DNA of 63,408 nucleotides, filler included, from Chiloscyllium plagiosum (GCF_004010195.1; 7 parts of 7 records of this genome joined end to end with filler, not necessarily neighbours in it), one strand, 5' to 3'. Positions 1 through 63,408 are shown, numbered from the whole stretch's first letter. The notes: generated from the sequence alone by a model not told the origin. Program-made: numbers and translations.

Positions 1-1607
1 AAAATGCACACTAAATCCAACAAACTCTCGAAATTTATTCAGTTTGAATCCCCATATTTTTCCTTATTCCATTGTTTGTTCCCTGCTTCGCTTACGTCAC
101 TCATTTCCTTAAGACTTATCCCACAACTTCTGTTTATCCTGTCTTGTCTGTGACAAACTCTTATCTCTGACTCCCATAAGGGTGTTTGACGTCAGTCTAC
201 TGTAGGTTATTGATTAGGCATATCTTTTCTTCTATCAGCATCTATTTCCATCCAGAGGTCACTTTGACCTCTTTGATTAGGGTTAGTTCCTGTGTCTTGA
301 GTAGGGGGAAACAGATGCTTTCCTGTTTGCCCATATATCCACCATTGTTCTGTATTCACGTCTCATGCTAACATATCCTTTCTTTTTGCTGAATATGTAT
401 TTTCTCAGTCCTATTCTGTATCAGAATTTATACTTGCAGAAATAACATTAATTCATTTATATCCCACAACAATTCGCCTAAGAGGCGAGTCCAAAACTCT
501 CGGTCGGTGCCACGTTACGGTAGAGAGTGCGGTGCTGGGAAAGCACACCAGGTCAGGCAGCATCCGAACGTCGATTCGCCTGCTCCCCGGACGCTGTGCT
601 TTTCCCAGCGCCACACTCTCGACTCTAAGCTCCAGCATCTGCAGTCCTCACTTTCGCCCACGTTGCAGTATCAGAAGAAGCCCTGGACCTAAGATTGGAA
701 GGGGGTAAGGGAGATTGGGAGGGTGGGGGTTAGGGGGGGAGGGGGGGTGGTGGGAGTGTGGGGAGGACTGAATGGATGCTGGCGAGGGTGGAGTGCGATT
801 TGCTTTGGGAGCTGATTTTGCTGAAACAGAGAGACATCTTTAACCAGAGAAAAATGCACCGGGCAGACTCCCTTCTATTCGCTGACCGTCTCCGACCAAA
901 CCAGGCGAAAGAAACATTGAGTGGATTCCTCGTGTGTGTGGTTCTAACCAATCACATGCAAGACACTGCAATGACAGGTTCCCTATTCCGACTGCCTGTC
1001 CCTCTTCCGCGGTAACGTTAGAGCCCGGGTGTCTCTGGAGAGGGAGCACGCGGTCTCCACCAACCCCCTGGAGTTGTTCAGGGAGAGGTGGGCGCCGCAG
1101 GGAGTGGAGTGCATTATTTCCCCCTCCAACTCGATTTTGATTTAACCCCTGCCCTCCCCTTTCACTGTCTGATCACACAGCGTTGCCCTTTTGATGTGAA
1201 GCGCACTGCTTGTCACTGGCCACTCGGGTGTTTCCTTTCTTCCTGGTGGTGGAAATGGAATAAAGATTTATACACCTGTCGCCTTTCACCGTGTCTCACA
1301 CCTACACACACACACACACAACAAAAGAAAAAAAAATCCCTATTGACCACCCGAACATTATGCATTGCCATGATGGGTTCCAGTACTCCTCCACAGAGGA
1401 CTTCCAATATCTTTTGCAATCAAAGAATCTCCTATTATCTGTATTGTGTAAAAATCCAACCTGAATTATTCGCCCTGCAGAGTTCTCCAAAGTTGCCTAT
1501 GACGATCTAATGGGCATTGGGAGTTGGATGGCCAGGAACTCACTGTAGCACATGATTAACCTCCCACGCCCCAGCGCGCAAGGAATTCTTAGCCCCCCAC
1601 TTGCTTT

Positions 1608-2075
1608 AGTTAAATTTCAAAAATATACTTTATTCACTAAAAATATATTTGTATATATATGCCTTGCCACAAAAACAATTCGGTTCTGTACATATCCAGT
1701 GAACAAGCGTTTGAATTTGACTCTGTTCAAACAAACCAAAGGCATCTCTCTCCCACATACAAGACAATTGTCTATGTGCACCGAGGCAGCAGGAGGGTCT
1801 GGTAACTGCACGGACCCCTGTTGAAGACAGTGGTCTTTCCCCAGCTGCGCCAAGCTTTAGTACCTCCCTCAGCACGTAGTCCTGGATCTTGGGATGCGCC
1901 AGTCTGCAACGCTCGCTCCAGGCCAACTCCAACCGCTCTGCCGCTCCCCTCAGTTTACCACCCGGAAGCACAGGGACTAGGCAGAGAAAGGGGCCGCAAC
2001 ACAGCGGGTCAGGATCCTGCATCTTTCGGCTGTCCAATACTGACGTTAGGCGAATCACTTACCTCCCCACTGTGA
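1608..2075 (-). mobile_element. Tx1/L1-clade LINE 3' fragment
   Basis: CRLAHPKIQDYVLREVLKLGAA and the 3'UTR (AATAAAGTATATTTT) are shared with the copy at 25595-26820. Confidence 0.75.
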
Positions 2076-3594
2076 GACATGTTCCTGCTCCACGCCTCTG
2101 CCTGACCCCCACACCGCAGAATCGTCCAGCCTCGCTTCTTTTACTGACACTCACAATGATAAAGAGATCTTCTGCTGTGGACCAAATGATACCCCCTCAC
2201 CCGAACCTCACCCCCTGTTTTCTACTGTCCGGTGGACAACCTCAGCTGGATCCCTGTACCACCCGGCTGTTTCTTTGCATCACGCCAGACTTTGGCTGTG
2301 TGTGTGTGTACAGCGGATGAGCATGGGTACCCTTTAAACGCTGCACTCTTCGGCAAACCCTGAACAACGCTGTTTTAACTCCGAGAACTCTGAAACAAAA
2401 CCATGGGAGATTGAGAGCAGGGTTGGTGTCAAGAGACGCAACCATTAAGTACAAACAATTTCCTTTTTTTTGTCAACGCACGCATTATATTTTATTTTTA
2501 TAGCAATGTACGGAGGGGACAGACCACAACGGGTTTGTTTTCCACGATGTGTTATTTTTAACACAGAGCTCCTAGCCTAATCTCAGAATAGAATGAAGTG
2601 GAAGAAAGCGTCTCAGTCTCAGTGTCCTCTCGTTACAGTGTCAATTTGGTTCCACTGATCACTGTCCCGTTTGATATAGGACTTTTCCAAGAAGGGCGAT
2701 AAAAGCTAATATCCGTGTTTTCCAGCTTCATCCTTCTCCCGTCACACCCCTCCCCCACGACCACACACGCAGAGACCCCCCCATACATACAAATAGACAC
2801 AAACTTACACACACACACACACACAAACACCCACACACAGGACTGAAATATTAATTCTGTTTCTCTGTCCAATGAACATACAGAACCTGCTGTGTTTCTC
2901 CAACACTTTGCACGTTCAACCACCAGAACCTGCAGTATTTTGCGTTAATATTATTGTAATGTTGAACGCAACGAAACGATACGTCGACAAGAGGTTCAAA
3001 TGGAAACTGCGGAAGCATTCAGACAAAAAATGCTCTGCACGTAAAAAATATAGAGGAACATAGAGTACAACATAATATTTCTGGAAGGCTGCAATATTCC
3101 TGTACCACAGGGAGGGGCTATCTCTTCACCTTCCAGTTTCATGGGAGCGAGACGATTTGGAGGAAAATGGTAAGTGGAGTAATGGCACCGCCAGTTGGCG
3201 GAAATAGGCAGTGTAGGGAAAAATAAAATTGGGGTGTCCCAATGACAACCACCAGATGGCGATGACGGTCCATGGAAAACATTATTTGTGCAATGTCTTC
3301 AGTCAATTTCCTCAAAAATCATTGATAGACTTTCACTCTGCGACTCATTTCAAAGACGATGTTGTTTGATTTGATGGACAATCTAGAGGCAGGATTAGCT
3401 GGCAGAGCTAAGAAGGCACAGCACCTGGGTTTAGAGGAAACACGAGAGAAGCGCATTCTCCAGGGAGTGAAACAGTGGAACCAGGTCAGATGCAGTTCCA
3501 GTGAAGGCAGCTGGAGCAGACAGAGAGAATGAGGAAACTAGAGAAGGCAGAAAAAGATAAGGTGGAGCAGAAAATAAGAAAGATCAGAGAAAGT

Positions 3595-3975
3595 TAAGGC
3601 AGATGTTTCATCCCCTGACTCCGGGACATTAGGTGCTTTGGATCCTCCTGTGAGGCGCTGCTGTGAGGTGTCTTCTGGAATTTATTTGGTTCCTTTCCTG
3701 CTGCTTCCGGTTGCTGGTTCCGGTTGTTCGTTTTAGTGGCCGGTATATTGGGTCACGGTCTGTGTGTTTGTTGATGGAGTCCGTGGATGAGTGCTTTGCT
3801 TCTAGAGATTCTCTGGCTGTACCTCTGTTTAGCTTGTCCAATGATCATTGTGCTGTCCCAGTTGAATTTGTGGTCCCTGTCATCTGTTCATATGGCCACT
3901 TGGGACAGTTGGTCATGGTGTTTTGTGGCTACTTGGTGTTCATGGATGTGGATTGCAATTGTCTGTCTCGATGGT
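3595..3975 (-). mobile_element. Penelope-like element 3' fragment (GIY-YIG C-terminus)
   Basis: ARESLEAKHSSTDSINKH..DPIYRPL, homologous to 21765-22190. Confidence 0.7.
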
Positions 3976-4417
3976 GTTTCATGCAGTCTTTGCATTTTTA
4001 CAAGATTCCTCCTTGTAAAAACTGCATGAAACATTCGAGAATTTCTACACTCATCATACGCACACACACGCCCATGCACACACACACAGACATACGCATA
4101 TTTACAACCGTAGTATTCCGTGCCTCAGAGCAAGAAATAATTCACTTAGTCACATTCGTCCACTCTGTTCCTATGGCCCTCCACATTTGCCATGCACTTT
4201 CTTTTTTTCAAAACTGCTACCGGGAACTATACAAAGCCAGGTCCAGAGGGCAACTATTAATGTTAAATTGTTAACGCCTCTTCTGCAAGAAGCTGGCGTT
4301 GTGCTGGCATTGTCATAGACTGTGCAATCCACTGAGTTCAGGATAAAGCTCTGGGATCATGGGTCAGCACCCACTAGGGCAGCTGGTAGACCTTGCACTC
4401 GCTTAGTAAATTGACTT

Positions 4418-5232
4418 AAATCACATAACACCAGGTTATAGTCCAACAGGTTTATTTGGAAGCACTAGCTTTCAGAGCGCTGCTCCTTCATCAGGTAACT
4501 ACTGGGGCAGCATCATAAGACACAGACTTTATACCAAAAGATCGCAGTGTCATGCACTTAAAATGACATTTTGAACAATCCTAGATTACTGTTCATTCTT
4601 TACCTTTTAGAACGGTTTGCAGGTCTCAGTTCATTAATATATAAGTCCCAGAACTTCTTTTAACTCACATTCTCGAGGTAACTTAAGGTTTTTTAAAAAC
4701 AGATGACAGCTCAACTCAGGCAATGTATTAAGGGTGTGAGGTTAGAGTCTATCTGTATCCCAGTCTTGAGTCAGACCGGTTCTATTTCCAAAGTAGGAAT
4801 TTATAAAATGTTATATGGATTAACTACCAGCATTGACTGCCTGCAGGTTGTGTGCTGTTGAGAAAAAATATAATTGTATCTGCAAATAAAATTCTGCAAA
4901 TGCAAATTCACCCCACTGACTTATATAATCTCTGTGGGTGTGAGAGTGTGTGTGTGAGTGCATGTGAGAGAGTGTGAATGTTGAGACCTGCAAACCGTTC
5001 TAAAAGGTAAAGAATTAACAATAATCTAGGTTTGTTCAACATATCATTTTAATTGCATGACACTGCGATCTTTTGCTATAAATTCTGTGTCATATGATCC
5101 AGCCCCACTAGTTACCTGATAACGGAGGAGCGCTCTGAAAGCTAATGCTTCCAAGTAAACCTGTTGGACTATAACATGGTGTTGTGTGATTTTCAACATT
5201 GTCCACTCCAGTCCAACACTGGCATATCCAAA
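4418..5232. mobile_element. Non-autonomous Penelope-like repeat with long inverted arms
   Basis: 4418-4630 is mirrored at 4985-5190, and the arms carry a CTGATGA..GAAA motif. The same terminal sequence recurs at 17657-17858, 32975-33100, 52105-52270 and 60199-60616. Confidence 0.65.
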
Positions 5233-7039
5233 TCAATAGTAAATAGATGTTGTAAAGATGGTTTCTTTGGAGCTGTGGAGACTTGTATTCTGTGGGAGTC
5301 AATGTAAACCAAAGATAGGTTTGTTATGAAGCTGTAGAGATGTACTGTACCTTTAAGAGAGTTGAAAAACTAGTAAGGACTAACAGAGCACAGAAAGTCC
5401 TGAACAAGGTAACAATGTAACACTTGGTCAACACAAATAGCAGTAGCTGGGTTGCCATGAAATGAAAATAAATTCAAATTTGGCCAATCAGTTTAAATTA
5501 TGCCCCGAGATACAAAAATCCAATCAAATTTTTATTAAGTATTTTGATAATATTTAAACTGTTGAAACAATCTGATGTTTAAATTAATAAAAAGAAAATG
5601 TTCTCATTGTTGAAGAAATTATTTAGTCTGAGACTTGTTTCAAGAACTTTTATTTTTCGTGAATTCAAAGAGACGCAGTGACAGTCTTCATTGTCTCACA
5701 GCACTCTCCCAAGCCGAACAGTCTGCCTATATTTATACAATAATTCAAACAACTTTACTTGTTTTTACTTAGATTAAATACGATAAATAATGACAGAGAA
5801 AAACAAAGTGGAGGTACTCCCTTTGTTCCCAAACTTGCTCAAGGACAGAGAGACTAATGAGCTTAAGATACACCCTCTATATTTCATCAAACTATAATTA
5901 CACAATCACTGTGATCTCCAGCAGTATTCTCTCATGACAGCTGCAAGCCTGAGAGCCAAGTCACCTTAAACTTTGGTCAAGTATCCCATCATGCAACAGT
6001 ATGTCAAATTCTTACTACTTCCACACTCATAGTAAAGACCTGTTTTTCTTATCGAAAAGGTCCTTTACTGTTTCTTTATTCTTTGATGTGGGCGTCTTCA
6101 TCCGCCTCTGAATTTAAAGGTTTGCTGGGCTATTTCAGAGACCAGTTAAGAATTAGAAAAATTAGAAAATGCATTTTGAGTCACAAGTAATAAAGAGAGA
6201 TGCTTTCCAGTTGGGATTTAATGATTCAAATTAAATTCCACCTGCTGCAGAACTGGGATTTAAATCCATGCCCTCTACATTGCAAATGCAACAATATAGC
6301 TATTACAGCTTATTAAGATTTATGTTCAGCCATTTAGGACTACCAAGCAGGTTCAGTTCAATCCCATGGATTTTATTGCAGTTTTCCACAGTGTGGGCCT
6401 TTGGGCAACCACCATCTCCTCAATAACAGCCTTGTCTCCTCCTGCTCACCTTCGTGCACGTTCAAATGACAAGCATTTCTTCTTCAACGATATAGGAGCT
6501 GGGAGAAAAGCTGAGTTTACTCACTTGAGAGTGAAATTATTGCCAACAGTTTCCTGAGTCCATCCATTCACACTGCAGAAATGACATTTGGAAATAGAAT
6601 AAATTAAACCAGCAGCAGCACATGAGAAGAAATTATGCTCTCTCCATGCAAGGGAGAGTCAATGTAGGGCACATTTTCTTTCCTTCTTCAATATCCTTGC
6701 GTTGTAGAGACATCGAGTACAGCAGAGGTCCTTTGGTCCATCGAATCTGCACAAATCTATCTACAATAATCAGGCTTTCCACCTCCTGGCTCATGGCTTA
6801 GAATGTTATTGCATTCCAAGAGTTCATTCACGGACCTGTTTAAAGATTGTTAACCATTTCTATTGCATTCCCGGGCAGTGTATCCCAGACACCTACCACT
6901 CTCTGGATAAAAGAAAAACGCTCATCAAATTCTCTCTAAACGTCCTGCCCTCCACCTTAAAATTACGTCCTCCTTCATTATTGATTCTCCAAATGAGAGG
7001 AACAGTTACTCCCTATCCACCCTGTCGATGTCCCTTATA

Positions 7040-8681
7040 ATTAAATGGAAGAGGGCGGCCTATGTAAAGATGAGGCATGAAGGTTCAATTGGGGCGATTG
7101 AGAGTTATAAGATAGCCAGGAAGGATCTGAAGAGAGAGCTAAGAACAGCAAGTAAGGGACATGAAAAGTCCTTAGTTGGTAGGATTAGGGAAAACCCTAA
7201 GGCTTTCTATAGGTATGTCAGGAATAAAAGAATGACTAGGGTAGGAATAGGTCCAGTCAAGGATAGTAGTGGGAAGTTGCATGTGGAGGCTGAAGAGATT
7301 GGGGAGACACTGAAAGAATACTTTTCGTCAGTATTCAATCAGGAACAGGACATTATTGTCAATGTGAATACTGAGTCACAATTAAGCAGAATGGATGGCG
7401 TTGAGGTATGTAGAGAAGAGGTGTTGGAAATCCTGGAAAAGGTGAAAATAGATAAGTCCCCTGAGCCTGATGGCATTTATCCTAGGATTCTCTGGGAAGC
7501 AAGGAAGGAGATTGCAGAGCCATTGGCCTTGAATTTTATNNNNNNNNNNNNNNNNNNNNNNNNNNNNNNNNNNNNNNNNNNNNNNNNNNNNNNNNNNNNN
7601 NNNNNNNNNNNNNNNNNNNNNNNNNNNNNNNNNNNNNNNNNNNNNNNNNNNNNNNNNNNNNNNNNNNNNNNNNNNNNNNNNNNTGGAGTGCCGTCACTAG
7701 CGGTGTTCCGCAAGGATCTGTTTTGGGACCATTGCTGTTTGTCATTTTTATAAATGACCTGGAGGAGGGGTTAGAAGGTTGAGTGAGCAAGTTTGCGGAT
7801 GATATGAAAGTCGGTGGAGTTGTTGACAGTGATGAAGGATATGTCAGGTTACAGCGGGATATAGATAAGCTGCAGAGCTGGGCAGAAAGGTGGTAAATGG
7901 AGTTCAATGTAGGTAAGTGTGAAGTGATTCACTTTGGTAAGAGTAACAAGAAGGTGGGGTACTGGGCTAATGGTCGGATACTTGGTAGTGTGGATGAGCA
8001 GGGGGATCTTGGTGTCCATGTACACAGATCTCTGAAAGTTGCCACCCAGGTAAATAGTGCAGTGAAGAAGGCATATGGCGTACTGGCTTTTATTGGTAGA
8101 GGAATCGAGTTTCGGAGTCCTGAGGTCATGTTGCAGTTGTATAAAACTCTGGTGCGGCGCATCTGGAGTATTGTGTGCAGTTTTGGTCGCCATACTATAG
8201 GAAGGATGTGGAGGCACTGGAACGGGTGCAGAGGAGGTTTGCCAGGATGTTGCCTGGTATGGTAGGAAGATCGTATGAGGAAAGGCTGAGGTACTTGGGG
8301 CTGTTTTCATTGGCGAAAAGAAGGTTTAGGGGTGACTTGATAGAGGTGTACAAGATGATTAGGAGTTTAGATAGGGTTGACTATAAGAATCTTTTTCCAC
8401 GTATGAAGTCAGCTATTACGAGGGGGCATAGCTTTAAATTAAGGGGTGGTAGATATAGGACAGATGTTAGGGGTAGATTCTCTACTCAGCGAGTCGTGAG
8501 TTCATGGAATGCTCTGCCAGTAGCAGTGGTGGACTTTCCCTCTTTATTGGCATTTAAACGGGCATTGGATAGGCATATGGAGGATAGTGGGCTAGTGTAG
8601 GTTAGGTGGGCTTGGATCGGCAAAACATCGAGGGCCAAAGGGCCTGTACTGCGTTGTATTTGTCTATGTTCTATGTTCTAT
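7040..8681 (+). mobile_element. CR1 LINE, degenerate ORF2 (RT) with (TTCTATG)n tail
   Basis: [42 protein letters not shown] and LERVQRRF motifs, with stops and frameshifts. Confidence 0.9.
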
Positions 8682-8774
8682 AATCTCATACACCAATCAG
8701 ATGCACCTTCAGGCTCTTCCGCTGTATAAAATGGGGTAATACAACGAACATCAATTGTAATTTACTATAATTAT

Positions 8775-9336
8775 ATTTATAAACCTCTGTAAGGTCACCC
8801 CTGAGCCTCCGACGCTCCAGGGAAAACAGCCCTACCCTATTCAACCTCTCCCTGTAGCTCAACTCCTCCAACCCTGCCAACATCCTTCTAAATCTTTTCT
8901 GAACCTTTTCAAGTTTCACAATTTATTTCCGATAGGAAAGAGACCAGAACTGCAATATTCCAAAAGTGATTTAACCAATGTCCTGTACAGACGCAACATG
9001 ACCTCCCAACTCCTGTAGTCAATACACTGACCAATAAAGGAAAGCATAGCAAATGCCTTCTTCACTATCCTATCTACCTGCGACTCCACTTCCAAAGAGC
9101 TATGAACCTGTACTCCAAGGTCACTTTGTTCAGCAATACTCCCCAGGACTTTACCATTAAGTGTAAAAGTCATGCTCTGATTTGCTATTCCAAAATGCAG
9201 CTCCTCACATTTATCTGAATTAAACTCCATCTGCCACTCCTGAGTCAATTGGCCTATCTGATCAAATTCCCCTTGTACTCTGAGGTAACCTTCTTCGCTG
9301 TCCACTACACCTCCAATTATGGTGTCATCTGCAAAC
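8775..9336 (-). mobile_element. CR1 LINE fragment
   Basis: WQMEFNSDKCEELHFG..DLGVQVHSSL..LEKVQKRF..RRLRGDLTEVYK. Confidence 0.88.
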
Positions 9337-9794
9337 TGAGTTGCTTTGGTCCCCTTATCTAGGAACCCATATCTTAATGTTGGAAGCAGTACACAGATGA
9401 TTCACAAGTTGATCACTGGTATGGTGCGATTGTCTTATCAGGAGAAGATTGAGTCAATTGGGCCTGTACTCATTGGAATTTAAAAGGTTGAATGGTGACC
9501 TTATTAAAACATATAAGATTCAATGAGGGGTACATTCATAGAGGATGTTTCCTCTTGTGACAGTGTGTACTCCCTGAGGGCATAATTGCAGAGTTATGAG
9601 GTTGAGGCATAGAATTGGAGTTGAGGATTATCAGGTTACCCATTTCTTCTCTGTCTTGTGGTATTATGTCATGTGACATAAAGTAAAAAATTACAATTGA
9701 TAAGGGATTAAGGTTTTTATTTGGGGGGTGGGCGCTGTCAGTATGGGTAGGTATTTGTGTTTATAACTTCAATGTTTGGTTGTCGTTGTTTATC

Positions 9795-10080
9795 ACGGTG
9801 GCTGAGTGGTTAGCACTGCTGCCTCACAGCGCCCAGGACCTGGGTTTGATTCCTGCCTCAGGCGACTGCGTGGAATTTGAATGTTTGCTCCGGTTTCCTC
9901 TCACAATCCAAAGATGTGCCGGCCAGCTGAATTGGTCATGCTAACTGCCCTTAGTGTTAGGTGCATTGGTCAGTGGTTAAATATAAGGTGGGGGAATGTG
10001 TCTGGGTGGGTTACTCTTCAGAGGGCTGTGTGGTCTTGTTGGGTCGAAGGGCCTGTTTCCATACTGTAGGGGATCTAATC
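9795..10080 (+). mobile_element. tRNA-derived SINE (HE1/V-SINE type)
   Basis: A box TGGCTGAGTGG, B-box-like GGTTTGATTCC and a CR1-like 3' tail (GAAGGGCCTGTTTCC). Confidence 0.75.
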
Positions 10081-11199
10081 TTCCAAGTTTTGTAGACCTT
10101 TTGCAACGTCTAGTATTAATTATCAGGTATTTTCAGAAAGCAATTTAAATAAACAAGCCTTAAGGGTGAACAAATTTCTACATGGATACTTAAAGACAAC
10201 TGCCTTGAACAGCCATGGTTGAATGTCCTGCTAACTGATTCCTGAACCTGCTGGTGCGAGTTGGAATCTGGCATGTTCTTTCGGCATCTCTCTAGAGGTA
10301 GGATGATTGCATTCACCTTATACTCACAAGGCAGAGATTAACTCAAAAATATTCCTTACTATGTTGAAACAACTAGCCTCTTTGTAAATGCTTCAGTGCA
10401 TTACTGAAAGGACTGAGAGTCCAGTTAAGTATAAAGCCAGATCAGACCTTGTCTCAAAATGTTCCCTCTGACCAGGAACAGGCAGTTTGTCCTTTTAAAC
10501 TCCAAAGGTCTTTTATGCAGAGATATCGCATGTCTTGGACGTCAATGGCTGTGTGTGTATCACCGAAACAGAGCATTTTGCACGCATTTGCACCTTTAAG
10601 AAAAAGCTACAGTTTGCAGTTGAGTGCGGTTTTTGTTGTTAAAATACACAATTGACGACTCTCACGTGCCTGGTTGAAAGTGAGATATAAATACCTCCAC
10701 AAAAATAAACTCCTGTCTGAATCCGACCTGCACACCACTGAAGTCTTACAGTAGTTTTCGCATTGAGGACACGCCACAAAACTGATCAAATGTCATCTGA
10801 AAGAAATATCGCCTTCTGTGGCTATGTTTTACTGTAACACAATTTACAGTAAAGGTGCTATGTGCATTTAAACTGTTGTTAAAGTCTAAAATGACAAAAG
10901 TATAATCATTTCAATACGATTTCTTCAGGTGTCTGCCCAAATTGCTTCAGATAAATGAAACAAAAGAAGTTTCACAAAACTTGGAACATTTTTGCACAAA
11001 GGACGTCAAGGAGTGGCACCTGCAGTTTCACATCTCGGAAATATTTCTGTCAGTTCCTTAAAGAGACAGCTATGCAGTGTTGTGCTTGCAAAAATGGGAA
11101 AAAGAGGCATATTGTTTCCCATATTACTTCTCCTTTTTCGGGTTTCTCCCTTTAATCAACCATAATCCTAACCCTACCCAACCCCATGTAGGAAAACAT

Positions 11200-12200
11200 A
11201 CTTTACGACATAGAGTTGTAGAGATCTACAGCACAACGGTCCCTTCAGCCCATTGAATCGGTGCTGATCAAAAACAACCACAAAACTATTCTATTGTATT
11301 TTCCAGCATTTGGTTCATATCCTTGCATGCCTCGGCATTGCAAATCTACACCTAACTGCGTCTTAAATAGAATAAGGGGTTCTGCCTCCACCATCCTTAC
11401 AGGCAGCGAGTTTGAGATTCGCACTGAGTGAAAATAAATTTCCTCACATCATCTCTGTACCTCCTACTCCTTACATCTCTCTCTCTCTCTCGCTCTCTCT
11501 CTTTCACACACTCACACAGAGTTGATATTCAAATCAGTCATGCACCATGTCCCACGTCCCCCAAGTTATTTTACTGTAAGGAAAACAACCATAGTTTGTC
11601 CAACCTTTCTGCATAACTGGCATTCTCCAGCCCGGAGTAATTCCACTCTGCACCACTCCATTGTAATCACATTCCTCCGATAATATAGATTGCAGGACTG
11701 CACACAGTACTGTAGGTGTACCCATTTTATACAGTTTCAGCATAATCTCCTTGCTCTTAAACTCTGTATCTTGGCTAATAAAGGAAAGCATCCCATATGC
11801 CTTCTTAACCCCTTTAACTACCTGACGCACGCTCTTAAGGGGTCAGTGTACATGCACCCCACTCTTAATATTCGGTGCTTCCACGGTTCTGCAATTGTTC
11901 GTGTATTCCCTTGTCTGTTTGTCCTGCCCAAGTGCATCAGCTCAGACTTATCTGGATTGAATTCCATTTTCCCACTGGTTAGTCCATCTGGCCAGTCTAT
12001 CATTATCTTCCTGTAATCTCAGGTGGTCCCCTTCACGGTTCAGCAGCCCCATAACCTTTCGTGTCACCTGCAAACAACCCTCCTACATTCAAGTCTAAAT
12101 CATTTATATATACCTTAAACAGTAAGGGCCCCCAAAACTGGTTATTGCAGAGCCCCACTTGACCCAGATTTCCAATCACAAACAGTCAATCATTACCTTC
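11200..12200 (-). mobile_element. Degenerate CR1 LINE fragment
   Basis: MEFNPDKSELMHLGR and VKKAYGMLSFISQDTEFKSKEIMLKLYK. Confidence 0.8.
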
Positions 12201-12722
12201 TGCTTCCTGTCACTCAGCCAATTCTGGATCCAGATTCTAGATTAGAGTGGTGGTGGAAAAGCATCTGATTCCTGATGAAGGGTTTTTGCCCGAAATGTCG
12301 ATTTTCCCACTCCTCGGGTGCTGCCTGACCTGCTGTACTTTTCCAGCACCACTCTAGTCTAGACTCTGGTTTCCAGCATCTGCAGTCCTCATTTTTGCCC
12401 AATTCTGGATCCAATTAGCCAATTTCCTTGGATCCCATGTTATCTTCGCTACCAGTCTCCCAGGGGGGACCTTATCAAAAGCCATGCGGTAGTCTATATG
12501 CAATCATCTATACACGTTTTCAAAAAATTCAATCAAGTTAGTCATGCATGACTTTCCCTTAGTAATCCGTGCCTCTCCAGAAGGAAATTAATTATGTCCC
12601 TCGCAATTACTTCTAATGGCTTCCCCAACATTGAGGTGAGACCACTGGTCTGCAGTTTCCAGACTTATCCCAGGTTGGATGGTAGACATTACACAGTGAT
12701 TGTCGTTGAGTGGCAGGAGATT

Positions 12723-13359
12723 TGTGAGGATGGAGCTAAACAGACGAGTGTGGATTTCCACGTAAGAAGACGCCATAAGCAGGAGTAGTTTACAATCAGA
12801 GGCGAGTCTCCTGGACTTCCTATTCTTTGTTTTAGATTGCCTGCAACAGCAAGTTCTCCTGATCTTTGGGAAATATAACTGAATTTCCATACTTTCACCT
12901 GGCGGGACGATTAATTTCCAGTCTCACAATCTGGGTGCTGTTTGATAAGTCATTATTTCAGAGTGGTTTGCAAAGCAATCGCGTTGCAAGCACTGAGGTC
13001 CCATTATCGCATGATTGTCACGACCTGAGTTTCCTTAAAAACTACAATGCAGGAACTGCCAAAGACGAATGTGTGAAAACCCCAAATTCAGTGGAAGCAG
13101 GCTGAGAAAAATACGCTTTGAGTAACTGTTTCCATTGCGTCACATGGAGGTAAAAGATAGGTTTAAAAGTGTTGTAAATAGTTGTTGGTTTTAATACTCT
13201 CTGTTAGACTTAAAGAATAATGTTGTTCAATTTTACATTACATAGTAACCTCTTGGATAGTTCTTTGCCTCTTGAATTTTAACAGATTACAGCACAGGGT
13301 GAATCTTTTCTGTGTTGCTGGTTTAAATTCGCAGAGGGTTTTACCCCCGTGTCATAACA
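12723..13359 (+). mobile_element. Solo LTR-like element
   Basis: Begins TGTGAGGA and ends TCATAACA, about 640 bp; flanks GATT/GTTT resemble a decayed 4-bp TSD. Confidence 0.4.
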
Positions 13360-13699
13360 GTTTCATGATATCTGATTGAACATGATGTCACTTAATGCGT
13401 TGAAAAATTGAAAGGTTCATCAGTTGTCCTTAAAGTTCCACCTTTTTCACTGATGTCTTTTAGGGCAGGATATCCTCATCCTTACCCAGTCTGACTTTAG
13501 ATGCACACGAATGTGTGAAACCCCCAAAGCCAGTGGAAACAGACTGATACCTCTCCGTACCAGAGGTGAGAAAAATAAGCTTTGAGTAACCGTTTCCATT
13601 GCGTCACATGCTGTCAGTGTTATGTTGCGTTGTAACGCCCACTTGCCTGTATAGTGGGCAATCTGGATGTATTTCCACCCTATTTGCAGAGCATCAAGA

Positions 13700-13742
13700 A
13701 TGGTTTCCAGTGCAGTGTTCTGTATCCTGAGTCTTGGCTTTG
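13700..13742 (+). CDS. Leader (signal peptide) exon of the NKp30-like receptor
   Basis: ATG at 13700 reads MVSSAVFCILSLGF and ends at a phase-1 donor G|GTAAGA. An upstream acceptor-like TTGCAG at 13684-13689 suggests a 5'UTR exon. Confidence 0.75.
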
Positions 13743-16700
13743 GTAAGAAACTTCATTGATTCACTTGTTGGTATTAACTGGAGCGCCCAGGCAAACTTTG
13801 AAATGCACAAGGTTTGTGCTTGCTGTGGCATGGGACATTTCATATTAGCAATTTCTCACTGGGTATACTTTTACTTAGTCAGTTTTGCTATTTCCTTTTA
13901 ATAGATGTGGGGGCATGAACGACTGTCCAAGTATGCATTCTTTTGTGAACGTGCATGCGTTCACAGGTCAAGTCCAGTAATCAGTTCTACTCCGCAGCAC
14001 ACCCAAATTGGGAAGTGAAAAAAGAATAATGATTTCGCTTCTTTATTTCAGTTTCCGAACCAATTGTTCCCCACTGTTGTGACAGCATACATGTAAGAAA
14101 AAGTACTGCAGCACCGATGTTGATGTCTGTAACTATGGTACAGCGTGAGACTTCAAGTTAAGACAAACTATCGGCTGCTTTAAACATTGAACTAAGTAGC
14201 ATAACATGGGATATGCCCGAAAGGAAAATAGAGCAAGGTTTATCATGGGTTTCTCAAAACTTCGTAAAAGTTCGCTCGGTTATTAGGGGGGAACCAAAAT
14301 TTGTTGATACATTTGGAAGCGAACAGGCGAGATATAGTCTTGCTGGTTTTAAAACGGTTCTTTGAAGACGTGATTTGGCACAAAAATCATATTTTGGAGA
14401 CCTACATTTGGTGTAATAGACATTGGCAATTGACATTGGCATCACGAGATGTTAAGAACAAAAAGTAATGTTTATTACAACCCGAAAGATGATAATATCC
14501 TCATAATTGGCGCACTTTCAAAACAAAAAAAATAACCTACTGTATCTTCATCCATATCATCACGGAGGGAAAAATACGGGTTGGCAATGAAAGGATTGTA
14601 CTTTTGAAATCCATTATCCAATGTTCAGTTAAACTGGGTGAATTCAAAGCTTAATATCTCCGAATGTGAATTCGCCCAATGGCGCGATTATCTTCCATAA
14701 TCTTCATCAAAGTATTTATACCTGATTTATAAATCCATCACAAAACGATAACATCATTGAATCACAGTTCATCCTCTACCACCACAGTGGGAGAGCAATT
14801 TTAGTGTGTCAATTTCTGTAAGAGCTTTGGACAAGTTCACGTGGCCGTTCCGTTAACATTCCAGTAATTACCTTTAGGAGCAATATTTCACGCAGGCGCG
14901 TAAATACGGCGTTAAGTGTCTGACTTCGGTGTGAAATGCTGTTTGCTCTTTTACAGCAATGAGCGCTAAGAACATCAAAGTTCTTCAAAGCCCGGCATCT
15001 ATGAATGTCACCGAGGGGAACACAGCCGCTATGCACTGTATGTACAAAGGATCTAATGGGCCAAGTGTCTTCAGGTGGTTCAGGGACAGGAAAGGAGGAA
15101 CCGAGCTTTGCAACAGCACAGCACAATACAGAGGCCGGGTCATTGGGCCAGACAGGGAGAAAATCCAGGGAATGACGGGCGCCTGGATTCAACTCACAAA
15201 GGTGACATTGAGCGACCAGGCGACCTATTATTGTAAAGTGGAATTTGTCACAAACAATGAATATTATGGAGAAGGATCAACACTTACTGTGACAGGTGAG
15301 CATGCTGCACACTGTTATCTTTATCAATGAAATAGTAACATTATCGAATTGAGGAGCCTTTTAGCTCACGGTTATTTTTCTTAGACTAACAACGGTCCGA
15401 TAGACACAACTTCACAGTTGAAAACATTAGGAACCATACAGTATTATGATCGGCGAATTTTTCTTTTGTTTTTCCGACCACGCGTCTTAAATGTTGTTCT
15501 GTAGTCTGACAACTCGAGAAATTATTTGATTCCATCCAGGCTACAAAAAAACCATTGCACCAACAACTCTAGGTTGGAAGGTAGAAGGGAGAGAGAGAGA
15601 GAGACACTTTGGGAAGTTACAATCACCAGGGAAGCGTGATGACACGTCTCCGGGTCCCAATGCAGCTCATCCCGTCTTAAAAGAGATGGTTACTTCGGCA
15701 GTTGGTACATTGGTGTTAACCTTGGAGAAAGTGAGGTCTGCAGATGCTGGAGATCAGAGTCAAAAAGTGTGGCGCTGGAAAAGCACAGTCGGTCAGGCAG
15801 TATCCGAGGAGCAGGAGAATCGATGTTCCCAGCATAGGCTCCTCATTCCTGATGAAATCTGAATTCAATTTAAAAAAAATCTGGTCCAATGACGACCATG
15901 AAACAATTGTCGATTGTTGGTTCACGAATCTCCTTTTGGGGAAGGAAACTTCCATCCTTACTTGGTTTGGCCTACATGTGACTCCAGACACACAGTGATG
16001 TGTTTAATTCTTAATTGATTTATGGACAGTTAGGGATGGGACACTAAACTAGCCAGAGGCGCACACATCCTGTGGTGATAAAAAAAAAATGCATTGTGTT
16101 CTATGGAATGCTGCTCAATACATCGCCGGTATAATTTTAAGATGAGGGGAGAAAGATTAAAAAGGGGCGTGAGGGGCAACTTTTTCCACACAGATCATAG
16201 CGGAATGTCTGCCAGAGGAAGAGGAAGGTGCAGATACAGTTGCAACATTGCAAATACGTTTGGATAAGTAAGTGACTAGGAATTGTCGAGAGGGATATGG
16301 GCCAAAGGCTGACAACGTGGGAGCAGTTTACTTTGGGAAAACTGGTGGGCATGGGTGAGTTGGACCGAAGGGTCTGTTTCCATACTGGGTGACTCGATGA
16401 GAGCAGGTTAGGCGGTAAAGGAAATAAATAATATTTGTTTGCTTCCAGCAGCGATGACCAGAAATCACATAGCCATCGTTTCCAAGGGTAGACGGACAGC
16501 CCTGTTTATAACGGTAGCGGCATTTCTCCTGACCTTGCTCTCAGCGATAATTATCGTGATCTCCTGCCGGAACGAAACGAAAGGTACACACCGTTTCATT
16601 GGATAATCTCAGTCCCTCCACGCTGCTAGTCATGTCGCTTGCATTTTCATATATCCTTGCTCGGACGAGATGTTAATAGTCATATGTTTGGAACTCCCAG

Positions 16701-19700
16701 CTCTCCCATGGTGGAAATTCAGATCGTGGACGTAAAAGGGCCGGGTTCCTTGTATTCGGGCGCGTATTATATTTGTTTTGAACCGGTGTCCAGGTTTCAA
16801 ACCTGAGGTGTCCTCAGTGGTTCAGAAAGGGAAGTAAAATCAGGGAAACTGAGCGTATAGGAGGAGGAGTCGGCCACTCATGGTGGAGCCCGCTGCTCCA
16901 TCCAATGCCATCGGGGCTGATCCTTTATCTCAGCGCCATCCTTGTGCTTTAAGCTTCTGGTTCCCCTCCTCTCAGCCCTACAGGTGCTGCTCTGTAAAGT
17001 GAGACTGCCAACCCTCGTTCCAAGCACCGCTGTCGTTCCTCTTCGGGAAAAGAAAATGTTACTTTTGTCACATTTCGAATTTTTAACCCCGATTAACAAC
17101 GATAGCTAACTGTAACTGCTTCCTGCAATTCGTCTCCAAGTTTCGGGCCCGACTGCCTTCATTGCCCCTCGCACCCTGCGTCTCACAGCAACTCCGTCAG
17201 TCAATGCTCCAATCAGATCGACTCTCCCACCCAACTTGGCACACACATTACCGTTTAACTATCATAGCAAGGACGAAATCAAAGCATGTGTGGATGGAAC
17301 GCAATACAAATTAATTATGATTTCCTGAGCTGAATACAAACATCTCCCAACCCCGTTTACTTTGCCTCTCCTTCCGAAGCTAAAAAAGCAACAACTACCT
17401 CAGACTTATTGCAGTCGAATTTTATGATGTGTGATAATGCACGCGTTTAATAGAATAGTTGAGGCGGAGATGAGTTAAAGGCGCAAATTCGGAGCAGGGG
17501 AATTAAAGGGTGGCAATTAAAGCTTGGAAATGTTGAGCTGCGATTTCATGCCATTGACGTTTCTGATATTCCTTTTTTTCTCCCTGTACCAGAGACATTC
17601 CACAGAAGATCATCGCACAGAGCTGAAGATCAGGTGCATGACATCTCAGAATAACTGATTTGGAGATGCCGGTGTTGGACTGGGGTGTAAACAGTTAAAA
17701 ATCACACAACGCCAGGTTATAGTCCAACAGGTTTAATTGGAAGCACTAGCTTTCGGAGCGCTGCTCCTTCATCAGGACAACCCACAATCACCTGATGTGA
17801 AACCAGTGCTTCCAATTAAACCTGTTGGACTATAACCTGGTGTTGTGTGATTTTTAACTCAGAATAACCGAGCTTGGTTGTATCTCTTCAGCGCTGTGAT
17901 ACCTGTTGGCTAATAGCTGATGTGTATAAGCTGCAAATCCAAAACGATCATTCAAACGTTAGCTTGAGCGCTCATAGATTTATTAAGCAGGCAGCAAAAG
18001 TAAACCGATCAGACCCTACAGTGAGTAGGTAATGCTCATAAACAGAGTTGGGGATTGAAATGCAACACAGGCCTGAAGTCTGTATTTCATCCTAACATCA
18101 ATTCAAATCACATTTCTCTTGAATTATTCATTGGGTGGTTTAGGCCAGTATTTATTGCTCACTCATATTTGCCCTTGAGAAGGTGGTGATGAGCTACGTT
18201 CCTGAACTGCTGCAGCTATTGTGGTAAAATCATAGAACCATACAGTCCAGAGAGGAGCTTGGGCTCATCAAGACTCCACTGGCAAAAACTACTCTCAATC
18301 CACACAAGTCCCACTTTCCAGCACTTGGCTCACCAATGTTATAACATTTCAAGTGCTTATTTAGAAAGGCTATGAGGATTCCTGCATCAATTACTCTCCC
18401 AGGCATTTCATTCCAGATTCCTAACACCGTTTGGGTAAATTTTGACTTCCACAAATCATTTCTAAATCTCCTGCCTTTTACCTTAATATTATAGCCCTTT
18501 ATTGCTAACCTTTCAAATAAAGAGACTAGTTGCTTTCTATCCGCCCTGTCCACGTGCCTGATAATCTTTAACACATCAATAAGGTCCTCTCTCAGCCTGC
18601 ACTTATCTAGCCGAGTTTATTCAGTTTCCCTTTGTAACCAAACTGCTCCATCTTAGACAACATCTTAGTGATTCTCCTCAACGATTACAATGACATCATT
18701 TCTATAGTGACCCAGAACTGTACACTGTCTCCCAACCAAATTCTTGTATAGCTCCAACATATCCTCCCTGTTCTTATAATCTATGGCACGACTGATGTAA
18801 ATGCACTGTCTACTTTCTTAACTACCCTAATAACCCGTCCTACCACCTTCAGGGATCTGTGGCCAAGAACCACAACATTCATGTGAGCTTCCCAGTGTCC
18901 TTCCATTCAATGAGTACTCCCTTGTCTTTTTATTTGTTCTGATTTTCATCAACTCACATTTATCCGGGTTAAATTCCATCTGGTGCTGATCTACCCACTT
19001 GACCAATCTGTCTATACCCTCCCGCAAGCTGGGATAGTCTTCCTCACTGTCAATCAACCTGTCAACCCGTGTGTCATCTGCAAACTTACTTGTCTTCCGC
19101 CCCCATCCCTACATATTTCTTCAATTTTAATTGTATGCATCATGAGCAATAAAGGACTCAGTAATGAATCCTTTGGTATACCGCTAGCGACAGGCCTCCA
19201 ACTGCACAAGCAGATTTCTTCCACCATCCTGTAGCTCCTATCACTAAGCTAATTCTCGATCTAACTTGCTAAGTCACTGTGAATCCTATGTACCTTTACG
19301 TTCTCTATCTGTTTTCCATCTAGTACCATGCCAAACGCTTTGCTAAAATCCGTACAAATGATACCAACTAAACTATCATCATCTATACACCTGGTCACCT
19401 CCTTGAAAATTTCGATCAAATTTGTTAGGGAGCACCTCCCTCTGAGAAAGCCATGATGACTATTCTTGATCAAGCTTTGTCTGTCTGAGTGGAATTTCGT
19501 TTCCTCTTTTAGAATTGCCTTCAAAAGATTCCTTACCACTGATCAGGGAGAGCCATGTGGTTGTTTGAGAGGCTGTTAGGGAGGGAGTTTCAGGACTTCA
19601 ACGTAACATCATCTATAACTTATACTATTCCCTCACTTTGAGCAGTATCATTCTGTGCAGATATCCAACTCTTGTCCAAGAGTATCAATGGCCTGAGCAA

Positions 19701-21607
19701 CATCATAATTAATAAAATGCCTTCCTTCCATACCATTGCTTTCCGATCAGAAATACTCACATAGTTCATTACCTTATGAATCATTTCGGTCTTGTTGCAC
19801 ATCACTGCCATTTCATCACATCACACAATTGATTATAAGTTTAGTTTTTATTATGTTCATTTGAAAAAGAAGCAATTACCTCACGTTTTACAAACGGGAA
19901 TTAAAAGCTAATATTTACCTAGATTCTTCTTCAAGTTACTTTCTGATTTTGAACTATTAACGAATTGCAGCTTCTTTAAATTTAGGAATATATTAACACA
20001 CCCCTAATTATAGTTCCCTAGTACTCAGATGGTCACTTTAAATAAAACCCTGCAACGCCCAACTTCAGATTCAATGGCCTCTATAGCACTATCAGATTCT
20101 GATGCATTGGACTCAGAGTGAATTCCGTCCTTGGTGATCCTTTCATTCCAGTTTTGAAAGTTACTGTGGCTTGTTTTCGCTGGTCTAGCCAATGAGTACT
20201 TAAGTTATGTGTAGAACCATTTCAGTATCTCATCAGAGAGCAGCAAAAAGAACAGCCTTGAGTCCCCTGGCCTCAAGGTCTTTTGGCATGCCGTGATAGT
20301 GTCCCAACCTCGGTACTAGGAGGCCTAAGTTCAGGTCCCTCTTCCTTCAGAGGTATATATTAACATCTCTGAGCAGATTAATTTGAAAATTGCTAAGCCT
20401 CACTCTGTTGTCATTTATTCCTTCTTCAAATAACCTTATTAACATCTGCATATATTTAGACTTAAAACATTATCAACAGTAAAACTTAGTCATAAATCAA
20501 CTTAGAGCTATTCAAATGAAACATTTTACATATTATTGTCATTTAGTGTTATTGTCAGTTAATACACTAATATCAAAGAGGTATTTTGCCTACGATGATG
20601 GTCAGTTAAGAAGTAAACTCTTTTTCAAGTTAGTAATCGAGTTTACTTAATAGTGCTATAATCATGCTTGTCGACAATTTCTCAACTGTAGGGTGTCAAT
20701 TCTTGACTGAAAATGCTGACTAAAAACAATTTGCAGAGGAAACAGAAGTGTTGATAAAAAAATAATCGAACAATAGATAAATATATATCCATGCTTTCAG
20801 AGTAGGTGCATCTCCTTTTCTAAGCATTTTTCTCTACTTGATATATTCAGTAATGTATTCTATTTCTGTTCAACCAGGGAAGTGAAGAAGATAAGGTTCA
20901 ATATTGTGCACTAGACTTTAAAGAAACAGAGCGAACATCTACAGTGAAAGACAAGGTAGCATGCAGCTTGTTGAAAGATTTATATTCATGTTAACTAACT
21001 TGATAATGCAGAGTTGTACATGTACATTATGCAATAAGGAAGCACTTCATGCAAATTTCGTATCTCATGGTACATTGGTCTATCCAGTTATCCTTCATAA
21101 TATTAATACTGATATTAGAAATCACACTGAAAAATCCATCAGAGCCATTACATGGACTGTTTAAAACCGTTATTACCCCTTTATATATTAATATGATTCT
21201 AAGATACTGAATTACTAAATTGCCCATGATGTAACCCATTGTTGGCTGATACATACAGTTCTACTATGGAACATAGAGATCAAGTTCACTGACCAACTAA
21301 TTTGACGAGGTAAATGCATCGTTAGTGGTCACTGATTAATTGCAAGTTATCTATTTTCAAGTTTCAATTCTAAACACTGACAGTAAGCATGAGGGAAAAA
21401 ATATATACCAAAAAGCAACCTGACAGGAAACATGCCATAGTGTCTTCAATTTATTTTTAAAAACCCACATTGAAGTGTAGCTCAAGTAACACATATTGTC
21501 GAAATAATATGTGATCTTAATTGTGTCCATGTTTTACTCTCCTCAAACAGACAAATGCAGAGGATAATTTACAATACTGCGCATTAAAATTCAGTGAGAA
21601 AAAGTGA
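13700..21607 (+). CDS. NKp30/NCR3-like single VJ-type Ig domain receptor with two ITIMs; spliced CDS join(13700..13742,14957..15295,16449..16583,17593..17633,20878..20955,21551..21607), 230 aa
   Basis: Six exons with GT-AG boundaries and compatible phases (1,1,1,0,0) total 693 nt without an internal stop. Order: signal peptide MVSSAVFCILSLGF, V domain, stalk+TM, then three cytoplasmic exons. Confidence 0.85.
14957..15295 (+). CDS. VJ-type Ig V-set exon, NKp30-like
   Basis: TTTTACAG acceptor and G|GTGAG donor. B-strand Cys (MHC), WFRD, YRGRV, DQATYYC and the J-like G-strand YYGEGSTLTVT all lie in one exon with no RSS. Confidence 0.92.
16449..16583 (+). CDS. Stalk + transmembrane exon of the NKp30-like receptor
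   Basis: TTCCAG acceptor and G|GTACAC donor. Encodes AAMTRNHIAIVSKGRRT-ALFITVAAFLLTLLSAIIIVISC-RNETK; the hydrophobic span has no charged residue. Confidence 0.85.
17593..17633 (+). CDS. Cytoplasmic exon 1 of the NKp30-like receptor
   Basis: Polypyrimidine tract then ACCAG acceptor; encodes ETFHRRSSHRAEDQ; donor CAG|GTGCAT. It converts phase 1 to phase 0, as needed to read the ITIM exons. Confidence 0.7.
18230..19540 (-). mobile_element. Degenerate CR1 LINE fragment in intron 4 of the NKp30-like gene
   Basis: HGFLRGRCSLTNLIEIF..DFSKAF and MEFNPDKCE. Confidence 0.85.
20878..20955 (+). CDS. Cytoplasmic exon with ITIM 1 (VQYCAL)
   Basis: ACCAG acceptor; encodes GSEEDKVQYCALDFKETERTSTVKDK; donor AAG|GTAGC; phase 0-0. 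Confidence 0.82.
21551..21607 (+). CDS. Terminal exon with ITIM 2 (LQYCAL)
   Basis: Pyrimidine tract then AAACAG acceptor; encodes TNAEDNLQYCALKFSEKK with TGA at 21605-21607. Confidence 0.82.
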   Translation, partial: TNAEDNLQYCALKFSEKK

Positions 21608-21764
21608 AAACCAGTATGTCTGAAGAAAAGAACAAGTGAAGGTTAAGCGTCAATTTGTGGAATTATGGCAGAAAATTGGAATTCACTCAACATTTTTATC
21701 TCCAATGTTATAAAATTATTGTATATTTTAAAGGTGTGCAATTCAATGTATCTATCTATCTATT

Positions 21765-22190
21765 CAAAGTTTGTGCGAAGATTTGTAGCTCGGGTGCTCG
21801 TTGTTGAGGTTCTGTTCGCCGAGCTGGAAGTTTTTGTTGCAAACGTTTCGTCCCCTGGCTAGGCGACATCATCAGTGCTTGAGAGCGTCCTGCGAAGCGC
21901 TTCTTTGATGTTTCCTCCGGTGTTTATAGTGGTCTGTCCCTGCCGCTTCCGGTTGTCAGTTTCAGCTGTCCGCTGTAGTGGTTGGTATATTGGGTCCAGG
22001 TCGATGTGTTTGTTGATGGAGTTTGTGGATGAATGCCATGCCTCTAGGAATTCCCTGGCTGTTCTCTGTCTGGCTTGCCCTATAATGGTAGTGTTGTCCC
22101 AGTCGAATTCATTTTGCTGGTTGCCTGCGTGTGTGGCTACTAAGGATAGCTGGTCGTGTCGTTTCGTGGCCAGTTGATGTTCATGTATGC
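21765..22190 (-). mobile_element. Penelope-like element 3' end (GIY-YIG tail + 3'UTR)
   Basis: Minus strand reads HEHQLATKRHD..EFDWDNTTII..REFLEAWHSSTNSINKHIDLDPIY, followed by a hammerhead motif. Confidence 0.78.
21838..21878 (-). ncRNA. Minimal type I hammerhead ribozyme motif (Penelope-associated)
   Basis: GCA-CUGAUGA-U-GUCGCCU AGCC AGGGGAC-GAAA-CG-UU-UGC: conserved cores, stem I GCA/UGC, stem II, and palindromic ACGU in place of stem III. Confidence 0.7.
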
Positions 22191-22290
22191 NNNNNNNNNN
22201 NNNNNNNNNNNNNNNNNNNNNNNNNNNNNNNNNNTTAATTAATTAANNNNNNNNNNNNNNNNNNNNNNNNNNNNNNNNNNNNNNNNNNNN
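22191..22290. other. Artificial 100-nt spacer (N44-TTAATTAATTAA-N44)
   Basis: The identical construct occurs six times; the 12-mer gives stops in all six frames. Confidence 0.97.
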
Positions 22291-22523
22291 CGTCTGTTCA
22301 ATCATCGAGTTCCATCCAAAGTCAATCTCCGTGAGTTGGTTGAAAAATGGCCGACCCTTGGATTCTGGCTTCTTCACGTCTCCCGTGTGTGAGGCGAAAG
22401 GGAACTTCTCGGTGACGAGTCGGCTGATGGTCTCTTACGGTGAATGGTTCAACAGCGCAGTCTATACCTGCCAGGTCACTCATGGAGAGAACACTCAAAG
22501 TAAAAACATCAACTCAATCCAGG
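22291..22523 (+). pseudogene. IGHM: IgM heavy chain CH2 exon, 5'-truncated by piece end, splice donor GT>AT
   Basis: [20 protein letters not shown]...[16 protein letters not shown] is near-identical to CH2 at 46808-47119. The donor reads CAGG|ATAAGA instead of CAGG|GTAAGA. Confidence 0.8.
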
Positions 22524-24006
22524 ATAAGAGACACACACTGAGAGAGCTACAAATCATTCTGAACTCTGATGTGAATCAAACGCACTAATTTATCAGGCGT
22601 AGTAAACAGCACGGTACAGCTTCTCGTTTCCCAACATGCCACGTATCTCATTTCAGTTTGAGTGTTACATTAGCATTGCTCATAATTCAACCTTTTGGCA
22701 AGTCAGAAAAGCATGTTTCCTCTCTGTTGAAGATAGATATATAGACAGTAAGCTTTGTTAAATAGTTTGTTGCCTGACCATGCTGGGAGAGGCATTCAGA
22801 ATGCTGAATCCTTGCCTGGTAGCCGCTTCAAGGGTAAGTTTGTGGTGGAGGGGGGATATTGGAGAGATATCTGATTGAAACATAGAAAATACTGAGAGAC
22901 TGAGGTCGAGTGAATGTGGAATAGATGCTTTGACTGGTAGGCGAGACTAGGACCCAAGGGCACAGTCTCAGGCTCAAAGGGGCACCGTTTAGAACTGAGA
23001 TGGGGAGGGTTTCTTCAGCCAGAGGGTGATGAGTCTGTGGAACATGTTGCTGCAGAGGGCTGTGGAGACCAGGCCATTGTGTGTATTCAAGCCAGAGATA
23101 GATCGGCTCTTGTTTAGTATGGGGAGAAGGCAGGAGAATGGCTTTAGCCCGAAATGTCGATTTCCCTGCTCGTCGGATGCTGCCTGACCTGCTGTGCTTT
23201 TCCAGAATCATTCTGATCTAAACTCTGGATTGGCCGAACAGCCTTATTCTGATCCTCTATCAAATTGACGTGGTTAAAATATGCAGTGACCCTTACTTGA
23301 GAATAAATCAAAATGCGTTCAATGCTTCATTCCCTGCTCAGGAATGACCTGTTGGTTGGACATTGTACGACATCTATTTTTATCTGGTACTGAACTCGTT
23401 AACTTCATTTATGGGATCAGACCACAGACCAAGTGGGTATCACATTTGATGAACTGGGATAAACGTGATCTCACTGAGCTGCTTTAAGATGCTCTCTGTA
23501 ATTAGTGGATGAGGCAGGAGAATAAATTCTGGTGGGAATGCTACAATAGGGATATAGGGATGAATGAACTCGGAACTCGAGACAGGCTGATTTAGCCTGG
23601 TTTGGGGTGATGATGTTTACACAGTGAGTAGTGGATGTCTATAAAATTAGTGCTCATTTCCATCCAGTTTGTAGATTAATTTAAGACGCTTTTGTTTTTT
23701 TTTCTCCCCTGCTCAATGAAGAAATTTAAAAATGCAGCTTGGTAAATAAAGTAAAAGTACAGACCAGTTATGAACTAACTGAATGGAGGGAAAGACTTAA
23801 GGATACGGGTGTCCTTCTCGATATCCAATGCTGTACTCAGTGTCTTGTTTTGAGATCTACTCCAAACACAGCCCACGAGGAACAATGACATAAATTAGAG
23901 AATGTCATCACACCAATAACGAAAAGTATTTTTGATCACGTTAAATATGATGAACAGAATTTCCATGGCTGTGCACCGCTCCCGTAACACTTTAGAACTC
24001 TGCAAA

Positions 24007-24106
24007 NNNNNNNNNNNNNNNNNNNNNNNNNNNNNNNNNNNNNNNNNNNNTTAATTAATTAANNNNNNNNNNNNNNNNNNNNNNNNNNNNNNNNNNNNNN
24101 NNNNNN
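24007..24106. other. Artificial spacer
   Basis: N44-TTAATTAATTAA-N44. Confidence 0.97.
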
Positions 24107-25074
24107 AATGGTTCCAATGGACAAGTTTAATTTTCACATGGATTGGGAGAAGCCAGACAGCTTCATCATTCCTGGTCTAAAGTCTTGTAAACACTGCGGG
24201 GAGGAGAAGGAGACTCCATGTTTAACCCAGCCCATGCTCAGCTTTGATGCCCTCATGGTTGAATAGGCCGGGTTATCTCAGACACCAACATCCTACTGGC
24301 CGTGTATAAAGGGCTGATTAAAAAGCTCAGTGAAGGACAGTGAGGATCCTGCTCTGGATTGTCCATCTCCCTGTTTGACAGAGAGACTGTTCACACAGTG
24401 ACTGTCCCCCACGGTCTCACACTTCATCCTCCCAAAATATTCCTGTTTCTCTTCATTTCAGTCTGGATTCACTCACCCCACACCTTTCCTGGTTATGGTG
24501 ATAAACCACAGACCTGCCCCTGGGTTATCCTGAATTCCTCACTTCAGATGTTTCCTGGCCTGTAGAGTCACCTCAATATCCTTCTTCAAGTTATCCTGGG
24601 ATATTGTTCCAGGTTAGTGATACACTACGTCTGTCCCAGGTTCCTGTTCCAGGTTAGTGATCTCTGTTTCATATCCGAATTCTGGATTGTGTTCCAGCCT
24701 CTCCATGTCCACACTGACTCCACTGATTCTGAGTGACCCTGATTCTGTGTTTACTCCCGGTTCTGAGAGGCTGCAGCAGCTAATTCTGACCCAGTTGAAT
24801 CTGATTCTGTTGATTATGTCAGACAGGATTCTGACAGTGTTATAATTTGGTGGGTTATTGGAGATTGTCACTGTGTGGATGGGCCTCACTTTGACCAGCT
24901 GGAAGTGTGTGTAATGGTTTTCAGCCTGACCTTTACAGATATAACATGTTGAAAGTAATTTTGAGGGAAATGTCTCACATTAGTGATGTGATTCTGGTTT
25001 TGTGGCCCAGGTACATTAATATGATGTTTATGTTGGTATTGAGTAACTCCCTGCTTTTATTGTTTGCTTTATAG

Positions 25075-25335
25075 AGACTAATGTACACACTGGGATTTAC
25101 ACAATTGTTTCTGGAATGAAGGAGTTTCCTGAGGTTACAAGCACTGCAACAGTCAATGGAGTAATAATAGCTTCTCGTGACAATAAAACCCAACAGTGCA
25201 TCCCTAGGCAGCAGTTCTTGGCAGATTTCTTCGATATGAATTTCTGGGATCATGTTACAGAGATAGTGAACAGACATGCAAACATGGCGAAGGAAATTCT
25301 GAGTACAATAATGAAGAGGACAAACCAGACATCTG
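25075..25335 (+). CDS. Nonclassical MHC class I alpha1 exon (gene A)
   Basis: 261-nt phase 1-1 exon encoding ETNVHTGIYTIVSGMKEFPEV...PRQQFLADFFDMNFWDHVTE...MKRTNQTSG, with the conserved class I N86 glycosylation site (NQT). Confidence 0.85.
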
Positions 25336-25594
25336 GTAAGATCGGGCTTGTTGAATTTCTCTGTTGTTGTCCCCTTTCATCATAAAACCTCATTCATTCC
25401 CCAACACTGTCATTTGGGCCCCAGGACTGGGAGAGACATAATAGGCCTCGATGCTTCCCCTATTTCTGTCAGAATTTTCCACCACCAGTGCACCACCAAC
25501 ATTCATCTCAGTTCTTCATATCTTTTGAGGGCCCAAAATAGGGAACTGTAGACAAGTGCGGTCAAATTATTTTACGAAGGTTTAACAAGACATC

Positions 25595-26820
25595 TTTTTT
25601 TATTATTTCAAAAATATACTTTACTCATAAAATTATTTTGATATCTATACAAATGGTGATGCCATACATACATATACATTCCATTTCTTTACATACATAG
25701 ATCAGAATTAATCATTCGTATGTACAAGTCTGTACATTGACCATCGAGGTATTCTGCTGAGGGGTCAGCAGAGCCATCTTTTTTTTTAATTTCAAGAATA
25801 TACTTTATTCATAAAATATTTTGATGATCTGTACAATTGGTCATGCCATACATCCGTAAACATTCCATTTCTTGGTATACAGAGACAGAGTAATCATTCC
25901 TATTTACAGGTCTGTGCCATTACATATTTAGCTGAGGCGTCAACAGAGCCCAAATGATTGCATGGGCCCCCTGTTCTTCATTAGGCAGGCAGATGTTACA
26001 CGGTGGTCTTTCCCCACCGCGCCTTGGCGGCAGCTGCCCCAAGCTTCAGCGCGTCCCTCAACACGTAGTCCTGGACCATGGAATGTGCCAGTCTGCAACA
26101 CTCAGTCGGGGTCAACTCCTTCAGCTGGAAGATCAGCAGGTTTCGGACCACCCAGAGAGCGTCCTTCACCGAGTTGATGATCCTCCAGGCACAGTTGATG
26201 TTCGTCTCGGTGTGCGTCCCGGGGAACAGACCGTAGAGCACGGAGTCCCGCGTCACGGCGCTGCTCGGGACGAACCTCGACAAACACCACTGCATTCCTC
26301 TCCAGACTTCCTCTGCATAGGCACATTCCAGAAGGAGGTGTGTGACAGTCTCGACCCCCTCGCAGCCACTTCGAGGGCAGTGTGCGGTGCGGCTGAGAGT
26401 CCGGGCATGCATAAAATGGACTTGTGGTCCACGAAGGACAGGTGATACGGAACCGTCCAACTACTCGGAGCGTTTCGCGGCAGCGAGGCCAGGCCCATCC
26501 TTCGTAACACCGGGGACAGGTAGAACCTCAGTACGTAGTGACACTTGGTGTTTGCGTACCGGGGATCCACGCACAGCTTGATGCAGTCACACACAAAGGT
26601 GGCCATCAGAGTGAGAGTGGCATTGGGTGTATTTTTTCCCCCGTTGCCCAGATCTTTGTACAGCGAGTCCCTTTGGACCCGGTCCATCTTTGACCTCCAT
26701 ATAAACTGGAAGATGGCCCGGGTGACTGCAGCGGCACAGGTTTTGGGAATAGGCCAGACCTGTGCACGTATAACAGCAATGGCAGTGCCTCACACCTGAT
26801 GACCAGGTTTTTACCCACAA
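25595..26820 (-). mobile_element. Tx1/L1-clade LINE 3' part with duplicated 3'UTR, in class I intron
   Basis: C-terminal zinc knuckle CPRSGC..ETVTHLLLEC and QDYVLRDALKLG; 3'UTR/poly-A repeated at 25595-25775 and 25779-25950. Confidence 0.82.
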
Positions 26821-26859
26821 TGGAGATTGGTGGGAAACCAGGCTATGATGAGGAGACAA

Positions 26860-28625
26860 TACGTTTCCAAATGGATATTGGCTAGGAGAATGGGCCAGAC
26901 TCTGACAGGTGGAGGTTAATGTGGATAAGTGTGGGGTTGTTCATTTTGGCTGGAAAATAAGACAAATTGTTATTGCACTGGGAAGCAGATTCACAGTGTG
27001 TCAGTGCAGAGGGATTTGTGTGTTTTTGGGCATGAATTGCAGAAATTGGATATGCAGGTGCAGCATATAATAAGAAAGGTAAATGGAATACTGGCATTTA
27101 TTGCAAAAAAGTGTTGTTACAATAATATAAGGCATTGCTGAGACCACACCTGGAGAATGATGTCCAGTTGTGGTCTCCTTACCTAAGGGAGGATGTGGTG
27201 ACATTGCAGGCAGTTCAGACGAGGTTCACCAGGCTGTTCCGGGGATGAAAGGGTTATTGTACGAGAAGCAATTGTATAGCTTGGCTTATACTCACTGACA
27301 ATCAGAGGAATGAAGGGAGATTGATTGAGGAATATAAAATGCTAAAGGGGATTGATAAGATTGATATCTAGCAGATGTTCCCTTTGTGGGAGAGTCTCGA
27401 ACAAGAGGTCATAGGTATAGAGAGAGAGGAGGTAGGTAAGATCGCCATGATCATGTTAAATGGTGGAGTGGACTCAAAGGGCTGACTTGCCCACTCTCCC
27501 TCTGAATTCCTGTGTTACTAGAATTAACTGAAAATGTGTTTGATAACAGCAAATCAAGTATAGTACTGGAATATATTATCTGTTGTCATTAAAACAGAAA
27601 AAAACAAATTGTAAAGTAAACAAATCTAGTAATGAAGGAATATTTTTAACAAATGAAGAAATTGAAGGGATGATCATTAATATTATTCATGTTTAGTTAT
27701 GAGCCAATCAGCAAACAGTGTGATAACTAATGAATTGAGGACCGGAGGGACATTAAAGAGAACATTTGACTGTCACGGTCCATTCATGATCTGGAGATAG
27801 TTTTGAATCATGTTGTGCAGATATATTGTGACCCCTTTGGGACAGCTGGGACTTGGAGTAGGGCATTCTGGGAAACTGCCCAAAAGAAGCCAACTCATTC
27901 TGTTTAATTTGTGAGGAATGGATTAACCAACAAGAACAAATGTAAAAACACTGCAATAAATAGAGGAAATTGTACAGAAGGTAGATTCATAGATTTGCAC
28001 ATCTCAGAAACAGACCCTGGGGAAAAAAACTTGGCTATTCACCTTATTTATGCCCCTCGTGTTTTTATAAACTTCAGGGAAAATAGCCCCAGCCTATTCA
28101 GTCTCTCACTATAGCTCCAAACCTTCTAAATCTTTTCTGAACCCTTTCACATTTCCTATTGCAGGAAGTACAGAATTTAACACAGCATTCGGAAAGTGGC
28201 TGAATCAATGTCCTGTACAGCTGCAACATGATATCCCAACTCCTGTACTCAATCCACTGACCTATAAAGGCAAGGAGACCAAACACCTTCTTCACTATCC
28301 TGTCAGTCTGTAACTCCACCTTCAGGAACTATGACTCTACACCCCAAGGTCTGTTTGTTTGGCAACACTCCCCAGCCCCCTACCATTAACTGTGTAAATG
28401 CTGCTATGATTTACACAAAATGCAACATCTCATATTTCTCAAAATTAATCTCCATCTGCCACTCCTCAGCCCATCTGATCAAGGTCCCATTGAACTCTAA
28501 GATAACCTTCCTCACTGCCCACTACATTTCCTGTTTTGGTGTCATCTGTAAACGAACCATTACTAACCATTCCCTCCTATATGCTCATCCAAATCATTTA
28601 TAAAACTGACAGAAAGCAGTGGACA
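26860..28625. mobile_element. Two degenerate CR1 fragments (+ about 26860-27520; - about 28040-28625)
   Basis: RDLCVF..LDMQVQHIIRKVNGILAFI and IVKKVFGLLAFIGQWIEYRSWDIMLQLYRTL. Confidence 0.75.
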
Positions 28626-29044
28626 CAGGTAGTGAGTAACTTAAAGAGAGTTACCTTCATCTCCATTCCGCCAGGCTCAGGGGAAGAGTCCCACGCAGGG
28701 AGAGGGTCCTTGTAAATAACACACAGAGTCCGATCGTGGGCCAGAGCCTGTGGGAGGCTGACAGAGTGGTCACAGACAGACATGGACTACATCCCCCAGA
28801 ATGCAGCCTGTGATTGAAACAAATGACCAGAAGGACTGGGCCTGTCGTTCCAGGACAGTGGGAATGTGAACGCTGGAATTCTGACCCGGATCGGAGAGCC
28901 CATTCCCTATCTGCTCCAGGTTGAGGGGTGAGGCAACCACTGGAGAAAGGGTCAGTGCTGCCCGAGTCTGGGGCNNNNNNNNNNNNNNNNNNNNNNNNNN
29001 NNNNNNNNNNNNNNNNNNNNNNNNNNNNNNNNNNNNNNNNNNNN

Positions 29045-29259
29045 ATCGATGAGATTTGGATTTGATGGAGAAGACTTTATCAGTTTAGACCCAGACAGAA
29101 TGAGATGGATCACATCCAATCCCATTGCAGTGATGACTAAAGAGAAATGGGATTCTGATGATTCCTGGAACAACTACTGGAAAAGACACCTGGAAGATGC
29201 ATATATTGAAAATTTGAACACATACCTGAAAGCTGGAAAGGAATATTTCACAAGGAAAG
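29045..29259 (+). CDS. Nonclassical MHC class I alpha2 exon (gene A), 5' part in N gap
   Basis: RFGFDGEDFISLD...W...AVMTKEKWD...LEDAYIENLNTYLKAGKEYFTRK; donor G|GTATGT. Confidence 0.9.
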
Positions 29260-29375
29260 GTATGTATTTCAGTTTTGTTCCATGTTCCGATCTAACCTCA
29301 CTGATCTGTGAAACCGCTCTCCCATTCCATTCAGTGTCTGTCTATTGTTTGTGGTTTCACTCTTTCCCATCACAG

Positions 29376-29640
29376 TTCAGCCTGAAGTGTTCATCTCCAG
29401 GAGGGAGCCCAATGGTCAGGACAAGCCGCTCACTCTCTCCTGCCTGGTCACTGGGTTTTATCCTGTAGACATCGAGATGACCTGGCTAAGGAATGGAGAG
29501 GTCATGTCTGAGACCCAATCCTCGGGGGTTCGACCGAACCACGATGGGACCCATCAGATCCAGAAAGAGATTGAGATCAATGCTGGGGATGAGGAGCAAT
29601 ACTCCTGTCACATTGAACACAGCAATCTGGCAGAGGCCCT
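29376..29640 (+). CDS. MHC class I alpha3 (C1-set) exon (gene A), 3' end and donor deleted
   Basis: VQPEVFISRR...LSCLVTGFYPVDIEMTWLRNG...YSCHIEHSNLAEA runs straight into (GT)n. The paralogue continues QLYQW G|GTAAG. Confidence 0.85.
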
Positions 29641-30132
29641 GTGTGTGTGTGTGTGTGTACATGTGACAGATGGAACCATTTAGAGGACACTTTTTCACTT
29701 CCTTGTTTGCAACTACCCACCTTGTTCTCTGTGTTGATATGTCATGTTGGTCTCACTGAGTTAAAGATTTCAATTCTGAGTATGAAAGGGCCTCTGAATC
29801 CCAAGCTTCCAGAGCCTTTTGGGGATTCCAGATTCCCACAGCCCTGTTATTGGTGAAGTATTCGTTGATTTCCCTCTGGAATAATCTCACTAGAATTACA
29901 AGAAGATTCTCTTGTATTCCAGGCTTCAGCACCAGACATGGGCCCAGATTGTCCAGCAGCCAGACAGTCAGAGACTGAGAGAGGAGGGACTGGACCCCTC
30001 AGAATTCCTGACTCACTCATGGGATTTGTCTGGGAAGTTTCAACTTCCGATGGACAATTACCTCGCATCTGGAACCCTCTGGAAAGATCTCAGGGTCTGA
30101 GGTTAGGGATTGGAAGCTTCTTTAACTCCTAG

Positions 30133-30773
30133 TGTGATGATGCTGCCACTTTAAAAGGTTGTTGGTGTCCTAGTTTTTGTTTTGAAGGGAGGTTGTAAGG
30201 CAGAGGCAACAAACCTGCCGCTGATGATGACTGAGGTAAGCCAGTTGTGAGGCCTTGGGGTTTTTTAAGTTGGAACAATAGAAGCAGTCTGAATGGGCGT
30301 GGCCAGCTCTCACAGATCCAGATTTCGCAGTTTGGTTTTTTTCAGTTACCACAGAAGCCTTTGGGGTCTCAAAAGAGTTGGCAGCTTCAGTGAGTGTCAC
30401 CTGGCTACTACTTTCTACATTTATTTCTTGATATTATTTCCTCCTGGATTGGAGAACTGCATGTAAGAATCTTTGTCTGAAATTACCTTTTTTCCAAGAT
30501 GTTTATAGGACGTTACAATATTGCTGCAGTTAATTAGTAATAGGTACCGTATTCGGTTGCATTTTTCAATTGTAAGTTATTCTAAATTTCTTTTTCTTTT
30601 GTTTGTATTTTAATGACAGCGTTTAAGTAAATTATGTTTTGCTTAACGTCGAGTTTTTTGACCACCTGCGTTGTATCTGGAACACTGCATTTCCCATTCA
30701 GCTTTAAAATAAGAAACAGTTCAGATCTAGACTTCTTCAAATATTTTGAGGGGGCCTGGTTTGGTCCCTAACA
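30133..30773 (+). mobile_element. Solo LTR-like element in class I intron
   Basis: TGTGATG...CCTAACA, about 640 bp; flanks CTAG/CCAG resemble a decayed 4-bp TSD. Confidence 0.45.
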
Positions 30774-31881
30774 CCAGAGAGCTGGAAAGCCGACCATCTC
30801 CAAACGTACTGCTGATCCCACCATTCACACACTGACGAGGATATCTGGTCAGCGTTGGCAAGTTGGACTGAACATACACACTTGTTGTGTGACTCTTTAA
30901 CTCTTTGACTCCATCCCCTCAAAATACATAACCTGACATTCTGCAACCAACACTTGACCTCTCCCCAGCACCAACACCAGCTCACCGCCTCCAGACGTCT
31001 GTCAGACTCGCAGTGCATCACCCTGGACAGATAACTGGGACACAACACAGAACTCCACAACTGGATCCCTAACAAGGCCCCCTCACCAGCCCACTGTGGC
31101 ACCCAAACCCCATTCCATTGGTACTCAACATCCCCAACACTCACCAGTGAGTTCCCAAACTGCCCCTTGCCCAACCACTGAGGAAGTGCCTTCTGGGTAC
31201 CTAACTACACCCCTCCAACCATTCACTCACTCCTTCACCTCACCCAAGGCCGATCTACCCCACCAGCACTAGTAAGGGAACACAGAACTTCCCATCCAGT
31301 TTTAAAATAAGAAGCAGTTCAGATCTAGGTTACCTTCTTCAGATATATTGAGGGGTCCTGGTCTGGTCCCTAACACCAGAGAGCTGGAAAACCGACCATC
31401 TCCAAACGTACTGCTGATCCCTCCATTCACACACTGACGAGGATATCTGGTCAGTGTGGGCAAGTTGGACTGAACACGCACACTTGTTGTGTGACTCTTT
31501 AACTCTTTGACTCCATCCCCTCAAAATACATGACCTGATATTCTGCAACCAACACTTGACCTCTCCCCAGCACCAACACCAGCTCACCGCCTCCAGACGT
31601 TTGTCAGACTCGCAGTGCATCACCCTGGACAGACAACTGGGACACAACAGAGAACTCCACAACTGGATCCCTAACAAGGCCCCCTCACCAGCCCACTGTG
31701 GCACCCAAACCCCATTCCAGTGGTATTCAACATCCCCAACACTCACCAGTGAGTTCCCAAACTGCCCCTTGCCCAATCACTGAGGAAGTGCCTTTCTGGG
31801 ACACCGAACTACACCCCTCCAACCATTCACTCACTCCTTCACCTCACCCAAGGCCGATCTTGCCCACCAGCACTAGTAAGG
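30689..31881 (+). repeat. Tandem duplication, unit about 602 bp, two copies
   Basis: 30689-31278 is near-identical to 31288-31881, seen as twin 145-aa spurious ORFs offset by 602 nt. Confidence 0.92.
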
Positions 31882-32152
31882 ACAGGACACAGAGATACTG
31901 GGGAGAATGGGAACTGAACTGTCTGGGGAGGTAACCCCCCAGGACAGGCACAACACGATGTTTATACCCCTATCAATGGGATCCTTGGTGACTTCACTGG
32001 AGAGTGAAATCGGGAGAGGGTGAAACCCGCATTTCAACCAATCCCAACAATTCCCAACAGCTCGGAGCAGTTATAATTGTTCTCAATCATCACAGGGTTA
32101 GAAATAAATCCAGGAACAGAGAGAATCCTGATATATTTCCAATGTATTTCAG

Positions 32153-32272
32153 AAAATCTGAAAAGCAATTGGCTGCATTCCCAACTTGGAAGTCTCATTG
32201 CATCAATGGTCATTCTATTGGCTGTTATTGTCGGGATAGTCGGAATAATCATCTGGAAATGGTCACGGAGAG
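32153..32272 (+). CDS. MHC class I transmembrane exon (gene A)
   Basis: TTTCAG acceptor; encodes ENLKSNWLHSQLGSLIASMVILLAVIVGIVGIIIWKWSRR; G|GTAAG donor. Confidence 0.85.
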
Positions 32273-33187
32273 GTAAGAATCAGAGAGAGGGGAATGTGGA
32301 ACTGAGGGGACAGAGTGAGTGTGGGGGAGTCTCCAGTACTGGGAGTACAGGGCACTGTGGGGAATGGAACTGATTGAATTCCCACACAGATACACTCGTA
32401 TAAACACGTCTCGTTCCCTGTCTGATCTTCCTTTATGTGATCGGCCCAGACCAGGTCTAATATTTATCATTAAACCCACTGCACCCAATCAGATCCTCAC
32501 TGACTGAATATTAATGGAATGGAAGGGATTTTCTGCATCTCCATAAAGTGTAAGGATGGACGGGAGTATGGGAATGAGGATTTCTGACACAATCCCTGTA
32601 AAACCTTCATTCCTGCCTTGTTTGGGCACCATCACCTTGATAAATTTTGAAGATCTCTCTCCCTTAAGAGTTTGTGCAGTTTTGGATGACTTATTACTTT
32701 GGTTTGACCCTCGGCGTGTGACTCTGATACCGATCATGTTATTCCAGGCATTTGGTTTGTCTCCAGTACCACCGTATTTTTAATGATTTGGAATGATCTC
32801 TCTGCCCCATTTAATGGGATTCTGGGTCATCCCTTCTCTTGTTATCCAGCTGTTGACACTTTCCTCCCACCATCTGACATTTGTGATCACCTGCAGAGAC
32901 TCCACTCACCCCATTTGGATGATCTTTTGATCTCTCTGCTGATAAGTTCGGTGTCTGTGAGCTTCTCTCTCACTTCACCTGAGGAAGGGGCTACGCTCAG
33001 AAAGCTTGTGATTTCAAACAAACCTGATGGACTGTAACTTGGGGCCGTGTGTGATTTCTGACTGTGTTCACACGAGTCCAATACCAACACCCCCACTTCA
33101 ATCTCCATCCCCTCACACTTGTTGTGTTCTCACTCTCTGAGAATGGATTATTCCCGATCCTAATGGACATTTATTTTGTTTCTGCAG

Positions 33188-33220
33188 ATTCATCAAATGG
33201 GACATACACAACAGCTCCCA
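33188..33220 (+). CDS. MHC class I 33-nt cytoplasmic exon (gene A)
   Basis: CTGCAG acceptor; encodes DSSNGTYTTAP; GTAAGT donor; conserved in the paralogue at 62005-62037. Confidence 0.8.
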
Positions 33221-33274
33221 GTAAGTGGCTGAGGGGTCAGAGTGTTGGGAATGATGGAGAAGGTAATGGGAGGT

Positions 33275-33600
33275 GTAGAGTAGATTCCCTACAGTATGGA
33301 AACAGGCCCTTCAGCTCAACAAGTCCACGCAGACCCTCCAAAGGGTAAGCCAACCAGACCCATTCCCCTACCCTATATTTACCCCTGAATAACACACCTA
33401 ACACGATGGGCAATGTAACATGGCTAATTCACCTGACCTGCACATCTTTGGATTGTGAGCAGAAAAACGGAGTACCCACAGGAAACCCACACAGACAAAG
33501 GGAGAATGTGCAAACTCCGCACAGTCACCCGAGGTGGGAATTGTACCCGGGTCCCTGGTGCTGTGAGGCAACAGTGCTAACCACTGAGCCACCGTGCTAC
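33275..33600 (-). mobile_element. HE1/V-SINE-type SINE
   Basis: Minus strand GCACGGTGGCTCAGTGGTTAGCACTG..GGGACCCGGGTAC, with a CR1-like tail. Confidence 0.8.
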
Positions 33601-33789
33601 CCCTATTAGAGTGTAGAGTTATATTTGCCAGGGTGTTGCTCAGGGTGATGGGTCCGTCTCCTCACAATGCTGTTTCTCAGCCAACACACTCTTATCGTCC
33701 TGTTTTTCTACTCCATGTCCCCAGGGTCTCTCCTTCGAATTGTCACCCTCCATTCTCTTCCCCCACTGCCCCTCCCTCCACTCACTCAC

Positions 33790-33889
33790 NNNNNNNNNNN
33801 NNNNNNNNNNNNNNNNNNNNNNNNNNNNNNNNNTTAATTAATTAANNNNNNNNNNNNNNNNNNNNNNNNNNNNNNNNNNNNNNNNNNNN
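33790..33889. other. Artificial spacer
   Basis: N44-TTAATTAATTAA-N44. Confidence 0.97.
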
Positions 33890-34115
33890 ATTTTGTCCGA
33901 GCATTTAATTGATGGAAGTGTTCGCAGTACATATGACATGTCCAAAACATTGCCCCATTGTGTCAGCAGTTTGCTAGTTTAAATGGTACATTTCCTCTTT
34001 GATAGTTTTGTAAGAGGCAGCCTGACGTCTGCTTCAGATCGCAGTTGTATAATTGCATTTAAAACTCGTACTGACCGTCAGTTTATGATGGAATTGACAA
34101 TATGTTCCCTCGAGC

Positions 34116-34154
34116 TGTTTTTGAACGGGTCCAGCCCTGGCTCCTCTCGCTGTG
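34116..34154 (-). promoter_or_regulatory. 23-bp-spacer recombination signal sequence 3' of VH
   Basis: Minus strand: heptamer CACAGCG (34154-34148), 23-nt spacer, nonamer TCAAAAACA (34124-34116). Confidence 0.9.
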
Positions 34155-34637
34155 GTCTCCTGCACAGTAATAGATGGCGGTGTCTTCGATCTTCAGGTTC
34201 TCCATGTCCAACGCGAAAATGTTGTTTGAAATGTCTTTGGACACAGTAAATCGACCCTTAATCGCTGGTGCATAGTAACTGCTGGATGAAGTATAGTAGC
34301 TAACCAGCCACTCCAGACCCTGTCCGGGAACCTGTCGGACCCAGCTCATGTAGTAGCTGCCAAGATTGAACCCGCTGATTTTACAGGTCAGTTTCAGGCT
34401 GCCTGCGGGACGGCCAGTCTCTGCCTCTGGCTGGGTCAAAACAACCTCCGGCTGGACACCTTTAAAAAAGAAAACAAATAAACCATGAGCATTAATGCTG
34501 ATGAAATGATGGCTGAGTCTTTTACATTCCTGCGGTCGACTAACATTGAGACAGAAACAAAGAGAGACTTTAAAAAAAAAACACTCACATGATAAGAAAG
34601 TCAGTAACAAACTGAGAAAAAGTGTCGACACAATCAT
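34155..34637 (-). CDS. IGHV: Unrearranged IgM-type VH gene segment: leader exon 34637-34589, V exon 34459-34155
   Basis: Leader [16 protein letters not shown] with GTGAGT donor, then [63 protein letters not shown]. Frame is open. Confidence 0.93.
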
Positions 34638-34724
34638 TCTGATAACTTGTGGGAAACGGTTCTGTCAAGATCTTTCTAAACAGAGCCGACCCAGGAGTGT
34701 TGAATTACTGTCCAGTGCCCAGGA

Positions 34725-34846
34725 TTTATATGGCCATCGGAAGGGGCAGGCTTACAGCTTCCGCATGTTGGTTTCCTGCTGGAGGCTGAGACTGGATCCT
34801 GGTATCAGCTTGCACAGCCCGAACACATGGTGTCATGCATTTACAT
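34725..34846 (-). promoter_or_regulatory. Putative VH promoter: TATA box plus octamer-like and CRE-like motifs
   Basis: Minus-strand TATAAA at 34730-34725, about 90 nt upstream of the ATG. ATGTAAAT (34846-34839, one mismatch to the octamer) lies next to TGACACCA (34835-34828). Confidence 0.5.
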
Positions 34847-37800
34847 GAGGTTTTGCTTAAACATGGACACAAACACATCTTGGGATATTTGTTTCGCTGA
34901 ATAGCTTCTTTGGAAGTAAATTTGAGTAGCTTCAGGTCTGTTTCACATGATAGTTACATGTATTTTGTTTTAAAAAAAAACCGAATTCAACTGGCAGTTA
35001 GCTCCCTTTATTTCTACATTCATTCACAAGCAGATAAAACTAAAATTAAAGTTCAAACGTATTACTAGCTAATAAAACAGGTGAGCTTTTCTTCCCTGGA
35101 TACTGCAAGTCTCTGTTGCACTACAAAATAAAATGTAATTCATACGAAACATTTCAAAATTCAATTTAGACAACTGAATACAGAGCGCATCCAAAGTGAT
35201 TATATTTAGAATATTCAATTAGAAGTTAACTCCCTTTAATCCTACATTCCACCACAAGCAGATAAAGCTAAAAAGAACTTCAATAATATTATTAGCCAAC
35301 AAAGTGAATGACTTTATTTTTGCTGTCAATCAAATTCTCTCTCACATTACAAAATAACATACCATTTCTAATCTGCGTTTCTAAATTCAGTTTAGGCAAC
35401 CTAATATGGAGCATGTCGAAAGTGATTATGTTCAGAATGTGAGTGTATGTCAATAAACAGTTTGGACCCAGAGATTAGAAGCACCTCCTTACATTGCAGA
35501 ATGTCTCTCCTTGCACCTTTTTTTTTCCAAATTGCTCCGACACTAAAATGCACAGTAAAGAAAAGCTGTGTGCCTGAGAAACAAAATGTGAGTCCGTAGT
35601 GATACATAACACCTAGGTAAACTTTTGAAAGAGCATCTAATGAACTAGAACAAGACAGCCCCGAAGATTTTTTAAATCCTCAACGTCTAAACCATTGCAT
35701 GTAACAGTCTGGGTACATCAGGAATGTTTGGTTAAATTAGAGAGTATTACAGTAATAATTACCACGAATGTAGGTTATAAACAGTACATTTCTCTGCTCA
35801 CTGATAGCTCTGACAGGGCAGTTAACTCATAAAAATCAGCAGAAAATTCGCTGTTACACTACACCAGTGTTAACCATGTATAAAGGGCCCACTCAGTTTT
35901 AATGAGATACATGAATCAGAGAATGGTGTAACAAGTGATGTGAGTTTGAACCAATTCAATTTTGTTAATTTACTTTGAGATGATAACAAATGTTACTGCA
36001 ATGTGGGATTTTGGATCCATTAACTTCATATTCAGGAGCTTTAAAGATACTCAATAAACAGACTGAACTAACCAGAACGTCATTGCATTTAATGTTCTGT
36101 TTTCTGATAGTCATACAGTGAATGCTGTATTCAGTGACTTTCCTTTTAAAGGAAGAAATGCCAAGTGAAATGTATCCATTGTGAGTAAATGGGAAAATAT
36201 AATTTGTTTGGTAGGACTTTATTTTAGTTGATTCATTTTCCCTTTAATCGGCCGGATACAATAGTTGGCAGCAATTAAGCTGACTGCAGAAAAGGTCCTT
36301 GAGTTCCCAGTTTCATTTACTGGAAGCAGCTGGAGTTTCTGTAGTGGATCAGAGATATTTTCTCTCACTGTTGATCAGTTGGTGGAAAGCCAACTGCAAA
36401 CCATAACCACCGCCTCCGTAGAAACAAATCGACTCAGCAACAATGCTGGAGAAAAGTTTATTTTCAGTTGTGTAACTTGGAGAACTAGTCACTCCTCTCA
36501 TTGAAGGAAATATTCGCAAAGTCTCAGACACAACCTTAACATCAACAGTTCATTCAAGGATCACTACAGCACTGTTTAATATTGAGAAAAATTAATAAAT
36601 AGTCATAGAGTCATGTAGTGATACAACATGGTTACAGACCCTTCGGTCCAACCAGTCCATGCCAGTCCTAATCCCAAACTAAACTTATCCCACCTGTGTG
36701 TACTTGGCCCATATCCTTCCAAACATTTGATATTGTTCCAAATGTCTGATCCAAATGTCTTCTAAAGGTTGTAAGTATCCACTACCAAATCATCCCACAT
36801 ACAAACCATTTTCTGTGTAAAAGTTTGTCTCTGATATCCTTTTAAAAAACTTTCTCCACTCATTGGAAAAACATGTTCCTTATTGTTGAAATCCCCCACC
36901 ATAGGGAAAATACACCAATGTCTGGGTCAAAAATTAAAAACAATCCCAGCTCCAAACATTTACAAAATATCACTATGGATCTTCCTCGAATCCAAAAAAG
37001 ATTGTCCCCTTTGATCAATGATTTGTAAAATTTACTCGCGTATCTACTGTGATAGACGTTTTCAAATAACTTCTTAAGTGCAAATGGTTCACATCAATCG
37101 GATTAAAGTAACATTTCGTGCGCTACCCCCACACACAAAAAAACAAGTTTGTTGACANNNNNNNNNNNNNNNNNNNNNNNNNNNNNNNNNNNNNNNNNNN
37201 NNNNNNNNNNNNNNNNNNNNNNNNNNNNNNNNNNNNNNNNNNNNNNNNNNNNNNNNNNNNNNNNNNNNNNNNNNNNNNNNNNNNNNNNNNNNNNNNNNNN
37301 NNNNNNNNNNNNNNNNNNNNNNNNNNNNNNNNNNNNNNNNNNNNNNNNNNNNNNNNNNNNNNNNNNNNNNNNNNNNNNNNNNNNNNNNNNNNNNNNNNNN
37401 NNNNNNNNNNNNNNNNNNNNNNNNNNNNNNNNNNNNNNNNNNNNNNNNNNNNNNNNNNNNNNNNNNNNNNNNNNNNNNNNNNNNNNNNNNNNNNNNNNNN
37501 NNNNNNNNNNNNNNNNNNNNNNNNNNNNNNNNNNNNNNNNNNNNNNNNNNNNNNNNNNNNNNNNNNNNNNNNNNNNNNNNNNNNNNNNNNNNNNNNNNNN
37601 NNNNNNNNNNNNNNNNNNNNNNNNNNNNNNNNNNNNNNNNNNNNNNNNNNNNNNACCATATTGTTCAATTTTAGTTGGCTTCAAACACCATAAAAAATAA
37701 ATGTTCGTGTCATTGCTGATTTATGGGAGAATTCCGTGTACACAGTATCTGCTGAAATACCTGCAGTACCATCCTGAATCTGGTTCGCAGTTCATCTGTT

Positions 37801-38391
37801 GCTCACAAACGCAACCAGACATCACTGAATAGTGAACATCGACCACCCCCACCCCTCCACCCTTCCCCTCTGTACTTTGCACTTTGTGAAATCCGTGTTG
37901 TCAATAATCAGTTAAAATAAAGTTTTTTAAAAACTTTCTTAATTCATGTTGCTGATCTTGGCTGAATAAAGGTATGTTGCTGTCAGCATTTCTGGGGAAC
38001 ATGCCTGGATTTTTTTCATTTCAGTTCACAATGATATTAAGTCAAGAATAGTCAAAATGTCCTGAGGAACAACGTTTAGAAATTGGCCTATGAGCTCCTC
38101 AGGGCTGTACCAACTGTTTGAATATTGATACAATTCTGCCCCTACTTTTTCCCCACAAGCCAGGATTTACAGCATTGGAGATCATATCTATGTTGATAAT
38201 GGGTTAGACCCCAAACAATGTTCCCGAATGTTTACAGTGCTATCACCTGCAGGGTTATGGACAACATGCTATAAATTGGGTGATGGCTGGAAGGCTCTGT
38301 CTTCATGTGATACAGGTGCGATGGGCGAAGTGATCTCTCTCTGTCGTGAAAACTTCCTACTACTCGAAATTCATCTTTCCTACTTTGTCTC

Positions 38392-38815
38392 CAGGATGTT
38401 GCCTGGAATGGAGAATAGGTAGTTCGAGGATATGTTGAGAGTGCTAGGCTTTTTCTCATTGGAAAGGCGAAGGAAGAGGGGTGACTTGATAGACGATTAT
38501 AAGATGATCAGGGGAATAGATAGAGTAGACATTCAGAGACTTTTTCCCCGGGTACAACATAGTGTTACAAGGGGATATAAATTTAAGGTGAAGGGTGGAA
38601 GGTATAGAGGGGATGTCAGGGGTAGGTTCTTTACCCAGAGCGCGGTGGGGGCATGGAATGCGCTGCCTGTGGGAGTGGCTGAGTCAGAATCATTGGTGAC
38701 CTTTAAGCGGCAATTGGACAGGTACATGAATGGGTGCTTAGGCTAGGACAAATGTTTGGCACAACATCGTGGGCCGAAGGGCCTGTTCTGTGCTGTATTG
38801 TTCTATGTTCTATGT
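38392..38815 (+). mobile_element. CR1 LINE 3' end with (TTCTATG)n tail
   Basis: FSLERRRKRGDLI..FFTQSAVGAWNALP. Confidence 0.88.
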
Positions 38816-39934
38816 CTCGTTCAGAGGCTCTAATTCACATGATTCATACCGGAAATATTCCAAGCATCCGTTTCAATGAGATCAAGACACTCCACCTGAT
38901 AGTCTGGCTAGTGATGTGGAAATTAATGGTCTAATTAATGGTGCCAGACGATGCCTGGGGCAACATCACTTTATTCAACTAAAGTCAGCAATATACATTA
39001 TCAATGTGAAAGGCACAAACTGTACTTTTACCCAGATCAGCCAGTTTCATCTGCAGTCAGACACAAAATTCAGAACATTGCACAGAAGAGAGACGAGCCC
39101 TCACAACATTGGAAATGATTTTATTTGATAAAACAGTCCATCATAGACTTGCTGAGAGCAACTCGTGAATATTGTTTGATTTCTTTTTGTATGAGGTAAC
39201 ACATGAAATGTTACTGTATTCTGACTGATGTAAACCATTTGCACTTCAAGTTATTTGAAAACGTCTATCACAACAGATATGTTAGTAAATTTTAGAAATC
39301 ATTGATCAAAGGGACAATGTTTTTTGGATTCAAGGAAGATCCATAGTGATATTTTGTAAACATTTGGAGCTGTGATTGCTTTAAATTTTGAACTAAGACA
39401 TTGGCATACAGTGCACAACTTCACAATTTGCTGTAACATGAAACTCGCAACCACTGTGAACCTGGAAGGCTACGGTTCAGAATTTAACAAGGACCTCGCA
39501 AGGTTCGTGGAATGGACCAACGAATGATTCATGAAATTTAACAAAGGCATTTCTGAAATGATTAATTTAGCTAGGAAGAATGTCGAGACACAAATTCACA
39601 TCTCTGTTTGCATTTCAATATACTATAAATTACTTTTCTATTATATCCTAAAATGCTTGTGCCTTTGTTCATATTTAATACACTCTATCTTGTTCCGGTG
39701 TTAAGATAGTTTCTTTAGTTATTTAACTCAAGACTGTATGCTGTATTTTTGCCTCAGTATTGACCAAACTCGGTTTGGTGCCAGCTTATACCACTTGAGC
39801 TGCTTTTTCAGGAAGTGAATCTCTCCACCTGTTATGTCAAAATAATCTGTTCGTGCTTAGATCAAAATAAATCCTGTTCATATCATCCCAAATTCAGGCT
39901 CGGTTATTTTGTATTTATTCATTGGAAATGATCA

Positions 39935-40684
39935 GAATATGACCGGACTGTTCTTGGTGGAGTGGGAGAGGGAGTTAAAGTGGTCAGCCACGGGGCCGTG
40001 GGGTTGGTTGGCAAGGGTGTCCCAGAGATGTTCTCTGAAATGATCCTCAAGTTAGTGTCCTGTCTCCTTGATGTAGAGGAGACTACATCAGGTGGAACAG
40101 ACACAGTGGATGACATTTGTGGAAGTATAGACAAATTTCTCTGGGATGTGGTAGGATCATTTGGGGCCTTGTCGGAGGTGAGGGGGGAGGTGTGGGCTGA
40201 TGTAGGGGCATGGACCTGTCGAGGGAGTGGCGGAGGGAATGGTGTCTCCGGAATGCAGATAGGGGTAGGGAGGGAAATAATGCAAGGTTGGTGCGGTGGA
40301 AGATGAGGACCAGGAGGGCTCCCTGTTGCGATTGGAGGGATGGGGTTCAAGGGCATCGTCGACCACATGGGAGAGGAAATTGCAGTCTTTGAAAAATGAG
40401 GTTATCTGGGATGTTTTATGGTGGAACTGGTCCTCCTGGGAGCAGGTGCAGTGTAGGCAGAGGAAATGACAATAAGTGATGGCATTTTTACAGGAGGTCA
40501 GGTAGGAGGAGTGTAGCCCAGGTAGCTGTGTGAGTCAATGGGCTTGTAGTAAATGTTTAGTCGGTCACTGGAGATAGCGGTGGAGAGGTCTAGGAAAGGG
40601 AGGGAGGTGTCCGAGATGGTCCCTGTGAAGTTTAGGACAGTGTGGAAGGCCTTAGTAAAGTTGATGAACTGTTCAACCTCCTAG
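39935..40684 (-). mobile_element. Penelope-like element fragment (GIY-YIG region, degenerate)
   Basis: Minus-strand frames give NVIHCVCSTxCSLLYIKETG..DHFREHL, the GIY-YIG pattern of Penelope-like ORFs. Confidence 0.6.
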
Positions 40685-40784
40685 NNNNNNNNNNNNNNNN
40701 NNNNNNNNNNNNNNNNNNNNNNNNNNNNTTAATTAATTAANNNNNNNNNNNNNNNNNNNNNNNNNNNNNNNNNNNNNNNNNNNN
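40685..40784. other. Artificial spacer
   Basis: N44-TTAATTAATTAA-N44. Confidence 0.97.
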
Positions 40785-41294
40785 TTCATTGGTCAGAGCA
40801 CTGAGTGCAGGAGTTAGAGCTTCATATTGTACCTGTCCAAAACATTGAAATGAACTGCCAGAGGAAGGGGTAAATGCAGAGATAGGTCCAACATTTAGAA
40901 GACATTTGAACAGCTCCAGGAACTGGATAGGTCGGGATGGATATGGGCCAAAGGCAGGCAAGTGGAATTAGTTTAATTTGGGAACTCTGGTCAGCATGGA
41001 TGAGCTGGACCAAAGGAACTGTTTCTGTGCTGTACGACTTTATGACTCACTGACTTTATGGTGGAGTAGGCCCAAAGTTGGAAGGTGGTGAGCAAGTGAG
41101 GGGCTAGATTGGGAATGTGGGACAGTTTGGGCTGGTAGGCTTTGAGGTGTTGGCTGGCTGCTGGGTAAGCTTGCATACACTCTGTCTGGCAAGGTGGCAT
41201 CAAGGTAAATGGTAATGGTCACAGGATAATTTGGGCGAATTGTGCTTGGTAGGTGAGGGGTAGTTTGAGCTGAAATGCAGGAGGTCTGTCTTTG

Positions 41295-41411
41295 CCAGGC
41301 TGGTTTATGGAGAGGTGAGCAGGATGCCAGGCTAGTTAGTGTAGAGGGGGGCAGAGTGCCAGGCTGGTTAGTGTAGAGGTGGGCAGAGTGCCAGGATGTT
41401 TCGGGGGTGGA
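41295..41411 (+). repeat. Minisatellite (about 32-36 bp unit) flanking an assembly gap
   Basis: GCAGAGTGCCAGGCTGGTTAGTGTAGAGG repeated up to the N run. Confidence 0.7.
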
Positions 41412-41842
41412 NNNNNNNNNNNNNNNNNNNNNNNNNNNNNNNNNNNNNNNNNNNNNNNNNNNNNNNNNNNNNNNNNNNNNNNNNNNNNNNNNNNNNNNNN
41501 NNNNNNNNNNNNNNNNNNNNNNNNNNNNNNNNNNNNNNNNNNNNNNNNNNNNNNNNNNNNNNNNNNNNNNNNNNNNNNNNNNNNNNNNNNNNNNNNNNNN
41601 NNNNNNNNNNNNNNNNNNNNNNNNNNNNNNNNNNNNNNNNNNNNNNNNNNNNNNNNNNNNNNNNNNNNNNNNNNNNNNNNNNNNNNNNNNNNNNNNNNNN
41701 NNNNNNNNNNNNNNNNNNNNNNNNNNNNNNNNNNNNNNNNNNNNNNNNNNNNNNNNNNNNNNNNNNNNNNNNNNNNNNNNNNNNNNNNNNNNNNNNNNNN
41801 NNNNNNNNNNNNNNNNNNNNNNNNNNNNNNNNNNNNNNNNNC

Positions 41843-42891
41843 CATACCAAACAACATCCTGGTAAACCTCCTCTGGACTCTTCCAAAGCTTCCACATTCT
41901 CCCTATAATGTGGTGACCAGAACAGTACACAATACTCCCAAGTGCAGCCACACCAGAGTTTTGTACAGCCGCAGCCTAACCTCGTGGTTCTGAAACTCAG
42001 TTCCTCTATCGATGAAAGCCAACACAAAGTATGCCTTCTTAACAACTCTATCAAACTGGCTGGCAACTTTTAGGGATCTATGTACGTGGACACCGAGATC
42101 TCTCTGCTCAGCTACACTACCAATATGGCTTGCCTTGGATGTGTTTCGTGTGATAGGGGTTGTGTGTTCCGGGCATGAATGGGTGTATAGCAGGGTAGGG
42201 TTTGTCAATGTGAGTGGGAATTTAGGTCGAGACAGAATAAGTGCAGTGGTTAGTCTGCGACATGAGGTTTGGTGGTGAACTGTGTGTCAGTTTGATAGTT
42301 ATTAAAGTTAAAGATTACTTGTTCGTTTCTCAAATCATATTTACGTAAATACTCAGCTGTAACACTCCAAAGTCTCTGAACCTTAATGGTCCTCCATTTT
42401 TCAGAGGCCTCCAGAATTCAGATAATTGTAAATGAGATGTTTCAACTTCCAGCCAATTGGCATGAGTTCAGCCGTGACAGCCATCCTCCCCGTCCCAGTG
42501 CTCAGCTCCTGCCTGTGCTGCTGCTGCAGTGACCTTCCTCCCAGAGAGAACATTCTACCTTGCATTGATAAGTGAGGAAGGCTCACTGGACCTGATTTCC
42601 AAGTATGGGGACGGCAAACACGGGGGGACACAACTTTAAAGTGAGGGGAGATAGGTATAAGACAGATGTCAGAGGTAGTTTCTTTACTCATTAAGTAATA
42701 AGGGTATGGAATGCTTTGCCTGCAACGGTAGTAGATTCGCCAAGTTTAAGTACATTTAAGTCGTCATTGGGCTAACATATGGATGTACATGGGATAGTGT
42801 AGGTGGGATGGGCTTCAGATTAGTATGACAGGGCAGCGCAACATCGAGGGCCGAAGGGCCTGTACTGCGCTGTAATGTTCTATGTTCTATG
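41843..42891. mobile_element. CR1 fragments (- 41843-42121; + 42600-42891 with TTCTATG tail)
   Basis: QRDLGVHVHRSLKVASQFDRVVKKAY; CR1 3'UTR. Confidence 0.82.
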
Positions 42892-42958
42892 ATTCACTCT
42901 GACTTCTTTCCGGGGGTACTGCCAGCTGTTGGGTATTTCCAGCAGCACCGTACCTAGT

Positions 42959-43275
42959 GGGGCGGCACGCTGGTTCCGTGGTTAGCGCTGCTGCCTCACA
43001 GTGCTAGGGACTCGGGTTCCATTCCAGCCTCGGGTGACTGTCTGTGTGGAGTTGGCACTTTCTCCCCATGTCTGTGTGCGTTTCCTCCTACAGTCCAAAG
43101 ATGTGCAAGGTTGGGGAATTGCAAATGTTGTGTTCAGTGATTGGGAGGTTAGGTGCATTAGTCAGGGTTAACTGTAGCATAATAGGATAGGGGAATGGGT
43201 CTGGATGCATTACTTTTCAGAGGGTGGGTGTGGACTTGTTGGGCCAAATGGCCTGTTTGCACACACTGTAGACTT
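42959..43275 (+). mobile_element. HE1/V-SINE-type SINE
   Basis: GGGCGGCACGCTGG..GTGGTTAGCGCTGCTGCCTCACAG..GGGTTCCATTCC, with a CR1-like tail. Confidence 0.8.
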
Positions 43276-43621
43276 TAGTTGAATCTGCATTTCCTTGGTT
43301 TGTAGTTTGTGAAACTTCTCTGCTCTTCACAGCAATCCAGTGAAAGTGTCAGTTGGTGAGATCTTCAAACAGTTACTGGGGTGGGATCAGGATGTTCTGC
43401 TTCCTAAATTATATGGCAATGGTCAAGGTCAAGGTCATGTTTCTAAAGAGGAAACCAATGATCATGATCAGCAACTGATAGGAAACAAAAATAAACCCCA
43501 GTTATGCTGTCGACTTCAGCGGGAGCATACTGGCAAACGTTTGCAGCTGAGGATACATTTGAGTAACTGATCAGGTCAAATTAACAGAAACTAACATGCT
43601 CAATTGGTTATTCTGTTGTAG

Positions 43622-43927
43622 AGACACCGTCTCCCCCCACGCTTTATGGCCTGGTCTCCTCCTGTCAGGAGCACAACACCGGTTCTGTGATCTTTGGTTG
43701 TTTGGCGATGGACTATTCCCCTGACGTCACCAAGGTAACCTGGAAGAAAGGTGGGGAGCTAATCACGACTGGATTGAAGATTTACCCATCAGTGAGAAAC
43801 AAGAAGGGAACCTACACCCTGAGCAGCCAGTTAACCCTGCCCGGGTCAGCAGTAGATTGCCCCAGCAAAATCTCCTGTGAGGTTCAACACAGCGGGACAC
43901 ACAAGAGCAAAGAAATACCATGTCCAG
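43622..43927 (+). CDS. IGHM: IgM heavy chain CH1 exon
   Basis: 306-nt phase 1-1 exon encoding [41 protein letters not shown]...[17 protein letters not shown]...ISCEVQH...IPCP. Confidence 0.9.
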
Positions 43928-46807
43928 GTACGTGTTGTAGGAACTGAGATAAACAGATCATCTGTGATTAACATGAATAAGGCATTATTTATAACCGTTT
44001 TCACAGACCCACCTTATACAGCACAGGAAAAAGGCCCTTTGATCCACCCAATTCACGCCTATCAATAACAGCCACCTAACCANNNNNNNNNNNNNNNNNN
44101 NNNNNNNNNNNNNNNNNNNNNNNNNNNNNNNNNNNNNNNNNNNNNNNNNNNNNNNNNNNNNNNNNNNNNNNNNNNNNNNNNNNNNNNNNNNNNNNNNNNN
44201 NNNNNNNNNNNNNNNNNNNNNNNNNNNNNNNNNNNNNNNNNNNNNNNNNNNNNNNNNNNNNNNNNNNNNNNNNNNNNNNNNNNNNNNNNNNNNNNNNNNN
44301 NNNNNNNNNNNNNNNNNNNNNNNNNNNNNNNNNNNNNNNNNNNNNNNNNNNNNNNNNNNNNNNNNNNNNNNNNNNNNNNNNNNNNNNNNNNNNNNNNNNN
44401 NNNNNNNNNNNNNNNNNNNNNNNNNNNNNNNNNNNNNNNNNNNNNNNNNNNNNNNNNNNNNNNNNNNNNNNNNNNNNNNNNNNNNNNNNNNNNNNNNNNN
44501 NNNNNNNNNNNNNNNNNNNNNNNNNNNNNNNNNNNNNNNNNNNNNNNNNNNNNNNNNNNNNNNNNNNNNNNNNNNNNNNNNNNNNNNNNNNNNNNNNNNN
44601 NNNNNNNNNNNNNNNNNNNNNNNNNNNNNNNNNNNNNNNNNNNNNNNNNNNNNNNNNNNNNNNNNNNNNNNNNNNNNNNNNNNNNNNNNNNNNNNNNNNN
44701 NNNNNNNNNNNNNNNNNNNNNNNNNNNNNNNNNNNNNNNNNNNNNNNNNNNNNNNNNNNNNNNNNNNNNNNNNNNNNGTCACGCAGACACCCGATGACTA
44801 TTATCCCCTGCTCCCACCACTCAGCCAGTTCTAGATCCAATCTGTCAAATTAACTTGGATCCCATTGGCTCTGATTATTGCTATCATCTGGACATCGAGT
44901 TATCTCTATGAAAACTACTATCAAATTGTTACACGTGACTTCCTCTCAATAAAACCGTGCTGAAAATTGTTGATTTATCTTCCAAATGAAAACTAATTTC
45001 ACTTCTCAATAGTTTCCCTACCACTGAGACTAGCTTGACAGATCTGTGTTTTCATTATTTATCCCTTCCTTCGTCCTGCATAACAGTGCAACGTTGGCTG
45101 ATCTACACTCACTTGGCACAACTGCTGTGGCCAGACAGGAATTCTAAATTATTGTCAGCGACCCAACTATTTCATCCTTTGCATCGCTCAACCGCTTGGT
45201 ATACTTTTCATTTGCCCTGGAAATATAACCACTTTTCATTCAGCAAGACAACACAGGACATCACGTCATGTGTCCTAATTTCTGAAAGTACATCACAACA
45301 CCCCTCCATGATTTCTGTCCCCACACTGTCCCTCTTCCTAGTAAACACTGACACAACACATTCGTTTTGACCACCACCTAATCCTCCGGCTCCACTCCAA
45401 TAATAACACTTAATGGGCATTATTATTTCCCGAATAATTCTTTTATTATGAATGAGCCTGTAACTTTTAAAAATATTTTCCTTTATTTTGACTGCTATTA
45501 TTTTCTCATGGTCCCTTTTGCTCTTCTAATTCCTTTGTCTTTCAAACTCCCCCTTGCACGTTCTGTACTCCATATTAGTTTCTATTGTTTTGAGATTTCA
45601 GTATAGACCGGAAGCCTCCCTTGTTTCTCTTTATCTCCCCCTCCATGCCCTTTGGTGTCCAGAGCCCGCTGCATTCTTGGTCCCACGCAGTGGCTTCCTG
45701 GGAAATGCCCTCCCTGTGATTTTCCTATCTCTTTCTTACATGTGTCACACTGCTCTGACTCAGATTTACCAATAAGTGTCAGCTTCCAGTCCACTCTGGT
45801 CAAGTCATTACCTGATTTTACTAAAATTGTCCTTCCCCTTTTCAGAACTTTGGGCCAATTTCTATTCCTTTGCAGTACAATCTGAAATCCAACTGATTTA
45901 CCATCACTGTCTGCAAAGTGCTCCACCATTGATATTTTACCCAATGGGTCGACTTCATTCCCTAAAGTTAAGTTCAGATTCACCACTCTATTGCAATGTC
46001 TGGATTAAAATTCTCTGTATTAAACACATACTTTGTTCAAATATTCTCCTGGAGGCATTTTCAGAATTGTGCTCCCTCTCAACTTTTGACAAAATGAATA
46101 TCCAAGCCTATGCTGAGGAAGTTAAAAATCTCTTTTTCTCATTCCCCTATTTAATTTACATGTCTCTGAAATTTGCCCATGTATTTGCACTTGGTCTTTT
46201 GGACCTATAGTAAGGTCTATCGTGCTCTCCCAATCATTATGTTTGCTGTATTTTGGTTTTGAAGTACTGTCCATTTGCCTTTGTTCAAGGAGGTATCCAT
46301 GATTTCATTTCTCTTTACAGCCTAAAATACTCTTGTCAGAATTGCGACAGAAGCAACATTCTGTACCGCACACCCCCGCCCCCATCATTTTCCATCTTTC
46401 CCTGTCTCGTCTGAAGGCACTAAATCCTGGAATATTGAATAGCCACTCCTGCCTGGCTCTCAATATGTCTCCGTGATAGCAACGGCATCATATCTTCATT
46501 TATGCCAGTAATTCGTCTGCCTTGTTCATCAGACTCTGTCATTAAAACGAATACCATCCAACGTTGCTATCTCCCTTCTGATGTTACCAGCCTATAGTTT
46601 CTGTGCCTCCTTGACTCCCTTGCTGTGTCCTCTAAGTTTAGCCTTTCACATTGTCCTGCTGATCTTTCTGTGTGGATCCCAGCTTCTCCAGCACTCTGCA
46701 CAATTATGATTCTTGTATCCATTAACCACAAGAAACCTTGATATATGAGAACTGATTGCATTTGTTATGAAATTCATCGGATAATGTATGCGATGTGTTT
46801 CCTAAAG

Positions 46808-47119
46808 GTCCAGATATTCTCCCACCAACCCTTCTCCTAACTGTGAGCTCCAGTGAAGACATCGCGAGCAGCAAGTTTGCAACCGTCGTCTGTTCAATCA
46901 TCGAGTTCCATCCGAAGTCAATCTCCGTGAGTTGGTTGAAAAATGGCCGACACTTGGATTCTGGCTTCTTCACGTCTCCCGTGTGTGAGGCGAACGGGAA
47001 CTTCTCGGTGACGAGTCGGCTGATGGTCCCTTATGGTGAATGGTACAACAGTGCGGTCTATACCTGCCAGGTCACTCATGGAGAGAACACTCAAAGTAAA
47101 AACATCACCGCACTCCAGG
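46808..47119 (+). CDS. IGHM: IgM heavy chain CH2 exon
   Basis: 312-nt phase 1-1 exon encoding [50 protein letters not shown]; GTAAGA donor. Confidence 0.9.
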
Positions 47120-49067
47120 GTAAGAGACACAGACTGAGAGAGCTACAAATCATTCTGAACTCTGATGTGAATCAAACACACTAATTTATCAGGCGTAGTA
47201 AACAGCACGGTACAGCTTCTCATTTCCCAACATGCCACGTATCTCATTTCAGTTTGAGTGTTACATTAGCATTGTTCATAATTCACCATTTTGGCAAGTC
47301 AGAAAAGCATGTTTCCTCTCTGTTGAAGATAGATATATAGACAGTGAGCTTTGTTAAATAGTTTGTTGCCAGACCATGCTGGGAGAGGCATTCAGAGTGC
47401 TGAATCTTTGCCTGGTAGCTGCTTCAAGGATAAGTTTGGGGGTGGAGGGGGGATATTGGAGAGATATCTGATTGAAACATAGAAAATACTGAGAGACTGA
47501 GGTCGAGTGAATGTGGAATAGATGCTTTGACTAGTAGGCGAGACTAGGACCCAAGGGCACAGTCTCAGGGTCAAAGGGGCACCGTTTAGAACTGGGATGG
47601 GGAGGAATTTCTTCAGCCAGAGGGTGATGAGTCTGTGGAACATGTTGCTGCAGAGGGCTGTGGAGGCCAGGCCATTGTGTGTATTCAAGCCAGAGATAGA
47701 TCGGCTCTTGTTTAGTACGGGGAGAAGGCAGGAGAATGGCTTTAGCCCGAAACGTCGTTTTTCCTGCTCGTCGGATGCTGCCTGACCTGCTGTGCTTTTC
47801 CAGCATCATTCTGATCTAAACTCTGGATTGGCCGAACAGCCTTATTCTGAACCTCTAACAAATTGACGTGGTTAAAATATGCAGTGACCCTTACTTGAGA
47901 ATAAATCAAAATGCGTTCAATGCTTCATTCCCTGCTCAGGAATGACCTGTTGGTTGGACATTGTACGACATCGATTTTTATCTGGTACTGAGCTCTTTAA
48001 CTTCATTTATGGGATCAGACCGCAGACCAAGTGGGTATCACATTTGATGAACGGGGATAAATGTGATCTCACTGAGCTTCTTTAAGATGCCCTCTGTAAT
48101 TAGTGGATGAGGCAGGAGAATAAATTCTGGTGGGAATACTACAATAGGGATGAATGAACTAGGAACTCGAGACAGGCTGATTTAGCCTGGTTTGGGGTGG
48201 CGATGTTTACACAGTGAGTAGTGGATGTCTATAAAATTAGTGACATTTCCATCGCGTTTGTAGATTAAGTTAAGACGCTTTTGTTTGTGTTTGTTTTCTC
48301 TCCTGCTCTATGAAGAATTTAAAAAATGCAGCTTGGTAAATAAAGTAAAAGTACAGACCAGTTATGAACTAACTGAATGGAGGGAAAGACTTAAGGAGAT
48401 GGGTGTCCTTCCCGATATCCAATGCTGTACTCAATGTCTTGTTTTCAGATCTATTCCAAACACAGCCCACGAGGAACAATGACATAAATTAGAGAATGAC
48501 ATCACACCAATAACGCAAAGTATTTTTAATCATGTTAAATATAATGAACAGAATTTCCATGGCTGTTCACCACTCCTGTAACACTTTAGAACTCTGCAAA
48601 GAGAATAATAATTATTTATTATAATCTGTCCAAAATTTGGGATGTGATTTGGCAGTCAGTGTGACCAGCAGCACTTGCACCTAAAGGTTATGAACATGGA
48701 AATGAACTCATTATATTCAGATTACTCTTGTCACAAGTATAAATGGATGGTCTTAAGTGAGAGACAAACTCCGAAAGAAAGATAATTCCATGGGTTACAT
48801 GATGGTATCTTCGATGATTTTACTTTTTTCACAGGTTTCACTTGTTACAAAGCCAGTGTTCTTTCGGAATAATTACACAGGGTATGTCATAGGTAATCAC
48901 AAATGTTTCACAGATCAAAATACATCAACAATAGTAAGCATCGTTTCAGAATAGTTGGAGTTGCCATTTTGGAGGTGGTGTCTTCACCCTGTGAAGGAGT
49001 AATCTGAAGATTGGCTGTTTGTATCAGAAAGGGGCATTTTTCATTGACTTTGATTTTTGTTTCATAG

Positions 49068-49376
49068 AAGATACCGAGTGCCACCCTAACACCGTAAGAA
49101 TCCTCCCACCGCCAGTAGAACAAGTCTTACTGGAGGCGACGGTGACGTTACCCTGCGTTGTGTCCAATCTTCCTTCTGGAGTCAATGTGACCTGGAGACA
49201 AGAAAAGAAGCCTCTGAAATCAGAGATTGCTGAGCAGCCTGGACAGAATCCCGACAGGGTGATCAGCAAATTAGACATTTCTACTGAAGCCTGGCTGAGT
49301 GGCGTTACTTTTGAATGTGTGGTGTACCATCAGAATCTACCGACTCCGCTGAGAGACTCCATCCACAAGGAGAAAG
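49068..49376 (+). CDS. IGHM: IgM heavy chain CH3 exon
   Basis: 309-nt phase 1-1 exon encoding [66 protein letters not shown]; GTGAGT donor. Confidence 0.9.
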
Positions 49377-49832
49377 GTGAGTGGTGAGATTAATGCACAA
49401 AGGATCCCATGTGTAATCCAGATCCAGTTACATCAATGATAGGCTTTGATTGGAAATGAACCAACACCGTTGGGAGCATTAATGATGCATCTGAAGGCAG
49501 GATAGCTAAGTAGCTGCTTAAGAAAAAGATGGACCAAAGGATATTGTATTCTGATTAAGTCAGATAAGGTGGGAAGTAGCCTGGGTTGTGACGTCACCAT
49601 CAGCAATGACAAATTGCCAGAATGTCCACGTTGTGGGCTGGAAACATGGAGACAACTTTCACATTAAACTTTCCTTTTTTTACTGAACTGTATGTGTACC
49701 ACTCTGCTCCTTTAAAAAACAAAAGTGAATAAATCCCAAATTAAACATGGCGTATTTTAATATTTAGTGAAATTGTGATGTTGGTTTCAGGATTTTTTTG
49801 GTTGATTTTTATTTGTCTCAAATATTCTGCAG

Positions 49833-50221
49833 TGATTAATCCGCTGGAGCCAGTGTCGGTCCTCCTGCCACCAACAGAAGAAATCTCCGCTCAGAGGTTT
49901 CTCTCCCTCACCTGCTGAGTGAGAGGTTTCTCCCCCCGAGAGATCTTCGTCAAGTGGACAAACAATGACAAGCCGGTGAATCCCAGTAACTACAAGAACA
50001 CCGAGGTGATGGCGGAGAGTGACAACACTTCCTTCTTTATCAGCAGCCTGTTATCCATTACAGCAGAGGAGTGGGCCAGCGGTGCTTCTTACTCCTGTGT
50101 GGTGGGACATGAAACGATTCCATTGAAGATCATCAACAGAACAGTCGATAAATCCAGCGGTAAACCTTGTTTTGTAAACATTTCACTTGCACTGATGGAT
50201 ACTGTTAATTCATGTCAATAA
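49833..50221 (+). pseudogene. IGHM: IgM CH4 + secretory tailpiece exon with in-frame stop
   Basis: VINPLEPVSVLLPPTEEISAQRFLSLTC-TGA(49916-49918)[13 protein letters not shown]...YSCVVGHE...[31 protein letters not shown] overlaps the final stop; the internal donor G|GTAAAC for the membrane form is at 50160. Confidence 0.88.
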
Positions 50222-50598
50222 AAATCTCAAAGTTGCATTTAATAATTCAGCAGAAGTAATGAAGTGTTTTTTTTTTCCTCCAGTTGTGAGTTAAACACTG
50301 AATTAGTTGTTTCTCATTCTGACTTACATTCCATCTGTGTAGTTAAAGTAGATTATTAACAGGTCTAGGACGAGTGTCTTGTGCAGTTAATGTTCTCTGC
50401 TCAGATACACCCTGGGTCAGAGATAGAGTAAAGCTCACTCATTGCAGGATTCCGCCAAGGACGTTATCCATCCTAAATCCCTCTGTGACAAAATCTGACA
50501 ATGTCCATTTTATGTCAAGGGTAGGGCATGAGTTTTGAACTTGGTGTTTTTGATTCCCCCGATTGGATATTCTTACAAAATTCATGTCAGTTTTAAAC

Positions 50599-50698
50599 NN
50601 NNNNNNNNNNNNNNNNNNNNNNNNNNNNNNNNNNNNNNNNNNTTAATTAATTAANNNNNNNNNNNNNNNNNNNNNNNNNNNNNNNNNNNNNNNNNNNN
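50599..50698. other. Artificial spacer
   Basis: N44-TTAATTAATTAA-N44. Confidence 0.97.
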
Positions 50699-50727
50699 AT
50701 TGTTCTATGTTCTATGTTCTATGTTCT

Positions 50728-51049
50728 AACACTCAGCCCAAGCTAACCCTGCTGCCCCCCTCCCCGGAGCAGGTCAATGCCAAGGGCACTGCCACCCTGG
50801 TGTGTCTTGCCAATCACTTCTATCCCAATGAGCTGGAGGTGCAGTGGAAGAAGGACGGTGCAGTCATTTCGGACGGGGTTCAGACCAGCAACTACCTGAG
50901 AGCTTCAGACAGCACCTACAGTGTCAGCAGCCTGCTGACCCTCTCTGGGGTCTGACTGGGAGTCCAACGCTCGCTTCTCCTGTGCCCTCACCCACGTGAC
51001 CCTCCCCTCTCCCCTCAGCAAGAGCATCAGGAGATCAGAATGTGTGTAG
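50728..51049 (+). pseudogene. Ig light chain constant exon, kappa-type (shark NS4/type III-like), frameshifted
   Basis: QPKLTLLPPSPEQVNAKGTATLVCLANHFYP..W..SDSTYSVSSLLTLSG, then an extra G in GGGG (50947-50950), then SDWESNARFSCALTHVTLPSPLSKSIRRSECV*. The 5' end abuts a CR1 (TTCTATG)n tail. Confidence 0.85.
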
Positions 51050-51967
51050 AATGTTTGAGACAGTCCACAGAGGAGACACAGGGTTGAGCTGGCAGGTCAA
51101 AGGTCGTTGTCAGCACTGAATTTCAACTCTCTTCCTTCTCAGGACTGGCTTGGAGACATTTCTCAGGTTCAAGGTTTAAGGCAGGTCATTGGGATAATCA
51201 AAAAGAAGCTTTACTCTGTATCAGACTCCATGCTGACCCTGTTCTGGGAGTGTTTGATTGGGGCAGTGATGACCTGTGATGCCAAGTCAAACCTATTGAA
51301 AACGCTGAAGGAGACTGTCAGCTGTACAAAAACAATGTGAACCTCAGAAGTCTCTGCTTCAGTAAAACAGACCTACTTCCTGCTCAGCCGTCAGTTCCAA
51401 TTTAAGGTTTTGTCACTGTTTAAAGGAACAGGACTCTTAGGTTATTGAGAAAATCTCCACAAGTGTTTTCCTCAAGCTCCATTGTGGCTGTGAATTTGTG
51501 CAGCTTCCTCTGGGCTGTTAATTGCAGTCTGTTTTCTGTCAGTGTCAATCTGGAAAAGGGAATAAAGATGAAGAAGATTCAGTCTCTGTCTCGTGTGTGC
51601 TTTGGAAATGGCCCGAGCTGAAGCCTCAGGGAAAGCTGTGTGAAGTGTTAACCTCCACCCTCAAGGCCTGGAGAATGTGGGGCAGAATAGAGAGGGCAAT
51701 GGGGTCCCTGGTGCAGGAGGGAAATGCTACCATTGTGTCCAGAAGGGGCGCTTTCAGCAGGAATGCACAACTTCAAGGAAATCTTTCCCAATAAATGGGG
51801 AAAAGAAGGAAGGCAGGAGGGGACAATGGGGAACACAATAATCTGATGGAAATTCCCCATCAACGCTCACCCATCCCTTAGGCACAGCAAGATCACAAGC
51901 CAAGAAATTCAAATCAACTGTTAGGGAGCCAGAACCACTGGGAACCCTCTATTGATGAATATGACAA

Positions 51968-52067
51968 NNNNNNNNNNNNNNNNNNNNNNNNNNNNNNNNN
52001 NNNNNNNNNNNTTAATTAATTAANNNNNNNNNNNNNNNNNNNNNNNNNNNNNNNNNNNNNNNNNNNN
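51968..52067. other. Artificial spacer
   Basis: N44-TTAATTAATTAA-N44. Confidence 0.97.
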
Positions 52068-52752
52068 AGAACAAAGATAAAACCACCATTACATTATAGG
52101 AGAAAGTTAAAAATCACAACACCAGGTTATACTCCAACAGGTTTAATTGGAAGCACACTAGCTTTTGGAGCGACGCTCCTTCATAATCACCTGATAAACT
52201 GTTGGACTATAACCTGGTGGTCTGATTTTTAAACTTTGTACACCCCAGTCCAACACCGGCATCTCCAAATCATTATTAGGAGAAAAGTGCACTAAAGTCT
52301 GTAAGGCAGAAAAAAATTGGGAAGTGCTCCAGATTTTTTTTTTTTTTTAAGGATCAAATTGTGTAACGAGATTGGAATTCAGGATTTAATTCTTAATTCC
52401 TTCAGCTTGCTACATCTCAATTTCTCCTTACTCATCATTCAGGCCTGCAAAGGAGATCAGGTCAGCAAGTTGAGACTCAGCTTTATTCCCCAAAGCAGAA
52501 GAAAGTTAGTACAGAAACATCGATTTTAGGAACACAATGAGAGAATGGTTAGATTTTTTAAATGCATTAGATCATGCATTAAAATATGTGAAGCACTTTG
52601 AATAAGCAGTGAGAAAGTGGCTAGAAACAAAAAATAAAATGAATAGAACATAAGGGACCCACAAAGGAGTGCCCATAAATTGTAGTCAAGGATTCATACT
52701 GAAAACCATTGGAGAATGGGTGATACAGAAAAGGATAATTACAAAACAACGA

Positions 52753-52960
52753 GAATCTTTTTCCACATATGGAGTCAGCTATTACGAGGGGGCATAGCTT
52801 TAAATTAAGGGGTGGTAGGTATAGGACAGATGTTAGGGGTAGATTCTTTACTCAGCGAGTCGTGAGTTCATGGAATGCCCTGCCAGTAGCAGTGGTGGAC
52901 TCTCCCTCATTATGGGCATTTAAGCGGGCATTGGATAGGCATATGGCTGTATTCTTCTAT
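52753..52960 (+). mobile_element. CR1 3' fragment
   Basis: Near-identical to 8387-8580. Confidence 0.88.
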
Positions 52961-53160
52961 GTTCTAATTTATAATGGAAAAATCTGGTCAGCAGTTAAGG
53001 ACAGTCTCCCAGGAACAGAATGTGATAGTCGTGACTCAAAATTCTGTCATTTGTAATTATTGATAGATTAAACTGAAACTATGATACTGTTCCTTTCCCC
53101 CACAGATGAGTACTTTCAATGTTTTGTTTTTGTTCTGAGCAGTATGTAGATTTGTCTTAC

Positions 53161-53442
53161 CCCAATCCACACTTCTGGGCCACCTCAGGCTGCTGTGTTC
53201 CACATGACAGGTGTATTTATCCCCAGACACTGGCTGGTACTGGAGGAGATCCTCCACCTGATAGGTCCAGTCACCATCTGATAACAGGACAGTGTTGATG
53301 ACACCATCAGGAATTGGTGCCCCATTTTTCAGCCACATGACATCAATCTCAGGAGGGTAAAATCCAGTGACATGACATGAGAGCAAAGCCGATTGTGCAG
53401 AATGCGGAGAGGCTTTAGGTCGGATAGTGACTGTTGGTTCAA
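53161..53442 (-). CDS. MHC class II beta chain, beta2 exon
   Basis: 282-nt phase 1-1 exon encoding VEPTVTIRPK..LLSCHVTGFYPPEIDVMWLKNG..LLSDGDWTYQV..GDKYTCHVEHSSL..VDW. The GDWTYQ motif is typical of class II beta2. Confidence 0.9.
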
Positions 53443-54449
53443 CTGGAACAGAAAGAAAAGTTTCATAATACAACAAGGGCAGAAAACAAGTTCAAATTTT
53501 TCCATTTGCATTGGACTCTTCCCCGTCCTCATTACTGGGTGTCCAATTCCTGAATAACTCCAATTAGATCCATATCTCCAGGCCCTGACCTACATTCAGG
53601 TAACCAGGGTTAGGATGAATTGTGAAACTGGAACAGAACACAAGTTCTTTAAAATATCCCCTCCATAGTAGGGTTTAGTTTCATCTCAATACTGTAGCTC
53701 CTAAACGGTTCAGAAGCCCAGGTGTATACTGCAAGTCAGACTAGGTGACAGGTCAAGCAGTGAGAAGGGGCAGTGTTGGATATTAACTACAGTAGTTTGT
53801 AAATCAAGCTGAGCAAGGTTCAAGCAATCACACCATATACAGAGGAATGGCTGATTAAATGATTTTCAGCTCAAAATACTGTTAATCAGTCTCAGGCATC
53901 ATTACACTTCGTAATGAGCAATAAGTCACATTTAATTTTTAAACTTTTAAATTAAATCAACCTATTCAGAGATGCTATTACACACACCTGCAGTACAGGT
54001 GGGACTTGAACCTAGGGCTCCTGGTCCAGTAGATACACGCCACAGAACATGAATAATGTGATCAGCAAAGTGCAACATTGCATTTGACAGAAATAGGAAA
54101 CTAACAAGGTCCTAGCTTTATGCCAGTGTGGCTTCAATGAAATGAGATGGAGTGCACTCACTATAAATTGGATAACATTAAGTGTCATTTAGAACCAGTT
54201 GGAAGTGTTAACTGTGATATCAAGCCAGTTTATACACCCAAAGGGGGAAAAAGCTCTATTTGTCTTAAAAACCATGGCAGGGAATCTAATCACGAAAGTA
54301 GAAAACAAACTACATACAAAATTAACAGATCGGCTCTTGAGGCAGTGGTAGTATCCCTACTCTTAAACCAGGAGCAGGTTCAACTCTGCTGTGACCCCTC
54401 TGGAGCAGGTGGATGTGATGATTAGAAAATTAGGATTCATTAAAATATA

Positions 54450-54653
54450 CAGGAAGGCCCCAGGTTACAAACAAGTTCCTTTTGTTCGTAAGCCAAATTT
54501 GTGCTCAAGTCGGAACAAATACAGGCTAATTAGTCCACCTGTTCGTTAGGACGAAACATTGTATTTAACTCTGATTTTTTTTAAATAGGTTTTAAAAATG
54601 AGAAGCCAGAGGTCGGTTTGTAAGTCGGGTGTTTGTAACGCAGGGACTTCCTG
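54450..54653. mobile_element. pogo/Tigger-type (Tc1/mariner) MITE in class II beta intron
   Basis: TA|CAGGAAGGCCCCAGGTTACAAACA...TGTTTGTAACGCAGGGACTTCCTG|TA: 24-bp imperfect TIRs and a TA target duplication. Confidence 0.8.
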
Positions 54654-55698
54654 TATAAAAACAACAGCGTCTTGCGAATAGAAGTGATAAATAGAAAATT
54701 AGAGGGACCATGAAACAGCAACTACAGGTACGGGACCTCACATCCAACTCCTTCAGGCTGAGACTGTGCCAGACTTCAGATACATTGTCAAGGCTGCACA
54801 TCTGGCAGGGTCATGGGTCATCTGGAGTACACATTAAGTAGTGAAGTGGTTAACTGGTCTGGAGTGACACCAGGACAATGCAGCACTTAGCCACAAATGT
54901 TTCAAATGTATGGTACATTTGAGTGCTTGGTCCAGATTTTTGGACACTACTGGTTTTTCAGCCAAGAATTTGATGTACTTAGAAATGAGAGTCAATAAAG
55001 TTATTCCAGTACAGCCTATAATAGCACACGCAGAATATTGCCCAGCTATGTCCTGTCCAAAGTAGAGCAATGGCCAGATATCTGCAGCCAGGCAATGCAG
55101 AGTAGGAAACTCAGGCTGATAGTGATGGCACTTACCCTAGTTTTGGCACACTTAAGATTTAAGGACTACTAGAATTAAAGGGTAGAGTTTAAAGGGATTG
55201 CGAAAGCAACAAGGGTGATGAGAGCACATACTTTTGCACAGAGGGTATGGGATGCACTGCCAGAAAATGTGGTGGAGGCAGGTTCAATGAAGGCATTCAT
55301 GAAGGAAATGGGTATACATACTGTGTAGGGATAAGGGGAAGGCCAAGAGATTGACATGAGGTAATGATGCTCATTTGAAGAACCAGTATATGCACAATCT
55401 GAGGCTGTAGACGGCTGAGAGAGAGAGAGAGAGAGAGGGAGTTTAACTGATCCCTATAACAGGGACAGTCTGGGCTGATGGTGTCTTTCTCAGACAGTCT
55501 GGGATCACGTTTCCAATGCGGTGCAGTGTTGCCCAGTCCTGGGGCTGGTGCTGATACTGACCCTGGGGGAAGGCTCTCCCTCAGACACGCACCGCGTTAG
55601 GGGGCAGGGCTGGGATCTCCCCGTGCCCTCTGGGGTGTTTGGAGGGGGGGGTTAGGTGCTGGGATCTCCCCGTGCCCCCCCCCCCCCGGGTCCCTTAC

Positions 55699-55959
55699 CT
55701 TTCCGGGACAGCACCTCACTCTCCATGATACCGATGTTATTCTGACAGAAACCGATCGCTTGTTGGTACAGGGCCTCCCCGCTCTCTTTAGTCCATCTGT
55801 CCGCATTAGACTTCGCCCAGTCCTTCACCGCGATGTACTTCTTGTGGTTAAAGTCGAAATACACGATCAGCTGTTGGTCATAGATGTACTGGAAGATGAA
55901 GGTCCAGCTCCCGGAGCTGTTAAACTCACAGCCTTGAACGTGGCTATAGCTGTGAGCGT
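55699..55959 (-). CDS. MHC class II beta chain, beta1 exon
   Basis: 261-nt phase 1-1 exon encoding DAHSYSHVQGCEFNSSGSWTFIFQYIYDQQLIVYFDFNHKKYIAVKDWAKSNADRWTKESGEALYQQAIGFCQNNIGIMESEVLSRK. Both Cys, an N-glycan site (NSS), and W61 and N82 equivalents are present. Confidence 0.88.
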
Positions 55960-56619
55960 CTGAGAGAGAGAGACACAGACGGAGTTAGTGCGGCTCCGAG
56001 CCGACAGCACTCGGTGTGAGACTGTACCCTCTGTCCGGGGGTTACACACCGACCCCCCCCACCCCCCACAGCCACCCCCGGGGAGGGGATAGCCCCCAGA
56101 CAGCCCTCCCTCCCCGAACCCGCTTCCAAACTGCGGCACTGACCGGATTCTCTCTCAATCCTCGGAAACGTGACCCACAAGAGGCAGGAAATACAGGGAA
56201 ATGTCAGGGTTGAGAACACTCACTGACAGGCAGACCTGTACTTTCCTGAACACCGGATGTTTAATGCCCCACTCGGAACCTGTTCCCATACATCTATAAA
56301 AAGGTGAACGATAAATTGGAGGAGAATTGGAGGTGACTAGAAACCAGTGGTTGGAGATTATTTATCTATGATCAACTCACACTGTCCTCCTTTACGTTCT
56401 ACAGTCTCCTCAGGACAGCAGTGGAGGGGTATTAGGGAGCAACACTAGTCAACCAGATATCATAAGATGGAAAGGTCAGAAAAAAAATATCAGCTGTGGG
56501 TTTGTTAGAACCCTTTCCATGCATCTGCATCCTACAACTACCAGAAGGCACACACTACCAAAAATCCTTTTTTGGTATTGGTTCAGATACTAACATCATG
56601 TAGGGAAGGATGTCCAGTC

Positions 56620-59600
56620 TTAGTCACAGGTATACAGCACAGAAACAGACCCCCCAGTCCAACTCATCCATGCAGACCAGATACCCTAAACTAATCTAGT
56701 CCCATTTGCCAGCACTCCAGATGCCTATTAAATGTTGTAATTGTACCAGCCTCCAGACTTCCTCTGGCAGCTCATTCCATACACATACCACCCTCTGCAT
56801 GAAAAGTTGCCCCTCATGTCTCTTTTATATCTTTCCACTCACCCTAAACCTATGTCCTCTAGTTCAGGACTCTCACCCCAGAGAAAATACCTTGTCTATT
56901 TACCTATCCACACCCTTCATGATTTTATAAACCTCTAACATCATCCAGGGAAAAAACAGCCCCAGCCTGTTCAGCCTTTCACTATAGCTCAAATCCTCCA
57001 ATCCTGGCAACATTCTTGTAAATCTTTTCTGAACTCAGGTTTCACAACATCCTTTTGATGTACAGCCGCAACATGACCTCCCAACTCCTGTACTCAATAC
57101 TGTCCAATAAAGGAAAGCATACCAAATGCCTTCTTCACTATCCTATCTACATGCGACTCCATTTTCAAGGAGCTCTGAACCTGCACTCCAAGGTCTCTTT
57201 GTTCAGCAACACTCCCTCGGACCTTACCATATAACAGAAGTTCAGGGACAGGGTGTTCGGGCACCCTGTTAGTTTGTAGGGCAAGGCTGGCAGGAGTAGG
57301 AAACACTGAATGTTCAGAGATATTGAGGCTCTAGTCAAGAAAAAGGAAGGAGGCATGTCAGGTTTAGACAGCTAGGATGAAGTGAGGAATATAGGGGGTG
57401 TAGGAGTATTCCTAAGAGGGAAATCAGGAGGGAAAGAAGGAGGATATGTGGTAACTTTGGCAGATAACCCCATAAGTATATTAAGGGCAAAAGAGTAACT
57501 AGGGAGAGAATAGGGCCCTTTATGTGTCATCTATATGTGGAACCACAGGAAATAGGTGAGATCCTAAACCAATATTTTGCATCAATGTTAACTGTAGAGA
57601 AAGACAAGGAAGCTAGGGAATCAGGGAAATAAATGTTGATGTCGTGAAAAGATTCCACATTAGAGAAGAAGAGGTGCTGGAAGTCTAAAACACACAAAGA
57701 TAGATAAGTTGGTGGATGACAACTATATAGTGGTATCGTGGATAGTGAAGAAAGTTATCTGAGAGTACAATAGGACCTTGATCAACTGGGCCAGTCGACT
57801 GTGGAATGGCAAATGGAGCTTTAATTTAGATAAAAGTGAGGTATTGCATTTTGATAAGACAAACCAGGGCAGGACTTATACAGTTAATGGTCAGGCCCGG
57901 AGGAGTAGTGTTAAACAGACACACCTAAGGTTCAGGTATATAATTGCTTGAAAGCGGCATCACAGGTAGAAAGGTTGATGCCAGCAGATGTTTGGCACAC
58001 TTGCCTTCATCAGTCAGAGCACTGTGTACAGGAGTTGGTTCCAATATGTACAATGACAGCCTGCTGGTCCCTCTCCCCTTTGAGAACATTCTGAACCCTC
58101 TCTGAGACATCCTTGATCTTGGCACCAGGGAGGCAACACACCATTCTGATTTTTCACCGCTGGAAACAGAAACGTCTATCTGTACCTCTGAATAGAGAGT
58201 CCCCTGACACAATCAATTGCTTGGAAACCTCATTACATGAGAGCCAGTCTTGATACCAGAAACTTGGCTGTTCCTGTTACATTCCCCTGAGAATCCATCA
58301 CCCCCTACATTTTTCAAACAGCATACTTGTTTGAAATGGGGATAGCCACAGGAGACTCCTGCACTTCCTGCTTACCCCTCCTACCTTTCCTGGAGGTAAC
58401 CCATCTACCTGACCATATCTGCAGCTTTTCTGCCTTCCTATAACTGCTATCCATCACACCCCATTACTCTAGTAAATTCCTCTTTGCCTCTAACTGTTGC
58501 TCCAAACAATCCATGCGACTCAATAGGATTCGCAACCAAACACATTTCCTGCAAACATAATCATCAGTTACATGAAAACTCTCCCTAACCTCCCACATCA
58601 CTCTACTAAAGGCCATCGCTGCTCCTTCACAATCTCCAGGCCCAGAAAATAGCACCATCTTATTGCCCTGAAAAGCAGTGCTCCAGGCTCATGATTTTAT
58701 AAATCTCTAGAACCCTCAGCCTCCAATGCTCCAGGTAAAACAGCCATTCAGCCTCTCCCTATAGCTCAAACCCTAGCATCATCCTTTTAAATCTTTTAGG
58801 AACTTTTCAAGTTTCACAACGTCATTCCGATAGAAAGGAGACCAGAATTGCAAGAGATATTTCAATTAAACAATCAAGAAACGCTCTATTCAGTATGCAG
58901 ACTTACAGCAAGGTTACACTTTAAAAAATATGAACATATCTGTTCCTGTGCTGGTTCCTCCAGGGTCAGCTATGACTTTTGCTGTTTGTTAATTTTTTCT
59001 AGAGATACATGAACTCAAACAGCAAAGGCAGGAACTGTGCAGATTCACTGCTATGTCAGTTAGCAGGTTTCTGTCTGTCTGTCTCCCTTCCGACCATGTG
59101 CTTGCTTTCTTTGTCTGCATTTTCTCCTTTTAAAAGTGCCATTGTTTAAACTTTTTACTCCAAACTCCAAAACAATGCAGCAGCATATGAAACATTAATT
59201 GTTGCTTCTGGAATTCAAGGAAATCACCTCCAACACCAAAAGATCTCAAAAAGGAACAGCTCTTACAGCCAGTTTTTTTTTCAGTCCTCCATCTTGGATA
59301 ACCCAGAATACCAATGTACAATCATCAGAACAATATTAGGCTATTCAGCTCTTTAAGTCTATTGCTCTCTTCAATAAGATTATAGTTGATCTTGTGTGGT
59401 CTCAGCTCTACTTAACTCTTGACTCCTTGGGTTTTTTGATAAGCTTCAGTGAGATTGCCTTGAATAAAGTTAAAGATCCAGCCTCCGCTGCTGGAATGAA
59501 AATTCCACGTTCTGATGACCCTCATATGTCAAGTCTTAAAAAGGAGACTTCCTCTTAAAACTATTTACTGAGCTCTCCCCATAAAAGGGAACATTCCTCT

Positions 59601-60170
59601 GACATTTCCTAGTATCATGTCCCTTCATTTTTTGTTCCAATAAGGTCACTTAATTTTTCTAAACATCAACATACATGGAGCTAACTGTTCAGCCTTGCCT
59701 CCCAAGGCAAGCCCTTGACCCCAGGAATTAGTCAACTAAACCTTTTCTGAACTGTTTCGGAATCAGTTATGCCCAAGAGATCAAAACGATACACTACTCC
59801 AGATGTGATCTCAGCAAAACCCTGTACAACTACCACACAAGTTAATTACTATTCTCCTTGCAGTAAGCTATAACGTTCCTTTTGACTCACTGCTTCCAGT
59901 TCAACTTTCATTTGTTCTCTAACACACCTAGATTCCTCTCTACCACAGGTTCTGTGACATCTCTCCCCATTTAAATGATCTATTATTCCAACCAAAATGG
60001 GAGCATTCACATTTATCCACATAATCCTCCACCTATCAAATTTTAACAATTCACTTAACTCCTTTGCATACTCGCCTCTTTACTTGGTATCATTAAATTT
60101 CACTACATACATTAAGTCCACTCATCCAGCTTAAATGGTAGATAATTGAGATTCTCATCTCATGTCATCC
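56620..60170. mobile_element. Nested block of CR1 fragments in both orientations, including an ORF1-like portion (about 58030-58680, minus)
   Basis: QRDLGVQVQSSLKMESHVDRIVKKAFGMLSFIG, and MWEVRESFHVTDDYVCRKC, a CR1 ORF1-type zinc finger. Confidence 0.78.
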
Positions 60171-60670
60171 CTGGAGTGTTCTACAGGAGTCATGACGTGG
60201 AGATGCCGGTGTTGGACTGGGGTGTACAAAGTTAAAAATCACAACATCAGGTTATAGTCCAACAGGTTTAATTGGAAGCACTAGCTTTCAGAGAGACGCT
60301 CCTTCATCAGGTGATTGTGGAAGGCTCGATCGTAACAGAATTTATAGCAAAAATTTACAGTGTGATGTAACTAAAATTATACATTGAAAAATTGATTGTC
60401 TGTTAAGCCTTTCATCTGTTAGCTGTTAAAAAACCTAATCACATTGCACTTTGCTCAAAAACTGCATGCATTCATGTAGAACTCGGAGCTCAAAAACTGC
60501 ATGAATTTATGTAAAACTTGGTTATCTCACTTTTTAGATTAGAATCAATCTAAACATGGCATAGACAGAGAACACAGGGGGCTAACACCTTCAACATATT
60601 GTCTAGCTATCACCATTTTCCTCTGGTAAAATTAATGATTAATTATCTATGACTGTTTGATCACCAACAG

Positions 60671-61346
60671 GAATTCACATTTTTCCACGGATAACTACTG
60701 TTGAGGTCAGTGATGATGGCAGCATTAAGAGATCGATGAGATTTGGATTTGATGGAAAGGACTTTATCAGTTTAGAACCAGACAGAATGAGATAGATCGC
60801 ATACAATCCCATTGCAGTGATGACTAAAGAGAAATGGGATATTGATGAATCCTGGAACAATTACTGGAAAAGAAATCTGGAAGAAGTAACTGTAGAAATG
60901 TTAAAGAGATATCTGGAAGCTGGAAAAGATTATTTCAAAAGGAAAGGTATGTATTTCAGTTTTGTTCCACGTTCTGATCTAACCTCACTGATCTATGAAA
61001 CCACTCTCCCATTCCATTCAGTGTCTGTCTGTTTGTGGTTTCACCCTTTCCCATCACAGTTCAGCCTGAAGTGTTCATCTCCAGGAGGGAGCCCAATGGT
61101 CAGGACAAGCCGCTCACTCTCTCCTGCCTGGTCACTGGGTTTTATCCTGCAGACATCGAGGTGACCTGGCTAAGGAATGGAGAGGTCATGTCTGAGACCC
61201 AATCCTCGGGGGTTCGACCGAACCACGATGGGACCCATCAGATCCAGAAAGAGATTGAGATCAATGCTGGGGATGAGGATCAATCCTGTCACATTGAACA
61301 CAGCAGTCTGGCAGAGGCCCAACTCTATCAGTGGGGTAAGGAACTG

Positions 61347-61387
<41 letters not shown>

Positions 61388-62531
61388 CAGCCATTTGGAG
61401 AATCCAATACAATCTGTCAACCAATCCCATCAGTTCCCAATGGGCAGGATCTGTTACAATTGTCCCAATTATCCCAATCATCACAGAACTGGGACTGGAA
61501 ATGGGACAGCGACAATGCTGATTTATTACATTGTGTTTCAGAAATCCAACAAAACAGTGTGGAACGTTCCCATTGTGTACTTTTGATTGGATTAGTCTCT
61601 GCAATGGCTGCAATATTTGGAATAATCATCTGGAAAAAGCCCTGGAGAGGTAAGAATCCAAGAGAGGGGAATATAGATCTGAGGGGACAGAGTGAGTGTG
61701 GGGGAATCTCCAGTACTGGGAGTACAGGGCACTGTGGGGAATGGAACTGATTGAATTCCCACACAGATACACACGTATAAACACGTATTGTTCCCTGTCT
61801 TAAACCCACTGCACACACCCCATTCCTCACTGATTGAATATTGATGCAATGGAAGAGATGTCGAAAATCTCCACAAAGTGTAAGGATGGAGGGAAGTGTG
61901 GGAATGAGGATTTCTGACACAGTCTCCATCCCCTCACACTGTGTTGTCATCCTTTGAGAATGGATTATTCCCCATTCTAATGGACATTTACTTTGTTTCT
62001 GCAGGTTCACCAAGTGGGACCTACACAACAGCTCCCAGTAAGTGACTGAGGGGACAGAGTGTTGGGAATGATGGGAGAGGGATTGGAAGGTGTAGAGTTA
62101 CATTCTCCTGGATGGGACACTCATCAGTTTCCTCACGGTTCAATCCTTCATGACTCCCTTATCCTTCACTTCCTCAACTCCATCCTCCCCAACCTCTCCT
62201 TCCAACCCTCACCCCCTATTTTCCCATCCCCTAGTCCCAGTCCCTCCAGTCCTTCACCCTTGACTCTCTCTGGACTGTGTTGTGTGAGTGTTGTTAGTTA
62301 ATGCTGAGGCTGTTTGAATCCTGGGTCCAGTGAGTATGAGAGAATGTTTCAGAGTGTGTCATTTTATATTTCAGTCCATTTCAAACATTATTTTTTATTT
62401 TCTCAGCTTGGACGTCTCTATTCCAGCTTCTTCATAATTTAGTCAATGATATATCAACTTCTCTCCGGAGACTTATTTGGAAATTCCTCCCTCCCCTCCT
62501 GTCCCTATCTCACCCTCTGACACACCTTTAA
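60671..62531 (+). pseudogene. Nonclassical MHC class I pseudogene (gene B): alpha2 60671-60946, alpha3 61060-61335, TM 61542-61649, cytoplasmic 62005-62037, possible last exon 62407-62531
   Basis: GT-AG phase-1 exons paralogous to gene A. TGG>TAG stop at 60793-60795 in alpha2 and loss of the F-strand Tyr codon in alpha3 (DQSC versus EQYSC). No alpha1 or leader exon found upstream. Confidence 0.87.
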
Positions 62532-63408
62532 AACCTGTCAGACTCATTTCAACCCTCTCCTTGCCACGTTTCACCCTCTCCGATACTGTTAATAGCTGCC
62601 AGTCTAATGTCCCTCCCCTCCCCACCCTGGAGTGATTGCCTTGTGTCTGTACATTCCTTACCTCATGAGTTTCCCGGGCTCTGCTGCAGGACCTTTCCGG
62701 AGCCTCATTGCAGAATAATGGGATTCTCCTATTCCAATGTGAACATGGACATCACCGTCCGTCCTTCCAGTAAAGACAGCTCATTGCTCACACCCAGTTC
62801 TTTCATAATTGAGATCATTTTTCACCCGGGTATGTGTTTCCACAGATTGAGCAGTGGATCCCAGATCCCCAGGTTTGAATCCTGGTTCTTCAGTAGGACG
62901 TTCTCAAGTTGTGTTTCCATCCCGTCTCAGAAATGTAAGCAGTGTCACCGTCAGAGGGATCTTCACAGATGGTTCCTCCCTCACACTTTCTCATCCTCAC
63001 TGTCTTCAGTGGGTCACTGATTGACCTGAAATGAAGCAATGTCCTACAATATTTTAGATTATAGGAAAGTGATCTATTTTGCACTTTATGTAAATATATT
63101 CATATAGATTCTGTAACTGTCATTTTATGTTGATGTATATCTCGCATCATTTTTCTCTCACTATTTTGTTTTTATCAAATCTATTTTAAGATTGAAGGAA
63201 CCCATGTGACTGTTGTGGGGAAAATCACCAGCCTCGGGGTCAGAGTCGGATTCAACGACAGACTTTATTGTACAAGGAAATCCCAGAGCTCCGGGGAGAG
63301 ACAGACACCAACAGCACAGTGGGCAGCTGCGAGTCCTCTCTCAACCCAGAGCACATGTCAGGATACTTTTATACATTTTGTGATATAATAGGTCAGTGAT
63401 GAGGTTAT

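What the first reader, a model, noticed from the sequence alone, without database searches (positions are those of the whole stretch)
13700..21607. Complete inhibitory NKp30/NCR3-like receptor: germline-joined VJ domain, uncharged TM, two ITIMs
Seen: six exons splice in phase to MVSSAVFCILSLGF-AMSAKNIKVLQSPASMNVTEGNTAAMHCMYKGSNGPSVFRWFRDRKGGTELCNSTAQYRGRVIGPDREKIQGMTGAWIQLTKVTLSDQATYYCKVEFVTNNEYYGEGSTLTVT-AAMTRNHIAIVSKGRRTALFITVAAFLLTLLSAIIIVISCRNETK-ETFHRRSSHRAEDQ-GSEEDKVQYCALDFKETERTSTVKDK-TNAEDNLQYCALKFSEKK*. The ORF track shows only the V exon. Established: the WFRD..E.xNxT..(F/Y)RGR..A..I..V...D...Y.C.VE..GxGxxLxV pattern is that of NKp30. Mammalian NKp30 is activating, uses a TM arginine to pair with CD3zeta/FcRgamma, has no ITIM and binds B7-H6. 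VxYxxL/LxYxxL are ITIMs that recruit SHP-1/2. Inference: this is an inhibitory member of a paired NKp30-family system in sharks, a candidate inhibitory NK receptor built on a non-rearranging antigen-receptor-like domain. I cannot tell from the sequence whether it has already been described.
Basis: partly seen in the sequence, partly recalled or inferred. Interest (0 to 1): 0.88.

Follow-up and report, generated by a model that had tools for sequence, protein, structure and literature searches.

The report
Shark NKp30-family receptor with two ITIMs
This is an intact six-exon shark gene for a small cell-surface immune receptor of the NKp30 (NCR3) family whose tail carries two inhibitory tyrosine motifs; similar genes are already annotated in other sharks, so it is a further member of a known family.

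Summary
Six exons (13700-21607, + strand) have canonical GT-AG borders and matching phases and give a 230-codon frame. They encode a split leader, one VJ-type V-set Ig domain (Pfam 1.3e-14), a short stalk, a 23-residue hydrophobic TM, and a tail with VQYCAL and LQYCAL 26 residues apart. One spliced contig in a public run joins exon 3, 40 unlaid letters (exon 4's length), exon 5 and exon 6.

The nearest proteins are shark RefSeq models with the same architecture, some named "NCR3-like". The nearest named non-shark relatives are frog NCR3. Family profiles rank human NKp30 as the best single domain in the PDB. A four-sequence subtype profile cannot separate NKp30 from SIRP D1. A bamboo-shark relative has 86-88% identical V domains, a TM arginine and a short tail, which fits a paired system.

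Shark NCR3 genes were published in 2021; that paper was not readable here. Inhibitory signalling is inferred. This scan's unchecked notes report other NKp30-like genes in the same genome.

The parts
13700..13742 (+). Exon 1: start codon and most of the signal peptide (split leader); ends in phase 1; donor G|gtaaga
   Evidence: 64% identical over 14 residues to the leaders of the Carcharodon orthologues P0003/P0157 and 62% over 13 residues to Scyliorhinus P0158 (E 0.3-1.3, weak on its own)
14957..15295 (+). Exon 2: end of the leader plus a complete VJ-type V-set Ig domain (Cys27, Trp40, Cys92 of the exon translation; N-glycosylation sequons NVT and NST)
   Evidence: Pfam PF07686 E 1.3e-14; 87% identical to P0001; invariant columns
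15265..15294 (+). J-like G strand YGEGSTLTVT, inside the same exon as the V part (germline-joined)
   Evidence: G104, G106, V111 nearly invariant across 28 family members
16449..16583 (+). Exon 3: 16-residue stalk ending in KGRR, then the transmembrane segment, then CRNETK
   Evidence: 63% identical over 30 residues to the Heterodontus NCR3-like protein P0005 (E 1e-5); covered by the spliced contig of X6
16496..16564 (+). Hydrophobic TM core TALFITVAAFLLTLLSAIIIVIS (23 residues, no charged residue)
   Evidence: best 19-residue Kyte-Doolittle mean 2.89
17593..17633 (+). Exon 4: 41 nt of cytoplasmic sequence, phase 1 to 0
   Evidence: supported only by length: 40 unlaid letters in the X6 contig between the exon 3 and exon 5 pieces
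20878..20955 (+). Exon 5: cytoplasmic, carries the first ITIM
   Evidence: tblastn E 3e-8 (P0157) to 1e-3; covered by the X6 contig
20896..20913 (+). ITIM 1: VQYCAL
   Evidence: VQYC(A/T)L or VQYSAL is conserved in P0003, P0005, P0157, P0158
20956..20994 (+). Possible alternative C-terminus if intron 5 is retained: VACSLLKDLYSC then a stop, giving a one-ITIM isoform
   Evidence: my reading of the frame; the window's VACSLLKD matches the read-through end VACGFLKD of Carcharodon isoform X2, P0157; X8 contig record 21 runs from 20880 into the intron to 21246
21551..21607 (+). Exon 6 coding part: second ITIM and the stop codon
   Evidence: tblastn E 0.003-0.011; X6 contig; aligns without gaps to exon 5 over about 60 nt
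21569..21586 (+). ITIM 2: LQYCAL, its tyrosine 26 residues after that of ITIM 1
   Evidence: and exon arithmetic
21608..21734 (+). 3' untranslated sequence, at least to 21734, where the X6 contig leaves the genome sequence next to AAAG|gtgtgc

Best explanation
The region holds an intact, transcribed gene of the cartilaginous-fish NCR3 (NKp30) family. It encodes a type I membrane protein of 230 residues. The parts are a split leader, one non-rearranging VJ-type V domain, a short stalk, one TM helix without charge in its core, and a tail of about 58 residues. Two duplicated exons in the tail each supply an ITIM (VQYCAL, LQYCAL), with the tyrosines 26 residues apart. Shown: the gene structure, the family relationship, conservation of the layout in four shark orders, and splicing of exons 3 to 6. 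Inferred from established knowledge of ITIM receptors: the V domain binds a cell-surface ligand, possibly a B7H6-like molecule as for NKp30. Src-family kinases then phosphorylate the two tyrosines, and the tandem SH2 domains of SHP-1/SHP-2 dock on the pair and damp activating signals in the lymphocyte that carries it. It probably works beside activating-type paralogues that have near-identical V domains, a basic TM residue and a short tail.
For: Gene model. V-set domain. RNA-type contig joining exon 3, 40 letters, exon 5, and exon 6 plus 127 nt of 3'UTR. A phmmer search of 1.84 billion representatives gave 375 hits at E<=1e-3. Of the 30 listed hits whose names I looked up, 22 are cartilaginous-fish proteins; they include two nurse-shark deposits named NCR3 (QTT61898.1, QTT61904.1), RefSeq 'NCR3-like' models and a Callorhinchus UniRef entry named NCR3. 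Seven are amphibian, of which five are named NCR3 or NCR3-like (Xenopus, Bombina). One has no organism on record. Orthologues P0005 (Heterodontus), P0157 (Carcharodon) and P0158 (Scyliorhinus) share the leader, V, uncharged TM and VQYCTL tail. In a tree of 79 V domains the window's V sits in a 6-row clade with them (SH-aLRT 98). PDB profile searches give human NKp30 versus the best SIRP D1 as 101.9 vs 78.0 bits (28 sequences), 92.6 vs 78.2 (18 chondrichthyan sequences only) and 80.7 vs 73.8 (11-sequence clade). The printed alignment shows the shared W-F-R-D, N-x-T-x-(Y/F)-R-G-R, Y-x-C-x-V-E and G-x-G-T-x-L-x-V positions. Activating-type counterpart: P0001. Of 29 family proteins tabulated, 9 combine a TM core with no charged residue with an ITIM, and 6 combine R/K in the TM with a tail of 29 residues or fewer and no ITIM.
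Against: No functional data exist for any shark NCR3 protein as far as I could see. The subtype-only profile (4 sequences) scores SIRP beta-1 D1 (48.9 bits) slightly above NKp30 (45.6), and NCBI names two of the relatives 'SIRP beta-1-like'. Single-sequence phmmer against the PDB lists only antibody, TCR and JAM chains in its top 60. The outer TM boundary carries KGRR, which the orthologues lack. YxxL also fits an endocytosis signal. The RNA evidence is one contig in one run whose library type is not on record. Exon 4's letters were not seen. The single-cell RNA run X9 gave reads only on repeats. The contig leaves the genome at 21734, so the 3' end is not understood. MHC linkage and ligand could not be tested.
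Confidence: 0.72

Rival explanations
1. It is a SIRP-like rather than an NKp30-like receptor: a shark relative of the signal-regulatory proteins, the classic ITIM/charged-TM paired family, that has lost its C1 domains.
For: The four-sequence subtype profile scores SIRP beta-1 and SIRP alpha D1 at 48.9-48.3 bits against 45.6-44.8 for NKp30. RefSeq names P0001, P0003 and P0157 'signal-regulatory protein beta-1-like'. SIRP D1 is the second-best single domain in every profile search.
Against: There is no C1-set exon. The V exon is followed directly by the stalk/TM exon here and in the annotated orthologues. The 3-bit difference is within noise. Wider profiles favour NKp30 by 7, 14 and 24 bits. None of the 30 named hits of the window's V was a SIRP of a bony vertebrate, while five were amphibian NCR3 or NCR3-like. 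The RefSeq names are automatic.
Confidence: 0.1
2. The tyrosine motifs do not inhibit. The tail serves internalisation (YxxL sorting signal) or another signalling mode, or the KGRR at the outer TM boundary lets the protein also couple to an acidic adaptor, so that it is dual or activating, as KIR2DL4 and NKp44 combine both features (recalled).
For: YCAL fits YxxPhi. KGRR directly precedes the hydrophobic core. In human NKp30 the adaptor-binding arginine is described as a TM residue (PMC5371597, passage read), and I recall it lying at the stalk/TM border (Memmer et al. 2016, not held).
Against: Both motifs have the full ITIM consensus including the -2 position. They are conserved as VQYC(A/T)L in four orders, and the pair is spaced 26 residues apart. 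The orthologues have no basic residues at the boundary. Activating-type relatives place R/K inside the core and have short tails.
Confidence: 0.12
3. It belongs to the CD28/PD-1 family of single-V co-receptors, some of which carry ITIM/ITSM tails.
For: Same overall layout (one V, stalk, TM, tyrosine tail). The language-model search with the orthologue P0005 lists TIGIT-like and BTLA clusters at 0.96, just below the NCR3-like cluster at 0.98.
Against: The CDR3-region motifs that define the CD28 family in PMC11599192 (PPP, E-I-P; passages read) are absent from KVEFVTNNEYYGEGS. No CD28-family chain appears in the listed PDB profile hits.
Confidence: 0.03

Closest known systems
Shark NCR3 (NKp30) family genes: nurse-shark deposits QTT61898.1 and QTT61904.1 (Kinlein et al. 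2021, Immunogenetics 73:333, not readable here) and RefSeq 'NCR3-like' models such as Heterodontus francisci XP_067865381.1
   Same: Split leader, single VJ exon, stalk/TM exon, and short cytoplasmic exons. XP_067865381.1 (P0005) is 59% identical in V and has an uncharged TM plus VQYSAL and VQYCTL. The window's V is 37% and 37% identical to the two nurse-shark deposits over the matched stretches.
   Different: This copy is a different species' gene; no protein closer than 87% turned up in the three word-index searches and one full scan I ran. Its stalk is short and ends in KGRR. Which of the eight published nurse-shark subtypes it matches could not be established.
Human NKp30 / NCR3 (PDB 6yjp, 3pv6, 3noi, 9fww)
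   Same: Single VJ-type V domain with shared W-F-R-D, N-x-T-x-(Y/F)-R-G-R, Y-x-C-x-V-E and G-x-G-T-x-L-x-V positions. It is the best single-domain PDB match of three family profiles.
   Different: Human NKp30 signals through a TM arginine paired with CD3zeta/FcRgamma (PMC5371597). Here the TM core is uncharged and the tail has two ITIMs. One review states that isoform NKp30c carries an ITIM (PMC12272517); I did not verify that.
Chiloscyllium plagiosum XP_043533794.1 ('SIRP beta-1-like', P0001)
   Same: Its two V domains are 88% and 86% identical to the window's V and form a clade with it (support 100). The stalk shares H-I-A-I.
   Different: It has two V domains, Arg inside the TM core, an 18-residue tail and no ITIM. 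That is an activating-type layout.
SIRP alpha / SIRP beta (paired ITIM / charged-TM receptors)
   Same: VJ-like D1 domain that scores close to NKp30 against the subtype profile. Same logic of inhibitory and activating partners with similar ectodomains.
   Different: SIRPs have two further C1 domains. None is encoded here.
Xenopus tropicalis NCR3 genes (e.g. XP_031756258.1; P0101 cluster)
   Same: Among the named hits, the nearest relatives outside cartilaginous fish (E 1e-8 to 1e-6). P0101 also ends in an ITIM-like LVYSTV with an uncharged TM.
   Different: About 31-36% identity. Longer CDR3-like loop and a GNGT/GKGT J motif.

Membership tests
NCR3 / NKp30 | One extracellular V-set Ig domain of VJ type, encoded with its J-like strand in a single exon after a split leader | tested here: met
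NCR3 / NKp30 | V-domain sequence closer to NKp30 than to other V families | tested here: inconclusive
   Met for profiles of 28, 18 and 11 family sequences (NKp30 ahead of SIRP D1 by 24, 14 and 7 bits). Not resolved for the 4-sequence ITIM subtype (SIRP ahead by 3 bits). No tree with mammalian NCR3 or SIRP could be built because no such sequences were available from the tools.
NCR3 / NKp30 | No constant-type Ig domain: V, then stalk, then a single TM | tested here: met
   orthologue models
NCR3 / NKp30 | Basic residue in the TM for CD3zeta/FcRgamma pairing (a feature of the mammalian protein, PMC5371597) | tested here: not met
   The TM core has no charged residue; KGRR lies just outside it. 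The nurse-shark deposit QTT61898.1 named NCR3 also lacks a charged core, so this feature does not define the family outside mammals.
NCR3 / NKp30 | Linkage to the MHC | not testable with these tools
   The window holds only this gene and repeats.
NCR3 / NKp30 | Binds B7H6 | not testable with these tools
   Needs a binding experiment.
ITIM-bearing inhibitory receptors (functional class) | At least one (S/I/V/L)xYxx(I/V/L) in the cytoplasmic tail, and no adaptor-pairing charge in the TM | tested here: met
   VQYCAL and LQYCAL, conserved in orthologues. Caveat: KGRR at the outer boundary.
ITIM-bearing inhibitory receptors (functional class) | Phosphotyrosine-dependent recruitment of SHP-1/SHP-2 or SHIP, and inhibition of activation | not testable with these tools
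   Needs an experiment.
SIRP | V domain followed by two C1-set domains | tested here: not met
   The V exon is followed by the stalk/TM exon. No Ig-like ORF lies in intron 2. The orthologues have the same layout.
CD28 family | CDR3-region proline motifs (PPP or E-I-P) as listed in PMC11599192 | tested here: not met
   Passages read; the sequence reads KVEFVTNNEYYGEGS.

The most novel reading that the evidence does not exclude
The ITIM form is the old, conserved arm of a paired NKp30 system. The same ITIM exon type (D-x-VQY-x-x-L) sits behind V domains of at least three shark V clades (P0005/P0157/P0158; P0037/P0042; P0044). Arg/Lys-TM short-tail partners recur in several clades, and this subtype's partner keeps 86-88% identical V domains. 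If so, ancestral NKp30 was an inhibitory or paired receptor and mammals kept only the activating arm. A conserved intron-5 read-through (VAC-x-x-LKD) may in addition toggle between one-ITIM and two-ITIM isoforms. Whether the 2021 shark NCR3 paper already says this I could not check.
Probability: 0.3. Interest if true: 0.55.

Novelty: new member of a known kind. Interest (0 to 1): 0.3.

Why it matters
NKp30 is the one NK-cell receptor with recognisable orthologues from sharks to humans, and its V domain is a non-rearranging relative of antigen-receptor V domains. A well-supported gene model with an inhibitory-type tail adds a concrete, testable locus to the question of whether paired inhibitory/activating recognition predates the mammalian activating-only NKp30. 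An activating-type relative with almost the same ectodomain strengthens that case. On its own it is an annotation gain for this genome rather than a discovery, because equivalent models are already public for three other shark species.

Tried and rejected
The single-sequence PDB search was uninformative: 7297 hits at E<=1, with multi-domain antibody constructs at the top. I moved to family profiles.

The word-index homology search with the V exon found nothing (5 candidates, none scored). Its length window of 62-196 aa excludes full-length relatives.

Searches with P0005 and P0001 each returned only 4 proteins, of 368 and 683 candidates. Neither returned a nurse-shark deposit of this subtype nor a protein of the window's own genome.

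The CD28-family reading was rejected on motifs. The pseudogene reading was rejected because all exons and splice sites are intact and a spliced contig exists.

No second V exon lies in the window (tblastn), and no other gene lies upstream.

Pfam gave nothing at E<=0.01 for six repeat-derived ORFs.

Literature searches:
- 'NKp30 + shark': 187 papers, 25 listed.
- 'NKp30 + ITIM + cartilaginous': 4.
- 'Shark NCR3 family genes': 4 citing papers.
- 'NS344823', an identifier I recalled from the 2021 abstract: 0.
- 'NKp30 + ITIM + Xenopus': 3.
- 'NCR3 + nurse shark': 3.
- 'NCR3 + ITIM + shark': 6.
- 'NKp30 + elasmobranch': 4.

For some searches I opened one listed paper each; for I opened three of the listed papers each; for the rest of those lists I saw titles and abstract starts only. 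In the passages I opened and the listings I saw, none describes ITIM-bearing shark NKp30. The key papers are not in the searchable library, so this is no proof that it is not in print. Supplements were closed and may hold the relevant alignments.

Full report
WHAT IS THERE. I read 13600-22190 and checked the exon borders by script. Six exons on the + strand are 13700-13742, 14957-15295, 16449-16583, 17593-17633, 20878-20955 and 21551-21607. Every intron begins GT and ends AG after a pyrimidine-rich tract. The phases chain without a break (0>1, 1>1, 1>1, 1>0, 0>0, 0>stop), and the lengths add up to 693 nt, i.e. 230 codons and a stop. The ORF list shows only the V exon as a long ORF (14959..15330). 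The rest of the window holds repeats and an N gap at 7540-7683. It has no second V exon (tblastn) and no other recognisable gene.

THE PARTS. Exon 1 holds the start codon and 14 1/3 codons of a hydrophobic leader; the leader ends in exon 2 (split leader). Exon 2 encodes a complete V-set Ig domain (Pfam PF07686, E 1.3e-14, 54.7 bits against a cut-off of 26). It has the two canonical cysteines, the tryptophan, D-x-A-x-Y-Y-C and a J-like YGEGSTLTVT in the same exon, so the domain is germline-joined. Exon 3 gives a 16-residue stalk ending in KGRR, then a 23-residue hydrophobic stretch TALFITVAAFLLTLLSAIIIVIS without charge, then CRNETK. Exons 4-6 give a tail of about 58 residues. Exons 5 and 6 each carry a motif that fits the ITIM consensus (S/I/V/L)xYxx(I/V/L): VQYCAL and LQYCAL. 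Their tyrosines are 26 residues apart. The two exons align without gaps from the acceptor over about 60 nt, which fits an exon duplication.

IS IT TRANSCRIBED AND SPLICED THIS WAY? The run search with the V exon found four runs of one study that hold 56-74% of its sampled words, with library type not on record. It also found two single-cell RNA runs of the same species label. I laid X5, X6, X8 and X9 on 15850-21849; the allowed 6000 letters cannot also reach exons 1-2.

In X6, a 585-letter contig (depth 19.4) lies on 16449-16581, 20875-20953 and 21549-21734. The borders differ from my exon borders only by letters that fit on either side (CAG at exon 4 / intron 4, AG at exon 5 / intron 5). So one contig supports TM exon > exon 4 (by length only) > ITIM exon 5 > ITIM exon 6.

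Twenty-seven further letters precede exon 3, where the V exon would be, outside the laid stretch. One hundred and twenty letters follow 21734 and do not match the window. The sequence there reads AAAG|gtgtgc, so a 3'UTR intron is possible, as is a haplotype difference next to the high-copy repeat that starts near 21764.

X5 and X8 show low-depth contigs over introns. One of them (X8, record 21) runs from 20880 into intron 5. X9 gave reads on repeats only. This is modest evidence: one contig, one run of unknown library type, with junctions 1-2 and 2-3 untested.

WHAT FAMILY? Single-sequence searches were of little use. The PDB phmmer list is filled with antibody constructs, and the word-index search found nothing within its length limits.

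The exhaustive phmmer scan of 1.84 billion representatives gave 375 hits at E<=1e-3 and 51 at E<=1e-10. I looked up names for 30 of the 150 listed. Twenty-two are cartilaginous-fish proteins. The best is Chiloscyllium plagiosum XP_043533794.1 (87%). Then come Carcharodon XP_041069025.1 (61%) and Heterodontus XP_067865381.1 'natural cytotoxicity triggering receptor 3-like' (59%). Two nurse-shark GenBank deposits are named NCR3 (QTT61898.1, QTT61904.1), and one Callorhinchus UniRef entry is named NCR3. Seven are amphibian, five of them named NCR3 or NCR3-like (Xenopus tropicalis, X. laevis, Bombina). One has no organism on record. None of the 30 is a SIRP, CD28-family or TCR protein of a bony vertebrate, although NCBI's automatic names for several shark models are 'SIRP beta-like', 'pIgR-like' or 'turtle-like'.

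PROFILE TEST AGAINST SOLVED STRUCTURES. A profile of 28 single-V family members ranks the four human NKp30 chains (6yjp, 3pv6, 3noi, 9fww) at 101.9-99.5 bits in one stretch. Only two four-V diabodies rank higher, and each of their domains scores at most 33 bits. The next single domain is SIRP beta-1 at 78.0 bits.

To avoid circularity I dropped the frog sequences. Eighteen chondrichthyan sequences give NKp30 92.6 against SIRP 78.2. The 11-sequence clade around the window's V gives 80.7 against 73.8. The four sequences of the ITIM subtype alone give SIRP beta-1 48.9 against NKp30 45.6, which is a tie. So the shark family as a whole is nearest to NKp30. The subtype alone is not resolved, and SIRP D1 is the runner-up throughout. 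The lack of any C1 exon argues against SIRP membership. I could not build a tree with mammalian NCR3 or SIRP because no tool supplied those sequences as usable records.

ORTHOLOGUES AND PARTNERS. In a quick ML tree of 79 V domains cut from the stored hits (118 columns; SH-aLRT only; unrooted in effect), the window's V groups with both V domains of the Chiloscyllium protein (support 100). It then groups with Carcharodon, Scyliorhinus and Heterodontus proteins in a 6-row clade (support 98). Batoid proteins come next (87), and the clade holding nurse-shark NCR3 QTT61898.1 after that (83).

The Heterodontus, Carcharodon and Scyliorhinus proteins share the leader, V, an uncharged TM and one or two VQYC(A/T)L or VQYSAL motifs. 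tblastn of these proteins onto the window recovers exons 1, 2, 3, 5 and 6 at the coordinates of my model. The layout is therefore conserved across four galeomorph orders.

The Chiloscyllium protein differs. It has two V domains (88% and 86% identical to the window's), an arginine inside the TM core, an 18-residue tail and no ITIM. That is an activating-type layout with nearly the same ectodomain.

In a crude table of 29 family proteins, 9 combine a TM core with no charged residue with an ITIM, and 6 combine R/K in the TM with a tail of 29 residues or fewer and no ITIM. The second group includes nurse-shark NCR3 QTT61904.1. ITIM exons of the same D-x-VQY type follow V domains of other clades as well (P0037, P0042, P0044). 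The partner in this genome was not examined, because I had only this window.

HOW IT MOST LIKELY WORKS. Shown: the gene structure, the family relationship, the conserved tail and partial splicing evidence. Inferred from what is established for ITIM receptors (recalled general knowledge, for example KIR, LILRB, SIRP alpha, PD-1): ligand binding by the V domain brings the tail near Src-family kinases. The two phosphotyrosines, spaced 26 residues apart, engage the tandem SH2 domains of SHP-1/SHP-2, which dephosphorylate proximal activating signals. The ligand is unknown. By analogy with NKp30 a B7H6-like molecule is the first candidate.

TWO DETAILS THAT DESERVE CARE. First, KGRR sits at the outer TM boundary, and the orthologues lack it. 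Human NKp30 uses a TM arginine for CD3zeta/FcRgamma (PMC5371597, passage read), and I recall that arginine lying at the stalk/TM border, so a dual role cannot be excluded. Second, if intron 5 is retained the frame reads VACSLLKDLYSC and stops. The Carcharodon X2 model ends in VACGFLKD..., and the Scyliorhinus model P0158 and the Heterodontus model P0044 end in TACG and IECGFAELQL. A one-ITIM isoform may therefore be real.

WHAT IS KNOWN. NKp30/NCR3 in sharks is established. PMC10751288 and PMC12227049 (passages read) treat NCR3 as a non-rearranging, MHC-linked VJ gene of elasmobranchs. PMC12227049 lists MT914154-914161 as nurse-shark NCR3 genes.

The primary papers are Flajnik et al. 2012, Ohta and Flajnik 2015 and Kinlein et al. 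[quoted passage not shown] None is held, and I saw them only as references. From recall of the 2021 abstract, it reports eight divergent subtypes and MHC linkage. Whether it discusses ITIM forms I do not know.

Eight full-text searches found no open paper describing an ITIM-bearing shark NKp30 in what I saw of them. For some lists that was titles and abstract starts only, with passages from one to three papers opened per list. Those searches also cannot see the key papers or any supplement.

Independently of print, RefSeq already carries orthologous models with this architecture. This scan's own unchecked notes report further NKp30-like genes 16, 25 and 38 kb downstream and 21 kb upstream. They also report paired clusters 0.9 Mb before and about 8 Mb beyond the window on the same piece. 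I did not test them.

VERDICT. The V-domain assignment is firm at family level and open at subtype level. The novelty is low: a new member of a known family, apparently missing from the protein sets I could search. Interest 0.3.

Noticed in passing
window 17693-17859 (also 4418-4628 / 4982-5192 and 5115-5250): A palindromic, MITE-like element with 60-nt arms 95% complementary sits in intron 4, 60 nt after exon 4. It is extremely abundant in the laid runs (summed contig depth about 1e6). Single-cell RNA reads end there with long T runs.
   Followed up: partly
window 21764-22190 and 3633-4274: A second high-copy repeat (188 nt at 76% identity between 3633-3820 and 21875-22062; summed depth about 4.6e5) starts about 160 nt after the stop codon. 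Its ORFs have no Pfam match at E<=0.01.
   Followed up: partly
window 21734/21735: The spliced X6 contig leaves the genome sequence here for 120 further letters. The site reads AAAG|gtgtgc. This is either a 3'UTR intron about 127 nt after the stop codon (which would make the mRNA a possible NMD target) or a haplotype difference beside the repeat.
   Followed up: no
window 20956-20994: Read through from exon 5, the intron encodes VACSLLKDLYSC then a stop. The same read-through peptide type ends RefSeq isoforms in Carcharodon (P0157) and, shorter, in Scyliorhinus (P0158) and Heterodontus (P0044). An X8 contig runs from exon 5 into the intron.
   Followed up: partly
window 20945 and 21686: Contigs of X6 and X8 read C for T at 20945; by my codon count this changes Val to Ala in the tail, outside the ITIM. 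X6 reads T for C at 21686 in the 3'UTR. These are probably alleles.
   Followed up: no
window 16484-16495: Four residues K-G-R-R directly precede the TM core. The Heterodontus, Carcharodon and Scyliorhinus orthologues have D/Q/H there instead. The stalk shares H-I-A-I with the Arg-TM protein of Chiloscyllium plagiosum.
   Followed up: partly
window 7028-9305, 11534-11830 and 18230-19539: Runs of ORFs on both strands resemble one another, for example 8175-8600 (+) and 8686-8919 (-). By eye they look like fragments of retroelement ORFs. The four I tested had no Pfam match at E<=0.01. An N gap lies at 7540-7683.
   Followed up: partly
stored proteins P0002, P0004, P0007 (Mobula, Heterodontus): Some cartilaginous-fish relatives string two to five NKp30-like VJ domains in one protein, up to 602 aa. 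This layout is unknown for mammalian NKp30.
   Followed up: no
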